Made by a program: the position numbers and the translations under genes. 64,000 bases of DNA. It comes from Paecilomyces variotii (Eukaryota). Positions within the stretch are counted from its first letter, which is position 1. Each line of letters begins with the position of its first letter. Below, in pieces: positions 1 to 64,000 of this stretch. Location: assembly GCA_004022145.1 (NCBI GenBank), contig RCNU01000004.1, one strand, 5' to 3'. Below the pieces are notes generated by a model. That model had not been told where the DNA came from and searched no databases. It worked only from the letters and a program-made list of their open reading frames with translations.

Positions 1-2848
1 CTTCCCTGATGTCGGTCAAGGCGGCTGGCCTGGGTCCAATTTCGGAAACCAGTGCAACGGGCAGACATATACTAATGCTGATGGTGAAGCGACTCAGCTG
101 CTGTCCGGTTGTCAGCAGATTGCGGACGATATTCCCGTCTGTCAACAGGCTGGCAAGAAGGTCTTCATCTCTCTTGGAGGAGCTTATCCCGCAGACGGCC
201 AAATCATCGATAATGATGACTCTGCGCGCGATTTCGCCGACTTCCTCTGGGGCGCTTTCGGTCCAGAGACGGACGCCTGGGTGGCGCAGAATGGGCCCCG
301 TCCATTTGGTGATGCCGTGGTGGATGGTTTTGACTTTGATATCGAGCACAATGGACCCACTGGTATGCTCACACTCGATTGAACGATTGGGACTAGTTCT
401 GACTCTTCTTGAACAGGATATGCCGCTCTGGCTCGGCGCCTACGTGACAACTTTAGCGAGTTCCCATCGAAGCAATTCTATCTCTCTGCTGCGCCGCAGT
501 GCCTATCTCCCGATGCGCAGCTGTCTAATGCGATCCAGTTTGCCTCTTTCGATTTCATCTGGGTTCAATTCTACAACACTGATCCATGCTCTGCCCGTGC
601 CTGGGTGGATGGGGATGTGACTTCCGACTTCACGTTTGACGCATGGATTGCCGCCATCAAGCTCGGGGGCAACCCATCTGCTAAGTTGTTTATTGGTCTC
701 CCTGCCGATCCTACCCAAGCGTACTATGTTAGTCCAGATGAGGTTGAGACTCTGGTGGAGGAATACATGGGCAGATATCCCGAAAACTTCGGAGGAATCA
801 TGATCTGGGAGGCGACAGCTTCCGACGAGAACCAAATCGACGGTCGCAGCTACGCAGCCAACATGAAGAGCGTCTTACTCAAATATGCTCCTCCTGTGGC
901 GACTCCGACGCCCCCTGTCTCTTCTTCCGCCATTTCTTCTAGCAAGCCCACGCCTTCTGGCGCATCATCTGGACAGCTTACTTCCTCTGTCATTCCTTCC
1001 AGCAAGCCCACTCCTTCTGCGCAGTCTACTTTCTCTTCCATTGTTTCTGGCAAGCCTACTCCTTCTGGACAAGCTACTGCTTCCAGCAAGCCCACTCCCT
1101 CTAGCAAGCCTACTCCTTCTGGACAGGCTACTGCCTCTGGCAAGCCCACTCCCTCTGGACAGGCTACGCCCTCCAGCAAGCCTACTCCCTCCAGCAAGCC
1201 TACTCCCTCTGGCAAGCCTACTCCCTCTGGTCAGGCTACGCCCTCTAGCAAGCCTACTCCTTCTGGACAGGCTACTGCTTCCGGCAAGCCCACTCCGTCT
1301 GGTCAGGCTACGCCCTTTAGCAAGCCTACTCCCTCTGGCAAGCCTACTCCCTCCAGCAAGCCTACTCCCTCCGGCAAGCCTACTCCCTCTGGACAGGCTA
1401 CGCCCTCTAGTAAGCCTACTCCCTCTGGACAGGCTACTCCCTCCGGCAAGCCTACTCCCTCTGGACAGGCTACTATCTCTAGTAAGCCTAACCCCTCTGG
1501 ACAGTCTACTTCCTCTGCCATTCTTTCCGGCAAGCCTGCATCGTCCGGCAAGTCCACCCCCTCTGGACAAGCTACTCCTTCTGGAAAGCCTATTTCTTCT
1601 GGACAGGCCGTTTCTTCTGGCAAGCCTACTCCTTCTGGAAATCCTGCTTCCTCTGGTATTCCATATGGCAAGCCTACTCCTACTGGCACGCTCGTTTCTG
1701 GAAAGGCTACACCGTCTGGAAAGCCGGCTTCGACTGCCAGTATCATTTCGACCTCAAAATCAAGTTCGAGCGCCCCAGTCACTGTCTCTGGTCCTGCATT
1801 AAGCGTTGCGACCTCCGCAACACGCAGCAGCAGCGGAAGTGGCTTGTCGTTTTCTGGCTCAAGCTCGGTCGCTGCTCTTCCTTCGTTCTTCAGTGCTACT
1901 ATGTCCCACATCAGCCCGTCCGCCTCTGTCATCCGTTCCACAACTACCGGTCAGATGGATCCTTCTATAACCCCTAATGCTGGCGTCTCTTCTGCGGCAT
2001 CTGGATATACTTCTTCCAGCTCTGGACTTGCTACCATTACAACCGTTATCGTTACTTCGTATATCGACATCTGTCCTACCGGCTTCACCACGATTACGAC
2101 AACTTACACCACGTACTACTGCCCTGGAACGGTTTCCGCAACGACGACTCCTGCTGCTTTGCCTACCGGCTCGTCTAGCCAGACTACAACCCCGCAGCTT
2201 CCAGAAGGCTGGTCTACCACTGTTACCGTTTGCACACAGTGTGCTGCTACACCAACCACTGTGACTCTCACGAAGCCTCTTACTGCTACTAGTATCAGTG
2301 TTATAACAGCTACTGCAACTGAAGTTGCTTCTGCTAGCACCTCTGGCAACTCTGGCAGTACTGCTGTATCGGGAGAAGGCGCTACCTCTTCCAGTCAACT
2401 CCCCGGAAGTATTGCAACTGCTCTTCCGGCTGGCCCCTCTCAGCCTGCTCCCGTTGCAGGCTCCTCTGGCTCCGAAGGCGAGAATATCTCTTCCTCCAGC
2501 AGGGTTGTCACTGCCAGTGTTGTGCTGGCCAGTCCATCTGGAGTAGCTATCACACCTGGTCAGAGCGGTGCTGCAAATGAAGAGGTTGCCTCGACGGGGC
2601 CCGCCCTGACTACCGTCCCTGTTATCCCCGTGAAGGGCAGCAACATCCCTGTGCCAACTGGAACTGGCTCCCACCAGACTACTTTCTCTTTCAAGCCGTC
2701 CGTTCCTGTCTCTCGTGTCCCCGTTAGCCCCAGCAGCACCCAGGGCAGCGTCGCTCCCGTTTTCACCGGTGCTGCTGGTCGGGCGTCTGCGACAAGCTGG
2801 CTTGTTGCCATTCTTGCTGTAGCGGCCTCTGCGCTTTCTCTGATGTGA
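1..2848 (+). CDS. chiA: GPI-anchored class III (GH18) chitinase with long Ser/Thr/Pro-rich stalk; 5' end outside window
   Basis: Frame 2 from base 2 reads FPDVGQGGWPGSNFGNQC...KKVFISLGGA...RPFGDAVVDGFDFDIEH (GH18 DxxDxDxE motif). GT-AG intron 363-416 joins to GYAALA...LSAAPQC...FIWVQFYN...FGGIMIWEA. Then S/T/P repeats, Cys-bearing YIDICPTG and VTVCTQC motifs, and a hydrophobic C-terminal GPI signal. Confidence 0.93.
941..1722 (+). repeat. Coding minisatellite of 18-bp units (SKPTPS / GKPTPS / GQATPS)
   Basis: Repeated agcaagcctactccctct and ggacaggctacgccctct units are visible directly in the sequence and translation. Confidence 0.95.
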
Positions 2849-4977
2849 ACAAATGTCACAGAAGTAGAGAGCGGCTTCAATCAGTAATGGCAAAATATTT
2901 ATGACGTCTTACTCTTCTAGCTAACAAATATGCCTTATCCAACTGGACACGCTTTCCGTGTCTTCTATATATCTTGGATATGATGTATATATTGACCACA
3001 ACTACTATATTTTTGTGTATGAATACTTCGGTTCCTAATTACTCATTATCTCTCACAATGTTGCTTTGTAGCGGCCTCAGATTAGTCTTCTTGTCAGTAA
3101 TGGATTCTTGCAATCCCGCGAAGCGATTCTGTTCGTTCAAAATTGGCAGCTCCAATTTCATGGAATATTGGGTTCCCGGCACTGTACAGTTCGTAGACAC
3201 GGAAACGATAATATCCAGATGCTAGACTCTACGATGCATAGGAATTCCGATAGTAGTACCGGGTTCTAAACTTCACGAGGTTATTTTTTTCCTTGGGTGA
3301 TTGATACTTAGTGTGATAAGGCCAGATGACGCTAAGAAAAGCAAGGTTGTGAGCACTGAGGGCCGCTGTGCAACCCACACTTTCCCCACGGTGGATTGCA
3401 CGAGTATATTACCTACCGGACGGCAAGAGAGTCCGATCACTCGAGTGATCTCTTTAGTATCTAGAGTCAGTATCCGATCTCTGGAGATGCTGCTATCCCA
3501 GGACATAGTGAGCGAATGAGAGCCTATACTCTTCCGGAACAAGAATCCTCCCTTCGCAGAGTACATCAGTTACTGCGCATTCCCCGCCAATATATCGCGC
3601 TATCTAAGTCTTGCTAGTAAACGTACAGATATATGGTAGAGTCGAGTAACTACACGCTACACGCGGAAGGATTCAGACGAACCACCGTCGTAGACTTGCC
3701 AGCAAGGAGCCCGGATCTGCAGCGGCTTGACTCGACTTGGAAGAAGCACGGGGACACTGTCAATCATGTTTCCCCGCTTGATTCAGCGGCCACAAGCGAA
3801 TAACAACGCCATCTCACAATTCCTGCGTGCTTTATCCAGCCATAGAGACATATGTTGAGCCAAAGGATGTCTCGTAGCTACTGCCTGGAACAGTCTGTGG
3901 GGAATAATGGGTGTTGTTTGCGTTCTTGACGCTTCTCAATCTGCGCCATATATGTACCAACCATTGTCTCTGAAGCGATTCTTTTGGGCTGCTCACCGTG
4001 GTCGTCTAGTTTCGAGATCTCACAACCTTCAAAGTGGAACAGATACGATGGGAGTAATGTAGCCGCGCGACCGTCACTACTGGCTAAACTAGTCCATGCA
4101 GTAGCCACGCTATGACGAGCAGATTTCCTTGTTTCATGCTTGCCTTGTTTTTCTCGAAGAAGTGTGGAATCCTCAGGCTGTCGAGATCAAGGTGACCGAA
4201 AACCAGACAACCGAAGGGAGGCATATGGAGTAGGGATCAGAACAGTGAAGCGTAGGACGGAGACTAGCACAGCCAGGTCGATCAGCGAGCCGTGTAGCCC
4301 AAAGGAGACCGAATTGCTGAGGGGGAGCGACGGTTGTTGCGGGTGAGCCGAATGTCGTGTGGGCGGGATGGAGGAGAGGCTGGAAGCTGATCAGGAGCCC
4401 GATGGAACCAACTCGATTATTATCTCTACTTCGTGTCTCTAACCGACCATCTTACTCCTATCATCTCAGAAAAGCAGCGTGCCATCCTCCTTGCTGGTCT
4501 CTCGACGTTTCGAGTCGGGCGTTGTTCCAGACAGCTTGGCAGTGCTGTATTCTATACCTCAGGTTCAACGCCCGGTTTCGTCCCGCGACGACGTATTTCC
4601 CACGTCCGGAGAGCTGTGATCTCATCTCGTTTCACTTCCACTCCATCGCTCAATTATCGCGACTCTAGACATCAGCGCAACACCGTGGACTTGCAGCTGC
4701 ATCGCTGAAACATTGCTCATTTGCGATCTCCGTCCTTACCGACTACGCAGGCAGCCGTTTAGCATCTCCTCCAGCTGCAGAGGCCCTCCTACTTAGTTCC
4801 CGGCCCCGCCCTTCCTCATATCGAGTGTACCCCCGCGTCCCATACCCAACGGCAGGCCGGTTGATAAAGGGAGATTGGCTCGTGGGAAAGGCAGATAACC
4901 GGCTTGATCAGTTGGCAGCAGAATAACTTACCCCCCAACCCCAGTCGGAAGTTATTTCTCGGCCGTGAAGCGCGGCG

Positions 4978-5811
4978 ATGGACTTCGATCTGGTCCCCGG
5001 TGGTTCGGGAAGGAACTATACGGGAATTCTTACCAAGACTATTGTCTATACTGGATCACTCCTAGTGTTTCTTGCTGGTATGTTATGCACTTGCTTCGTA
5101 CCGTGCCCGTACCGTGCCTGTTTCCCTTATGTTCCGTATGAACCATGAAAGCTAATATCGAATTGGTTGAACAGCTTTTGGCTTAACTATCGCATCAATC
5201 ATCATCCCAAAATGGGTCAGTTATCATAGCGACAAGGTACGCGAACAATCTATATGAGATGTGGGTGTTGAGTGGTATCTGACTCTAGCAGCCTAACTTC
5301 CACTACTCCTACGGACTCCATCGCCGTTGCTCTTCCCTGACCGACACGTGCGAGCCATTCCCACAATATGAGGATTGCCATGCGGATGACAGATATTTCT
5401 GCTCGATGTGGCGCTCCGTCGGTTTCTTTATGTCCTTCGCGGTTGTCCTGGAGGGCATGACGATCGTCGCATACCTCATCATCCTCGCGGGTGGAAAGCA
5501 ATTGCGCGAGTCTGGCTGGAGCGTCTTGAGTTTACTGATAATGTTGTCGGCCGCAGTTCAGGCTGCTAGCATGGCCTTGGTGGTAAGTGGATAAGCATCT
5601 CCGGTGACATATGCGAGACCAGCTGACACACGCACAGGCTTATCTATACGACAATGATGAACGATTCTTCGTGGGCTGGAAGCTGGATGAGTCGTGGATC
5701 ATGTGCACAGTCAGTTGGTGCATTTCGCTATTCTGCGCTGCTGTTGTGATTGCTGCGGCGCGCGTGCTCCCCTCCGAAGGTGGCTACGAGCTCATTCCCG
5801 ACCCCTCGTGA
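4978..5811 (+). CDS. Four-TM claudin/PMP22/SUR7-like membrane protein (4 exons)
   Basis: ATG 4978 (MDFDLVPGG...IVYTGSLLVFLA). GT-AG introns near 5078-5174, 5237-5291 and 5584-5637. Exons give IIPKWVSY, YGLHRRCSSLTDTCEPFP...FCSMWRSVGF, and GWKLDESWIMCTVSW. Confidence 0.8.
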
Positions 5812-6308
5812 TCGAGCAGGCAGGAAGAGTGTCGAAACTAGCAGGAAAGCGCAATTCTGTGCTGATATCAACCTATTAATTCACGTTTGAAAAGCTGCGA
5901 TCCCAGCGGCGCTGGTGTATTTGCGCTGTCTCCGAGTCGAGTTCCAAGGAACGCCTAATTTATATTATTACGATAACCCACGAGTGATACGAGCTCTCTA
6001 ATGCTTTGTTTTCCTTGTTCGTCTCTCCCCTGCTTACTGGAGGAGGGCTTATGGCGGCTTTTGTTCAATCTCCTATTCAATTATGGCGTTGATCTGGTAC
6101 GCACATGTCTATATGCAAATCTGACATCTGGGGCACATGCAATAACAGTTGTATGTTGGCCAGCTACATTGATAATGGATTCATTTGCCCTTGACATTGT
6201 TCAAGACGAGCGGTGACGAGCGGTAACATAACTAAATAATCTTGATCACCCGGACAAATATATCGATTAGATCAAGAAGCATTCTTTGAATGTTCTTTCA
6301 GATCACGT

Positions 6309-6401
6309 GGGGCGATGGCGTAGTTGGGAGCGCGTCAGACTGAAGTCAAACTTCGGCCATAGCAAATCTGAAGGTCGCCGGTTCGATCCCGGCTCACCCC
6401 A
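6309..6401 (+). tRNA. tRNA-Phe(GAA) with 20-nt intron (6346-6365)
   Basis: A-box TGGCGTAGTTGG; anticodon arm TCAGA-CT-GAA-G[intron]A-TCTGA; T-arm GCCGG-TTCGATC-CCGGC; acceptor GGGGCGA/TCACCCC plus discriminator A. Intron CTTC can pair with the anticodon. Confidence 0.93.
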
Positions 6402-6408
6402 CTTGGAA

Positions 6409-6418
6409 TTTTCTTTTT
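6409..6418 (+). terminator. Pol III oligo-T terminator of tRNA-Phe
   Basis: TTTTCTTTTT 8 nt after the tRNA; a further T8 run follows near 6432. Confidence 0.7.
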
Positions 6419-6479
6419 GGTTTGGAAATTATTTTTTTTATCGTCGTTGCTCTCTTAGTATGGTTGGTTTCTCTACGTT

Positions 6480-6606
6480 TTAAGAATATATAGAGCTTAC
6501 TCTATAAAGTTTTAGTAGAGTTGCACTATTATATAAAGTAACTAATAATTAATATAACTTTATCCTGAAGTTATTAAAGAGTTATATAATTACTAGTATA
6601 TATATT
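6480..6606. other. Very AT/TpA-rich tract, probable RIP-degraded repeat relic
   Basis: Abrupt compositional shift (e.g. actattatataaagtaactaataattaatataact) just downstream of the tRNA. Confidence 0.4.
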
Positions 6607-6818
6607 CCGGTACACGAAACAGTCTACTGGAAGAAAGGAGTTATTCTTAGTCTCCCAGTATCTCTATTCATCTAACGACCTTGTAAGACGCGCGTTATAT
6701 CAATAACAATATATAGAAAAGCAGGTTAGAGTGGATCTACCTATGAATACAAGAACGGGAGTACTCGTCTTCGAATTGACACGGAATGGCCACCTCAAAC
6801 CATCGTCCCAACAATGTT

Positions 6819-7265
6819 TCAGTCTGCTTTGTTCTTTGCCAGCCCTTCCATACCATCCAGGTCTGCTGTAGACGCTCGCAAGCCAGTCAACGCTTCCGTC
6901 ATATTCTTTCCATTCCGGCCTAATTCGTTGAGCAGCCAGACGAGATGATGGGACTTTTCAATCGGCCCTTCTTTCACTTTGACAAACATTGAAAGTGGCC
7001 TGGGTGCCATCACCGACCTCTCCTCCACTAAACAGAGGCTCTCGTCTGATAGTATTGGACGAGCCGAAGCCTGAGTGTCCTTCTCCCAGTTTTGGTCTTG
7101 GACGTCAGCGATTCTGTAATAGATGGCCATCTTGAGACCCAGGGGCATCTCCTCTTCATAAAATAACCCGTTGTTAGTCGTGCTCATTGTAGCTCTAGCG
7201 GTACCAGCTGATGACTTGATTTCAAACTCGGTAGTATTGTGGCTGGTGTGCTTTTCCTCGACCAC
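6819..7265 (-). pseudogene. Possible gene fragment of unknown family
   Basis: 148-codon open frame with protein-like composition inside an otherwise decayed region; no recognised motif. Confidence 0.25.
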
Positions 7266-7576
7266 TTCGGAGGACTCTGACCGCGACCAGAAGGTACTTG
7301 CGAGTAAGGTGTGATTATGTAAAAGTTCGAGAACGTCTGTCGCGTTCAGTTCCTCTGGGATGGGATAATATTCCGTCTTTGCAGATTTAGTAGAGTAGAG
7401 GACTTTTTTTCTATATGTTAGCCGGAGTAGGAAATGACTACTTAGGCGGGGAGGGAGGGCTTACAGGAAGACATATTGACAGTGTAGTATGAGTACCTCA
7501 ATGTCGGCTCAGTTTATGTCAAAGCGGGGTCTGGCATTAGTTGTTTAATACTGAGCATTGATGTTATATCGTCATA

Positions 7577-7852
7577 GAGTTTTAGACCGTCAGCTCGGAC
7601 AGACTACTACTATTTACATAAATACCTAGTTGCTTTACTTACCCGTAGATCTCCTATTTGCGACGCCTAACCAAAAACAACTAACGTTATTCATTAAAGC
7701 ACGTTAAAAGTATGTTTATTTAGATAATTATACCGATATATTCTTTGAAATATATTTATAGTTAAGCAATACTGTGGGTTATGGTAAAATTCATAAGAAA
7801 GTTAATGGGGTAACCGAGCTGATAAGCTCTCTGAGCTGACGGTCTAAAACTC
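7577..7852. mobile_element. 276-bp MITE, 20-bp perfect TIRs, TA target duplication (Tc1/mariner-type)
   Basis: GAGTTTTAGACCGTCAGCTC at 7577-7596 and its exact reverse complement at 7833-7852; TA at 7575-7576 and 7853-7854; AT-rich non-coding interior. Confidence 0.85.
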
Positions 7853-10099
7853 TAGTTCACACTAAGTACGCATCGCTCGGACAATTCAAGTCTTTCTTAT
7901 CCAATGAGACTATAGATCACAGTATGCTCCACTTAGGGCATATCTCACATAAGACATAATAATATAGAGTGCAAGCAGGATTATTGAAGGCAAAAGGATA
8001 GTATACTAAGTAAGTTATTCAACCGGATTATGTATAGCTTTAAATTAACCTTTCTTAGCATATAAACTAGTATTAGTGCTATCCGAATACTTAAGGCATC
8101 CTACTGCTCGTGAGATAACAATAATATTCGGAATTAAGGCGGCAAGTATGGATCCCAACCTAACGGTAAAGTTATTTCAGTAAAGTTATTTCAGCAAGAG
8201 CATGCCGAAAGTCTAATTGCTTATTAGGGCCATATGCAAATAAGCCGCAGATTTCTGTAACCCCTCCCGATTGGGAATATCTTACCTCAGCCGTATAGAG
8301 ATATAAGTTATCACACCCTTTTATTAGTAGGGATAGCAATTATACTCTAGAGGGATACATCCCTGTACTTCAACTAGACGCGGACCTCCAACATGCGGAG
8401 ATTCGAAAAGAGCAAGTCTACCGAGTAAGAAATGCCTCAATTATCTCTGTTATACCTATGCATCTTCCCAGTCATTTTATACTGTAGTATGAGATAGTCT
8501 CACTGGAAGATCAAGGGTTCATGAGGGCATTTCAACATTGTGGTTCGGATGTGGATAATACCTTTAGTCACTAATGCTTTTTCGAATTGTGTTCGGACTT
8601 TGGACCAGGCATGAACAAACGCCTTGGAATACATGGAAACAAGCGCCTTAGTATGGGCCTAAGCAACAGCCAAGCTTGCAAGCTCTGTGCATATCATGTA
8701 GGCCCCGTGTATTTCAAGTCTTCGCTTTTATCCAAGGAACGTGGGAGAGTAGCTCGTAAAGGTTTCCTAACCATAAGTCCACGACTCAATGTTGTTCTAT
8801 GAATTGGCCCCATGGTGCTCCGGGTTACATCGCCAACTTAAGCTGACAAGACTTCTTCCACTTATGCAGTCGTAAAGCGTTGGAAGCCCTGATAGGAGCT
8901 CCGTAGTCTCTTCTAAAGACCGTAGGGGGTAGGCCTGACCAGACTGTGAGACGATTCAGGACTTTATCTATTCCCATTGGTAGGAAGCATGGTGGATGCA
9001 AGCTGTTTTCCAAGGCAGAAGACCTCATTTCACCCAACAGCGCAATTTGTTCATACCTAAATCCAGATAGTCAACTACCAGAAGCACAGAGGGCCTGATC
9101 TCGGCTGGGATGCCTGCCCATTGAGGAAAAGTAACGACTGTCAGCAGCGTGATGAAGCTGCTGGAAGCAGACTCGACGTTGGCTATAAAGATTGCTCGAA
9201 TGTCCCTTCGAAGTGTTCCTTTCTCTCGCTCATTCAACTAGAATCGTCCGGTTATTGCATTTCCTTCTAAAGAGCTTGTACCATCAGTATATACCCATCC
9301 AGTGATGTTCAACATGGCCGAGAAATCCGATATAGTTCAGGAAGAGAACTACAATGCCACACGGTATTCCGTTGATCACAGACAGCAATCGCTACCTCAA
9401 ACGGTCTATCAGAATGTTGCTGGTCGTCATGATTCTTTTCGATGCAATGACTATCGCCTTCGTGCACCTTACTATTCAACTGGGCCGTGAGCGCAACCTG
9501 ATTCTGCACCTCGAGACCCAAATCCATCTCGTGTAAAAAAAGGTATACAGTAAGCATGTCAGACGATAATACGACCCTGTGCATATTATCATGCCATTCG
9601 AGAGTTATTACCCCCATTCTGCCCCAAAATAAGTGAGAGATCAAAGATAGACAAGTTCGATATCTTCGATCATGTACAAAGTAGAGCTAGACTACTTCAA
9701 TTCGGAAAATGAGGGGCTGGTAGTAAGTATGGCGCCTGCTGTTGCTAGCACATCCAACAATGCGGCAGATGACAGACGCAAGGCCGAGCACCGCAAGATC
9801 CTGAACGGTATGAGGGCTCCTAATCCGTTCGCTGGGCTGACTCTAAGGATCAGCAGGTTCTTTGGCGCTATACGTGCTCTCGGCTTCGCCCCGAGGGCAT
9901 GCTATCTCGCCAGTGGCCCATGAGGAAGATAATCACTCTGCAGAGTATTACAGAGGAAATAGAAGATTAGTTCAGATGCTTTTGTTTTATAGCAGGGGTT
10001 TTATGCAGCGCAGAACAGTCTTCAAAAGATCGGGATATGTTGCTCTGAAAGATGCCAGCCTCTTGAAATGTGCGTTAAGCCGTCCAGTCGGTCAGTTTC

Positions 10100-10760
10100 C
10101 GCTCCTCTTTTTTCCTCCATCTTATTTCGCACAAGGTCGTCTATCTCTTGCCTCTCTTCTGCAGTCAGTAATTACAGAAGATCGTCGAGGTTGGCTTGGC
10201 CAAAGAATCTTCAGTCAATTTTTAGCCCAATATATCATGTTAGATCCAGCTAGGACCAGACCTCTGAGGAGTTCTCCTTTTTGGTCTAGTCGTCTAGTCG
10301 ACTTCCGTTATATCATGTCAAAAGCATAACTTCTCCTGGCCGCATAGTTGACTCAGAAATCGCCACTCTCCCAATTGGCCCTCATATATGTAGAGAGACG
10401 GTGTTCTTCGGCCAACAATCCACGATCGAGTGCCACTTGCTCTCTCTCTCTCTCTCTTCAAGTACCCTGTGAAAGGTCTTCAGATGGATCTCATAAATAT
10501 TCGCCCAGTCATCCAGCCCTTCCGGCCAGTATTTGGGCCAGATTCATGGTGACCACGGCTTGCACCGCATGTCCTCACCTTCTCATCTTGAAGAGCTTCT
10601 TCGTGCTGTCCTCTGCAGGCAGTAATTGCTACTCACTGGGGAAAGGAGTAGAGAATCGACCCTTCGCTTGTCCGGTCCATTGTCAATCTTAATACTTCCG
10701 CAACGCAGCCATGATTATATGCCAGCCCTGAATTGGTCCGCAAGAGGCATGATATTGGGT
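10100..10760 (-). pseudogene. Pseudogene of fungal APH/phosphotransferase (kinase-like) family
   Basis: Minus strand reads ...DEKVR [large deletion] ...KYWPEGLDDWANIYEIHLKTF...HRLSTYMRANWESGDF*VNYAARRSYAFDMI[insert]YWAK[frameshift]ID*RFFGQANLDDLL*LLTAEERQEIDDLVRNKMEE. This matches the C-terminus I recognise from this family. Boundaries approximate. Confidence 0.75.
10241..10308. mobile_element. 68-bp foldback insertion flanked by 10-bp direct repeat
   Basis: TATATCATGT at 10231-10240 and 10309-10318; removing the insert plus one copy restores ...FDMIYWAK of the pseudogene. Confidence 0.75.
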
Positions 10761-11486
10761 ATTACATTGGTCTTTCTCAAATGCCTTGCAGTAATCCCAC
10801 CCCAACTCCACATCGAACAGATGAAAGAGATATTTCTCACGATGATCGGCCATTCGCCTTGACTTCGCCCAGGAATATCTAACTCCTCTCTCAGTAACTA
10901 TGGCAAACGCTCAACTGCTGCTGCATATATCGATAACTACCTAGACTTACTTTAAGCCCACAATAATATACAAGAGTTAAGACCGGGAAATGCTACACCC
11001 CGTCAGTTGCTTCCTGTCAGTATACACTTTTCTTGCATTATAAACTAGTCTGGCAGGTGCTCTATATCGTTCAAGGAACCAAATGCGCTATTCTGTGGGC
11101 GTTCAATACCAAGTAGGTGCTGCTCCTTTGTGAAAAGTAGTAATAGGCACGCATAGGTAATAAGTTAAGAGTATAAAATAGTTATTGCCTGCACCCAGAG
11201 TTTATATATGCTTTTCTATATTTATCCCGAGCGACAGAGTCGCCCGCCAAGGATAAAACTAGCACCTTACTTAGTGAATCTGGCCCGGACAAAACTCATT
11301 CAATAGTAGTATATATTGAATAGGAGCACCAGCGCCTCAAAAACAAATAGGACACCCCAAAATCCTCACAAATTGTTTCCTGGAGCCTCTCTAACACGCG
11401 CTACTCAATATAAGGCCACTCTAATCATTATCCCTATCGCTGCACAATAGCATACGAAAGTTAAGGTCTAGAAACTAGAAGCTTCG

Positions 11487-11830
11487 ATGCGAACTGAGCA
11501 AATGCTCAGAACAGATACCTCCCAGATCTGGCAATCTCTCAATAACGGGAGTGCCACAGTCCTCTGGTTCCTATTCCCCGCAGCAAACCCGTATACTACG
11601 TGGCATTCCATCCTTGCGGTCCCAGTCATTTCAATATCGGACGACTCTCCAAGCACGAGCCGATACCGTCAAGGTCGATACTTTTACCGTTGCTTTTCAG
11701 CAAGCAGTGCCGGTCGCCTGAGATGTGGGAATAGACCGCGTCGGCCCTCGTCTATCGCAGGCAGAGCTCCTCTTCCAATTTGATCGACACCGGGACAGAG
11801 CGAATAAGATCCCTAGACTATACCTCAAGC
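11487..11830 (+). pseudogene. Possible frameshifted gene relic
   Basis: YFYRCFSASSAGRLRCG followed in another frame by LSQAELLFQFDRHRDRANKIP resembles fungal hypothetical proteins; not verifiable without a search. Confidence 0.3.
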
Positions 11831-12415
11831 TGCGAGGTACTCTGGCGTCAGGCAACCTGCATAACCTGGTGCATTTCATATAGCAGAAAACGTGAAGCCT
11901 CCAGCTGCTGGGAATTTCCTTTTTACTCTATATACGGTCATAACCAACTCGATCGAAGAAAGAAGACAAGGCGCAGCAATATTGGCTCCTACTGCCCAGC
12001 CAAGCGGTCAAATGTGCCGGTGTAACTATCCCGCTCCCAGATTCGGCAATATCTGAAACCTCTTTGACTATTACCATGGATTAAGTACCATTTACCCCTA
12101 TAGTCTAGCTTCTTTGTCCCGTCCGTAGATATGAAATATGGGGCTAGCGCATGGCCTTTCCATCCCAATAACAGGGTTCACCCATCTTTTAGCTATGCTT
12201 TCGTACCTGGTACCTGGAATGGTCCATCAAGCCCTAATTAACTCGACATTTCCCTGAAAGTCAAACTCAAACTCGGTTCCTGCCTACATGGGGTATGCTA
12301 GATGTATATATTATGTAGGAACGGGCAATTTCCGAGTAGGCAGCCCGTACTATTGAAGATGAGGACAAAACGGCAAAAGAACTGGGCGCAATAATACCCT
12401 TTGACCTTTGCCAGA

Positions 12416-12485
12416 TCTAGGACAATGTGTCAGATCCAGGCAGACACATCAGGAGATTCCTCCTTTTGGGTCAAATTGGTCTAGA
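12416..12485. repeat. ~70-bp foldback sequence related to the 10241-10308 insert
   Basis: Shares AGATCCAG, CAGAC, AGGAG..CTCCTTTT, GGTC and GTCTAG in the same order; bounded by near-inverted TCTAGGACAAT / ATTGGTCTAGA. Confidence 0.55.
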
Positions 12486-12748
12486 ATAATAATATTTTTT
12501 CTACCAACGAGGCACTACGTAACGCCACTAATTTCCAGCACAAACGTCACTTAACGGAAACAGGAAAAAAAAAGAAGATTGCCTTCGCGACCACCATGCC
12601 GTTATCACATTGGGAGACTGGCTTTGAGCTCTTTCACTTCTCTATCTAGTTCTAAGTCTTCGATCCAGAACGTGTAGTTGCGCGTTGCACTTGGAGCGGG
12701 GGCCAGAATTATTATCCTCTTTACGCGTCCGCGTCACGGTTATAATAA

Positions 12749-12778
12749 GGGGGCGGGGCGGGAGGGGAGGGGAGGGGG
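12749..12778 (+). other. G-quadruplex-forming motif
   Basis: G5-C-G4-C-G3-A-G4-A-G4-A-G5: six G-runs with single-base loops. Confidence 0.6.
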
Positions 12779-14124
12779 TCATCTTTAAACATAGACAACT
12801 GCCACTAGAGATATGACGGACAGGACGCTATTTTCATTTTATTTATTTCATTTAGTCTCATGTCTTCCGTTAAATAGTTAGCCTCTCTACCGTCTCCTTG
12901 GTCACGACAGGCCCCCTAGAGAACGGACGACACGCTTCCGGCACAGGGCTAGAGGGGAAACTAGGGAGCAATTCCGGACCATGCTCTGGGGACGTGCCTA
13001 CAGCTTTGGTCCGGTAGATAGTCGGGTTAGAAGGATGTGCCACTACTGGGTCTTTGGGACTTGGGGCTTCTTTGTCTGCCCCAAGGGAAACTTACCGAGT
13101 ACGGATACATGATCGTCTTCGACGCCATTGACGGGGAAAAGAAAAGGAGGGGCAACTAAATATAGATGGTCTTTTGGATGCTGTTTGTGAGAAACTAGTA
13201 GTTATTGTTGCAAGAATTATTCTAACATAACCATCTCCACCGTGGAGGGTCGATTTTGGACACTCGAGGAAAGAAGCGACAAGAGACCCTTTTGGGACAC
13301 CGCAGCTAAAAACAGGAAACAAGAAAAAAAAGAAGAAAAAAGAGTGAAACAAACCCATTTGTTTTGTTTCCGAAGCCTGGATCAAAGCAAGAAAGTCGTT
13401 TCCTGAACACCGTGGAGACTGGGCACTCCTTTTCTTGCTTTTGAAATCTGGTGAGAATAGTGAAACCAGACGCATATCCTTAGACATCCATGATGATGAT
13501 ACCTTCCGGAGGATCTGTGTAGTGTGTCCTGCTGTAATGCTCTGTATCGAGTAAGGCAGAATAATGTGAGAGGAAGTAAGAGCTCCAAGATAATTCTCGA
13601 GAAGGAGAAGTATTGCTGAGTAGCAGACGGAATGAGACTCGGGGGAGAAGAGGCGAAGGGGAATTAGGGATTACAATCTGTATGCAGCAACTCTATACAT
13701 GGGTATTCAATGAAAGACAAAGGGGAGGTGGAGAGAAAAGGACAAAGAGTAAAGGAAAGAGTGAAAAGGTAATAGGAAAAGAGAGAAAAAAAAAAGGAAT
13801 TCCGCTTCAAACCAGCCGGACTCCATGATCACACCCAATCCCATAAGCAGTCGCTTCACAACCATCCAACCTGTTCCCAACACCGTATGTAAAACAATGC
13901 CCGTACTCCTGCGACGACAATACGCAGCTTAACCCTCAAGAGAGTCTTTGTCGTACTGTCGTCAGCTGTAAGATGTAATTCACGAAAACTTTAAATCGAC
14001 TTCAGCTCATCAACCCCTCACGTGCTAATCCTTACGCCTTGCACCTTCTCTGAGCAACCATTTCAATATACAGACGGCAAGACGCTTGAACCTTTCTTAT
14101 CTGTTCTTTGGCAGCGGATGGCAA

Positions 14125-15261
14125 TCACTGCCTTGCGTACTTCTGGATCCCGCCTTTCCTGCTCACACGCGAGAGTATGCCTGGTTCTTGAAAGACAGGG
14201 ACAGGCGAAGCCCCAGTTCTCATGGTGTCTCTAGGAGCGATGGTACGGTCATTCTCTGCGATGATCAAACCAGGACGGAACCTTGGCAGGATCTCGATAT
14301 CAGGAAACATGACCTTCTCGTCCATCGCCTGAACCATGGCCATATATTCCCTGAGGCGCGTCACGATGTCGCGAATGTCGTTGAAAGACTTGTTGGGACC
14401 GACTTCCTCGCGGAGCCAGTCAGGAACAGGGGAAGGAGGGATGTACGGAGGCTTTTTGGACAGATTCTCATTCGTGGTATTGCCGCCCTCTTGAGTCTGA
14501 ATAGCACTTGCTTGAGAGAAGCTGACAACGCTGTTTGGTGAACTGACTTCAGGGGACGGAAACCCTGAAGTTGAAGAAATGTTCTGCTCGTTGGACTCCC
14601 CATCGTTGTCAATCTTTGTACGACGGGTCTCACGTCTTCTGAGGACGAGTTCAAAGCTGTCGACTCCACCCCATGCTTCCATTCTGTCGAGGGAGTCCAT
14701 GAGGAGATCGCACTGCGTGAAGGGCCAGACTGAAGCCCGGTACCTTGCACGTTGGTAGTGCTTGCGGCAGTAGTGAATCCATACATGCTGCGGGAATAAC
14801 TTTGTGCAGTTCTTGTTTCTACCAAAGATGTGTGAGATGACCTTGCGCAGGTTTTCACCGCCTGTAACACAGGGCCCATCGGAGAACTCGCATTTAGGTT
14901 CGAGATGTGGCATGTTGGTGTGCGCGTATGTCTGGTCAAATGATGCTGGGACCTGATAGGTCTCAGTCGATAGTGACAATGGAGACTGAGAGGGAGACGG
15001 CAAAAGCCGACCGTCGTGTCTTGCAATGTTCAACGCGTTCAAGCCTTCTGGAGTAACTGGCGATGGGAGTGTCGCAGTGTTCTTTGTTTGAAATATCAAC
15101 CCTGGATAGTTTGATATCTCTGAGCTGTCGTGGATGAAAGGATATTGCGCGTTGTTTGGCTCTGGACCTGGCAATCTGACGGAGGGCGTACAAGAGATCT
15201 GCTTGTCTGGAGAAGGGATATAAGAGGCACCTTGAGGATTTAAGATCTTGGAGAGATCCAT
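14125..15261 (-). CDS. ORP1-like fungal protein
   Basis: Long ORF with likely start MDLSKILN; conserved block C...LRKVISHIFGRNKNCTK...WIHYCRKHYQRARYR and FPDIEILP motif. Confidence 0.8.
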   Translation of the reverse strand: MDLSKILNPQGASYIPSPDKQISCTPSVRLPGPEPNNAQYPFIHDSSEISNYPGLIFQTKNTATLPSPVTPEGLNALNIARHDGRLLPSPSQSPLSLSTETYQVPASFDQTYAHTNMPHLEPKCEFSDGPCVTGGENLRKVISHIFGRNKNCTKLFPQHVWIHYCRKHYQRARYRASVWPFTQCDLLMDSLDRMEAWGGVDSFELVLRRRETRRTKIDNDGESNEQNISSTSGFPSPEVSSPNSVVSFSQASAIQTQEGGNTTNENLSKKPPYIPPSPVPDWLREEVGPNKSFNDIRDIVTRLREYMAMVQAMDEKVMFPDIEILPRFRPGLIIAENDRTIAPRDTMRTGASPVPVFQEPGILSRVSRKGGIQKYARQ

Positions 15262-18200
15262 CTTGACACTTAAATCCGCAAAGGAATGAGTAATCGAGGG
15301 TGAATATGGGAAAGTCACGATGTGGAAATGAGTCAAACAGTTGTCTGGTGTGTCATGAGACAGTTGGGAGGGTGCTGTGAAGAAACTGCACAGAAAGGAT
15401 GAGAGGGAACACTCCGAGTAGGTTGCTCAATGAGACGAAATGTTTGATGGGATGACGCGTGATGTGAGAACACTTCGCTAGGGGCACCTTTGACCACCCT
15501 TGCCGTCCCAAGGGCAGCCAGACCGCTGAACGTCGCTGTGTTGAAGTGATTATTGGCACCAGAACCTGTTGTATCTGGCACCGAGTGCGCAATTGAGGGA
15601 GGCTTTTGGTAATAATGATGGGATAGCGAGTATAGCAGGTGATAAATGGGCCAGTTGAAGCTCTACATCGCAAGGGAAGAGAAGAGTCGGCGAATGAGAT
15701 GAGTGATGCCTTTTAGCTCGACTGCCTGGCTAGCCTCAGGGCAGACGTACTGACGACGGTGGCACGAGAATGGATCATGTCGTCTCCAGAAAGGCCCGCA
15801 GCAGCATAACCGAGCGCAATGGCAGTCAGATATGGATAAGATTGAAGCTTTGGACAACCCCAGGAAGCTCGGGGATGAGTTCAAACTCTACCCAACAAGA
15901 ACATGATTAACCATTCAACAGAGCTTATTATTTGTCGCTGGGATCTGTCCATCCAAGAGTCTTTTTTAGAAAAATCCCCGTTTCAACGGTCCTCGGCCAA
16001 TAACCACGCATGATCCCTGCTGCAAATCATGCGAAATAAATGTCAAAGACCCAGCCAACGGCCCTTAGCCAACTCGCCATATTCGACTCAATCTCCCAGA
16101 GAACACTAAATCTACGCCAGTCTAATTATTACTCCCTATTGGCCAATGAGAATACGTCCGGAATACGGAAAAGCTGCCCGGCATTGCGGGTTTCAACATT
16201 TGGCATCGATGCAATACTCTCTGGATGGCGTTGAGATAGGGCCACTGTCTCACGAAAAACCTCCGAGCATGAGGAAACAAGGTCGATTCAGGGACTTCAT
16301 CCCACTGTGGCGGGGTCTTCCAAATCATTTTCTGAGAGAACCAGGAGTCTGAATGCATGCACCCTAAGTCATTGCTCAGTGCAACAGTTCCAGATTGGAT
16401 AACTCTATCTTCGTCTCGAAGTCGGGTGGAGAACAAATTCTCCGAGCGGCCCTGCAAGAATCAGCCAGGCATGAAACGCGAAGCTAGGAGCCTTGCGGAA
16501 TAGGTAAGGTGTGCTGCTCGAGTCCTCAAGTACGTATTTCATATCTCACAAGGCGATCGAATCTCCAGGATATGGCCTCTCATCTCTATAATGAGGTTGT
16601 GATATTGAGCCAGGAGCCGGACAAGAAGGTCAGGGGATGAGCCGAAACTGCATAGCCCAGACCAGCGACGACGAGCAAGCGTATCGAGACCCACAAACCG
16701 TCGAGGCCGTTGAAAATCCAAGAAAAGCCCTTCCCCGTCGAGGTTCCTCGCGGACGTTACTACTCGGGACGTTGCCTGTCTTTCCCCTTTTGGATGGTCA
16801 GAGAGGTACCCAAGTTATGGGCCAGGGTGTCCGTCATATTGACCCTTCGGGTATGGTTTCGCCCCGCTGACATCTGGAATTTTCGATTCGTAGCTGTCTG
16901 CGTCGCCGATCCATCTACTTTTCGCCTTGTCGACTACTTTAGACTAGACGACGGAGCTAACGGGGAAGATCGTTTCATGCACTCATGCCAGCCCGCTTGT
17001 GAAAGAGATCCTGAGTTAGACACGATTGCGATCAGCACGTCCTTTCCGGATCGACGCGGGAGGATAGCGCTATCGACTACAGTCTCTTGCGCCGCTTATC
17101 GTGTAATAAAGCAGAGGTTTCTATATGGGAAAGCTCTGGGGCTATGAAGAACCCCTATTGGGGTCAAGGTACCAAAAACACAAAGACCCCTCAGGTTTGT
17201 CTATACTTACTAGCCCAACCTCCATGCACACTCACTTAAGCTCTTGCAGTACAGTACGGAGTACACGCGGCATTCCGACACAAGGCGGCGCAGAGGTCCA
17301 TACGGATGAAGATCACTCCGGGTGATCACTGGTGGAGAGTGTATGAGTATGAGGTTCGCCGCCCACGTTTCTCGGATGCTTGCTACCCACGAGTCCACGA
17401 CTCGCGAATAAAATGACAAGCAATCACTGGCGGCGGCGTTGTTTCCGAAACTCTAGTGATGAACGATCAAAATAGCTCCCTACCTCTGGTTGGACAGTTT
17501 GTTGTTCTGATGATCCCTGTCGCAACGGCATCTACTTCACCCTCAACTACCCGTTCGAGAGCTTCAAAACCTCACAAGGAGCCTCGCTTATTTGACGTCA
17601 CAGACATACGACAAAAGATAAAACGACGTTTCCAAACTCGGGGAATGCGCGACGCCCTTTTAACCTTTTATCGTGTTGTGGGCTGTACGTGTTCCAGCCG
17701 GCAAGGGTAATATTCCCCTTCCTGGAAGGATTCGGATCAGGGAGATTCTGCCTCATTATTATTCCCTGACAAATAATCGAGTCTGACCAACTATCTAGAC
17801 CAAGCCGCTAAGGGGCCCAAGGCTCAGCCCCCTGTCAGTTTCACTTCTGCAAGCAGCCGCTGAAAGTGCAGTGGATTCGATCGCGGGGCATGGAGAGATA
17901 GACAGCTGCGGGAACAAATCTCGCATATGGCTCACGGTCCATTGATAAGTAATAATAAACGATGGACTACGGAGTAGTTAATATTGACTGCCACTCGATG
18001 TGTCTGCGCACAATGGTCACACAACCTCCCGGCAGGCAGATTCTCCGATTGCCGGAGAGCATATTAACTAACATAATAATGAAAGCAATATCCGGATTCC
18101 GCAGTGCCTTTGCTCGCGGAGCAGACCAGTTTCAGCTAGACCGTTTCTGACGAGCAACCTCACGAATCACCCCCAGCCGTAACAGCAGTGGTTGAAGGGA

Positions 18201-19139
18201 AAAAGAAGCCATGAAGAAACCTGCTGATACGGCCGAAACAACCTTGGGGCAACGATTTCTTTTTTCCCCGACGTCACTGCATCATCTAAGCGAACGCCAA
18301 ACTATTGAACTTTTTTGAGCATAATAATAACCCTTCCATGTTATAGAGAGACAGGGGGCGATCAGGTCGCGATCGCTTTACCGTAAGTATCTTTTCAACG
18401 ACTATGGCTAATAATCTAGGGCGGGTCACGTCAGGTCCACGGGTTATCTCATTGTGCATGACGGGAACCCGTCAATCGTTTTCTATCTCTGCTCTCTCTA
18501 CCATCCCTACGGGGGGTTCATCGATATGTCTACATTCGGACTAGGACGCGGTAAACGAACCAAAAGCTGTGTGGCAGGAATGGTCTATGGACTACCTATC
18601 GCGCTCTCTTGACTAGATACCTAAGGTACAACATGTCCTTGCTGCTGCCCAACTACTGACTTTCTCTACCTGATTAGGCAGCTGGATACCTGCTACGATG
18701 ACATCAACGAAAATACTTTCGCGGGAGGACGGGACGTTTCCGAAACAAAAGGTAATTTGAATTCGAGCAAGAATTATCTCTCAAAGGCGAATTACATTCT
18801 CTTTTCCCGGGGAGTGTATGTGCATACTCCCATGTATGTGTACAACCTGAAGAGGAGAGAAAATGACGAAGTAAAGAAGAAGAGGAAAAGAAAAGAAAAG
18901 ATTCAGAAGAAAGATCAGAAAGCCGCCCAGTGATGATCAGTCCAGCCCTAACGTGAGACATTTCAAACATTCAAAACCCCATAACAAAACACCTGATAAC
19001 TGTGATTTTTGCACGCGAATAGAAAGGGAACCAGCGCGATGATAAAACTGGAAAGAGGTTGAGACGAAAACAAAGGTATATGAGTATCGTAGGGACTTCA
19101 GGTCGCCTGTTCCCAGACGCTTGGTGAAGCTTCACTGTT

Positions 19140-21993
19140 TCACATAGCATATCCAGCACCTCCGACCACAGAGGTTTGTGGAGCGTACCTACTACGTGCA
19201 GTCCGACCGGAACCACAACCCACGGTTCCGATATCTATGGATTTGATCTCCTTGCTCAATGCATCCATGCTTGGGCTGGCTCCCATGACTGGGTAATTTT
19301 GATTCATGGGCTGTGCCACTGGCACTTTGACAGGAATCGGTGGCCCGGTGCGAGTCGGTTCGTACAGTTTCGAGGCCGGGGTGGGCGAAGTTGAAATTCG
19401 ATAGTTCCGAGATGTGTCGTATGCGTTGGGAGAGCTGTAATTCCGCGCGTGACCGTAGCCTGCATAGTTCTCGCGTTCTCGAAGGACTTGATCACTGCGC
19501 GGAGATGTCCGCACGACGGAGTTATTGGTCGGGCTCGGCGTGGCGTATGTTACTGGCCGTTGTTTCTGAAGACGGTTGCGACTAGCCCTTTCAGTCGAAG
19601 AAGGGGATCCGCCTACCTCTATGATCTGTGGCTTTGAATGTGGGCGGCTGGCCACCATATCTCGCGAACTTCTGGTCGGTGTCGACGACTGCGGCGTGTG
19701 CTTGAAACGGACGACAACTTCTGGCTTCTTCGTCTTTCTTTCCGGCTCAGGAGCCCATGTGTCACTGGGCAAGTGATCCGAGGGGTCAATAACCTTGCCA
19801 TCGTCACCTATAATGGGTCCCAACTCATGGTCGTTACCAGCGGAGGCAGAATCTCTTCCCCCGTCAGGGCCCCCAAAGGCTACCACGGCGGTTCTGACCT
19901 TTGACGATCTTCCGGCGTTGGGATTCAATGCATCATACGAGTCAGGAGAGAATGGTACTCCCGATAGACCTCGCTCCTCCACTGGCGGTGGTCTAGGGCT
20001 CACTGACTTCCTCTTAGGGACACCACGGGTATTGGGGCTCACGGACCTGGGCTTACCAGTTCGGGTGTCCGCATAAGACGATCCTGGCTCAGCCGTAATA
20101 ACAGCATTCGAACGCTGGACGCCGATAGGAGCCTGGTACGATGGTTGTTCAACCATTTGGGTGACAGGCGCCTCTGGAAGATGCATTTCATTGTGGTTCA
20201 AGTGGGCCCGTTTCTCGTAGATCGCCCTGTCTGACTCTGCCTCAGCAATCACTGGGTCATATCCCGCAACCAGACTTGGCGGTACATCCGGGCCATTGGC
20301 AGGCAGATCCTGCAAACGTCCCTGCGGGTGCTGGCTATACGACGTCCGGGAGGACATGGACATAGCGGAAGTTGCCATGTCGAAGTCTGTGGAAGGAGAT
20401 GCTGAACGAACAAGGTCGGGTGTGTATGCCTGATAAGGGACAGCGGGAAGGTCCTGGGCCTGACTCGTCTGCGCGAAGGCCGATCTGTGCACCGGCGGTG
20501 GCGGTGGAGGGCCATCCTCATCCTCATCTTCGACACGGGGCTGCATAGACGCATATTCAGGATGATAATCCTCACGGCTCGCTGCCTTACGCAACTGACT
20601 CTCGCGATAGACGTCCATCTTCGCTGGCAGTGCGGCCGTTTCACTGTGATGACGAAGCTCTGCGGCACCAGGTACCGTCCGGGCATAAGTGAACTCTGGC
20701 GGGGGTGCATCGTACACCACAGTTGCTTGAACGGGGTTCGCAGCAGCTATCGACCGTTGTTGTCCATATTGTGGCTGCTCTGGATGGTGACGAGGTTGTT
20801 CTGTTGCGACTGGTGCATGGCGAGGGGGATTCGTCTCATAGCCCCTTGAAAAGACAACTTCTCCTTCTGGAGTCCGGTAATACCTGTCTTCCGCTTGTTG
20901 CTGACGGCGGTCTGGCTGATGGACAACTTCGTATGTTCTCTCAGGCGGAGCTTGTTGGTAGTGTACTTCTACCGGTTGTTCCTGATAGATCTGTCGTGGT
21001 TCATAGTGATACTTCTGGGAGCGGCTCTTCCCATGGCGACCATTGACCTGGACGTACTCTCTCTGGAGATCATCTGATGTGTGATATCCTCGTGACGTAC
21101 GAGGAACGGAGGAGGAGCTTTGTGGAGGGGCCGCAAAGAGGGGCTCGGGCACAGCAGCGTGCCTTGACGTGGGCCGGACGTATTCTGAAGTCACTGGAGG
21201 AGCCGTGTGTGCATGCTCGTGCATCACCGGACGCGTGGGTGGGATATGAGCATACGCGGATGCAGAATGGGCATTATCCGCGGTAGCAGGCCGTGCAGCA
21301 GGCGCTCCGGTCGGGTCGATAGGCAGAGGCCTCCTCTTGAGCGGCTTGGGCTCTCGTGGACCGGAGAGAGAGGTTGCTGCGGGCACTGGAGCGGGGGCAG
21401 CTGACTTTGGAGCGACCTTCTCGACTCCCTTCCTTCTCTCGATCACTGCCTCGTCCTCTGGTCGAGTGTCGTAGTAGGTCATCTCGATTCTCACTTCGCC
21501 CGCATACTTGCCTTTGAACTGCAGCTGATGCCATTGGTCACTCTGGCCCCCGCCGGGGATAATGAGACTCTTGAGATCAATCCAGGTCTCACCAATCAAG
21601 TCAGTCTTCTTATCATCATTGAAGACTGACACCTTCAGCTGATAATAATCCGGAGACTCATGGACGGTGAACCGCAGCTCCTGGTCCCTGCGGGATGGGT
21701 CAGCGTTGAACTGTGAAAGAATCGGTCACGAATGACGCTGGGATGGATCCATACCATCTGGGAGTCTGGCCACCGCGCATATCTGTCTCTGTCTTCTTTG
21801 CTTCCTTACCCAGACGGGCAGCACAATAGGGATTCTGCTTGCCCATGGTCTTTCGATTGGGCAGGTTCTTGGCCCGATCCACGACGGCGACCAGCGTGCC
21901 AATGGAGGGGCCGTCGACGGACATGTCTGCATAGATGCCAGCGGTATGGCCATTGATGGCATTGATAGGCAACTTGGGGATCTTGGAGACCAT
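19140..21993 (-). CDS. C2-domain cytokinesis ingression protein (Inn1/Fic1-like) with Pro-rich tail
   Basis: Exon 1 GTLVAVVDRAKNLPNRKTMGKQNPYCAARLGKEAKKTETDMRGGQTPRW; intron 21688-21754; exon 2 DQELRF...VFNDDKKTDLIGE...GKYAGEVRIEMTYYD followed by a PxxP-rich region. Confidence 0.85.
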
Positions 21994-24942
21994 GGTGGAA
22001 GGATGGATGGGAATGAATGTCCAGCACAAACACTGACTAAACAAGTGAACGAGGTTGAGAACCCTGAAGCATCTGGGGACAACTGGGGGAGAGGAGGCTG
22101 GGACCCTCTCGAACAGGGGGCGCTTGGGACGACGACGCTACGCAGGAGAGTCCTGTTTGGAGGGGTCGCCTAGAGAGAATGAAGCTGATGGAATCTAGCA
22201 AACTGAACAAATCATGCCATCCAGCATGGTGCGAGAGGGTTGAAGAAATAATGCAGCGACGACGGTGCAGAAGGATGGAGAGAATGTCGGAAACGGAGAA
22301 AGAAATCCAAGGAATTGCAGGTTGCAGAGCAGAGAGGACGATGATGCAGGCTGCCAGGGTGGGGTGGGAGGATGTTTTGGTTTGGCTGGATCGAGCTGAG
22401 GAGAGGCTGGGGAATGCGTGGCTGGTGGAGATCCTTGGTTAGCTTATCTGTATGGTTTAGTTAGTAGTTATGGGATGGGATGGCATGGTAATAATAATAC
22501 ATACAGCTAGTTGATTGATTGATCTTCACAACAATAATATAATAATAGTAATAATAGCAACTGAAGACATTCTCTGAATAATTAACATACACAGATCCCA
22601 ATGCGGACAGCAATGCAACTGTGTCCCTCAGTTGTCCAGAATCCCATCCTACTACCTAAACTAAGTGATCCCCAGCCACACAAACGAGATCGCCGCTAAT
22701 GTCTCGGATCTGCATCGGTCCGATCTCACGCGCTAAACCCGATCGGGCCCATCACTGACCTCTCGCCCCGTGCTCGACAACGTCGTTGGGCAATTTAGGC
22801 GAATATTCGTCGACGAGATCAAGCGCCCGTTGGCATCACGGGCTGTTGTCCGTGGAAGAGCTAGAGCTGGATCTCTGACAGCTCCCGTCGACCACATACG
22901 CTCTGCTGATAGGTGCTCGTCCGGTGGAGAGCTGCTACGGGAAGCATGTCCTGTACTTAGCATCGTCAGAACGGGTATCGACAAGACCACGAGCCAATAT
23001 GTGATGGTTACCTGGCGAGCTACCGAACGACACACAGACACACGGTCCTAGAGCATGTACACTCTTCCAGAAACCCACCCGGAAGGCAGAATCCGGCAAA
23101 CGCATTCCATCACACTATTGGCATAGGGAGCAGCCTCCATGCATTGTGCACAACCTGAGAAGCATCAGCCTGAAGCTGTCACACTCGCATCCCGTCCGCT
23201 TCCAGTAGTTCGCAATGTTTCAAGTCCCTCCAAAGAACTTTTCCCCAGCCTCGACGGGCCCTCTGGCATGCGGAGCCCGAGCCAAGGACGGCCCGCAGAG
23301 CCGCTACCCGTTGTCCATTGTCTCTTGCATGCACAAGTCGCTCTGCGGGGATCGAAAAACCCGTCTTAGGACCAACGTATGTATGTACGCCCGTTGGTAA
23401 TCGCTCACAGCAGGGCAGATAGATCGACAGACAGGCCAGATCTCTGACCTCGCTGGAAGTCGTGGACCGTCGTTCATTTCGGGCACTGGCGGTCAAATCT
23501 GGGCACCGCAGGCCTACAGTAGTGCTCTCGATAAAGCAATTGCACACGACCACGCAAGATCAGAGTTATACTGACCGCTCTTCAATCGCTGTTACACATA
23601 TCCAGTAACTTTCTCTGCCGTTCTACTCAAGCATCACCATCAGGCCCGATGAGAACCATTCCTCCGTTTCCCCAATGGCCGCAGCTCAACTGCTACATCC
23701 GGCACCGGTGAGGGAATAGGTGCAGCATGTGTAGACCGTCTAGGCAACGGCATGATCCGGGAACAGGTATAGAAGATCTAGACAAAGCCATTGTCTGGTG
23801 ATCAATATTATCAGCCTCGTGGTCCTCTGTACAATCCTCGGAGCAATCTAGAGTCTTCATCGCCAGTCTACAAGAAAAATGTAAGAAGCAGATTCTAAGC
23901 ATATACGGAAAAAAAGCACTGACTACGACCAATGGGATTAAAGGTAATCAGCCTGAGCTCTTTTATTCGCTGATGATCATCTTTCTCGGAAAAAGACGTG
24001 GTGATTCTAACCGCCGCCAAATATGATGGCTAACATTCCTGAGGTCCGGCTTGTCGGAATGCCCCTGTCGATCGCAGCCAAGAGCGGTCTTCTCTCTCGA
24101 AAAAAAGAAGAGAAGAGTGGAGAGTCAATGTTTTGAAGAGAATTCTATTGTTCTTTAAGCTTGATGGGATTAGGATTCAGACACGAAGTTAATCGCATCC
24201 TGCGATGCTTATGGCATAGTGGGATTCATTAGGGTTGATCACGTTCGGGCCCGGGTCCGGGTCCGGATCCATACGAGGATCATCTACCAGATGATTCTAT
24301 AATTGAGGAAAACAGCTGTGCTGCCATGTCCTTGAAGAATGAGCACAGTCGTTTGACCGGACCTCTGATGGTCAGCTGAGGGGTTAACTGCTATGCACCG
24401 TGAAGATCGATCGAACGCATGCGGGTTGAAGAGAATTTAGATGGATAAAAAGTAAGTAAACTGACTCGATAGAATATCTCCTAGAACTTTGCTTCTCGAA
24501 AGGAAGACGGTTCAGATAGCCTTGAATGCTGACAGTGTCTCTTTTTTTCAGGGAAGCTGGTGAGAGTCTAGAGTAAACATCAAGTTAGAATACTTAACCC
24601 TCTCTAACAAATACATACTACAACATGTGCGCATCTTAGATAAACCAGTGGGATCTATCCGAGATAAGCTTTATCTGATAAATCTCCCAATGGCGAAGCT
24701 GCGTACTGATTGATATGTGATAGACTCTATTATTCCGTAGTCCAGTGACCGTTACTGTACATGATTACTGCCTTAGAATTCAGGCATATAAGACGAGGCA
24801 GCAACCGTTGATACGCGAAATACAGTATGTTACAGAATATCTTACACTAGCGCTCTTTCGGATTTTCCCCGACTCCTCCTCCGTAAACTTTTTTTGAGAT
24901 AGCAATATCAGATTCTCCAACTGCGCCGGAGGAGACTTCATT

Positions 24943-24959
24943 AAAAATTTCATTATCGC
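24943..24959. promoter_or_regulatory. RRPE plus PAC-like ribosome-biogenesis promoter elements
   Basis: AAAAATTTCA immediately followed by TTATCGC (reverse GCGATAA), about 115 bp upstream of UTP15. Confidence 0.55.
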
Positions 24960-25072
24960 ACTGTGCCGGACGACCAGGACAGTCGCCGATGGATCGCGTA
25001 TCACGGTAATAATCCTGCAGACATTTTCGCCCCATCACATTCGATCCGCTCGACTACTATCCCACAGCCACA

Positions 25073-26701
25073 ATGGCTGCCCCCGTCCTGCCTCTTCAGC
25101 AGGTCAAGCTGCCGCAGCTGCCGTCGACGAAATTGACGCCCGAACAGCTGTACTGGAGGACGTTCAAGACTCCATTGCTGATCCCCTCGCCGTCGAATAA
25201 TCCGATCAATTACATCACACAGCCTTCTGCGCCTTCTTCCGCAACAGCCTTTCCTTCCTTGACACAGCCGCCGGATATTTTCACCGTCACGACTGGCGCT
25301 CGAGTCCAGATCTACTCGATCCGCACACGAAAACTCCTCAAGACAATCACTCGTTTCGATGACATTGCCCGTGGAACGGACGTGCGACCGGACGGTCGTG
25401 TTATCGCGATCGGTGACGATACGGGTACCATTCAGGTTTTCGACGTTGGCTCGCGCGCTATCTTGAAGACATGGAAAGATCACAAGCAGCCCGTATGGGT
25501 GACGAAATTCTCACCAAGTGACCCGACTTCCGTCCTCAGTGCCAGTGACGACCGTACAGTGCGGCTGTGGGATTTGCCCAGCGAGAACAGCCAGCGGACG
25601 TTTGTCGGACACACGGATTACGTGCGAAGCGGTGCGTTCCTGCCCGGCTCAATGGCGGGCTCTGGAATGATTGTCTCTGGAAGTTATGATTCGACGGTTC
25701 GACTGTGGGATTCGAGGGTTGAGGGCCGTGCAGCCATGACGTTCAAGATGCCCGCGCCTATCGAGCAGGTCCTCCCAATGCCTTCTGGAACGACGGTTCT
25801 GGCCTCGGCCGATAACCAGATTGCTGTGTTGGATATTGTTGCGGGTAGACCGCTACATATCATCAAGAGCCACCAGAAGACAGTCACGGCGCTGTCGTTG
25901 GCGTCGCATGGTGATAGGCTGATCAGTGGTGCCCTGGACGGACATATGAAGGTGTTCGAGACGACGGGATGGAACGTCGTCTCTGGCTCAAAGTACCCAT
26001 CTCCTATCTTGTCTCTGCGTGTGATCACTTCTGGTGTGGCCCAAGAGGACAAGCACCTCGCAGTTGGTATGCAGTCTGGACTGCTGTCTATCAAGACTAG
26101 ACTGTCGGGGCAGCAGAAAGTCCGTGAGCGCGAAAGGCAGAAGGAAATGCAGGCTCTGTTGGAGGGTAAGCTGGAAGAGCATGACAGAAAGAAGGCCAAA
26201 CAAGAGCGACTCCGCGGAAAGGGCTGGGAAAAGCGTCTACGAGGGCGCGATTTCATCGGAGAGGGAGTCGATATCGTCATTGAAGGACAGGACCGAAAAA
26301 AGCGCAAGAAGGAACAACCCTGGGAGCATGATCTTCGCAAAGCCAGATATTCCGCTGCCCTGGACCAAGTCCTGGCTCTGAGTGATAAGACTGCTCAGTT
26401 GACCCTGTTTACCGCTCTGCGCCATCGCTCTGCTCTTCGCACTGCACTCCAGGGCCGTGACGAGGTGACGCTGGAGCCGGTTCTGAAGTGGGTCTACAAG
26501 CACATCTCGGAGCCCAGACTAGTCGAGCTCTGCGTGGAAGTGGCCATGAACGTGCTGGATATCTACTCTGGCAACCTGGGCCAGTCCGTCCAGATCGACA
26601 AGCTCGTCGAGCGACTACATCGACGGGTGAGAGATGAGGTCGAAAGAGCGCAGCAGGCGTGGCAGACGAAGGGTATGCTTGATATGCTGAAGGTGTCTTG
26701 A
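25073..26701 (+). CDS. UTP15: U3 snoRNP/SSU processome WD40 protein Utp15
   Basis: 542-aa intronless ORF; LTPEQLYWRTF N-terminus, WD repeats (SASDDRTVRLWD, GHTDYVR, SGSYDSTVRLWD) and Utp15 C-terminal ALRTALQGRDE. Confidence 0.93.
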   Translation: MAAPVLPLQQVKLPQLPSTKLTPEQLYWRTFKTPLLIPSPSNNPINYITQPSAPSSATAFPSLTQPPDIFTVTTGARVQIYSIRTRKLLKTITRFDDIARGTDVRPDGRVIAIGDDTGTIQVFDVGSRAILKTWKDHKQPVWVTKFSPSDPTSVLSASDDRTVRLWDLPSENSQRTFVGHTDYVRSGAFLPGSMAGSGMIVSGSYDSTVRLWDSRVEGRAAMTFKMPAPIEQVLPMPSGTTVLASADNQIAVLDIVAGRPLHIIKSHQKTVTALSLASHGDRLISGALDGHMKVFETTGWNVVSGSKYPSPILSLRVITSGVAQEDKHLAVGMQSGLLSIKTRLSGQQKVRERERQKEMQALLEGKLEEHDRKKAKQERLRGKGWEKRLRGRDFIGEGVDIVIEGQDRKKRKKEQPWEHDLRKARYSAALDQVLALSDKTAQLTLFTALRHRSALRTALQGRDEVTLEPVLKWVYKHISEPRLVELCVEVAMNVLDIYSGNLGQSVQIDKLVERLHRRVRDEVERAQQAWQTKGMLDMLKVS

Positions 26702-27131
26702 GCAACCAGAAAGTGTTTTATCGAAAAGCAAACGAGATCCGGAGCCGAAGAGCTCTTTTCATACCACATACCACTCGATCTATCCTGCGCAGCCCCGACT
26801 GAGAGATCAACTGAGACCAGTCAGCACAGACTGTCGCATAGTGCGATCACGGAGACGCTGACACCGCAGTATGGTCATTGGGTGGATGTACAGTACATCT
26901 GGGTGACTTACTGGATACCCACGTTTGGAGTTTTGGGGGTATGGGAATGTATGTATTTAGGTAGACAAAAGCGCGACGAGCATTTATCTTTCAGGATGCA
27001 AAAAAGCATGGGATAATCGTTATATTTTTTTTAACATATCATTGTGCGAGCAATATCGTGGTGACAGTTGAGAAGATAATCCAGCCCGGATGGGGTTTGC
27101 ATATATATGGCACTACAACATCAACTACTAC

Positions 27132-28133
27132 CTAGACACTCCTGCCCTGATATAGTCTCGAGAAGCCCTCCCCATTCTCCGGCGGCTGTAACCAATTCCT
27201 CTTGTCATAGTCCCATCCCTCCCCGCCCTCAATCACATGAAAGGTATACGCATACCGGCTCTTGGAACTCGTATTCTTCTCACTCTTATGCAGCACATTC
27301 CCATGAATCAACACCAACGTGCCAGCTTTAACATCCAGTATCTCAAAGTCCTCATCCGTCTCCTTCCCCGTCTCCTCTTCCTCCATTCCCCTCGGCAGTC
27401 CCGGTCCATCGTTATCAATAAACTCCGTCCCACCGACCTCAGGCGGAGCGCGCACGAAACGCCTTCGAATCCGCCCTCCTTTCCGTCCCTTATGCGACCC
27501 TTTCCACATACCCAACGTCGCATTTCCAGGACCCGCATCCTGCATGGCAATCCACCACCCAACAGCCGACGGAGGGTTCGTGTACAGAAACTCCGAGTCT
27601 CGATGCGGTGGTACCGCGCCCCCGATCCCCGGCTGTTTGCAAATCACCATACTCTGCAGACAGCGAGGGTCGCGGAATCCCAACGACTTGGCGATGGCCG
27701 CGTTGCGATCCGAGAGCGTTACGTTCCTGAATGGCTCCGAGAGCGTGTGGAGCGAGTGTCCGATCTTGTTGATGGCGAGGTGTTTCGGTTTTAGTAGCTT
27801 CGCCTTTCCCGTCTCCGGGTCAGGGGTTGGGGAGAACGCATCGGGTTCGAAGAAGAATCGGACCTTGTCGCCTGAGGTGAGGAAGTAGTCGTCGCCGACG
27901 TGTTTGGCGGCGCGGTCTTCGACGTCGTCGCCGGTCGTGAAGCGCGTGAGAGGGTGAGAGTCGAGCGGGAAGTTCTCGAGGAGGTCGTGGGTAGTGGAGA
28001 GGAGGGTGGAGAGTTCTGAGGCGGACAGGTAGTCTGGGATGACGAGGTAGCCGTTGTCGTGGAAGAAGGTGAGTTGGTCTTGCGTGAGGCCAGCAGCTGG
28101 AGCGGTCGTTGTCTCAACTGCGGACGGGGCCAT
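27132..28133 (-). CDS. Phytanoyl-CoA dioxygenase family (PHYHD1-like) Fe/2OG enzyme
   Basis: FFHDNGYLVIPD, INKIGHSLH, QSMVICKQPGIGGAVPPHRD (HxD) and LIHGNVLHKSEKNTSSKSR motifs. Confidence 0.92.
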   Translation of the reverse strand: MAPSAVETTTAPAAGLTQDQLTFFHDNGYLVIPDYLSASELSTLLSTTHDLLENFPLDSHPLTRFTTGDDVEDRAAKHVGDDYFLTSGDKVRFFFEPDAFSPTPDPETGKAKLLKPKHLAINKIGHSLHTLSEPFRNVTLSDRNAAIAKSLGFRDPRCLQSMVICKQPGIGGAVPPHRDSEFLYTNPPSAVGWWIAMQDAGPGNATLGMWKGSHKGRKGGRIRRRFVRAPPEVGGTEFIDNDGPGLPRGMEEEETGKETDEDFEILDVKAGTLVLIHGNVLHKSEKNTSSKSRYAYTFHVIEGGEGWDYDKRNWLQPPENGEGFSRLYQGRSV

Positions 28134-30973
28134 TGTTGGGTAGGTAGTTGGGAGGAGTGATGGAGATAGATTATGGTGTTGACTCTGCAGTTTGGAAGGG
28201 TTTGTTGTCGTCGTCGCTGGTTCTGTGCAGAGAAGCGTGGGAGAGAATATAAGGGAAGTAGAGGTGAGATGGGAAAGAGAAGAGAAGCGTGAAGCTGGAA
28301 GAACAAAAGCGGAGGTGGGGGTTGGAATGAAATAAATGCCTTATCGATAAGATCGGAGCCGTGACAGCGACGGGACTTATTATTGTTTAAGGAGAGCTTC
28401 CTCCACGCATCTATTATTAATTGCTGCTCTACATACCAATCCAGCCTATCTTTGGGCTTTTACGAACCGTTATGTTCTACCTAAGAGAATGGCTGGACTG
28501 CAGATTCTTGTTCGGACCTCAGAGTACAGGATGGTTCGAACAGTTCCCAAAGTCTCGAGTCGAGTTACCTAGGTAGCAGGCTAGCCTTCATTCAGACCAA
28601 GTAGTTAGCTATTAATTCGCGCCTGTTGACCGATGTAGCAGACACAAGCTATCTAGCTACTCGTGCTCGCTCTTTGGCACTGGTTGTGTGACGCTTTTAC
28701 TGCAGACACAACTCCCCCCAAGCTTCTCTCAGCTTTCTCAGGGGCAGCTTGATTCTCAACCTCGTCGATCTCCAGTCTCGCGGATCTACGCGAGGAACAC
28801 TCATTTCTCAAGATACGATGAGACGAATATCGCTTCTTTTTCGGCCGAAACCTGGAAGTCTCGCACCGGAAAAGCTGGCCTGCTTCGTTTTAGTGTAGAT
28901 CCTTATTTCACCTTGTACGAGTAATACGGGCAGCTAAGATAGATAATTTAGGTAGTTATTATAGCATCAGCGTCAACAAGTTATCAGATCCCAGATGCAG
29001 TCACGATGACTAGCTATTTCGAGGATCATCATTTGAGTAAAGCCCATATAACCTCATCCGGTTAGTTAGTGAAACACGAGAAGCCCCCTGACTCGAGATG
29101 GGACGCGTCTGAGTTATTATTAATGATAATAGTCAGGGACTTTCAGTTAATCCAATTAGGAAAAAAAGAGGCCATAGCATCAGGTTAACTAAACTGGGCA
29201 GTGGGTATATCGGGCAAAGGCATCGAAGCTATCTAATCCAGATTAGGAATTTGTAGATTTTTGATCTTGGTGCAGAAGATCGATAAGCATAACTAGCTTA
29301 GTCTATGTCTTGCATAAGTAATAATTAACATCTAGTTATGAACATAACATGTGGGTAAGCAGGTAACTACTAACTAACTACTAACTTAGTTATTATTACT
29401 CCGTACTTTGTGGATTCTTCTCTTGGGTCTCTTTCTAGAAGGTCGATCTAATAAGGGAACAGCTGAACAAGAATAATAACTGACGGGTTTTTAGTTAACT
29501 AACTAACTAACTACTCATTATGGTTAAATCCACTTTCGTGGCGGAGACATATACGCTAGACTGTGGAATAATAATAAGACCCGTCGTTCGGAAGGTGAAC
29601 GATACCTTTCCGACAAAGGAAGTACGCGTGGATGTTTCAGTGTTCTATAGTTCAGCCTCTTGGCTGACGCCCCTTTATGGATGAGCTTGAGAGAAGGGAT
29701 TCGGGGTACGCTCGGCTGCTATGTCTCAGGACACTAGTATTATAGACTGATTCAATCATGGAGTTGCGCTGGTGGGTGGTATATGTAGGTATGCTTTGTG
29801 TTAACTATAGCGGACATGCACGTTCTTGGATGGCATATGGTGATTCCTGGAATAGAATCCCATTTGTAGGACCAGGGTGTCTGCTTCACTACAGTTCAAG
29901 AAAGAGAAGATAGACTGCTGCTATGTATTCACTACTTCGTAAATGTGTCTATTGGAATTTCCATTCCGGAGGGATATCATACTGGGAGATATCATCCCTC
30001 GAGGCAAGACCAGACAGACACTTACTGCAAGTCAAGACTTGGGGCTATAGTACGAATACAGATAACTCAGACTCATTTTCGCTAAAATTAAGAAGGTAGG
30101 ATGATGTTTCAACTATCTGATAGCATAGTGACGAGCGGTTGGAAGACGAATTCCCCATATTCACGAGCTATCAAACCAGCCACCGTCTCTTCCCATACAT
30201 ACTGGCAGGCCTTGAGGGAGGAAATAATAATCGCCGTCACAACTCTACCATGAAATGCATACCTCAGCTGCGTGCTACTGATGACACGAAGTTCTGATGC
30301 AGAATCATGACAGATCCATTTCTGAACCGAGGAACAATTACGGGGCAGAACACCTCATTTCCAGTCTTCACAAAGAGCCACCCTATACAGAGCGAATAAC
30401 ACAGTAGAATATCAAAAAATAGAATCCTGACGAAGACACTCCGCACTCTCGAACGTAAACGAAACCCCGTGGAGGCGGTGGCTGGTGGTCAATACATCAT
30501 CACTTCTCCGCCGACCCGACTCCATGGGATAGCTACCGACTGACATCCATCATCAACGGCAGGACAACTGGACAGGAATGACACTTTGCAAACAGGAACC
30601 ATGAACCATGACCTTTATCACCAACACCAATGGAATCGTCAGGCACAGGCGTCTATCTGCCAGTTGTGTTCGTCGCCTCATCTTTCTTGCAGTGGAACAT
30701 GATGTCAAACCCGATCATCAGTTGAGTGCGCCTACGGCTTGCTCGCCACGGGCCAGAATATAAACGCGCTGCAAACCTTGGTGAAACAGATGAGGGATGC
30801 CGAGAAGGATGCTATCCATGGTCAGTCGACGACTTTGTTCTATCGATACAACAATCTGTGTCTTCTGATCTCACGCATTCCTTTTGCGTCTTGTTACAGA
30901 GCAAACAAGCATAATCCCATCAGATCTGTTTCGCGATTAAGATACTAGATATCCATCTTCGCAACATTCCAGA

Positions 30974-31555
30974 ATGACCGATACGTACAGCAGCTCGTCC
31001 TACTTCTACAGCTCCGCAACGAATACCAGCGACGGCTCCTCAACAACCGGTCACCGATATACAACGTCCTCCCACACCGATCCCAACGGAAATACCATCG
31101 TGCGCACAGCACATCAGGACCTCGGCGCGCCGGCCGTTATCGAAGAGCGCCGTTACGATCGGACAGGGCAGCAGTTACTGCTAGACACTGGCACCGGCGT
31201 GGCTGCCGGAACGAGACGAATCGAAGATCTAGGATCTTACGACGCAACAGGAGCGACAATGTCTGACCCAGGCACGACTTACGGTACTGAGAACGTTGGA
31301 ACAGCGGCAGATGCGACGGCGGGAACTGCATACGGCAGCGATACTGTCGGTCCCAGCACCAACGAATACGATCAGCATCTCGACTATGACACCGACGGAC
31401 ATAGGAGACATCATAGAGAAAAGCAGGATTCAGAAGGCCGCTGGTATCATCGAGATGTTGACCGGGAAAAGTCAGATCCCTCGAGCGGACATGTACATCG
31501 GGAATATTCGAATCCGAATACGGGGAGGTCTTCTCATACCGATTACGAGTTCTGA
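30974..31555 (+). CDS. Hydrophilic Thr/Gly/Asp-rich hypothetical protein (193 aa)
   Basis: Intact intronless ORF with coding-like composition and no TM segment. Confidence 0.75.
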   Translation: MTDTYSSSSYFYSSATNTSDGSSTTGHRYTTSSHTDPNGNTIVRTAHQDLGAPAVIEERRYDRTGQQLLLDTGTGVAAGTRRIEDLGSYDATGATMSDPGTTYGTENVGTAADATAGTAYGSDTVGPSTNEYDQHLDYDTDGHRRHHREKQDSEGRWYHRDVDREKSDPSSGHVHREYSNPNTGRSSHTDYEF

Positions 31556-31568
31556 GTTTGATTGAGAA

Positions 31569-32035
31569 CCGGCATGGACTGCGGCCACTCGTTTGGCACG
31601 CTCTACACTCTTTGGGTATATTATAAGAGTTTACGAATTATGAAGCCTTGAGCGTTGGTTTTGTCTTACGGAAGAAAAAAAAGAAAAAGAAAAAGAAAAA
31701 GACACGAATGACTAGGCATAGATTCTCGGCATTCCTTTGGTATACGAAGTTACGACTCATATGAAGCGTTAAGCGTCGCTTTTTCGCTTTTTGTTTTCAA
31801 TACCATGAAAAAACACAAAAACAACTTGCATCGACATTGGACACCATTTGGTACAGATGTTTACGAGCTATGAAGCATTTACCGCGTTGAGCGTTATTCT
31901 TATCTTCTATGGTACAAAAAGCAAAAAGACCGGCATGAAAATTGGACACTCGTTTGGTATATGATTTACGAGTCACGAAGCATGTAGCGTGGTTTCTACT
32001 TTTGTCTAAGAAAAATAAAAGCAAAAGGAAAAAAA
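31569..32035 (+). repeat. Four degenerate ~105-120-bp tandem units downstream of the stop codon
   Basis: Ordered motifs GCAT...TTTGG...TTACGA...GAAGC...AGCGT...T-tract...A-tract recur; TTACGA at 31631, 31750, 31861 and 31966. Confidence 0.8.
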
Positions 32036-32545
32036 TGTTCGCTCGAGAAATGAAGACCAAGCGGGCATTGCTGTGCGATTTTTTTGTCTCTTTGGAAGCA
32101 GTGTTTATAGTTTACAAGAATGCCTACAAATGACTTCGATCGATTTTAGAACCAAATTGATACAGCAGCCGCTATAGTTTACAACGTAATCTGAACGAAT
32201 CCAAGTAGACTTAGAGAGCGATCCATTATACAGTAAATACCAATTGCATGTTGATACTATGTATGAAGCGTGTTTGTTATTTGTATAGCTGGTAAAGTCA
32301 TGGCAGAACATCTCTCATATATTGTCGCGTCAGTCATGATAGTCCTTTCAAACGCCCAAAGTGCAAAAATATGTGCATGTTGTAGATCAATAGCATCCAT
32401 GTATCTGTGAGCACATGTCGGATGGATTTGAGATAGGTATTGGCATGGGAGAGACGACCGTCTGTGCTTTAATTGTGCATCTTCTGCGTGTCGTCAATAA
32501 ACCAAGGCGCTTGCACCGAAAGAACTATATTGCCAAAAGTTATTC

Positions 32546-33859
32546 TCAGACTCTGAGCCTGCCATACGTCAAGCGTTCTCTGATCTTCGTGAACAAGCCT
32601 GGCAACTGGTAACTCCAGTGGCACAGCATGCCGGCAACGAATCCGATAGCATCGTTCTTGAATCCAACGAGCAGGCCAACGGTCACAATCATAACAGTCC
32701 ATCTCTTCTTGCGCTCATAGTCAGTGAGAATCGGACCAATCGCCTGTTCTGAGTCTCCAATGATACCCGGAGCCTTGCCAGCAAGGTCTCGAGCGCCTGT
32801 TGTGTTCAGGCTTTCACCCACACTGGCTAGTTCGAGGCCCGCAGCAATGACCATGACGCCCAATAGAGCTGATGGAAATTGCTTCAGCAGACTGACAAGG
32901 GATTCACCAAAGAACAGGCCAACTATCATCTTTAGGGCTCCCAAGATGATGATGCTGGCGCCAGAACGGGCTCCAAACCGGTACTGGGCCGCCAACCCGC
33001 CAGATCCGTGACAGACAGGCATAGCACCAAACCAGCAACCGAAAAGGTTCATTCCTGCGACACTGAGACCGATAGAAGTAATCGAAGGTGTTTGAACACC
33101 CGGCAACAGGTCCGCTGCGAGGTGGACGACTGCGATCACAGAATTAAGCGTCGTAAGCGGGAGCTGGCCAATGCCAGCACCAATTGCGCCTGTTTTCCAG
33201 TCGCTGCCTACTGGGATAGTCATATGCGGTCTCCAGAACTCCAGTGATGGGAGACTGCCCGATTGCGCAGTGACAATGATGGCGAAGACCAAGCCAACCG
33301 CGAAAACGATTAGAGCATATGGCACAGTGCGATATGAATTCGTGATGATTAGGAATAAAAACGCAACAATAGCCCAGATCAAATTGTCTGCCCAGGATGG
33401 ATAGATCCATCCCAACGAGGCGATTAGTTTTCCGGCTGACGCGATGATGAGGGACAGGCCGGCTCCTAGCTGGATACCCTTGACCACTGGGATCGGAATG
33501 ACATCTGAAAACCAGCGTAGAAGACCAGTAACACTGAAGACAAGAATACAAGCGGCCACAAAAACGCCTGCGGCCGCGATTTCGCCGTTGCTGAAAGACC
33601 TGGCAATAGCAACGGCGGCGATCGCCTTCATAGGCTGCACGGGCAGCGGGATGCCAAAGAAAAGCCCGGTGAGTATATTGAAAACCCCCGAAAAGATAAG
33701 AGTGCTGGACAAGGAAATCGTGCCATTCAGAGCCAGAGCAATGGCAATAGGAAGGAAGGTGCCCAGATCCCCAAGAGCGCCAGAGATCTCAGATACTGGC
33801 CGCGACTTTAGTTTCCGGAGGTTGCGGGCGGAGATCTGGCGAAACGTGCTGGCCGCCAT
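32546..33859 (-). CDS. MOT1-family molybdate/sulfate transporter
   Basis: SEISGALGDLGTFLP, PLPVQPMKAIAA, GQLPLTTLNS and GAMPVCHGSGGLAAQYRFGARSG signature motifs; multiple TM helices. Confidence 0.92.
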   Translation of the reverse strand: MAASTFRQISARNLRKLKSRPVSEISGALGDLGTFLPIAIALALNGTISLSSTLIFSGVFNILTGLFFGIPLPVQPMKAIAAVAIARSFSNGEIAAAGVFVAACILVFSVTGLLRWFSDVIPIPVVKGIQLGAGLSLIIASAGKLIASLGWIYPSWADNLIWAIVAFLFLIITNSYRTVPYALIVFAVGLVFAIIVTAQSGSLPSLEFWRPHMTIPVGSDWKTGAIGAGIGQLPLTTLNSVIAVVHLAADLLPGVQTPSITSIGLSVAGMNLFGCWFGAMPVCHGSGGLAAQYRFGARSGASIIILGALKMIVGLFFGESLVSLLKQFPSALLGVMVIAAGLELASVGESLNTTGARDLAGKAPGIIGDSEQAIGPILTDYERKKRWTVMIVTVGLLVGFKNDAIGFVAGMLCHWSYQLPGLFTKIRERLTYGRLRV

Positions 33860-34735
33860 GGCGGGAACGAGGCGCGGGGATAATCAACAAAGAGATGCAA
33901 TATTGGACAGGTCTATCCCTGATTATGCTGAGGATGGAGCCTCTGAGAATACACGACGGCAAGGGGTTGTTAAAGAGACTGGAGAAAGCTACCACCTCGC
34001 GATCAAAGGATGAAGGAGAATGAGATGATGCATGCACCTCCGCGGAGAACTTGATCAGCGAGATCTAAGATCTTGGCTCCACTAAGTAGTTAGCAATGCA
34101 GCAAATGGCCGTCACACGATCACCACAATCCTGAATCCGATCGACCTGGAGTCTGAATCAGCATTATCTACTATCATTTACAAGTTACAACCTGCTGGTG
34201 CTGTAGAAATTCCATGTGTACAATGTCAGGGACCCCATCTAGCCGACAACCAGTTATGACGGTAAGAAGCGGACGATATCGTCACCCACTTACGACCACT
34301 CGACCCAAAAGAAGGATTCTCCAGCTTGATCTCTCCAGATCTGACATAGAACAAAGACTGACGGGCTTTGATGGCCTGGCTTTGTTATAATCGTCGAGGA
34401 CTGAGCCCCCTAAAGCCACCTTCTTTCGGAACAAAGCCCAAGAACGAACTGAGACCTTGCAGAATGGAGTTTTTGATGGGACTCTCAGTCGTTCGATGGC
34501 CTCGAGAGGTATTGAAATTCACTCACTTATGGTTACAAGCGGCGCTTTTCCATCAAGTCACTTTTCTTTCACTGCCCAAGTGATCTGTCGCCCCTTCCCA
34601 ACAGATTGAGACAGGGGTCATCTCTGATCCTATTCTTCGGTGGTTTCACTTGCGGTGCTGCTCTGCAAACTTCTCGTGAATCAAGTCCATATTGAAGCAT
34701 CTCATCTCCCTCATTTGACCGATTCAACTGCAGAT

Positions 34736-35804
34736 ATGGCTTCTACTGCCATTATGGATGAGCGCTCGGGACTGAAGCACTTTGAACGTGACAACCCGAT
34801 GGCTCACTCGAAACCTACTTTGGTTCTTGTCCATGGGGGCTGGCAAGGGCCGTCTTTATGGACCTACGTGATCCCTCTGTTAGAAAGAGCCGGCTACGCA
34901 ACGTACCCAGTGACCCTGGTGTCCCCAGACAGCGACCCTCCAGTCGAGGACTTCACAGCTGACGTCGAAGTTGTTAGAAGAGCCGTCGATACACTACTCG
35001 AGTGTGGCAAAGATGTTATATTAGTGCTATTTTCTTATGCAGGTTACGTGGGATGCGAGGCACTCAAGTCATTCCATGATGAACAAAGTACTCCTCTGCA
35101 GAATGCGGCGCAGAATACGGGTCCGGATGGAGGCGTCGACAAAAAGTCTGCAAAGAAAACTGATCTTCCATCATGGTTTGCCAGACCTCGACGCGGAAAG
35201 ATCTTGCATATCGCCTTTATAGCGTCGTATATTGTCGCACCGGGAATGACACTTTGGAGCCCAAGGAAAGGCGACTGCCTCCCTGGAATGGAGAATAAGG
35301 TAAGCATCCGCAAAGTACATGTTATCTATTACGACCGGCATATAGTGAGAAGCAAGGGTCCCATCGACACCACAGCACATACTAACAGGGAGATTAGGAC
35401 GGAGTGGTGCGCGTTCTGGATGGGCCAGAACGTTTCTTCAGTGACTTGCCGCGGCCGATTGCTGAGTTCTGGGCCACAAAGCTCAGGAGCCAACCTATAA
35501 AGTATGTGTATACACTTTGCCAGGTCTTGCCTCGAATGCGTCAAGTTGTTTGCTAATAGTCCAAAGGTCCTTTTATTCCAGATTTACCTACCCGGCTTAT
35601 CTCTACTACCCGACCTCTTATCTCGCTTGCATTGATGACAAGGCCCTTGCATACAAAATCCAAGACCGTATGGCCAAGCTTGCTAAGATCGATCCGGATA
35701 GGGTTGTGAGAGTGAGGTCTGGCCACATGGTGATGGTCAGTCAGCCGATGGCTGTAGCCAAGTTCTTGCGTCAAGCGGCAGGAGAGACATTCAGCGTTCT
35801 TTAA
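34736..35804 (+). CDS. Alpha/beta hydrolase (methylesterase-like), 3 exons
   Basis: LVLVHGGWQGP, nucleophile FSYAG, PTSYLACIDDKAL and SGHMVMVSQP; introns near 35300-35397 and 35503-35567. Start could instead be 34799. Confidence 0.8.
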
Positions 35805-36454
35805 CGGAGTCTCTATGCCTGACGAGGAGGATACTTGATCTTCAGTTACCATGGCTCTGTCCTATTTGACTCCTTACAAGGGACTCTGTCTGCCTAAAGC
35901 GAATATGTCGACATTCTATGCAGTCTTTGTGGAAGTCGCTGATAAGGATCGTTAGATCGACAGGAACTTAGTCACTAGCGACGTCCAAATAATAGTTCAA
36001 CAAATGATTAAAGAGGCACTTCTTTCTATAAGCACCATTGATCATGGCTCCAAAAAATCCAGAATAGACCATTACTAATATCGGTTGCTAAAAAGCTTAC
36101 CCTCATTAGCCTGTCTTGCGTCCAGTGAGGTTTTCTGATATCAGCTCGCAGACCCAGCGATCCCAATACCGGCTAAATTGCTTCGCACCCCATTGACCGT
36201 GCACGCGGAATATCATTTTCGATAAGCGGTCTCGTTCAGCGCCCGCGGGACAGCCGTTGAATCTAAGTATCGAATCTGAGCGTAAGATGAACCCCGCTTT
36301 GCGCCTCATCCCGAATTTGCTTCTCCATGTAAAAAAGCTTGCCGTAGCGATAAACATCTAGAAACGACCCCGCAACAGCTCCAATCTCTCCGCTCAACAG
36401 CTAGGAGACGCATGACGGTGAAGGCACCTGCACATGTATAGGACGTTGCACACC

Positions 36455-37390
36455 ATGGGCAAAAGGATTGTGTTCACTGGCGGTTCCGGCAAGGCTGGCC
36501 GTCATTGTATTCCCTACTTGCTATCCAAGGGACACCAAGTGTTGAACTTGGACCTCGTCCCGCTGCCCAACCCTGACGGTGTTGGACTTAACCCAGACGT
36601 GTATACGCTCAAATGTGACCTCACAGAGAGCGGACAGGTCTTCAATGCCCTCTCGTCGCATTTTCATATGGGCGAGTACGAGATCGAGCGAAAGCTAGGC
36701 CAGGAAAGTCCAACTGTTCTTCCAGATGCCGTGATTCACTTCGCAGCCTATGCGCGCAACATGCTCGTTCCCGACAATGAAACCTTCAAGGCCAATGTGA
36801 CAGCTACGTATAATGTCATCGAGGCCGCCTGCAAGCTAGGAATCAAGAAAGTCATTATCGCTAGCTCCGAAACGACGTACGGAGTCTGCTTCACGCAGGG
36901 TGACTCTGACTATCATTCGTTCCCGCTGGAGGAGGACTACGACACCGATCCAATGGACTCGTACGCTCTGAGCAAGCTCTGCGGCGAGAAAGTCGCTCGT
37001 GGATTCGCTCGTCGCTTCAACACCGATATCTATGCCCTCAGAGTCGGAAACGTCGTCGAGCCTCACGAGTACGCACGAGATTTCCCGAAATACATCAAGA
37101 ACCCTGAGATCCGCAAGAGAAACGCCTGGAGCTACATCGATGCTCGAGACCTAGGCCAGATCTGTGACCTGTGTGTAGCCAAGGATGGGCTGGGTTTCCA
37201 GGTCTTCAACGCCACGAACGACACTATCACGACAGACATCCCGACAGAAGAGTTCTTGAAGAAGTATTGCCCGAATGTGCCGATTACTCGGAAAATGGGC
37301 GAGTGGGAAGCCCCGCTGAGCAATAGGAAGATTAGGGAGGTTTTAGGATTCAAGGATGTTCATAACTGGAGAAAGTATATAAATGGCTAA
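36455..37390 (+). CDS. NAD-dependent epimerase/dehydratase (extended SDR)
   Basis: Rossmann TGGSGKAG, IHFAA, ASSETTYG and catalytic YALSK; intronless. Confidence 0.92.
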   Translation: MGKRIVFTGGSGKAGRHCIPYLLSKGHQVLNLDLVPLPNPDGVGLNPDVYTLKCDLTESGQVFNALSSHFHMGEYEIERKLGQESPTVLPDAVIHFAAYARNMLVPDNETFKANVTATYNVIEAACKLGIKKVIIASSETTYGVCFTQGDSDYHSFPLEEDYDTDPMDSYALSKLCGEKVARGFARRFNTDIYALRVGNVVEPHEYARDFPKYIKNPEIRKRNAWSYIDARDLGQICDLCVAKDGLGFQVFNATNDTITTDIPTEEFLKKYCPNVPITRKMGEWEAPLSNRKIREVLGFKDVHNWRKYING

Positions 37391-37879
37391 AGGTTTGACA
37401 TAGTTTAAATACTATGCAATAATGTGTGTCCAATACTAGAATCACGTACGGCAAGGAAACTGAACATCTAATTGGGACTTGTTATTATTATCGTTTATGG
37501 ACAGCGACACTGCGGGGTTTTTATCTCGGCTGACAAATTCGCGGATGCGAACATAAGTTAGTTATTTCGGGCATATCCCGGGCGAGATTAAAGCCTCCGG
37601 CGCGAATGACCTTGGATACGAGTAATTTAGAGCAGACAAACATGAGGGGCAGTGTGGATCGGAGTAAGTAGTGTCGCACCAAGACATTATTTCCATGATG
37701 CAGCTTCCAGGTATTACCAAATCAGCTCAGTTCTCTTTCTGAATTTGCTACATTTCATTTTCGTGCGGATATAGAAAGGGATATTAGATTCTCCTCTCGA
37801 CCATATGGTGAATTGAACTTATCGTATTCAGACTTGACAATAAGCTCTGAGATAGCACATTTCAAAGAGAACCGCAACC

Positions 37880-38964
37880 ATGGGTGAAGCACCTGAAGCA
37901 GGCCGCGAGAAGATTGCGAACTTCCATTTGATCCAACTGGACTACAAGCAGTTCGGTGGTCATGGAATTCGCGCGGATATCTTAATACCAAAGGCTCCCT
38001 TCCAGGGCAAGAGACCAGTTATCGCCCGTTTCCACGGCGGTGGGTTGGTGAGAACCCTTTAGTTACAATTTATTAACCAGCCTACCGTCACGTATTTCTC
38101 TGGCAAACTGAATCACATTGACTGATAAATTTACAGATTGCTGGTGACTCTATGTACCTCGATTGGATGCCCCAATGGCTACTTCAACTTGCAGATCGAC
38201 ATTCAGCCGTCATAGTTTCTCCAAACTACAGACTACTACCGGAGGCGACAGGGGTAGATATTCTTGATGACATCGAAGAATTCTGGTCATGGCTTCATTC
38301 GCCTTCACTTGCTGAGACGCTCAAGAACCACGAATCTAAAACAGAGCTGGCCTTATCCAGAATCATAACAGCAGGCGACTCAGCCGGAGGCCTGCTCAGT
38401 ATCTATCTCGCTTTATCTCATCCCGATGAGATCCGCGCGGCAACGGCGGCTTACCCCATGGTGGACATGCGTGAGCCGAGTTATCGCACTCCCCCGAATA
38501 GAGTGATGTTTGGCACGCCTGTACTTCCCTCTTCGACCATTACGGACCATCTAGCTAAGATGAAACCTGAGGATGCTGCATTGACATATCCCCCACCAGA
38601 GAGGTTTCCACTCTTCATTGCAGCAATGCAGCACGGAAGAGTTCTGGAGTTCTACGAGCGGGGATCGGAGAACTCTCCACGGAAAGATGATCTGTTCCTA
38701 GTAGAAAGACTAGAGAAAGAAGGTGCGAAGCTGCCACGCGGTGGGATTTGTATATTTCATGGCACTGAGGATTCTGTGGTTCTTGCTCGTGGCAGCGAGA
38801 GGTTCATTGCAAAGGCCAAGGAGGTCATGAAGGGGAAGCAGGGTGGCGATAAACTCGTTCTGGCGCTTCGACCAGGAGAACATGGATTTGATGGCGATAC
38901 TAACCTTGATGATCAATGGCTAAAAGAGGCCCTTGAACCTGCTGTGGAGGCTTGGTTGGAATAA
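37880..38964 (+). CDS. HSL-type alpha/beta hydrolase (esterase), 2 exons
   Basis: RFHGGGL, intron 38048-38136, then IAGD, SPNYRLLPE, GDSAGG, HGTEDSVV and GEHGFD. Confidence 0.9.
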
Positions 38965-39462
38965 AGGCCACCGTTACTTGTCTGGCTTTCACAACTCCTT
39001 TGAAGCGTCGCTGCTTGTACCCGAAATAGTGTCCCCTTAAGAAACGTCGTGCGCAAAGAAAGCAATGAAAGAAAAAGAAAGAAAGAAAAAAGATGCTTCC
39101 CCCTTCATTCTCTATATATATGTATTTTCTCTTTGTTTATGGCTAGTTGTAGCATGACGACTGATTTCACATAGTTACCACCGTTATCTGCAAGGGTGAA
39201 ATAGATCGCTTGAGTCAGGGCACGGTTGTATTCAATGCTCGAGTTGCACAACGGCGATGACTTCGAGGACTATATGACTCGTCAACTGACTCACGTATAC
39301 AGGCTACAGTATTCAAATATATTTATATCATCGTATATGTTCCTTATTGTACATTTTCATCGAAAGCATTTCTCTACCGAAAGCAGTCAGATAACCCACA
39401 TCAACGATCCTAAACCGTCTCGCATATGTTCTAAACCATCTAAAATCATAGATTCTCAACAG

Positions 39463-40974
39463 ATGTCTTCGGAAAAGAATATCAGGCCGCAGACCAGGTC
39501 AAAACTTCTCTCTCTTCCTTGTGAGTTAAGGCTGGTGATATACAACTACGTTTTCACCAGCCAAGAAGTCTGCGATATAAAACGTGTTCCCATCCGCATA
39601 TGGTGCGAACCACAGCATGAATGGCTGGAATACACAAAGTCCTGGCGTCCGGGATTCTGGCAACATAAATGCCAGCATCGAGCATGTTGGATGCAAGCCG
39701 CGGGGATCCTGGAGTCGGACATCTACTACGCCTCGAGTCCGATCACCGCGTCGACGCATTTCCCCTGTCCCGGTTCTCTGTCACCCTGCCCTCTGAATCT
39801 GGCTCTTCTTCAGACCTGTCGGACTATATACTACGAGGCTCGCACAATGCCTTATGAACTCAATAGGTTCCACACGTGGGAGCTAAGCAGCTTTTCAAAT
39901 TTCACTTATTGTTTGAAGAGTTGGCAGATCCGGTCCATTAGCCATCTGTCGATTGATCTCAGTGATTCCTTCGGCGGTAATACGGCTGCGTGGAACGAGT
40001 CGCTCGCCGTTATTGCGCGCGCTTTCGTGGGTCTGAAGACCCTCTCGATCACGATATGGCTTGGCTCCTTCCATCAAGCCTTCAGACCGAATTTCTGGTC
40101 GGGGGGTCTGCTGGACCTTGATCGTTTGCAACTTCAGGGTCTTCGCCTTGTGATATATGGAAGACCAGGACAGCCGGTTTTTGACTACTCCGCAGGAACG
40201 GGCGTGGAGCTTCCAGTTGAGCATTTCAATACACACCTTCGCCAGTGTGGAACTGGTCTTGAGGGAAGCCGTTTGATAATGGAGGACTGCGACCAAATCT
40301 CCTACAAGGGAACGGTATCAAAAACTGCTTCTACCCAGCAATCTGAGATCAAGTTCAGCGCAGCGCAGAAATGTCTGGAGCATATCTACGCAGACTGGGC
40401 ACACAAGAGATGCGATGCCATTTTACCTGTTGGGTTCCATTTCGATTTCTATCCGCTCTATATGCGGGATATGCTTGAGAGGCTGCCTGAGAGCGTGGGA
40501 AATGCTGAAATTCAAGGACACAATCTATTCACGCGGAAGTATGCATTTTGTAATGCGTACGATAAATCCGATGGAGGACGGCATCCGATTATAGGATATC
40601 AGTTCCATGATGACACGCCTCCTGAGGAAATAAACAGGGGCGTCGAAATGTTCCTGGAAGCTCGGAAACGGCTGAAGAGGTCCCATGCAAAATGGGCACC
40701 AGTATATCAGGCTGAAGCTCAGAAAATACTTCAGGAACGCAGAGCTCGACGAATGTCTCGTGGCTCGCAGCTGGAACAGAAACCCTGTCGAGATAAGATG
40801 GGTTATTCTCTGCTAGAACAAGATGGGGAGCCGGGAGAATGGAGACATCGCCTGGTTGCGGAGACAGTCGCTCCATTAATTGAAACTTTTCCGTGGGAAG
40901 TACCAAAACTCGCGAGGGTAGAGACTGATATCTGCATAGACTGTCCTAAGAAAGGACCTGGTCATCCCCAGTAG
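39463..40974 (+). CDS. Fungal hypothetical protein with N-terminal F-box-like motif
   Basis: SKLLSLPCELRLVIYNYVF and LALLQTCRTIYYEA...YELNRF motifs; start taken at MSSEKN. Confidence 0.75.
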   Translation: MSSEKNIRPQTRSKLLSLPCELRLVIYNYVFTSQEVCDIKRVPIRIWCEPQHEWLEYTKSWRPGFWQHKCQHRACWMQAAGILESDIYYASSPITASTHFPCPGSLSPCPLNLALLQTCRTIYYEARTMPYELNRFHTWELSSFSNFTYCLKSWQIRSISHLSIDLSDSFGGNTAAWNESLAVIARAFVGLKTLSITIWLGSFHQAFRPNFWSGGLLDLDRLQLQGLRLVIYGRPGQPVFDYSAGTGVELPVEHFNTHLRQCGTGLEGSRLIMEDCDQISYKGTVSKTASTQQSEIKFSAAQKCLEHIYADWAHKRCDAILPVGFHFDFYPLYMRDMLERLPESVGNAEIQGHNLFTRKYAFCNAYDKSDGGRHPIIGYQFHDDTPPEEINRGVEMFLEARKRLKRSHAKWAPVYQAEAQKILQERRARRMSRGSQLEQKPCRDKMGYSLLEQDGEPGEWRHRLVAETVAPLIETFPWEVPKLARVETDICIDCPKKGPGHPQ

Positions 40975-41234
40975 ATCGAAGTCTGAGTCCACATTTCGAG
41001 ATAATTTGCAAGAACAGAATTCCTGAATAGAGTATCTCAGCAGTGACAGTGTCGTTTAGAGGGGCATTTACCCTGTTTGGATAAACACATCTTGGCAATG
41101 ATTGTGATTGTATTTGTATTTTGACCTGGGCACGTCTGCGATAGGCGATGTTGTACGTCAAATATTGAATATGACTGTATATAGTAGTTATGTCTGAATG
41201 ATAAACACGTTCCGTTCCCTCTAGTAGTTAATAA

Positions 41235-41895
41235 TCATTGAGCGCTAGCGAAATGTTTACAATATACTGGGTTCAAAAGTTTTCTGTTTTTTCTCCACTT
41301 TTTTCTAATCTCTCTGATTGGTCTATTCTGAGTCACCGCCACGTGACCTTTGATTTAATTGGTTTGTTCTGAGTCACCGCCACGTGATATAACTATAAAC
41401 TGCTACTTATTACCGCCTTCCCTTTTAGGAAATCAAAATAACTCTTTTTAACCTCCTATATAGGTTCGCGTCTATATTAATTAATCTACACCCTTTACAG
41501 TCCTCCCCCCCTGCTTTTTATCGCCTATTTAGCTGTTATAAAAGCTTGCTTTAAAAGCATTTTCTTTTATCTAAATACTGGCTTCTTATTGGTCTTCTTA
41601 TTAGTCTGTCTGAAATATCGACTATATTAGCTAAATCCCTCCTACCTATCCCCCTTCTACCTACTTATCCTATATAGACTTCGGCTTCTTATACTATCTA
41701 TCTATTTAGATAGTTCTTTACAATATTTATCATCCACAGTTACTACACTAAAAGAACCTGATAAATTATTTGATTAAGCAATCAACCTATCTGCTAGGCT
41801 TTGCCAGCGCGCCAGCGCGTCAGCGCCAGCAGCCAGCTTGGTCACTACGCTCAATGATTATTTGCTACGGCCCCTCCTAGCCGTAGCGCACCTAG
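41235..41895 (+). mobile_element. Non-autonomous Helitron-like element, copy A (661 bp)
   Basis: A|TC 5' end; hairpin GCTACGGC-N8-GCCGTAGC; 3' CACCTAG|T; no TSD; collinear with inverted copy B over its whole length. Confidence 0.85.
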
Positions 41896-41973
41896 TAATT
41901 GTCCCCAAGCGTACTACTGTACTCCGTACATAGGCAATGATATATGTGCCATGTGGAGATCCCTAGTATATGG

Positions 41974-42262
41974 TAGGGGTGGTGAATTTCAGACATTTTC
42001 TTTTTTATTACTGAAATACTGAAATTCAACCCTTTTTTTTCGTTTCGAAATTCAAAACGCACAGACCATAAGTGGGGTGCGCTAAATACAGATTAGGAAA
42101 TTAAGCTAAGAGAATAACCAATAGTAGGTACGATACTATTAATAAGTAAAAGCGCAAAATTTCGGTCACGTGCCTATTTGAAATTCAAAAATTTTTCGTG
42201 AAATTAAAATCTTTTTTATTACTGAAATTCATGACATTTTGAATTTCAAATCGCCATCCCTA
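41974..42262. mobile_element. hAT-family MITE (289 bp) with 8-bp TSD
   Basis: TIRs TAGGGGTGGTGA / TCGCCATCCCTA (10/12, Ac-like TAGGG start); TSD GTATATGG at 41966-41973 and 42263-42270; repeated internal GAAATT(C) motifs. Confidence 0.88.
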
Positions 42263-42313
42263 GTATATGGTAACCTTAAGGCTGATCTAGAATAGAATAG
42301 TGAATAATTGATA

Positions 42314-42919
42314 CTAGGTGCGCTACGGCTAAGAGGGGCCGTAGCAAATAATCATTGAGCGTAGTGACCAAGCTGGCTGTTCTGACTAAGCTGGCTGCTG
42401 GCGCTGACGCGCTGGCGCGCTGGCAAAGCCTGGCAGGTAGGTTGATTGCTTACCTAGTTCTTTTAGTGTAGTAACTGTGGATGATAAATATTGTAAAGAA
42501 CTACCTAATAGATGAAGCTAGCTAGTAATTGCTAGATAGTATGAGAAGCCGAAGTCTATATAGGATAGGTAGGCAGAAGGGGGATAGGTAGGAGGGATTT
42601 AGCTGATATAGTCGATATTTCAGACGGACTAATAAGAAGCCAGTATTTAGATAGAAGAAAATGCTCTAAAAGCGAGCTTTAATAGGCAAAAAAAAAGCAG
42701 GGGGTAAGGACTGCAAAGGGTGTAAATTAATTAAAGCAGACGCGAACCTATATAGAAGGTTAGGAGGAGTTATTTTGATTTCTCAAATTAGAAGGCGGTA
42801 ATACCTAGCAGTTTAGAGTCACATGCGGGTGAAAACGAATCGACCAATCAGAGAGACCCGGAAAAAGTGGAGCACTTTTGAACCCAGTATATTGTAAACA
42901 TTTCGCTAGCGCTCAATGA
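42314..42919 (-). mobile_element. Non-autonomous Helitron-like element, copy B (606 bp)
   Basis: On the minus strand A|TCATTGAGCGCTAGCG...GCTACGGC-N8-GCCGTAGC-GCACCTAG|T; homology to copy A stops essentially at these termini. Confidence 0.85.
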
Positions 42920-43334
42920 TCATCGCAGTGGCCGTCCTATGTATTTTACAGTCAGGGCTGAAAATCCTTCACGGAAGGCGCGGGCCGGAAGTAATTTATT
43001 AATAATTAGCAGCGCCTTAGCGAGTGCAAATATGGATTCTTTCTGTTTTTGCTCCATAACGCCGATAATGATCTTCGCTAGTGCCGAGGTTACTCCTTCG
43101 GAGGTGGATTTTTCCTGTTCGCGCCGTGATGGACGGGGCCTTTGGGCCTTTCCGCTATGTGCCGCAGGTTCCCGAACTGCCGGTTTCATTTTTTCTATTT
43201 TTGACGTACTCTACTCCTTTCGAACAATGAGATCGCAAACGCCAAGGGGTTCAATGCGTTGATCTTGTGCCTTGTGCCTTGTATCCTGTGTCTTCTGTCT
43301 TCTCTCAGGGAAAACCTCCCTGCGGTAGTGCAAC

Positions 43335-45317
43335 ATGACGGTTGTGGCGTCTCAGCAGCTCCCGGTCTTGCTCCGGGTGCGTTCAAGCACTATTTTCATT
43401 GTTACCGCTGTTGCTATTGCGGTTTTTACGGTATGATTTTGACGCAGCAGGAAGAACCCCAGAACTAGTTAGTTTCCAGAAAAGCTAATAGTTGCATAGG
43501 ACACCTTTCTCTATGGGCAAGTTCACTTGCAATATCCCAATTGAGTGCAGCAAACTGACCGGCAGAAAGTCTCTTGATTCCTGTCTTTCCCTCGGCCCTC
43601 CAGGAAAGATGCTCTGTGCCCGAATCGAAAGGTGAGACTTCACAAGCCTTTCCAATAACGGCGTCTGAACTGACTTGATATAGTGCAAATGTACACGTCC
43701 TATCTAGTAGGACTAACTGGTGCCGGTAATCTCATTGGAGCTTGTATGTTTGATGCGATCATTTCAGTTGCTGTTGTGTCGTATGTACTGACAGACTATT
43801 TGAAAGTCTTTTTTGGCTGGCTCGCAGATCACACCAGCAACAGACGGTTCTCTCTCTTGCTAAGCCTTTCGGTCTTGACCGTGGCCACAGTTCTCATATG
43901 GATTGCGCATAACGTTGCTATACTATATGCAGGCCGATTCCTGCAAGGACTAGCCTCGGCTGCAGTATGGAGTGTAGGCCTTGCACTTCTCGTTGACACT
44001 GTAGGGAAAAGGGAGATACCTGTCGTCATGGGCTATGTCAACGTAGCCTTCAGCGCCGGCACAGTCACAGGGCCCTTCGTTGGAGGTATTGTGTATTCCC
44101 TCGCAGGATATGATGCGACCTTGGGACTCGCTGTCGGCCTTCTTGGTTTGGACATAATCCTACGGCTTTTGATCGTCGAGAAACGCGACCTACAACAAAT
44201 CCTAGAATCTTCCGCGGTTGATGAAGCGAACGAGGACGTCGTGCAGCCTTTGCTAGGGACACCCACTGCATCTACGAACAATAGACATGCGCAGACATCG
44301 TATTCTTCCCCGCTGCCTGCCACGCAGGAGAATCAGGAGGATGAGGGAACTGAGGTTGAGGTTGCGTATAAGACACTGATAAACTCGAAACGTCTGGTCG
44401 TACTCTTGGTTTGCGCGATAGTTCAAGCAATAACAATGAGCTCGTTTGAGGTCACCCTGCCGCTACATCTTCGTGATATCTTCAACTATGATCCGAAGGG
44501 AGCAGGTCTGGCATTTATACCTCTAATGGTCCCGGCTTTCTTCTCCCCCGCGATAGGTCAGTATTATCCCCCCTCCCCCCCCTTTTTTTTTTCGCAATAT
44601 ATGTCTAAACGTGACTATCATAGGGTACGTCTGCGATCGTGTTGGCAATAAGATTGTTGCATTTTTGGGGTATATTCTCTGCGCCGTGGCACTCGTTCTC
44701 CTGCGGCTGCCTACACACAAAGATACCCTGAACGAAGTTGGAATGTTCGGTGACCTTTTGATGATCGGCACCGCCATGTGCATGACTATGACGCCGGTCT
44801 TGACGGAGATCTTTGTTGCAGTGGAAGATTTGGAAGAGCAAAAGCCGGGACGCTTTGGACCTTATGGAGCTTATGCGCAGGCGGTAAGTATAGCTATAGC
44901 TACTCGCCAGAATATCGTGATCGTTCGGGAGACTGACCCTACTTGAACAGTATGGCCTCTTCGAGTTTGTCTATTCAGCCGGTATTCTCGGTGGTCCAAT
45001 CATGGGTACGTGTGCCCAAACCTCACCTAAGGGACTGCATGCTAATTTCCCCATAGCCGGATGGTTGAGGACCAGCTTCTCATGGAATGCGCTAACGCTT
45101 GTCCTTGGTACGCACTTTTCCTTAATTGACCGTTATCTACAGTAAAGTTATCTTTCTAACCTAGGACTCCGTTCGTTATAGGAATTCTGAGTTTTGCTAC
45201 CAGCTTCCTAATGGTACGTTATGTCATAGCTCCTACAACAGAGCACCTGCTTACTGCTGATAGATACCCACGAAATGGTCTGCCATCGATGATCATGATG
45301 AGGAAGAAACCAGATAA
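43335..45317 (+). CDS. MFS transporter, SLC18/vesicular amine transporter-like (10 exons)
   Basis: Spliced reading MTVVASQQ...RSSTIFIVTAVAIAVFT|DTFLYG|LLIPVFPSALQER...|VQMYTS...|FFGWLAD...GRFLQG...GLALLVDTVG...PGRFGPYGAYAQA|YGLF...; nine introns, one GC-AG (43517-43569). Confidence 0.85.
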
Positions 45318-46267
45318 ACGTCATCGGTTGATGGGATAACACCTCCCGAAAAGACGACCTGAAACCACGGAAGTTTTTGCTTTAAAAGAATCAGTGTACT
45401 GTACTATAAGAGGTAACCGGAGGCACTCGCGCCTACTTATGGGACTATAGATGCGATAGAAAAAAGTTTACGTTGTTTATAGAATACAATAATCCTTAAT
45501 GAAACCCTTGTGGTCAACAGGCAATTGATCAATTGAACCCATTCGACCGTTACATGTTCTGCACTTACGTAGATTCTCCATTTTTGGGGCTCCGAAGCTC
45601 GAAAGACGTCACTGGAGTACATAACCTGACATCTAAGCAAGATACGTACACACTCAGAAAAGGCCAATCATGATCGGTATACAGACATATTCTCGTTCCA
45701 CAGGAAGCGGGATGCCACCGTTAATGTCCCGTTCACCTCCCTCCGTCCACGATAATCAGCTGAACAAGCTCCAAACGCCATCAGAAGAACTGAAGAAAAA
45801 AAATAAACAAGCTAGTAATATAAATGATCCTCAACGGAGTGGAGCAATCCGAAGTTCCGGGGATTTTGCAGAACCCTCCAGAGTCCAGAATTGAGTACAT
45901 AGTTCATTATTCAATACGGTGCGGAATGTGGGTATTGTCTTCAGCCCTCGCTAATCATTTTCCCAAGCCAGCGGTTGGATATGAGCTATACGTACGGGGC
46001 GCCGTTCCGTACGATATGTCGACACCGAAGATGTCTTGTTGATCCACATCGAGCCAGCCATGAAGTTTCGGAATCCGTTCATTACGCGGTTCGATATCTC
46101 TCTAGTGGGAACCAATCATGGCACGTTATGGGATTTGGGGGGCTTCATTTTCTTTATTTCATCGTACTCGCTTTAACCGTCTGAAACCGCAACTTGGTGG
46201 ATGACAGTTCTTCCACTTTTTTTTTCTTCTTTACTAGAGTCCAGATCTGTTTTTATCGATTATTATT

Positions 46268-47422
46268 ATGACAAGTACGAATATGAAACGCTCCTACTCT
46301 CATCTCATGGAATACACAGAGCCCTATAAACTAGCAGTTACGTCCGTATCTCTGGGCCGAGCCCGCTTTCACAGCATACGAGAAAAGCTGTTGCAAGCCT
46401 CTCGTCATGGCATTCAGGGAATTGAGCTCTTCTATGAAGACTTGGAGCATCTCGCAAGTTCCTTTCCAGGCGGTGCCGTCAGCACGAATATCCTCCTTGC
46501 CGCGCATCATATTCGAAAACTATGCGACTCACTAGACCTTACCGTTATAAATCTCCAGCCATTTATGTTCTACGAGGGGCTTCTCGATCGTTCCGAACAT
46601 GACCGGATCATTAATGAGAAGCTGCCCTTATGGTTTGGGATTCTGCGTATTCTCGGTTCAGATACAATCTTGATCCCGTCGAATTTTTTGCCGCCAGACC
46701 CTACTACAGGACAAGCTCGAATCACGGGGAATATCGACGTGATTGTCTCAGACTTGACAGAGATTGCAGACTTAGGGGCACGACAATCGCCTCCAGTGAA
46801 ATTTGCATACGAAGCGCTTGCCTGGGGGACGTTTGTCGATACATGGGAGGCAGCATGGGACATTGTCTGCCGAGTCAACAGACCGAATTTCGGAATCGGT
46901 CTGGATACATTTAATATTGCAGGTCGTATATACGGTGATCCGACATCATTGACGCGGAAAACACGAACGGCAGAATTGGACTTTCATCTATCGATGCTTA
47001 GAATGTCACGGATCTTGGACCCTGGCAAGATCTTTGCCTTCCAACTCGCCGATGCCGAGTATCTGGCTCGTCCTCTGAGCACAAAGCACCCGTTTCACGT
47101 GGAAGGACAACCAAGTCGCATGAGCTGGTCGCGAAATGCTAGGTTATTTCCTTTCGAGCGGGGATTAGGAGCTTATCTTCCGGTTCTCGAGGTGGTAAAA
47201 ACCGTTCTGAATCTTGGTTACACCGGCTGGATATCGATGGAAGTATTCTCCACCTCTCTTGCTAGTCCTGAAGCATTCGTTCCTCTTATCCAGGCCAGGA
47301 GAGCTCTCGACTCTTGGGAAATATTGATTGAAGAAATCGAAGGGCCTGCGGCGACGGAGTCGTTAGAAGATCGACGATGCGCTCCGAGAATCTCAGGCAG
47401 TAGTCCTAGAGCTCTGATGTAA
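46268..47422 (+). CDS. 3-dehydroshikimate dehydratase-like protein (QutC/Qa-4 family, xylose-isomerase-like TIM barrel)
   Basis: SLGRARFH, GIELFYEDL, LQPFMFYEGL, FAYEALAWG, LDTFNIAG, QLADAE, SRMSWSRNARLFP and GWISMEVF motifs. Confidence 0.85.
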   Translation: MTSTNMKRSYSHLMEYTEPYKLAVTSVSLGRARFHSIREKLLQASRHGIQGIELFYEDLEHLASSFPGGAVSTNILLAAHHIRKLCDSLDLTVINLQPFMFYEGLLDRSEHDRIINEKLPLWFGILRILGSDTILIPSNFLPPDPTTGQARITGNIDVIVSDLTEIADLGARQSPPVKFAYEALAWGTFVDTWEAAWDIVCRVNRPNFGIGLDTFNIAGRIYGDPTSLTRKTRTAELDFHLSMLRMSRILDPGKIFAFQLADAEYLARPLSTKHPFHVEGQPSRMSWSRNARLFPFERGLGAYLPVLEVVKTVLNLGYTGWISMEVFSTSLASPEAFVPLIQARRALDSWEILIEEIEGPAATESLEDRRCAPRISGSSPRALM

Positions 47423-48153
47423 ATTAGATATGTGGCTTTGGGAAAAGTCCGATGATGGGATTTATGACTATTCATGTTTCAGATAGACATCGCGCGCGCG
47501 TTATGGATTTGGATTAAATGCTAGATTTTCTGCCTGCACCACTTTCGCTCCAACAAACATAACAACAGGACAAGGAGATTTATGGCCACATCAGTATATA
47601 CTTTCAGAGCTTGTGAATCAGTGTGTAACGACAGAGTTAATAAAATACATCTTAACTCACAGCATATAGTAATGAGCCCTTTTCATTCCTTAGTGGGAGG
47701 TGGATAAACAACCAACTACTATGCATTAAATCGACAAGAGAGCAGCCATCTATCCTCAGAAGAGCACACAAAAATGGGAAATAACCACCAGACTTGTAGA
47801 CTTTCAGAAAAACTAGCACGAAAATTCTCTTTCGTTTTAAGAAGACCAGGGAGTTCGAGTTCATTATTTCATAGTATGTATTCATCCTTATCGGCGATAA
47901 GGTTCCCTACCGCTTTAGTCCCAGTCTAGTTTACCGTCGCTAGTTCACCCCGTCCCCAGGTCTCGGGGGCCGCATACCATACTTAAGCATCAATCATCAA
48001 CCATCATCGCCGACCTCAAACTCCACGGATTGACTGGATCTATGAGACACAGGTGTCCATCGATCCCGCAATACATCTCGTCCGGAATAACATCAACATT
48101 GCCAATCTCAATACCTTAATCCGACTAACCCAACACCGAGTACAACATACATC

Positions 48154-48833
48154 ATGGACCCCGACACGCCTCCTCCACCCTCACAGCCCTCCGCATTCAA
48201 TTACATCCTCTCCTTCCTTCTCGTCGGTATCGCATGGGGATTCACGACGCCATTCATCCGTCGTGCTGCGGTCGATTTCAATGCGCGACAGGCCGCGAAG
48301 CAAGCAACCACCACCGCCACCTCTGATTCAGATCCAACGGCAACAGGAGAAGGAGCAGGAGCAGCAGCAGCAGCAGCAGCAGAAACAGAACCAACTCCCC
48401 CACCAACAACAACTCGAACAGCATGGCTAAAACACAAACTGGTCACTCTATTCTGGACGGTGGTGAACCTCCTCCGTACTCCAGCTTACGCAATTCCGCT
48501 TATCGTGAACTTGACCGGGAGTATTTGGTTTTTCCTTCTAGTCGGCAAGCATGGTATGTTCTACACTGCACTCACTACCTACCAATTCCAACAATACAAC
48601 CATTCCATCTGTCTGTAATCCCGACATAAACCGAGTAAATGCTAACGTGTATCTATTCTCGGCGGGAAACGATAGAACTCTCCCTCACAGTCCCGATAAC
48701 GAACTCCATGGCGTTCCTCTTCACGGTTCTGGGCGAATGGTACGTTGAGCGGAAAGTGATTGAGCGCGAGACGTGGATAGGGATGTTTTTGGTTCTAGGT
48801 GGGATTGCGCTGTGCGTGCATTCGAAGGGTTGA
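48154..48833 (+). CDS. TMEM234-family small membrane protein (2 exons)
   Basis: LLVGIAWGFTTPF, YAIPLIVNLTGSIWF; intron 48554-48675; ELSLTVPITNSMAFLFT. Confidence 0.88.
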
Positions 48834-49504
48834 GTGGATGATGTGGATTTATATTTAGGGTCTGTTATCTTGTTATTATAGATTGATAGTTAGAGATAGA
48901 TGGTCATATTACTTGTGAGGTGCATAGTGTGGATTTAGCTAGGAACTTGATTTGCATTGTAAGGACGGGAATTTTAGATACATAGTTCGGTCTTCAAAAT
49001 AGAGATTGGCTTAAGTGGACAATCCTGTGATAGCTAAGGGGTGTAGTCTATGGGAGATGCTTTACTAGGAAGACTTCAGAAGCAGCAGGATATTTGGCTG
49101 TTCAATTTTAATACTAGAAACGAATTTGAAGGGAAAAAAAAAAAGAAAAGACAACCATTCATAATAAAACACGCCCAAATGCCGCTCCAAGTCTCTATGA
49201 GGCTGCATATGACCAACGCTAATCATAACTGTCCCAGTAAAGGGGTATTTTCGTAAAAATAGCAATCCCATGGCGCTTCATAAGCTTGGTCGTAAAATCT
49301 GAGCAGAAAGTGAAACACACGAGAATAGTGAAACAGGGCCGCCGAAATGACGACCAAATAGATAAGATATCATCCAGTGCAAAGTCATCAGCGGCGAAGA
49401 CAATCATTAGACACCCATCATTGCCATGTCATACTGTAGCAGGCCACACCGTAGCGCATATCTGTACAGAAGGAGGAAAAAGGAAAATCATGGAAGAATG
49501 ATGC

Positions 49505-52500
49505 TTAGACACCACGGAACTAGAACGGAGAGTGTTAGTAAGGAAATCAAGAGAGCTGGCATCGAGATCACTCACCATGCGAACAATCAGGAACCACATT
49601 GCACCAATGAACCGGAACACCGACAGACCAGCAACACTCCACAGGACGACAGCCATATAGATTGTTGCTCTCTGCGTATCCGTATCGGAGTCGGTACTGG
49701 TATCCGATCTCTTGCTGTTGCTGCTGGTGCTACTGCTACTGCTGCTGCTGCTGCTGCTGCTGCTTGTCTGGTCCACCCGCTCCAAACCAGCTGCACTTAG
49801 AACGACAGCTGCAAGAGCGAAATTGCAGAAAACCCAGACCAGAACGACCGCACTTCGGAATCCCTTGTAATAATCTTCTTGCTTTTCTTCTGCAGAGACC
49901 GTCCTGACTTCCTTTGGAGGTTTCTGCGCGAACTTGGCCAATTCGGCATCATACTGAGCGTTGAGGTCTCCGTCATCCTGTGGGATGTTGACATCGACTT
50001 TCCCACCGGGCTTCACATTTGCTGACGGCAGCTTCTCAGCCTTGTCGTCACCCTTAGTACCCCACGTGATATCGTGCGTGTTACAAAACGCGTAGATGTT
50101 GAGGACATTGATATACGTCGGAGTGAGAAGGATATATTGGATGAACTATGATCTGTTAGCCAAGTGTCGTCGCTCGCTGGTAGATTGTTAAGAACTTACG
50201 CAAGTGAACATGTGCCAGGGATCGAAGAAAAGGAGTGATGCGATAAACCACATGACGTATGTCGACGACAACGACACGATGATCGAGAAGAACTCCTTGT
50301 TGGTGAATAGATCCGAAAACTCGAATGATTTCTCAGCTATTTGTTGCTGAATCGACTTGACAGTCACGAACACGGCTGCAAAACTCAAGTAGATCATGAT
50401 GAAGACCCAGAAGTAAACCATTGTCATGTAGAATTTGTTCGATCCCTGCGGTCGATTGCCAAGGGAGAGAACGAAACAAGTAACAAGCGTCGCGAGGTAT
50501 AGCCATTCGAAGACCACACCGAGAATCTTACCCACGGTGCCCAGCAAATCGCTAGAGCCAAGATATGTCGTCAGGATATGGAAGACCAGGAAGAAATTGC
50601 CCTGCATTTACGTTAGCGGATCAAGCCGTAGCTTAAGACATAAGAGTCCCTTACAATAGCAAACCAAGCAAAAATCATATTGATCGACTGGTAGATGAAC
50701 TCAATGAGCAACATGAACTTCCTCATGAAGCTGTGATCACTGCGCCAGATCTGGTAGAAATGGGTGATAGAATATACAGCCGCGAAGAAACTGCCGTTGA
50801 GCCAACGTCGTCGTTGAAGAATGAATTCTGCCATGCGGTCCGGTACGTCAGTCTCTCCGGTAGAGGACTTAACGTACTGCAGGATCCATCGACAGTTGCG
50901 CTTGGTGACAATCTCGAAACAAAGGATACGATCTTCTGCCAGGTACATGTTGGCTGTGAAGATACCGGCGTTTGCACCGTGCATCTTCTCACCAGCGAAG
51001 TACTTTTCCAGAGGGCCTTGGCCGTTCTTGTCGTTCTGAAGCGCGACATACCGGTAGGCCGAGAAGGCACCAGGAAGCACGGAGATGAAGCCGAAAGTCG
51101 ATTCCAGCGGCTTGTCGAGAATATTGCTCAGCTTGTACTCGAAGTTCTGCGTGGCCACGAGAGGGTTGATCAATTTCTTGCCATGAGACAACATGACCTT
51201 GATTTCACCGCAAGCGCCTCCGCACATAGGCTCCAAATCGAACGCTTTCCACAAGTGATAGATAGAATCCTTTCCTGGTTTAGTACCGGCATCAAGCAGC
51301 ACACAGATGTTCGGATCCAGGACGCGACCAAATGCCTGGAAGAACCATCGGTGGGAATTGATCTTCTTTTGGTTCTTTTCCTTCAGACAGAACAGCATCT
51401 GCACAGGCGTGCCACTGCGCGGCTTCAGCACTACCTGCTCGCCCTTCAATTCCAACCCGACCTGCGTGGTATACTCGTAGAGATGCGCAGTCACGTCCTT
51501 GCCGTTGACTTGCTGCTTCGCAATGCCATCCTGGTAGACACCCAGACCGGCCAGAACAGCTCTTGTTCGCGGGTTGATCTTGGCACGACCATCGCTGATC
51601 ACACAAACGACAATTTTCTTCCAGGCCTCCTTGCCCCAGGTCTTGCTGTTGTTTCTCGAACACATATATTCGATGTTTTTGAAGACACCCACCATCGTTC
51701 GGGCGAAGAGGAAGTCGTCTTCGTTGTACATTGTCACAGCGATGAAGAGTTCCGTGTGTCGTGGCTTTGCAAACAGCTTCTGGCGCAACGTGAATCGCTC
51801 ATTGTAGAAGTCTGCTGGATCGCAAGTGGCAGCGGAGTACCGCATGTGTGTGAACTCATCACGGCCCGGGGGTTCTGCATGAGGCACTTGGCTCAGAAGT
51901 TTTGGAGGAACGGGGCAATCAAGCACGAGGTTTCCATTGAAAAGCTGAACTTCTTTGACTGTCTTCCACCGTCTGATCGGAGCAGGGCTGGGGGTATTCT
52001 CTATCCTCGGCTCATCCTGGTATTCCTGTCCGCTGTAAGGGTCCGGCCCGTATGGATTGTTCTCTTCTTGAAGCATGGGAACCCGGTCGTCTACGAATGG
52101 GTTGTTCTGCTCCAGTGAAGGATAGTGCCCCAGATCGTAACCCTCGTGAGGGGCGGCCGTGGGCTGATAGGGTTCTGTATAGTAAGCATCGTGGTGTTCT
52201 TCCGGATTGACGGTATAATCGTAACCAGGATAATGAACAGGAGGGTTGATATGGTCTTGCTCGTAAACGTCATTATGCCCGTATGAGTTGTGGATATTCT
52301 CCACGGAGTACTATGGAAGTTTTATGTATGTCAGCGCAACCAGGACGCCTGTCTGCTTCGGGTAGTCACTCACTGTAGGCTGTTCCATCAAGCGGTCACT
52401 CGAGGGCATAGGCAAAGGCAGGTGAGGACGGCTGTATGGATTATCTTCTAGTTGGTAACCGTTCAACGGCCTCCCAGGTGATGGTGTGCGAATCTGCTGC

Positions 52501-52860
52501 ATTTGATGAGGGTTCATCATGGGCGAGTTGCGGTCGTCGTCCGCGTAGGGATCTGGCGCTGCAACTCTTGTCAGTCTCCTGATTGTATCGCAAGTTCCAA
52601 TGCGAGATCAAATCCGCAGAAACTGGTAACGAGGAACCGCGCTGGATGCGAAAGCCGCGCGCTTCAGGACTGTCGCAAGATTGCCAGCAAGGCGACAGGT
52701 GCCTCTAGCAAAAGCACGGCACCCCAGACGACCGCAGCGACTTCTTGATGCGGCAGAGAGCGTATCAAGCATCAAACAACGGTTCCAGCGCTTTCAAGCT
52801 TTCATCCACAGCAGATAGGGGACATCGCTACTGCTTACCTAGACGGTTGTAAGACGACAT
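49505..52860 (-). CDS. Class I chitin synthase (A. nidulans ChsC / A. fumigatus ChsA type), multi-exon
   Basis: First exon MSSYNRL (intron 52559-52838); [42 protein letters not shown] and QRRRW motifs; last micro-exon FRGV*. Confidence 0.95.
49713..49764 (-). repeat. (AGC)n coding microsatellite giving a poly-Ser tract in chitin synthase
   Basis: gctgctgctg run; translation [19 protein letters not shown]. Confidence 0.9.
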
Positions 52861-54213
52861 GGCGACCGAGCGTCCTCGAGGAACTCGTTGTTCCAGCGGT
52901 GGCCAGGAGATTACCCAGGAGCGGAATGTTGCGAAAGGATGTCTCCGTGGGTGAGTGGTAGCGTCGCAGTTGGTGCCGTCGCAATTAAACTCAAGGGTAA
53001 ACGGTGATTTCCACGTTGCAGCGTATGAGTCTGTACGCACTGTATGATGATTATTTACAGAAGATAGCCAACGGCGACGAGGACTTTTTGTCCTGGCGCA
53101 AACAGCTGAACCGCCACGAGCTACGGGCGGTGCATGTGGAGGGGGAGCCGCGCAGAGTTGCTTGGCTGCTTATTGTTTACAGGATGTTGGATACGATGTG
53201 GAGTCGAGCACTGCCGTTGATCTCTCAGGACCGTCAGAGCAAGAGTAGATCTTGACGCTTTTCTCCTGCGATCATCACAATCTCCCGGTTCTTCTGCTAT
53301 AGCCTATCTTTCTCTGACCGCTACGGATGCCGATTCCCTAACCCCCCATGTCTCCCTAATCATTAATCACGCAGTAGTACAGCTCTGAAACGACTCCTAG
53401 TTATCGCCCACTAAACTACAGTATCTTCGCCGCTCGTTGAGCCGATCCTTGGTTGCCGCGGTGCGCCAATCGCTCCCCGTTATCGTCACTGGGCCAACCA
53501 GCGATCCCCGCAGACTTCTCACGATGAACAGCCACAGACCGTCGCAACTGCGCCTCAGGGACACGCCGTTTTTTCTCTCTTGCGCCACGGTTCGCCCAGC
53601 AAGGCACCGAAATTTGCAACGCGGCTGGAGAAGACCGGCGATATTCGACGGTGAGGCCGTCCTAGAAGAAGATGGGACACCGATCATCTGTCGACATGAC
53701 GATGCCCTCGAAGACCCTTGACCAGCACGCACTTCAGTCGCCTCACAGACAGGCTAGCAGAGGTTAGCGACGGATACAAAGCGAAGGGGATGGAGTTGTT
53801 AGTCGAATGGTGATTCTCCCCGACCACCAGTATTCGTCATATGGCTATTTTTATCTGTCCACGCGACGGGTTGCTTCCGAACCCCAATCAGGTTGTCTCA
53901 GCCCTACTGCACGGTGTATCTATGGCCTGCATGTGAAGTTCCGTAGATCGGCCGTTATGAGAACTCGATGAATATGCCGGCAGACGCGATGGGAAATCCA
54001 GGGGCCAATCATATAGCATTAGCATGCTTTATGGTTGCTTCGGGATGCTGTTGTGTGGCTGTCCAGTATTATTACTATGCCCATTAATGATTGTGGAAAG
54101 AACCGATCCCCGCAAGCGAACGTTAAGCATCTGCTGTACTGGGCAGAGCTGTAGTTCAGGGCTAGGGTCCCATCCAGAGATATCCTATCAGTCACTATGG
54201 AGCGCTGTCATGA

Positions 54214-55440
54214 TTAGCTATATCTTCTAACCAAATCCTTCATATCACCCAGGACCCTGTATTCTCATTAGTCGCTCAAATCAGCTCAGTGGTTATTGTT
54301 CAGAGACACATACTGCTTCCTAAGCGCCCAGTTGTCAGGGAATAGAGCGGATACATGAGTGTTGAAGCGCCTGTCAACACATGAGCAATGACTTGCTGTT
54401 GACTTTTCCAGTGGATCACCTACAGTTTATAAAGGTCTAAGCGTCCATCATAATCCTCCTCGGGCGAAGACTTAGGCACATATTCGTGGTACGCAGACAA
54501 ATACTCGTCGCCAAAGCGATTGCACGTTGGTCGCCATTGGCCAAATTCATCTGCATAAAAAACCAACACGGTAAGTACAGAACTTCCGCATGAGAGTTGC
54601 TAAAAGCCAATCATAGAACTCACATTCATTATGCGCGTAAAAGCAACAAGCATCAAACACAACAGGTGTCCCTGTCTTGACATCGATTCCCGAATTCGCA
54701 TACCACAAATCCCCATGAACGAGGGACGGTTTCACCGATCGCCCATCACTCTCGAGCGGACGAAGCAGACGAGGTATGACTTTATCAAAGATAACCGGCA
54801 CTAACACGTCAAATTCAGGATCGTGCCCTTTTACTTGTATCTCCAATTCCAAGGCCTTCTTCAGGCTCTTCGAAAAGAATACTTCCCAGCTTTCTTCCCA
54901 ATCTGTAAACTGGGCGAGATTCCCACTGTATGTAGGAACGTGGAAGCCGAATTTTCCATTTGGGGATTTGCTCTTCTGGTGAAGTGTCGCTAGACATCCG
55001 CCGAAGTCGTGCGGATCTGGCATTTCGTGCCTCATCTCCCGATACTCGGATAGGAAGAAATGTGTACCTGGTACATCGCGGTATGTGCCCCAGGCAATGG
55101 GCCTGGGTACAAAGTCAGATGATGTGGCGTGGATTGCTTTCATCGACTCAAATTCGCCGTGGACGATATTCCTTCCTGTTTCTCCTGGTAGGACCTTTAT
55201 GAAGAAGGACGACGGGGTTCCATCTGCCAGCTCGACGTCTATGCGACCGGTGCTAGCGAAGAAGCTGGTGCCATGGGGCTTGACGGTGTGTATTCGACAG
55301 TCTTTAGGGAGTGCTTTGTGTTGTTAATGGTGTTGTCATATTATAGCTGTTCAATTCCATAGATTACCTGATAGAATACTCGGATCAAGTTCAGTACTTA
55401 TCCTTGTTGGTTCTGAACTGCTATTGGCATTACAGCTCAT
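54214..55440 (-). CDS. Fructosamine/ketosamine-3-kinase family protein, multi-exon
   Basis: FFIKV, FVPRPIAWG, SPNGKFGFHVPT, KPSLVHGDLWYAN and VFDACCFYAHNE; terminal exon VLGDMKDLVRRYS*. Confidence 0.88.
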
Positions 55441-55988
55441 GCTCTTCGATGCGCCCGTGGATGAATACTTAGGAGAAGCGTCTTGGCTGACTGGAGTAAG
55501 ATAGTAGAGAGTAAAATAATAATATATTAGTTACGCAGCAGACCTTGACTGAGGGGACCCAACTGAATGAGTGTATAATTTCTTCCACGGAAACACGTCT
55601 TTGCAATCAGTAAGTTAGAAGCAAAATCTAAGTAACTATACCTAGCGACCCGCTTCGGCGGGGCAATATGGCAAGACGGTTGGTACATAACTTGAGAACA
55701 TTATAATATTGGGTACAAGTAGTCGTTTATAATATAAAAAAAAGAAAAATCGAAATATCCTGGAAAATAAGGAATATCCCGACTTTATCACCAACAGGAA
55801 GTCTACGGCGCCACCATCAGTCGCAGACTCGCAGAAGGCATCTGGGCGGTGCGCACGGGCCATATACAATCTTCGGTACTATCGATAACGAAAGCCTTGT
55901 CGGAGATATAAGTACCTCACTCTTCACACCTTTGCCCCCGACATTCAGTGCACATTAAGGAACAATTCACGGAGAAACAAAACGCAAT

Positions 55989-56718
55989 ATGGAATCTAAA
56001 ACAAATCCTCCAGTTAACGTCCTCTTTGTCTGCCTTGGGAACATCTGTAAGTCGTATTCCCCCGCTCACTGACATACTTGCACACCGGAGAAAGAAAGAG
56101 GTCGATATCGATCCCGTTTTCAAGATGAAGCTAGCTAACATATATCCTCAACCAGGTCGTTCCCCTATGGCCCATGCTGTCTTCGAGAAACTCGCAGCTC
56201 AACATCCCTCTCTAATCGGCGGGATTGACTCTGCCGGTACAGGCGCCTACCACGCTCTCGACCCCCCGGATCCCCGCACCATGTCCACCCTGCGCCGCCA
56301 TGGCATCACGGACTTCCAGCACGCCGCGCGCATGATCACAAAGGACGATTTCCGCCATTTCGACTACATCCTCGCCATGGACAAGTATAACCTGCGTGAC
56401 CTGCAGCGGGTGCGCGACAGTATTGTCGGCTCGAAGGACCCGAGCGTCGCCGCCCGGTCTGCGGGCATGAAGACTACGCGCGCCTCAACTGCTGCTGCTG
56501 CTGGAGGCGCTGATACGGACAAAGTCGCGGAGGTTCGCTTGTTCGGTGACTTTTTACCTAACGGGGAAGTCCATAGCAAGATTGGCGGTGGCGAGGAGGT
56601 GCAGGATCCGTATTATGGTGGCCAGAATGGCTTTCAGGAGGTATATGGCCAGGTAACGAGATTCTCGCAGGGTTTCATCGAGTATTTGGAGAAGAAGGCG
56701 GCTGGACAGGAGTCATGA
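55989..56718 (+). CDS. LTP1: Low-molecular-weight phosphotyrosine phosphatase
   Basis: VLFVCLGNIC|RSPMA P-loop split by intron 56047-56155; IDSAGT, FDYILAMD and DPYYGG motifs. Confidence 0.93.
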
Positions 56719-57218
56719 GCGTATCATGCTTTGTTTTACTCCTTTATACACCCGTCGCTGATTTTAAGCTTACAAGGGAGGTTGGTCACTTGAAGCCGTT
56801 GATGTTGCAGATACCCAAAGATTTTAGATAGGCTCGCCCCCATCAATACGATGCATGGATGGTTGAGTCCCCACAAAAGTACTGATAGATGGTGTCGTTT
56901 TCTTTTATACACAGATTCATAAAATTAAGAGCTTCAACTCGGAAGGAAATTCGAACAAGACAGCCTAGCGTATCAGACAAATTTGGGTTCATTCCATTAA
57001 GTCCAACAGTATGCACTACAACTGCAGAGAAGATTCTGCTTCAGACGTGCCTGCAAACAGAATGAACGGGTTCCTCCAACGATAGAGCCCGCATTTCATA
57101 GTTGATTGAACTTCCAGAAAGTGACACCTCGCTCAAAGGTCCCTTAGATTCTCCCGACGACAAAGGAAAGGACCTATCATACAATACAATATCTCGACGA
57201 TTCACACAACGCTAACTC

Positions 57219-58022
57219 TTATATTTTTTCGCTGATCATAATGGCACCTCTGCATCCGTAACGAATTATATTGACCAAGGGATCGTACGGCTTGGCTTCC
57301 TTGGCATCATTCTCCACGGCATGGTCGAGATGTTCGAGCTCCTCGTCACGAATTCTCCGAAGCTGCGCCAGCAGATCCGTGATCTCCTCGTCAAGCTCTT
57401 CACCGCGGCTTTCTGCCTCTGCCACCCAGGAAAGAATTTCGCGAACCTGCTCGTTGTAGTGTGACCCGATTTCCGTCTCCACGGCCTCTGTGCAAGCCAT
57501 TGCAGCCTCACGACCCATGACCCCAGTCGACCATCCCAGGAAAGTGGCCGCCATCTCCCAGATGGGATACATTGCTGTGGGCCGGACCTGGTGCTTCGCG
57601 ATCAGGTTGTTGAAAATCGAGAAGTGGCCAGCTTCTTGGTCATACATGTGCTTCATCAGAGGTCGCAAGTGAGGATAGGAACGCACGACTTGGGGCGTCT
57701 GTGCCTTATAAATAAGGGTGGCAGCTAGCTCTCCGGCCTGGTTGACTCGCAGTGCGCTATCCAGGAATTCCCGCTGTCTCTTATTCAGGATATATCTCGG
57801 CTTGCCGCTCGAGCTGGCGGGCCCTGGCTGCGAATTCTGCGCATCGCTAGAGGAGGAGGAGGACGATGAGGACGATGAGGACGACCACCAGAACTGCCGC
57901 CGGGACTGAGGTTGCTGCACTGCTCGCGGAGCTAGGAAATCGAGCACTAGCGGGGATGTTGAACTGAGAGCTCGGGAACCAGGTCGCAGAGCGGATCTGC
58001 GGAGGACTGAGAATCCGTCCAT
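57219..58022 (-). CDS. COQ7: 5-demethoxyubiquinone hydroxylase Coq7, mitochondrial
   Basis: LRVNQAGE, MYDQEAGH, AMACTEAVETEIGSHYN and RDEELEH di-iron motifs; Arg/Ser-rich N-terminal presequence. Confidence 0.95.
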   Translation of the reverse strand: MDGFSVLRRSALRPGSRALSSTSPLVLDFLAPRAVQQPQSRRQFWWSSSSSSSSSSSSSDAQNSQPGPASSSGKPRYILNKRQREFLDSALRVNQAGELAATLIYKAQTPQVVRSYPHLRPLMKHMYDQEAGHFSIFNNLIAKHQVRPTAMYPIWEMAATFLGWSTGVMGREAAMACTEAVETEIGSHYNEQVREILSWVAEAESRGEELDEEITDLLAQLRRIRDEELEHLDHAVENDAKEAKPYDPLVNIIRYGCRGAIMISEKI

Positions 58023-58579
58023 CTTCAGCAATTGGATGTCTGTATGGGGATAGTAGAATGAGGATAGAAATGAGGAACCTTGGTAGCTAACAGGCAAGCG
58101 AGACCTCCGATGATCGATCGCCTTGGAGCTCCGAGCTGTTCCACGCGGGTTCGCGGCGGCTCCGGCAGCCGCGCGCTTGCTCGGGTCTTGGCAGGAGCAG
58201 CGCGGTCTGGCTGGACGTCATGAACGGAACGTGGCCGGTGCCGCTGCCGACTTTATTCACTCCTCCATTGACCTCGTCTGCCAGCCACCCAGTCACTCAC
58301 GCCCTTTGTTCTGGGGGTTTGACTCTTCTTTGTTATATTGCGATCTCTATTTGATCATCTATAAGTTCGCTTTTTATATCTAGGATATCTGTACGAGTTT
58401 TACAGGGCGTGAGGCACTGCGCGCTATTCAGTAGGCGCTTTTCACAGCGCCATTTCTATCCCCCAAGTCCTATTTGACTATTATACCAGAGCGCGGCCTG
58501 CAATTATACGGCATTGTTTCCTGTTTGAGGTGACGCGCGGAGAAACTCGAGACCTCAGGCAGCCAGTTTAACATTCACC

Positions 58580-60644
58580 ATGGCGGACTCCGACTTGGAC
58601 GCTGAGCTGCTCGCTCTTGCGGGCGACTCCTCTGACGAGGAGTCTTCTCACGCTCAAAAGCCCAAGTCTGCATCTCCCCCTCCTCGTCAATCTTCATCAT
58701 CGCCACAACGCTCCCCGGAACCAGCACCCGCCATGGGGCGCAAAGGCACTGCCAAACCGGTCAAGCGGTCCAGAAAAGCGAGGAGAGACGACGCTGAGGA
58801 CGGTGAACTGTAAGTGTTGCTTCACAGGTCGCTGTCATTCTGCTGTTACCTGGTCCTCGGAGTGTCCTGACTGGTATACCAATCTAGGTCTTCCGCTGAA
58901 TCCCATAACTCGCTCCAGTCAGCCAGCATGTCCGAATCGGACTCTGAAGGCGAGGCTTCACCGCCCCCTGAGACTGACGAAGGGCCAATTTTCCCCTACG
59001 AGAAGCTCTATTATTCCGCGAAGGACAAGGAAGAGATCATGGCCATGTCTGAAATCCAACGTGAAGAGATCCTATCAGAGCGTGCTCAGCAGGTTGATCG
59101 TCATAATCAAGATCTTGCTCTCCGTCGCCTTTTAGCGAGCCGGGAGCGCGAGGAAGCACGTGCGCAGGCAAAGAAGAACAAGCGCAAGGCGAGCAACGCT
59201 GATTTGGATGAGGGGCATCGTAAGAGTTCGCGCCAAAAGACAACTCTGGGTGGACGCAAAGTAGGAGAAACATCCGATGCTATTGAGGCCTACAAGAGAC
59301 AGCGGGAGCAAAAGGGCAAGCGGGACGAACTTCGTCGACGGGATGCCGCTACCAGGAAGTCGGACCGCAGAAGTCGCTCTCGCGATGGTGGCATTTCTGA
59401 CGAAGACGCCGACGGCGAGAGTGAAGTGGAGTGGGATGACAGGGCTGATCGTTCGCCAACTCCTCCAAAGGATGACCCTCCTGCAGAACTCAGAGACCTT
59501 CAGCGCGTCCGTGTGGGACGTAGCAACTTTGCACAGGTTTGCTTCTATCCAGGATTTGACGACGCCATTTCTGGCTGTTATACCCGTGTCAACATTGGCC
59601 CCAATCGCGAGACCGGCCTGAACGAGTACCGCGTGTGCTTGATCAAGAGTATGTATTCTCCACACCTTTTGTGCTCTGGCTATGTACTAACATCACCTCA
59701 GAGTTTACCGAGGGCAAACCTTATGCAATGGAAGGCACCAACGGACGTACTTTCGCTACGAACCAGTATGCTGTTCTGGCACATGGCAAGGCAGAGCGAG
59801 AGTTCCCTTTCATTGCATGCTCTGACTCGCCCTTTACTGAGGTTCGTCTTAAGCTCGTGCTGCACCTGTAATAGATGTATTCTGACTATCGCAGGCTGAG
59901 TTCAACCGTTACCGCCAGACGATGGCCGTTGAAGATTGCAAGATGCCGACGAAATCGATGCTGGCTGCCAAGGTGTCCGATATCAACAGGCTCATCAATC
60001 ATAAGTTCACCACTGAAGAACTAAACGAGAAACTCCGCAAGCAAGGTGCCTTCGATGTCAAAGGCATGACATTCCGCCGCATTGAATTGGAGAAGCAACT
60101 GAAAAGCGCCATGGCTTCTGGAGACGAGGCGGAGATCGCAAAGATTGAAGCCGAAATCAGGGAACTTACTGGACCGAAACTGATCTCCGGCTCCGCTCCG
60201 AGGCCGCAGACGCAGAAGCAAAGCGAACAACAGCGTCTCTTCGAACTCAACCTGCGGAATCAGAAGCTTAACACCGAGAATGTTCGTCGCGCTCAGATTG
60301 AAGAAAAGAAAGCTAGCCGCAAAATGGCTGCTGCCGTCGCTCGTGGTGAAGCTGTGGTTGATCGATTCGCTCGTGTTAAAACGAAAGCCAAAACTCATTA
60401 CGATGTCACTGGCAATAACCGTCTTGTTCCGAAGAAGGATGATCTTTTCGAAGGCAGTGATCTCAGCCACACTGGCACCCCAGTCCCCGGATCTGACGCA
60501 TCGAAAGTCAACACCCCAAAGCGCAGTGATACCCCGAGTGGTACTCAGAAGAGGCCTTCCAAGGGAGGCGTTGTCATCCGTCACAAGAACATGGACGACG
60601 AAAACATTGCTGCTTTGGACTTGGACATCGACATTGAAATTTGA
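58580..60644 (+). CDS. RTF1: PAF1 complex subunit Rtf1 (Plus3 domain), multi-exon
   Basis: DAELLALAG, MSEIQREEILSER, Plus3 core GCYTRVNIG...YRVCLI...AHGKAEREFPFIACSDSPFTE and C-terminal LDLDIDIEI. Confidence 0.93.
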
Positions 60645-61206
60645 ATTTGCATTGTATCATAGCGGAGGAATATGGGGCGTTTGAGGATGGGATTGAATCA
60701 AAGCCAGCCCACGTCTGGGACGTGAGCACAAGAACTGTTAGGGCGATATACCCTCTAAGGCTCGAGATGTTGAAGTGCCGACCAGTTCTCTTCTAGCGAG
60801 ATCATAAAGCATTTAATTCGACGTTCCGAAAGTGATGGGCTTGTTTTATGTGGCTACGGAATCACTTTATTCAGTTACTGTCTGGCCCGGAAGATTCTTT
60901 CTAGATATGTCAAATAGGACATAAAATAAAATAGTGTATCTTGCAAAAGTCATTAACGACTTACCTGAGAAATTCGCTCGTGCACTCTGTAGAAGCACCT
61001 TGGCAATGGACTTGCTGTTCTGCGTGCTAGTCTATGTTGGTTTCTGGCATGTAGGTACCACTATAACAACATTTGTGAATACAATGTCTCCGTCTATAAC
61101 ACCTTACACAGCCGCCTCTAATACCAATTATTTCATGAAAGATCCCTCTAATAGCTACATAATGGACTCGCAATACTGTGGTTGTTATCCCTGTAATCAC
61201 GTGTGT

Positions 61207-61280
61207 CGCGAAAGCGCTCTGTCTACTTTTGGATTAGCGCGTAATGCCCAAACGCCAACGCGTGCTCCGCGAGTCGCGTC
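61207..61280. promoter_or_regulatory. Cluster of MCB/SCB-like CGCG cell-cycle elements
   Basis: CGCGAAA at 61207, GCGCGT near 61237, ACGCGT at 61258-61263 and two further CGCG cores, about 200 bp upstream of MRC1. Confidence 0.65.
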
Positions 61281-61463
61281 TTCCATAGTATCGAGTGGGC
61301 GGGCCAGCATACCTCCCAGCTATCCAAATACCCTCCACATCTGCCCTTCATATCTTCAGGGCAAGACTGACTTGACTTATTCATACCTTCCCAGAAACCT
61401 ATAACCCGTTATGTTTCTCATGAATTGAATTCATTTTACCATAAAGTAACTAATTACTGTGTT

Positions 61464-64000
61464 ATGGCTTCCCCGTCTACGCCGCGCTCGACGCGCTCCG
61501 CGTCTCCAGCGAACGTCGCCTCTAATGAAGGCTCTCCTGCGATTTTGACGCCGGGAAGGAAAATTAAGGCTATGCTTGCAGCCTTTGATGATAGCGATTC
61601 CGATTATGACAATGGAAAATCTACAATGCGGACATCCCTTCCAAAACTGAACTTGAATACAGAGACGCCGCGACGCAACCAGGTATTGGACAAAGAGGAG
61701 GATGATGATGATGATGATGATGAAGAGGAGGTTATCATTAAACCCAAGGGCCGCATGGCTGCTCGGATGCAAGTGCAAGAGCAGACAGGTAATGAGACGA
61801 CATCGAAGGATGGAGATGAGACGGCATACCAGCGAGTAGCACGAAACTTGCAAGAGAACACAGAGACGAGAGAAGTCTCAGAAGAAAACGAGGCCATATC
61901 GTCCGACGATGATCTTCCCACAGCCGGCCCTAGGAGAGGACTACGGAAAGCAGCTCAGAACTCGGAAATCGACGATCAGGCACGATCGCCTTCCCCTGCT
62001 CGATCCTTTTCTCCTCTCTTTGTATCCTCACCGGCTAAAGGACAGGAAGAATCAGAGAATGAGGATGCAGCTATCGATGCAGGAGAGAATGGGAAGTCTA
62101 AATCAAATAGCCGCTTCTTGGCGCTGGTCGCTCAGAAGCGAAAGGAGAGAGAAGAGAAGGAGCGCCTCGAAGCTGAGAAAAAAGCAGCTAGGCTGGAGAA
62201 GATGAAGCAGTTCAGTTCTGATATTTTATCAGGCGAGGACAGCGACGATGGCACCGGACAGCGATTGTCCCAGAAACCTCGTCCTGCTCGCAAAGCTAGC
62301 AAAAAGGCCCTGGAGGAGATGAACCGAGAGACGCAGAGAATCAGCAGAAATATGCAGCTTGCACACGAAGCACGAACTAAAAAGAAGATCACCAAAGAGA
62401 GCTTCTTTGCTCGATTCAACTTCATGCAGCCGCAGGGCCAAGATGAGTCCACCCACGCACAGGATAACTCTTCCACGACCGCTGGCTCTCAGCATTCTTC
62501 CGACGTCGAAGCGCAGAAGGACAAGACAACTCCGCCAACATCGCCAGCCCGAGCACCGTCGCCAGATAAACCGGCTGATGCCGCAACTTCTGAGCAGGCG
62601 AATCAGTCTCAGCTGGCGGAACGGGAGGTTACTAATTATGAAGCAGAACTCCCTTCTGTGGAAGAACTCCTTACGCAGCCACTCCCATCCCAGGAGCCCA
62701 CTCTTATTGCACAGGCTATGGTCCAGGCAGAAGAAAGTAAGCCAGAGCCTACAAAGAAGGATACAAAACCACTCCGACGAGCCCTTACAAAGCCTCCTGT
62801 TCGTGTGCAGTTATCTCGACAATTTGTAGCCGAACACCAGAAGGATGACTCCGACGATGACCTTGAAGTAATTACGTCACCTGCAAAGACTCGCCGCATT
62901 GCTGTCTTTGAAAACCTGCCGTCGAAACAGGCCCAAGAATCGGCCTCTATGCTTAAACTCAAGGCCCTGGCTCACTTGACCTCACCCACTCGTCGGAGTA
63001 CGTCAATGTCCCCAGCGGAGCTGTCCGCTGTCCTGCGTATCCAGGCACGACAGCAGGCTGCAAAGGAGAGGGCTGAGAGGATCGAAGAGCTGCGAGCGAA
63101 GGGAATCCATATCGAGACAGCTGAGGAACGTGCCGCAATGGATGCTGAGGTTGAAGATCTGGTGGAAAAGGCAAGAAAGGAAGCGGATGAAATCAGAAAA
63201 CAAGAGCGGGAGGCATCAAAGGCCGGCAAGCCCAAAACTATCGAACTTGATAGCGAAGAGGACGAAGACTACGAATTTTCAGACGAAGATGATGATGGGG
63301 AAGCGGAAGACGAGGAAGAGGAAGATGCAGATGATGAAAATCTTGTTGAAAATGAAGCTGGAGAAGCCGGGGAATCCGAGGAGTCTGAAGAAGAACCAAT
63401 GGAGGAGGATGACTCGGACGTTGAAATGGAAGCTACCGTCTCAACCCGAAGAAAGCGTCCTCTGAGAGTCGTCAGTGATGATGAAGATGAAGAGCAAGAA
63501 CCGGCGACTCCTGCGAGAACCGTCACACAACGTCCAGAATCCATCAAGAAACCTACTTTCCCGGACATGCCAAATTCCAACGACTTCACCATGGGTCTAA
63601 GTCAAGCATTTGCAGCTACATTAGGCGGTAGCCAGTCTGAGAATCAACAGGAGTCGCCTGCAATCCTCGGCAGTCTCCCAGACCCTGCTGGAGCTTCAGC
63701 TGGAGTCCAGGAAACGGATCCTGAAGTACTCGTGAAGGACAGTCAGGGACGAAGAGAATCTGTTGACATTCTTCACGGCTTGACCCAATCTCAAACTCGC
63801 ATTTCGGAATCTCCTGGTCCGAAGATATTCTCGCAATATTCTCAGATACCAGATCCGACCCAAGATGAAGGATTTGTGATGTCACCATTCGACCAGTCTA
63901 AACGCTTTGTTGAACCCCCAGTGTCGACTGTTGAGACAGTTCTCCTACCTCGGGATGAATCGCCAGTCGCAAAGAAAAGCAGGGTTCTACGACGTGGACA
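61464..64000 (+). CDS. MRC1: Replication checkpoint mediator Mrc1/claspin-like protein; 3' end outside window
   Basis: Frame starts MASPSTPR...LTPGRKIKAMLAAFDDSD and includes RKASKKALEEMNRETQRISRNMQLAHEARTKKKITK, acidic tracts and SQ/TQ sites; runs off the window, so absent from the ORF track. Confidence 0.85.
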   Translation, partial: MASPSTPRSTRSASPANVASNEGSPAILTPGRKIKAMLAAFDDSDSDYDNGKSTMRTSLPKLNLNTETPRRNQVLDKEEDDDDDDDEEEVIIKPKGRMAARMQVQEQTGNETTSKDGDETAYQRVARNLQENTETREVSEENEAISSDDDLPTAGPRRGLRKAAQNSEIDDQARSPSPARSFSPLFVSSPAKGQEESENEDAAIDAGENGKSKSNSRFLALVAQKRKEREEKERLEAEKKAARLEKMKQFSSDILSGEDSDDGTGQRLSQKPRPARKASKKALEEMNRETQRISRNMQLAHEARTKKKITKESFFARFNFMQPQGQDESTHAQDNSSTTAGSQHSSDVEAQKDKTTPPTSPARAPSPDKPADAATSEQANQSQLAEREVTNYEAELPSVEELLTQPLPSQEPTLIAQAMVQAEESKPEPTKKDTKPLRRALTKPPVRVQLSRQFVAEHQKDDSDDDLEVITSPAKTRRIAVFENLPSKQAQESASMLKLKALAHLTSPTRRSTSMSPAELSAVLRIQARQQAAKERAERIEELRAKGIHIETAEERAAMDAEVEDLVEKARKEADEIRKQEREASKAGKPKTIELDSEEDEDYEFSDEDDDGEAEDEEEEDADDENLVENEAGEAGESEESEEEPMEEDDSDVEMEATVSTRRKRPLRVVSDDEDEEQEPATPARTVTQRPESIKKPTFPDMPNSNDFTMGLSQAFAATLGGSQSENQQESPAILGSLPDPAGASAGVQETDPEVLVKDSQGRRESVDILHGLTQSQTRISESPGPKIFSQYSQIPDPTQDEGFVMSPFDQSKRFVEPPVSTVETVLLPRDESPVAKKSRVLRRG

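Follow-up and report, generated by a model that had tools for sequence, protein, structure and literature searches.

A diverged four-unit tandem array in the 3' UTR of a Paecilomyces variotii gene, probably an old and near-neutral duplication

The multimerised elements known from fungal 3' UTRs are sites of 5 to 10 nt or small hairpins, and they are conserved across species. The array described here, which lies behind the gene for a 193-aa protein in Paecilomyces variotii, resembles clustered Puf, Whi3, or Smaug sites in that short motifs recur in a fixed order; unlike them, it repeats whole units of ~110 nt and is missing from orthologues. Yeast-type polyadenylation signals combine a UAUAUA-type efficiency element, an A-rich positioning element, and U-rich flanks. 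The tandem polyadenylation signals and fail-safe terminators of yeast offer a second parallel, since the array also presents repeated U-rich/A-rich segments after a strong gene that faces a convergent neighbour, with falling RNA coverage; however, canonical efficiency and positioning elements are for the most part absent from it. Polycistronic fungal snoRNA clusters share with the array their tandem units of ~100 nt in a transcribed region, whereas in the array neither C/D boxes nor a fold nor an Rfam match was found, and orthologues do not conserve it. With decayed minisatellites and tandem segmental duplications, it has in common head-to-tail copies of ~100 bp, lineage specificity, small indels between strains, a non-coding nature, and the lack of a structure signal. 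It departs from the usual decayed minisatellite in that its copies are unusually old, with an identity too low for detection by Tandem Repeats Finder, in that an extremely abundant mRNA carries the whole of it in its 3' UTR, and in that its conservation is mildly block-wise. A literature search on tandem repeats in fungal 3' UTRs brought up nothing relevant among the titles and abstract openings.

Four homologous units in a transcribed 3' UTR

We analyzed a window of 64 kb (64,000 nt) of P. variotii DNA, in which positions 31566 to 32040 are made up of four head-to-tail units of 146, 115, 102, and 112 bp. The array starts 13 to 14 bp past the TGA (31553 to 31555) that ends the coding sequence of the 193-aa hydrophilic protein (plus strand, 30974 to 31555). 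A first-pass annotation of this DNA, made from the letters alone, had placed the start 14 bp after the stop and had described four units with the same ordered short motifs and no credible open reading frame, all of which our analysis confirmed. Each unit holds one copy of the ordered chain GCAT..TTTGG..TTACGA..GAAGC..AGCGT, with starts at 31572, 31716, 31828, and 31933; no fifth copy was found on either strand of the window, and 200 Markov-1 random windows contained none. TTACGA stands at 31631, 31750, 31861, and 31966, with the claimed spacing of 119, 111, and 105 bp; the plus strand of the 64-kb window has 13 copies of this hexamer in all.

When the four units were aligned with MAFFT, 36 of the 87 ungapped columns were invariant and pairwise identity was 56 to 69%; the divergence was star-like, with a transition-to-transversion ratio of ~1:1. 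Profiles built from three units recovered the fourth with E values of 5.3e-13, 3.7e-9, 2.3e-10, and 2e-12 for units 1 to 4, respectively, while the next-best match of these profiles anywhere in the window had an E value of 0.09 or worse. Because each omitted unit is recovered in this way, the homology of the units does not depend on circular scoring. Two or more homologous head-to-tail copies make a tandem repeat, and here there are four, side by side. Tandem Repeats Finder did not report the array, as is expected for copies less than 70% alike.

The units, all on the plus strand, differ in their private features. Unit 1 (31566 to 31711) carries a 20-bp insert (~31578 to 31597) that gives it a second TTTGG, together with an (AAAAAG)4 microsatellite at 31678 to 31702. 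Unit 2 (31712 to 31826) has the sole clear T-tract/A-tract hairpin, formed by 31788 to 31797 with 31812 to 31821, and unit 3 (31827 to 31928) has a 9-bp insert inside its GAAGC block. Unit 4 (31929 to 32040) is the one whose core finds a counterpart in an orthologous 3' UTR (see below). An A-rich tract closes every unit (31671 to 31703, 31808 to 31822, 31916 to 31928, and 32008 to 32036). Further units were considered and dropped. Where the coding sequence ends, a "unit 0" (31543, TTACGAGTTCTGA) looked plausible by eye and in the repeat search, as did a "unit 5" at 32044 to 32090; the a-core, b-core, and b-full profiles matched neither of them. A possible extra half-unit at 32257 reached a sub-profile E value of only 6.3.

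To place the array in a transcript, assembled contigs of four public runs (X2, X12, X15, and X16) were compared with positions 30600 to 33000; runs X8 to X11, X13, X14, and X17 to X20, whose word share was at most 0.47, were left out of the evidence. X16 is a food-fermentation metatranscriptome, and X2, which comprises 5.6 Mb of contigs, is RNA by its guessed label only. The summed contig depth in X16 was 4e3 to 4e5 over 30762 to 32219 (2e4 to 4e5 up to ~32140 and 4.5e3 in 32139 to 32219) and 44 or less past 32220; as these are contigs and not reads, the depths leave strand and expression level unmeasured and cannot rank parts of one gene. Loose ends of pure A in X16 contigs behind 32148 and 32149 mark a plus-strand poly(A) site, and among the loose ends listed, poly(A) occurs only there, distal to the array. 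X2 contigs 31319 to 31754 and 31729 to 32226 showed no differences from the window. No joints were reported in the contigs over 30600 to 33000, and therefore no splicing is reported. Since coverage is contiguous with the coding sequence and stops at the poly(A) site (32148/32149), the array lies inside a 3' UTR of ~590 nt that belongs to the 193-aa gene (plus strand, 31556 to 32149, from X16 and X2 contigs, with the distal poly(A) site at ~32148 to 32151). The 1e4-fold depth contrast with the flank favors real expression of this gene, though DNA can contaminate RNA libraries. Thus, the suggestion that the units sit in the 3' UTR of the small gene was correct, and an untranscribed array, which the first-pass annotation had named as a finding that would speak against a function, is not what we see. 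Separately, two X16 contigs depart from the window behind 31432, inside the coding sequence, and continue with ~18 to 20 unrelated letters and no reported joint; a chimera in the assembly, a different strain, or rare splicing could account for this.

The neighbour downstream is a convergent gene for a MOT1-type molybdate transporter of 437 aa (minus strand, 32546 to 33859; Pfam PF16983, E value of 2e-62). Its mRNA has a 3' UTR at 32206 to 32545 (minus strand), as judged from X2 contig 32206 to 32638, in which 12 loose T before 32206 represent the poly(A) end. The two convergent mRNAs therefore end at poly(A) sites that are 57 bp apart (32148/32149 versus 32206). X2 contig 31729 to 32226 spans both sites, and hence at least one of the two genes is read through to some extent.

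Divergence between units, strains, and orthologous loci

The first-pass annotation had taken the retention of motifs amid decayed linkers as a sign of selection. Column permutation was used to evaluate the clustering of invariant columns, and the fractions of permutations that attained the observed value were 0.014 for runs of at least 4, 0.005 for runs of at least 5, 0.002 for columns in such runs, 0.023 for the sum of squared runs, and 0.19 for the longest run. Neutral evolution was simulated by letting four copies diverge at uniform rates, indels included, along a star tree, followed by MAFFT realignment (150 replicates per setting). At d = 0.20, where the share of invariant columns was matched, the corresponding five fractions were 0.033, 0.04, 0.013, 0.147, and 0.22; higher values of d left too few invariant columns for comparison. 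Invariant columns form more runs of at least 4 than expected, a real but marginal effect, and the run statistics were picked after the data had been seen. The claimed pattern holds for three of the statistics against the neutral simulation (P = 0.013 to 0.04) and fails for the other two (P = 0.15 and 0.22).

Over 2401 bp, a second haplotype, represented by X12 and X15 contigs, showed 43 substitutions relative to the window, along with 22 gap letters. The regional counts cover the 40 substitutions listed, with 6 rows outside that listing. Among those listed, the array had 10 substitutions in 467 positions (2.1%), the 193-aa coding sequence 5 in 582 (0.9%; third codon positions, 4 of 194, 2.1%), the rest of the 3' UTR 1 in 113 (0.9%), and the gap between the poly(A) sites together with the MOT1 3' UTR 16 in 397 (4.0%). 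The array did not differ from third codon positions (Fisher P = 1.0), and its lower divergence relative to the MOT1 3' UTR and gap was not significant (P = 0.11). One of the 10 SNPs fell in an invariant column, versus 3.1 expected (P = 0.14); this SNP, 31753 C>T, turns the TTACGA of unit 2 into TTATGA in the second strain. That strain keeps all four units, with 4 small indels of 1 to 5 bp in the array, so unit copy number does not vary between the two haplotypes compared. None of the strain and clustering tests shows constraint, and mild constraint is still compatible with them. Most of the array sequence appears to evolve at about the neutral rate. The first-pass annotation had also conceded that motifs no more conserved than under neutral decay would count against selection, and this is in part what was found: the array diverges like third codon positions, and the clustering is marginal. 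Altogether, the case for selection on the array motifs is weak.

To obtain orthologous loci, the family alignment of the 193-aa protein was used in a single scan of metagenome contigs, which gave five loci, L001 to L005. L001 and L002 are identical to each other and share 58% protein identity with the 193-aa protein, L003 shares 49% and is nearest to a Penicillium protein, and L004 shares 47%. L005 is cut off inside the gene, and the 3' regions compared are those of L001 to L004, three of them distinct. The convergent MOT1 orthologue is kept in the equivalent relative place in L001 (77% identity) and L004 (73% identity), with an intergenic spacer of 628 bp in L001 and 147 bp in L004 versus 990 bp in the window. 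No tandem or direct-repeat array was found downstream of the gene in L001 to L004, and the unit profile had no match in the orthologous loci better than an E value of 9.2. Because these loci are without it, the array is confined to the Paecilomyces lineage or, at the least, missing where protein identity is 58% or lower. Absence from orthologues was another finding that the first-pass annotation had set against its own proposal, and at the loci reached it is indeed what we observed.

A partial exception comes from L004. Positions 4635 to 4663 of this locus, in its 147-nt spacer/3' UTR, read ATGTGTTTGACGATACAAGAAGCATGTAG and are identical to the unit 4 core at 22 of 29 positions. The match (TTTGACGA..GAAGCATGTAG) starts 77 nt past the stop codon, versus 76 nt for the first TTACGA of the window. 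Its score was reached by 1 of 300 shuffles and by 1 of 1194 real 147-nt windows, which corresponds to a P value of ~0.003 per locus, with three loci tested. An extra base splits its TTACGA, and AGCGT is absent. The L001 3' region contains no unit-core match (score of 17, null mean of 15.8), and neither does that of L003, so that one of the three distinct orthologous 3' regions carries a core-like stretch when the unit core is viewed as a conserved element of the gene family's 3' UTR. Six of the 11 exactly matching bases (ATGTAG) fall in places that are variable, both among the units and between the strains, and part of the match is therefore chance. The L004 stretch may represent a single ancestral copy of the unit core, in which case the core could be older than the array and under constraint.

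Competing explanations for the array

We consider it probable, with moderate confidence, that the array is an old, lineage-specific, near-neutral four-fold tandem duplication of 3' UTR sequence. In the Paecilomyces lineage, slippage or unequal exchange would have turned a single piece of ~105 to 120 bp in the proximal 3' UTR into four tandem copies, which would then have drifted to their present 56 to 69% identity. Copy number would now be fixed because the copies are too diverged to recombine. The main effect would have been a longer 3' UTR, of ~590 nt in place of an estimated 130 nt. In addition, the repeated U-rich/A-rich unit ends probably supply extra cleavage/polyadenylation sites inside the array, at which a weak hint in the contig depth points: along the array, the summed X16 depth steps down from ~400k to 189k and 76k and then to 9 to 30k. 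This stepwise depth is a poor measure because the contig depths of mixed strains are summed, and it is compatible with internal 3' ends.

The array might instead be a multimerised 3' UTR module under selection. Each unit could hold a site for an RNA-binding protein in its core (TTTACGA..ATGAAGC..AGCGT), with four copies raising the stability, localisation, or translational control of an abundant mRNA. A 3' UTR location, in an mRNA whose metatranscriptome contig depth is ~1e5, would suit such a module, as would the block-wise invariant columns in three of the five simulation statistics, the single strain SNP among 10 that hit an invariant column, and the L004 core match. However, the array is absent from the three distinct orthologous loci, of which the closer L001 is without even a core match; the array diverges between strains like third codon positions; the second strain has lost the TTACGA of unit 2; and the L004 match is in part chance. 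Nor does a known motif fit: positions 31556 to 32150 contain no Puf3 site and one Whi3-type TGCAT. We regard this module as unlikely, while keeping it in view. We judge distinctly less probable a version in which the units act as selected tandem 3'-end or termination modules, that is, as a fail-safe terminator against read-through into the convergent, weakly expressed molybdate-transporter gene. A U-rich and then an A-rich segment closes each unit, X16 depth drops ~10,000-fold (4e5 to 44) from unit 2 to 32220 in steps that roughly match the unit ends, and the convergent mRNA ends are just 57 bp apart. Against this, the blocks best conserved among the units are not polyadenylation elements. When 31556 to 32150 was scanned with the yeast consensus elements, TATATA was found in no unit, the looser TAYAYR occurred twice, AATAAA occurred once, in unit 4, and A-rich tracts were present in all four units. 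Moreover, the orthologous locus L004 copes with a spacer of 147 bp, the listed poly(A) ends lie only distal to the array, and contig depth cannot rank parts of one gene. The broader proposition that the unit core (UUUACGA..GAAGC..) is an ancestral 3' UTR regulatory element, multimerised four-fold in Paecilomyces under selection as a protein-binding platform or as a fail-safe termination array shielding the MOT1 gene, likewise seems to us unlikely. Were this minority reading true, the locus would offer a natural experiment of one versus four copies on 3' UTR modules or terminators in filamentous fungi.

Two further explanations fare much worse. The first-pass annotation had offered a processed small-RNA array as one possible meaning, and it is true that the region is transcribed and that tandem units of 100 to 145 nt resemble fungal polycistronic snoRNA clusters. 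Nonetheless, the array had no Rfam match at E values up to 10 (two weak matches in 29000 to 35000 both lie elsewhere), neither a C box (RUGAUGA) nor a D box (CUGA) was found on either strand of 31556 to 32150, and the array is absent from orthologues. Folding was no better than that of shuffles, with z-scores of -0.98 to +0.48 in the eight unit/strand folds and +1.06 for the whole 3' UTR. The consensus structure that had been proposed as a check did not materialize either: RNAalifold on the aligned units gave 2 invariant pairs, none with covariation, at -0.9 kcal/mol, and no covariation-backed conserved structure of the kind that marks a structured cis-regulatory RNA was found. The pairing of T-tract and A-tract reported in the first pass is real in unit 2, with 10-nt arms that are 90% complementary; it is not common to the units, because the alignment gives no consensus pair at that place. 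Neither a structured RNA nor a small-RNA array is present here, and the idea of clustered genes for small RNAs (snoRNA-like or of another type) that are cut out of the transcript is close to refuted. The earlier statement that no named element has this layout stands as far as RNA families are concerned.

Head-to-tail insertions of a short retroposon (SINE-like, with A-tailed copies) or of another mobile element are very improbable as well. An A-rich tract does end every unit, and TTACGAGTC, which we take by eye to bear a faint likeness to a tRNA B box, was counted in favor of a retroposon. ARAGORN and Rfam, however, detected no tRNA likeness in the array, which speaks against a tRNA or SINE origin; the unit profiles found no further copy within the 64-kb window; and there are no terminal inverted repeats. 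No inverted pairs flank single units as the TIR of a MITE or DNA transposon would, in agreement with the first pass, which had seen neither TIR nor TSD. The sole flanking inverted pair, of 13 nt (31480 to 31492 with 32035 to 32047), brackets the whole array; its arms are 12/13 complementary, and both contain CTCGAG. One arm lies in the coding sequence and the other directly after unit 4, and the pair is probably due to chance, since by our own estimate ~0.2 such pairs are expected. RIP was also considered as the cause of the divergence. Of 21 singleton columns, 3 were C>T or G>A versus 8 T>C or A>G, with no directional bias, and RIP was set aside as the cause. The process itself is reported as experimentally demonstrated in P. 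variotii (PMC6300479).

The host gene and neighbouring features

Read as a near-neutral duplication, the array has little consequence, for it adds a further lineage-specific case to the tandem duplications of fungal 3' UTRs. The 193-aa gene itself may repay study, because it belongs to an uncharacterised Eurotiales-wide family and its mRNA is among the deepest covered in a food-fermentation metatranscriptome, where its contig depth of ~1e5 is far above the 10 to 44 of the neighbouring gene. The protein matched no Pfam family. Its 76 homologues, none of which has a name, come from Paecilomyces, Penicillium, Aspergillus, Talaromyces, and Thermomyces; the best is a hypothetical protein of P. variotii with 98% identity, and a P. 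lecythidis homologue falls in the same 90% cluster. The closest relative from another species, P0002 from a Logan contig, is 81% identical. In the family alignment, ~65 N-terminal residues are strongly conserved and the remainder is not. The ESM Atlas returned no informative neighbour (best score of 0.89, "hypothetical protein"), and a literature search under five accession or locus names brought up no mention of these names.

Two features outside the array emerged from the Rfam search. At 32234 to 32372 (plus strand), in the 3' UTR region of the transporter, there is a sub-threshold match to Afu_198, a C/D snoRNA of A. fumigatus (17.6 bits versus a gathering score of 40; E value of 5.3), which is most likely due to chance. 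The sole match in the window at gathering score is a tRNA gene at 6309 to 6402 (plus strand; 54.3 bits), for which ARAGORN gives no anticodon; at ~93 bp, this gene probably has an intron inside.

Follow-up and report, generated by a model that had tools for sequence, protein, structure and literature searches.

Canonical Helitrons (HLE1), such as Helraiser/Helibat1 and, in fungi, HELPO1/2 of Pleurotus (PMC4289320), start with TC, end with CTAG behind a GC-rich hairpin, insert between A and T (A^T) with no target-site duplication (TSD), and are defined as being without terminal inverted repeats (PMC5148889, PMC3627910, PMC11417382, PMC4778049). They are accompanied by short non-autonomous derivatives that have only the ends in common (PMC4778049, PMC4289320). 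For Helraiser, the published account states that the left end is required, that the 3' hairpin is the end signal and that TC-CTAG circles are formed (PMC4778049). Helitron2 elements (HLE2), as described by Bao and Jurka in 2013, carry an asymmetric inverted repeat (ATIR) of 8–15 bp with its 5' arm 0–2 bp from the end and its 3' arm directly preceding the 3' hairpin, and the same paper puts forward the hypothesis that the two arms pair (PMC3627910). HLE2 elements insert at T^T or T^C, and HELIANO reports DUF6570 as an HLE2 marker (PMC11417382).

Two described systems combine features of both groups. FoHeli1 and FoHeli2 of Fusarium oxysporum have an ATIR of ~12 bp with the 3' arm 38–51 bp from the 3' end (38 in FoHeli2), share the target TNAT^A with the Helitrons of Chaetomium globosum, and were reported to have inserted in places within a few bp of a further copy; in the same study, the RepHel proteins of Pezizomycotina mostly grouped with Helitron2 (PMC5148889). 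The proto-Helentron of Phytophthora infestans has a CTAG 3' end, A^T insertion, no TSD and an HLE2-type transposase (PMC4067079), and its re-examination as HelenPi572 revealed terminal inverted repeats of ~12 nt in 16 of 17 copies (PMC11417382).

Here we describe a nest of three transposons in a 64,000-nucleotide stretch of DNA from Paecilomyces variotii (the window). Two of them are related copies whose ends are a mosaic of the canonical TC/CTAG/A^T signature and a Helitron2-type asymmetric inverted repeat.

Three independent insertions within ~120 bp of intergenic DNA

The two Helitron-like copies are inverted relative to each other, tail to tail (Table 1). Pairwise alignment gave 512 identical columns of 569 (90%) with 7 indels, and identity was unevenly distributed: the first 45 nt were identical at 45/45 positions and the last 98 alignment columns at 79 of 80 aligned positions, cf. 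67% to 100% in interior 50-column windows, which points to constraint on the termini. Both copies are non-coding, the longest open frame being 49 aa in the left copy and 47 aa in the right. Within the window, blastn found no further copies, and a search for the terminal motifs that tolerated up to 3 mismatches recovered only the two known sites each. There was no Rfam match within 40500–43700 at E up to 1.

Table 1. Positions of the three insertions, their structural features and the target DNA between them.
Feature	Position	Strand	Remarks
Left non-autonomous Helitron-like copy	41235..41895	+	661 bp; 5'-TC...CTAG-3'; A^T site, no TSD
5' arm of asymmetric inverted repeat (TCATTGAGCG), left copy	41235..41244	+	begins at element base 1
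3' subterminal arm (CGCTCAATGA), left copy	41848..41857	+	6 nt upstream of hairpin
3' hairpin, left copy	41864..41887	+	followed by GCACCTAG
Original target DNA, left copy to MITE	41896..41973		present in X17, X20 and X5 empty-site contigs
AT-rich MITE, unrelated to the Helitron-like copies	41974..42262		289 bp; hAT-like; TIRs and 8-bp duplication
Original target DNA, MITE to right copy	42263..42313		present in X17, X20 and X5 empty-site contigs
Right non-autonomous Helitron-like copy	42314..42919	-	606 bp; A^T site, no TSD
3' hairpin, right copy	42322..42345	-	stem as in left copy, loop differs at one position
3' subterminal arm, right copy	42352..42361	-	ends 38 nt from 3' end
5' arm of inverted repeat, right copy	42910..42919	-	starts at base 1 of right copy

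Two inverted arms of ~0.6 kb around a 0.4-kb spacer have the outline of a 1.7-kb unit transposing as a whole, as a foldback element or a long-TIR element of Mutator-like or MITE type would, although no direct repeat flanks the whole and the arms are only 90% alike. This reading was decided by the corresponding locus in other strains. We compared the window with contigs from four public runs (X17, X20, X5 and X15), of which X17, X20 and X5 represent three studies. In these three of the four runs a single contig (37.5, 28.0 and 5.6 kb, respectively) spanned the locus, and each contig omitted three separate pieces, namely 41235–41895, 41959–42255 and 42313–42918. The first skip had the ends TC..AG with 1 nt ambiguous, and the third corresponds to 42314–42919 given a 1-nt ambiguity; neither was associated with a target duplication in X17, X20 or X5. 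The empty sites read ...AATAA^TAATTG and ...GATGA^TATCAA; assigning the ambiguous letter to the other side gives TAAT^A and TGAT^A instead. In each contig 115 letters separated the outer flanks, i.e. the 63 + 57 bp of target DNA that lie between the insertions, minus a 5-nt deletion. In the fourth run, X15, fragments of the filled allele showed 0 differences from the window, which may itself derive from this run.

Because each contig shows three separate skips, the locus consists of three independent insertions rather than one 1.7-kb long-TIR element, and the region that received them is ~120 bp of intergenic sequence in a filamentous fungus. The foldback reading, which the preliminary description had named as what a 1.7-kb unit with a TSD would imply, is refuted by these skips and can be regarded as highly improbable. 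The empty sites that the description had suggested seeking in other strains do exist, and in each of the three runs either arm is missing individually, exactly at TC and CTAG. One correction follows: the arms belong to separate units, and the 0.4 kb between them contains a third, unrelated insertion. That the three skips reflect three precise losses rather than gains is unlikely.

This third insertion is a MITE with terminal inverted repeats TAGGGGTGGTGA and TAGGGATGGCGA (10 of 12 positions match) and an 8-bp target duplication, GTATATGG, at 41966–41973 and 42263–42270. It was missing from the contigs of X17, X20 and X5 (3/4 runs), where its skip carried 17 ambiguous letters, and MITE copies at other loci have exactly the ends 41974 and 42262, e.g. 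in a 7.5-kb contig of X20. Its terminal TAGGG would fit the hAT end consensus, YARNG.

The proximity of the two Helitron-like copies, which belong to the same family and lie within 1.1 kb, could also have come about if a single insertion had been duplicated locally in inverted orientation, with no second transposition. This is contradicted by the distinct flanks on both sides of each arm, with each arm stopping at its own TC and CTAG, by the precise skipping of each arm by itself in the empty-site contigs, and by the divergence of the arms (10% substitutions and 7 indels), cf. 1.4–1.7% (25–31 of 1816 letters) in the flanks of strains without both copies; we therefore give such a duplication almost no weight. 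Since the copies are 10% apart with ends alike, yet their flanks are so close to those of the empty strains, they derive from source elements that had diverged beforehand and retained the same ends.

Terminal hairpin and inverted repeat of the Helitron-like copies

Inspection of both copies bore out the termini given in the preliminary description, i.e. TC after an A, CTAG before a T and no TSD, and the joints of the empty sites match them. The 5' end is TCATTGAGCG, preceded by A, and the 3' end is GCACCTAG, followed by T, in 2/2 copies. The 8-bp GC hairpin described just before the end was also recovered, as GCTACGGC-8 nt-GCCGTAGC, with a GC-rich stem and an 8-nt loop, stopping 8 nt short of the 3' end in both copies. 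Its fold was -9.3 kcal/mol in both (z -2.36 in the left copy, -2.84 in the right), a stability equalled by 3/200 and 1/200 shuffles, respectively, and in the left copy the hairpin was retained in the minimum-free-energy (MFE) and centroid folds of the entire element. A 5' hairpin was no better than chance (-2.5 kcal/mol, z -0.2; equalled by 70 of 200 shuffles).

The inverted copy of the 5' terminus, which had likewise been described upstream of the hairpin, is exact over 10 nt in both copies: CGCTCAATGA is the reverse complement of the element's opening 10 nt, stopping 38 nt short of the 3' terminus and 6 nt upstream of the hairpin (2/2 copies). Of 20000 shuffles of the element interior, 8 contained this 10-mer at any position and 1 had it within the last 100 nt. 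When the ends were folded as two DNA strands, 41235–41244 paired with 41848–41857 alongside the hairpin with a ddG of -11.3 kcal/mol, and shuffled 5' ends paired as well as the real arm in 2 of 300 cases. The evidence for pairing is this two-piece fold with its shuffled controls, as the MFE fold of the full 661-nt strand is without the long-range 5'/3' pairing. Because the termini are identical in both copies, they yield no covariation evidence for the repeat arms. Judging by contig ends, a diverged family copy in run X20 retains CGCTCAATGA while the sequence upstream of it is different, and another X20 copy has CGCGCAATGA at the position of the 3' arm.

The family is multi-copy in the same organism. 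Its sequences matched 95, 67 and 84 contig pieces in X17, X20 and X5, respectively, the runs without the two window copies; these are counts of pieces of assembled contigs, not copy number, and depth was left unused as a measure of the latter. Among the contig ends listed, at least 16 leave the family 3' end into dissimilar flanks, and in 16/16 of those listed CTAG is followed by at least TA; TAA precedes TC in at least two X17 contigs.

Searches further afield gave no additional members. The 3' hairpin and tail pattern had 0 matches in the metagenome, genome and viral contig collections, and the 5' 21-mer had 0 in the viral and genome contig collections. A relaxed 3' pattern matched eight metagenome loci, all of which (8/8) proved fortuitous when read, lying in GC-rich sequence unrelated to the family, five being one identical stretch. 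A full-text literature search with three terminal sequence strings returned no match. Pfam searches of the window detected ordinary fungal genes only, together with three long ORFs without a family; no Rep or Pif1-like domain of a RepHel protein was detected, and an autonomous element with the same ends was not found in the window.

Taken as a whole, we assign a probability of roughly 0.8 to the explanation that the locus is a nest of three insertions, comprising two copies of a non-autonomous Helitron-like (rolling-circle) element and a hAT-like MITE, together with the following mechanism. A RepHel transposase encoded elsewhere would nick at the 5' TC and displace the TC...CTAG strand, and would read the hairpin and CTAG as a stop signal. 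The element ends would then be joined into a circle, which would integrate at T-N-A^T-A sites. Once this strand has been displaced in single-stranded form, its 5' end may pair with the subterminal repeat, so that the transposase-bound 5' end would be held close to both the hairpin and the site of 3' cleavage, cf. the proposal of Bao and Jurka for Helitron2. On this model the inverted repeat would have a part in transposition.

Mosaic ends and the partner transposase

The family has TC/CTAG ends, a GC-rich 3' hairpin, an A^T target without TSD and short non-autonomous copies in common with canonical Helitrons, and differs from them in repeating its 5' end, inverted and exact over 10 nt, 6 nt upstream of the hairpin. 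The latter stops 8 nt before the terminus and so lies closer to it than in the classical canonical description (10–12 nt). The A^T target holds for 2/2 copies, with the 1-nt ambiguity permitting T^A too. With Helitron2, as described in PMC3627910, the family shares the terminal 5' arm, the 3' arm directly upstream of the 3' hairpin and a T start; the distance of the 3' arm from the end is 38 nt here and ~20–30 nt in that description. It further departs from Helitron2 in having no supported 5' hairpin and a CTAG 3' end, from Helitron2/HLE2 in its target of A^T (T^A if shifted by 1 nt; 2/2 copies) instead of T^T or T^C (PMC11417382), and from Helentrons, which are marked by an AP-endonuclease domain in the transposase, a TT target and T runs at the boundaries, in that the target is not TT and the ends have no T runs.

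The mosaic nevertheless has precedents. The preliminary description had presented the family as a hybrid of canonical and Helentron-type ends; the non-autonomous element with both end architectures stands, and it is less unprecedented than was implied, given FoHeli1/2 and the proto-Helentron. Compared by description only, FoHeli1/FoHeli2 share with our family a Pezizomycotina host and a TC start, the 38-nt distance of the 3' arm equals that of FoHeli2, both empty sites may fit the FoHeli target TNAT^A, given the 1-nt ambiguity, and the C. globosum relatives are also without a 5' hairpin (PMC5148889). In contrast, FoHeli1/2 end in ATATTTT, whereas both copies here end in GCACCTAG, and their 3' repeat itself lies within a hairpin (PMC5148889). 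The proto-Helentron differs in that it comes from an oomycete, is ~14 kb long, starts with TT and has a 5'-terminal stem-loop (PMC4067079).

Short inverted repeats may also have been reported at plant Helitron termini in the HelitronScanner paper. If so, the novelty of mosaic ends is lower.

Which transposase moves the family bears on how the repeat is understood. If the partner is an HLE2 enzyme of the Helitron2 or FoHeli1/2 kind, the repeat would be ancestral and functional, and TC/CTAG/A^T would represent one variant form of the ends found in that lineage. In its position, the repeat agrees with the definition of Helitron2 (PMC3627910) and with the FoHeli2 distance, and both empty sites, once shifted by 1 nt to TAAT^A and TGAT^A, would match the FoHeli/C. 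globosum target, with the TAA and TA letters beside other family copies pointing the same way. The predominance of Helitron2 among Pezizomycotina RepHel proteins, the lack of a 5' hairpin in C. globosum relatives (PMC5148889) and the coupling of an HLE2-type transposase with CTAG and A^T ends in the proto-Helentron (PMC4067079) are also consistent with such a partner. Against it stand a 3' end of CTAG instead of ATTTT, a target that is neither T^T nor T^C (PMC11417382), a target motif drawn from two complete sites (2/2 fitting after the shift), too few for a logo, plus the contig ends listed, and the fact that no transposase was seen in the window. We judge an HLE2 partner to have somewhat less than an even chance of being correct.

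The family might instead be an ordinary canonical HLE1 non-autonomous family in which the 10-nt inverted match arose as a by-product, or as a peculiarity of this family, and contributes nothing to transposition. TC, CTAG, the subterminal GC hairpin, A^T and the lack of a TSD all agree with this, as do the occurrence of canonical Helitrons in fungi (HELPO1/2 of Pleurotus; PMC4289320), the lack of a convincing 5' hairpin and a full-length fold without long-range pairing. However, canonical Helitrons are by definition without terminal inverted repeats, and the repeat seen here is exact, runs from base 1 and sits at the Helitron2 position, a placement reached by chance in 1 of 20000 shuffles; moreover, the diverged X20 copy retains the 3' arm while the adjoining sequence differs. 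An HLE1 family with an incidental repeat is thus a doubtful reading, albeit one that deserves serious consideration.

Implications for end recognition and classification

The nest has a DUF7730 gene on one side and a gene for an MFS transporter on the other. It is a strain polymorphism that could affect the regulation of neighbouring genes; beyond transposon biology, it is ordinary genome furniture.

Annotation tools and classifications take TC/CTRR/A^T ends and ends with short inverted repeats and T^T targets as alternatives. Since a family whose mobility is recorded in base-exact empty sites bears both kinds of mark, these structural rules do not partition cleanly, and Helitrons with mosaic ends risk being misfiled or missed. 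A bolder reading is that the family is a living intermediate of the two end architectures, recently mobile, which would unite TC/CTAG/A^T chemistry with functional pairing of the 5' end with the 3' subterminal repeat. We hold this to be rather unlikely, but were it true, end structure would be uncoupled from transposase clade, whichever partner is involved: with an HLE1 RepHel, ATIR-guided end pairing would not be limited to HLE2, and an HLE2 RepHel would mean that CTAG and A^T ends also occur outside HLE1. As a compact 0.6-kb family with clean empty sites, these elements are a handy substrate for testing how RepHel finds the 3' end, and could be used to ask whether pairing between the 5' end and a subterminal repeat helps a rolling-circle transposase to establish where the transposed strand ends.

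Empty sites and separate insertions

Four public sequencing runs (X17, X20, X5 and X15) were aligned to 40400-43900. Many public runs contained approximately half of the sampled words from the locus, as expected if the flanks are present and the insert is absent. Empty sites in other strains were sought and found in X17, X20 and X5, which come from three different studies and in each of which one contig (37.5, 28.0 and 5.6 kb, respectively) spanned the whole locus and skipped three pieces separately (see table). Exactly 115 letters remained between the outer flanks in each contig, a length accounted for by the 63 + 57 nt of target still present, less the 5 nt deleted at 42289. X15 showed no skip and contained filled-allele pieces free of differences; it may be the window's own source, and thus gives no independent evidence.

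Coordinates of the insertions and of the pieces skipped in empty-site contigs
Feature	Coordinates	Strand	Length	Remarks
Left Helitron-like copy	41235-41895	+	661 bp	
Right Helitron-like copy	42314-42919	-	606 bp	
AT-rich MITE, hAT-like ends	41974-42262		289 bp	8-bp duplication GTATATGG
Skip 1	41235-41895		661 nt	ends TC..AG; 1 ambiguous letter
Skip 2	41959-42255		297 nt	17 ambiguous letters
Skip 3	42313-42918		606 nt	1 ambiguous letter; equally 42314-42919 for that reason

The preliminary description held that both copies start with TC after an A and end with CTAG before a T with no target site duplication, and the sequence and the empty-site joints in X17, X20 and X5 bore this out, each copy lying between A and T without a duplicated target. 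Each arm is therefore a separate insertion, bounded exactly at the TC and CTAG positions first proposed. The three separate skips removed two other readings, namely a single 1.7-kb long-TIR or foldback element and a local inverted duplication as the origin of the arms. Three precise losses, rather than three gains, would also relate the two alleles but are unlikely.

The three insertions are intergenic (40975-43688), with a DUF7730 gene on one side (ORF end 40974) and on the other an MFS transporter gene, whose ORF runs from 43689, and their occurrence within ~120 bp suggests a favoured landing zone. Around the MITE (41959-42272), the 7 nt of target to the left of its duplication (ATCCCTA) equal its last 7 nt and the 2 nt to the right (TA) equal its first 2 nt. 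The filled allele consequently has a direct repeat of 17 nt, and the empty-site joint a 17-fold ambiguity. These matches may be fortuitous, or may stem from an older footprint or from a preference for targets that resemble the ends. Elsewhere in the window, open frames without a Pfam match at E 0.1 were found at 605-2848 (+, 747 aa), 19140-21632 (-, 830 aa) and 61425-63998 (+, 858 aa).

Structure of the Helitron-like copies and proposed pairing of their ends

The two copies are inverted relative to each other, ~0.42 kb apart within 41235-42919, and were identical at 512 of 569 aligned columns (90%), with 7 indels of 10-46 bp each (MAFFT alignment). In element orientation both start with TCATTGAGCGCTAGCG, preceded by A, and end with ...CGCTCAATGA-TTATTT-GCTACGGC-(8 nt)-GCCGTAGC-GCACCTAG, followed by T. 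The GC hairpin reported just before the end was present in both (-9.3 kcal/mol; z -2.4 in the left copy, with 3/200 shuffles equal or better, and z -2.8 in the right, with 1/200 folding equally well). The inverted copy of the 5' terminus reported upstream of it proved to be exact, since CGCTCAATGA is perfectly complementary to the first 10 nt in both copies, with 38 nt between it and the 3' terminus; in shuffles of the element interior it arose anywhere in 8/20000 and within the last 100 nt in 1/20000. Neither blastn nor a terminal motif scan allowing ≤3 mismatches found further copies in the window. With ends, hairpin and inverted repeat all verified, the preliminary description was accurate.

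Both copies are non-coding, as their longest open frames are just 49 and 47 aa and Rfam gave no match. The left copy contains a tandem duplication with a 41-bp period (41317-41387), absent from the right copy as a 46-column alignment gap. Its unit contains ATTGG, TGAGTCA and CACGTG, which we take to resemble CCAAT-box, AP-1/Gcn4-type and E-box sites, and thus the element may carry promoter-like sequence.

By analogy with Helraiser and related work, in the available text of PMC4778049, a RepHel transposase encoded elsewhere would nick at the 5' TC, unwind the TC...CTAG strand and stop at the hairpin and CTAG, after which the ends would be joined and the resulting circle inserted between A and T. 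Following the proposal of Bao and Jurka, as excerpted from PMC3627910, the 5' end of the displaced strand could pair with the subterminal arm, which would leave ~40 nt between the transposase-bound 5' end and the 3' cleavage site. When the first 25 and last 60 nt were folded together as two pieces of DNA, they formed a 10-bp duplex followed by a 1-nt bulge and a further 3 bp, adjoining the intact hairpin (ddG -11.3 kcal/mol; 2/300 shuffled 5' ends as good). Counting against a role for the pairing, it was not chosen in the fold of the full 661-nt strand, and the identical ends of the two copies show no covariation.

The 11 nt of host DNA before the left copy (41224-41234, GTAGTTAATAA) agree at 9/11 positions with the spacer GTAGCAAATAA after its 3' arm (41858-41868) once the spacer is reverse-complemented, so that its inverted repeat appears to extend into the flank. 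This could reflect target choice by pairing; the flank of the right copy matched at only 3/11, and the left-flank match is probably AT-rich chance.

Mobility and constraint on the ends

The Helitron-like family is mobile and multi-copy. X17, X20 and X5 lack the two copies, yet yielded many repeat-matching contig pieces (95, 67 and 84 pieces on 40400-43900, respectively, mostly on repeats), and at least 16 contig ends among those listed exit the 3' end of the family into unlike flanks; counts from the listed rows are lower bounds, 58 loose ends and 912 pieces lying outside them. Empty-allele flanks differed from the window at 25-31 of 1816 letters (1.4-1.7%), compared to 10% and 7 indels between the copies, and the two must therefore descend from previously diverged source elements. 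The first 45 nt were identical (45/45), as were 79/80 positions in the last 98 alignment columns, while interior windows showed 67-100% identity, as would be predicted for elements that require nothing but their ends in cis. One diverged X20 copy kept CGCTCAATGA with different bases upstream and a spacer 3 nt shorter, a hint of constraint on the 3' arm; in another X20 copy, whose 5' end lies outside view, the arm reads CGCGCAATGA.

In contigs of X20 and X5, 41722 was joined to 42490 on opposite strands, and in some copies elsewhere the 3' half of the element seems to be duplicated internally in inverted orientation. Terminal motif searches of metagenome, genome and viral contig collections found no other family copies. 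The window contains no autonomous partner and codes for ordinary fungal genes only.

Classification and precedents

As described in the available text of the cited papers, canonical Helitrons combine 5' TC, 3' CTAG, an A^T target, a GC hairpin near the 3' end and no duplication (PMC5148889, PMC3627910, PMC11417382, PMC4289320, PMC4778049), and by definition lack terminal inverted repeats (PMC5148889, PMC3627910, PMC11417382, PMC4778049). Helitron2 (HLE2) elements there carry a short asymmetric inverted repeat (ATIR), with its 5' arm at the terminus and its 3' arm directly upstream of the 3' hairpin, as well as a 5' hairpin, and insert between T and T or between T and C (PMC3627910, PMC11417382). 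The present family shares all these canonical marks but, unlike canonical Helitrons, has a 10-nt inverted repeat of its 5' end. This repeat occupies exactly the HLE2 position, whereas a credible 5' hairpin is absent (best fold -2.5 kcal/mol, z -0.2; 70/200 shuffles as good) and the target is not T^T. The family thus departs from each subgroup in one defining feature. It is best called a non-autonomous Helitron-like family with mosaic ends, and the original proposal that both end architectures are combined is supported.

Mosaic ends are already known in principle from two precedents. The sections available of PMC5148889 describe Fusarium FoHeli1/2 with a TC start, a 12-bp ATIR with 38-51 bp between its 3' arm and the end, and a TNAT^A target, Chaetomium relatives without a 5' hairpin, and Pezizomycotina RepHel proteins that mostly group with Helitron2. 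With the 1-nt ambiguity resolved the other way, our two empty sites would read TAAT^A and TGAT^A, compatible with that target; contig ends among those listed agree, with TAA retained before TC in 2 X17 contigs and at least TA after CTAG in 16/16 3' ends. The Phytophthora proto-Helentron is described, in excerpts, as having an HLE2-type transposase, 3' CTAG and A^T insertion without duplication (PMC4067079), with ~12-nt terminal inverted repeats in 16/17 copies found by HELIANO (PMC11417382).

None of the Helitron papers compared describes, in the available text, an element combining a TC start, an ATIR followed by a 3' hairpin, a CTAG end and insertion at A^T, and a full-text literature search gave 0 matches to the terminal strings. 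The family represents a known kind of element and does not point to a new mechanism. Lying tail to tail and 90% alike, the two copies make up an inverted repeat of ~0.6 kb, from which read-through transcription, if it occurs, could produce a long hairpin RNA directed at all family members.
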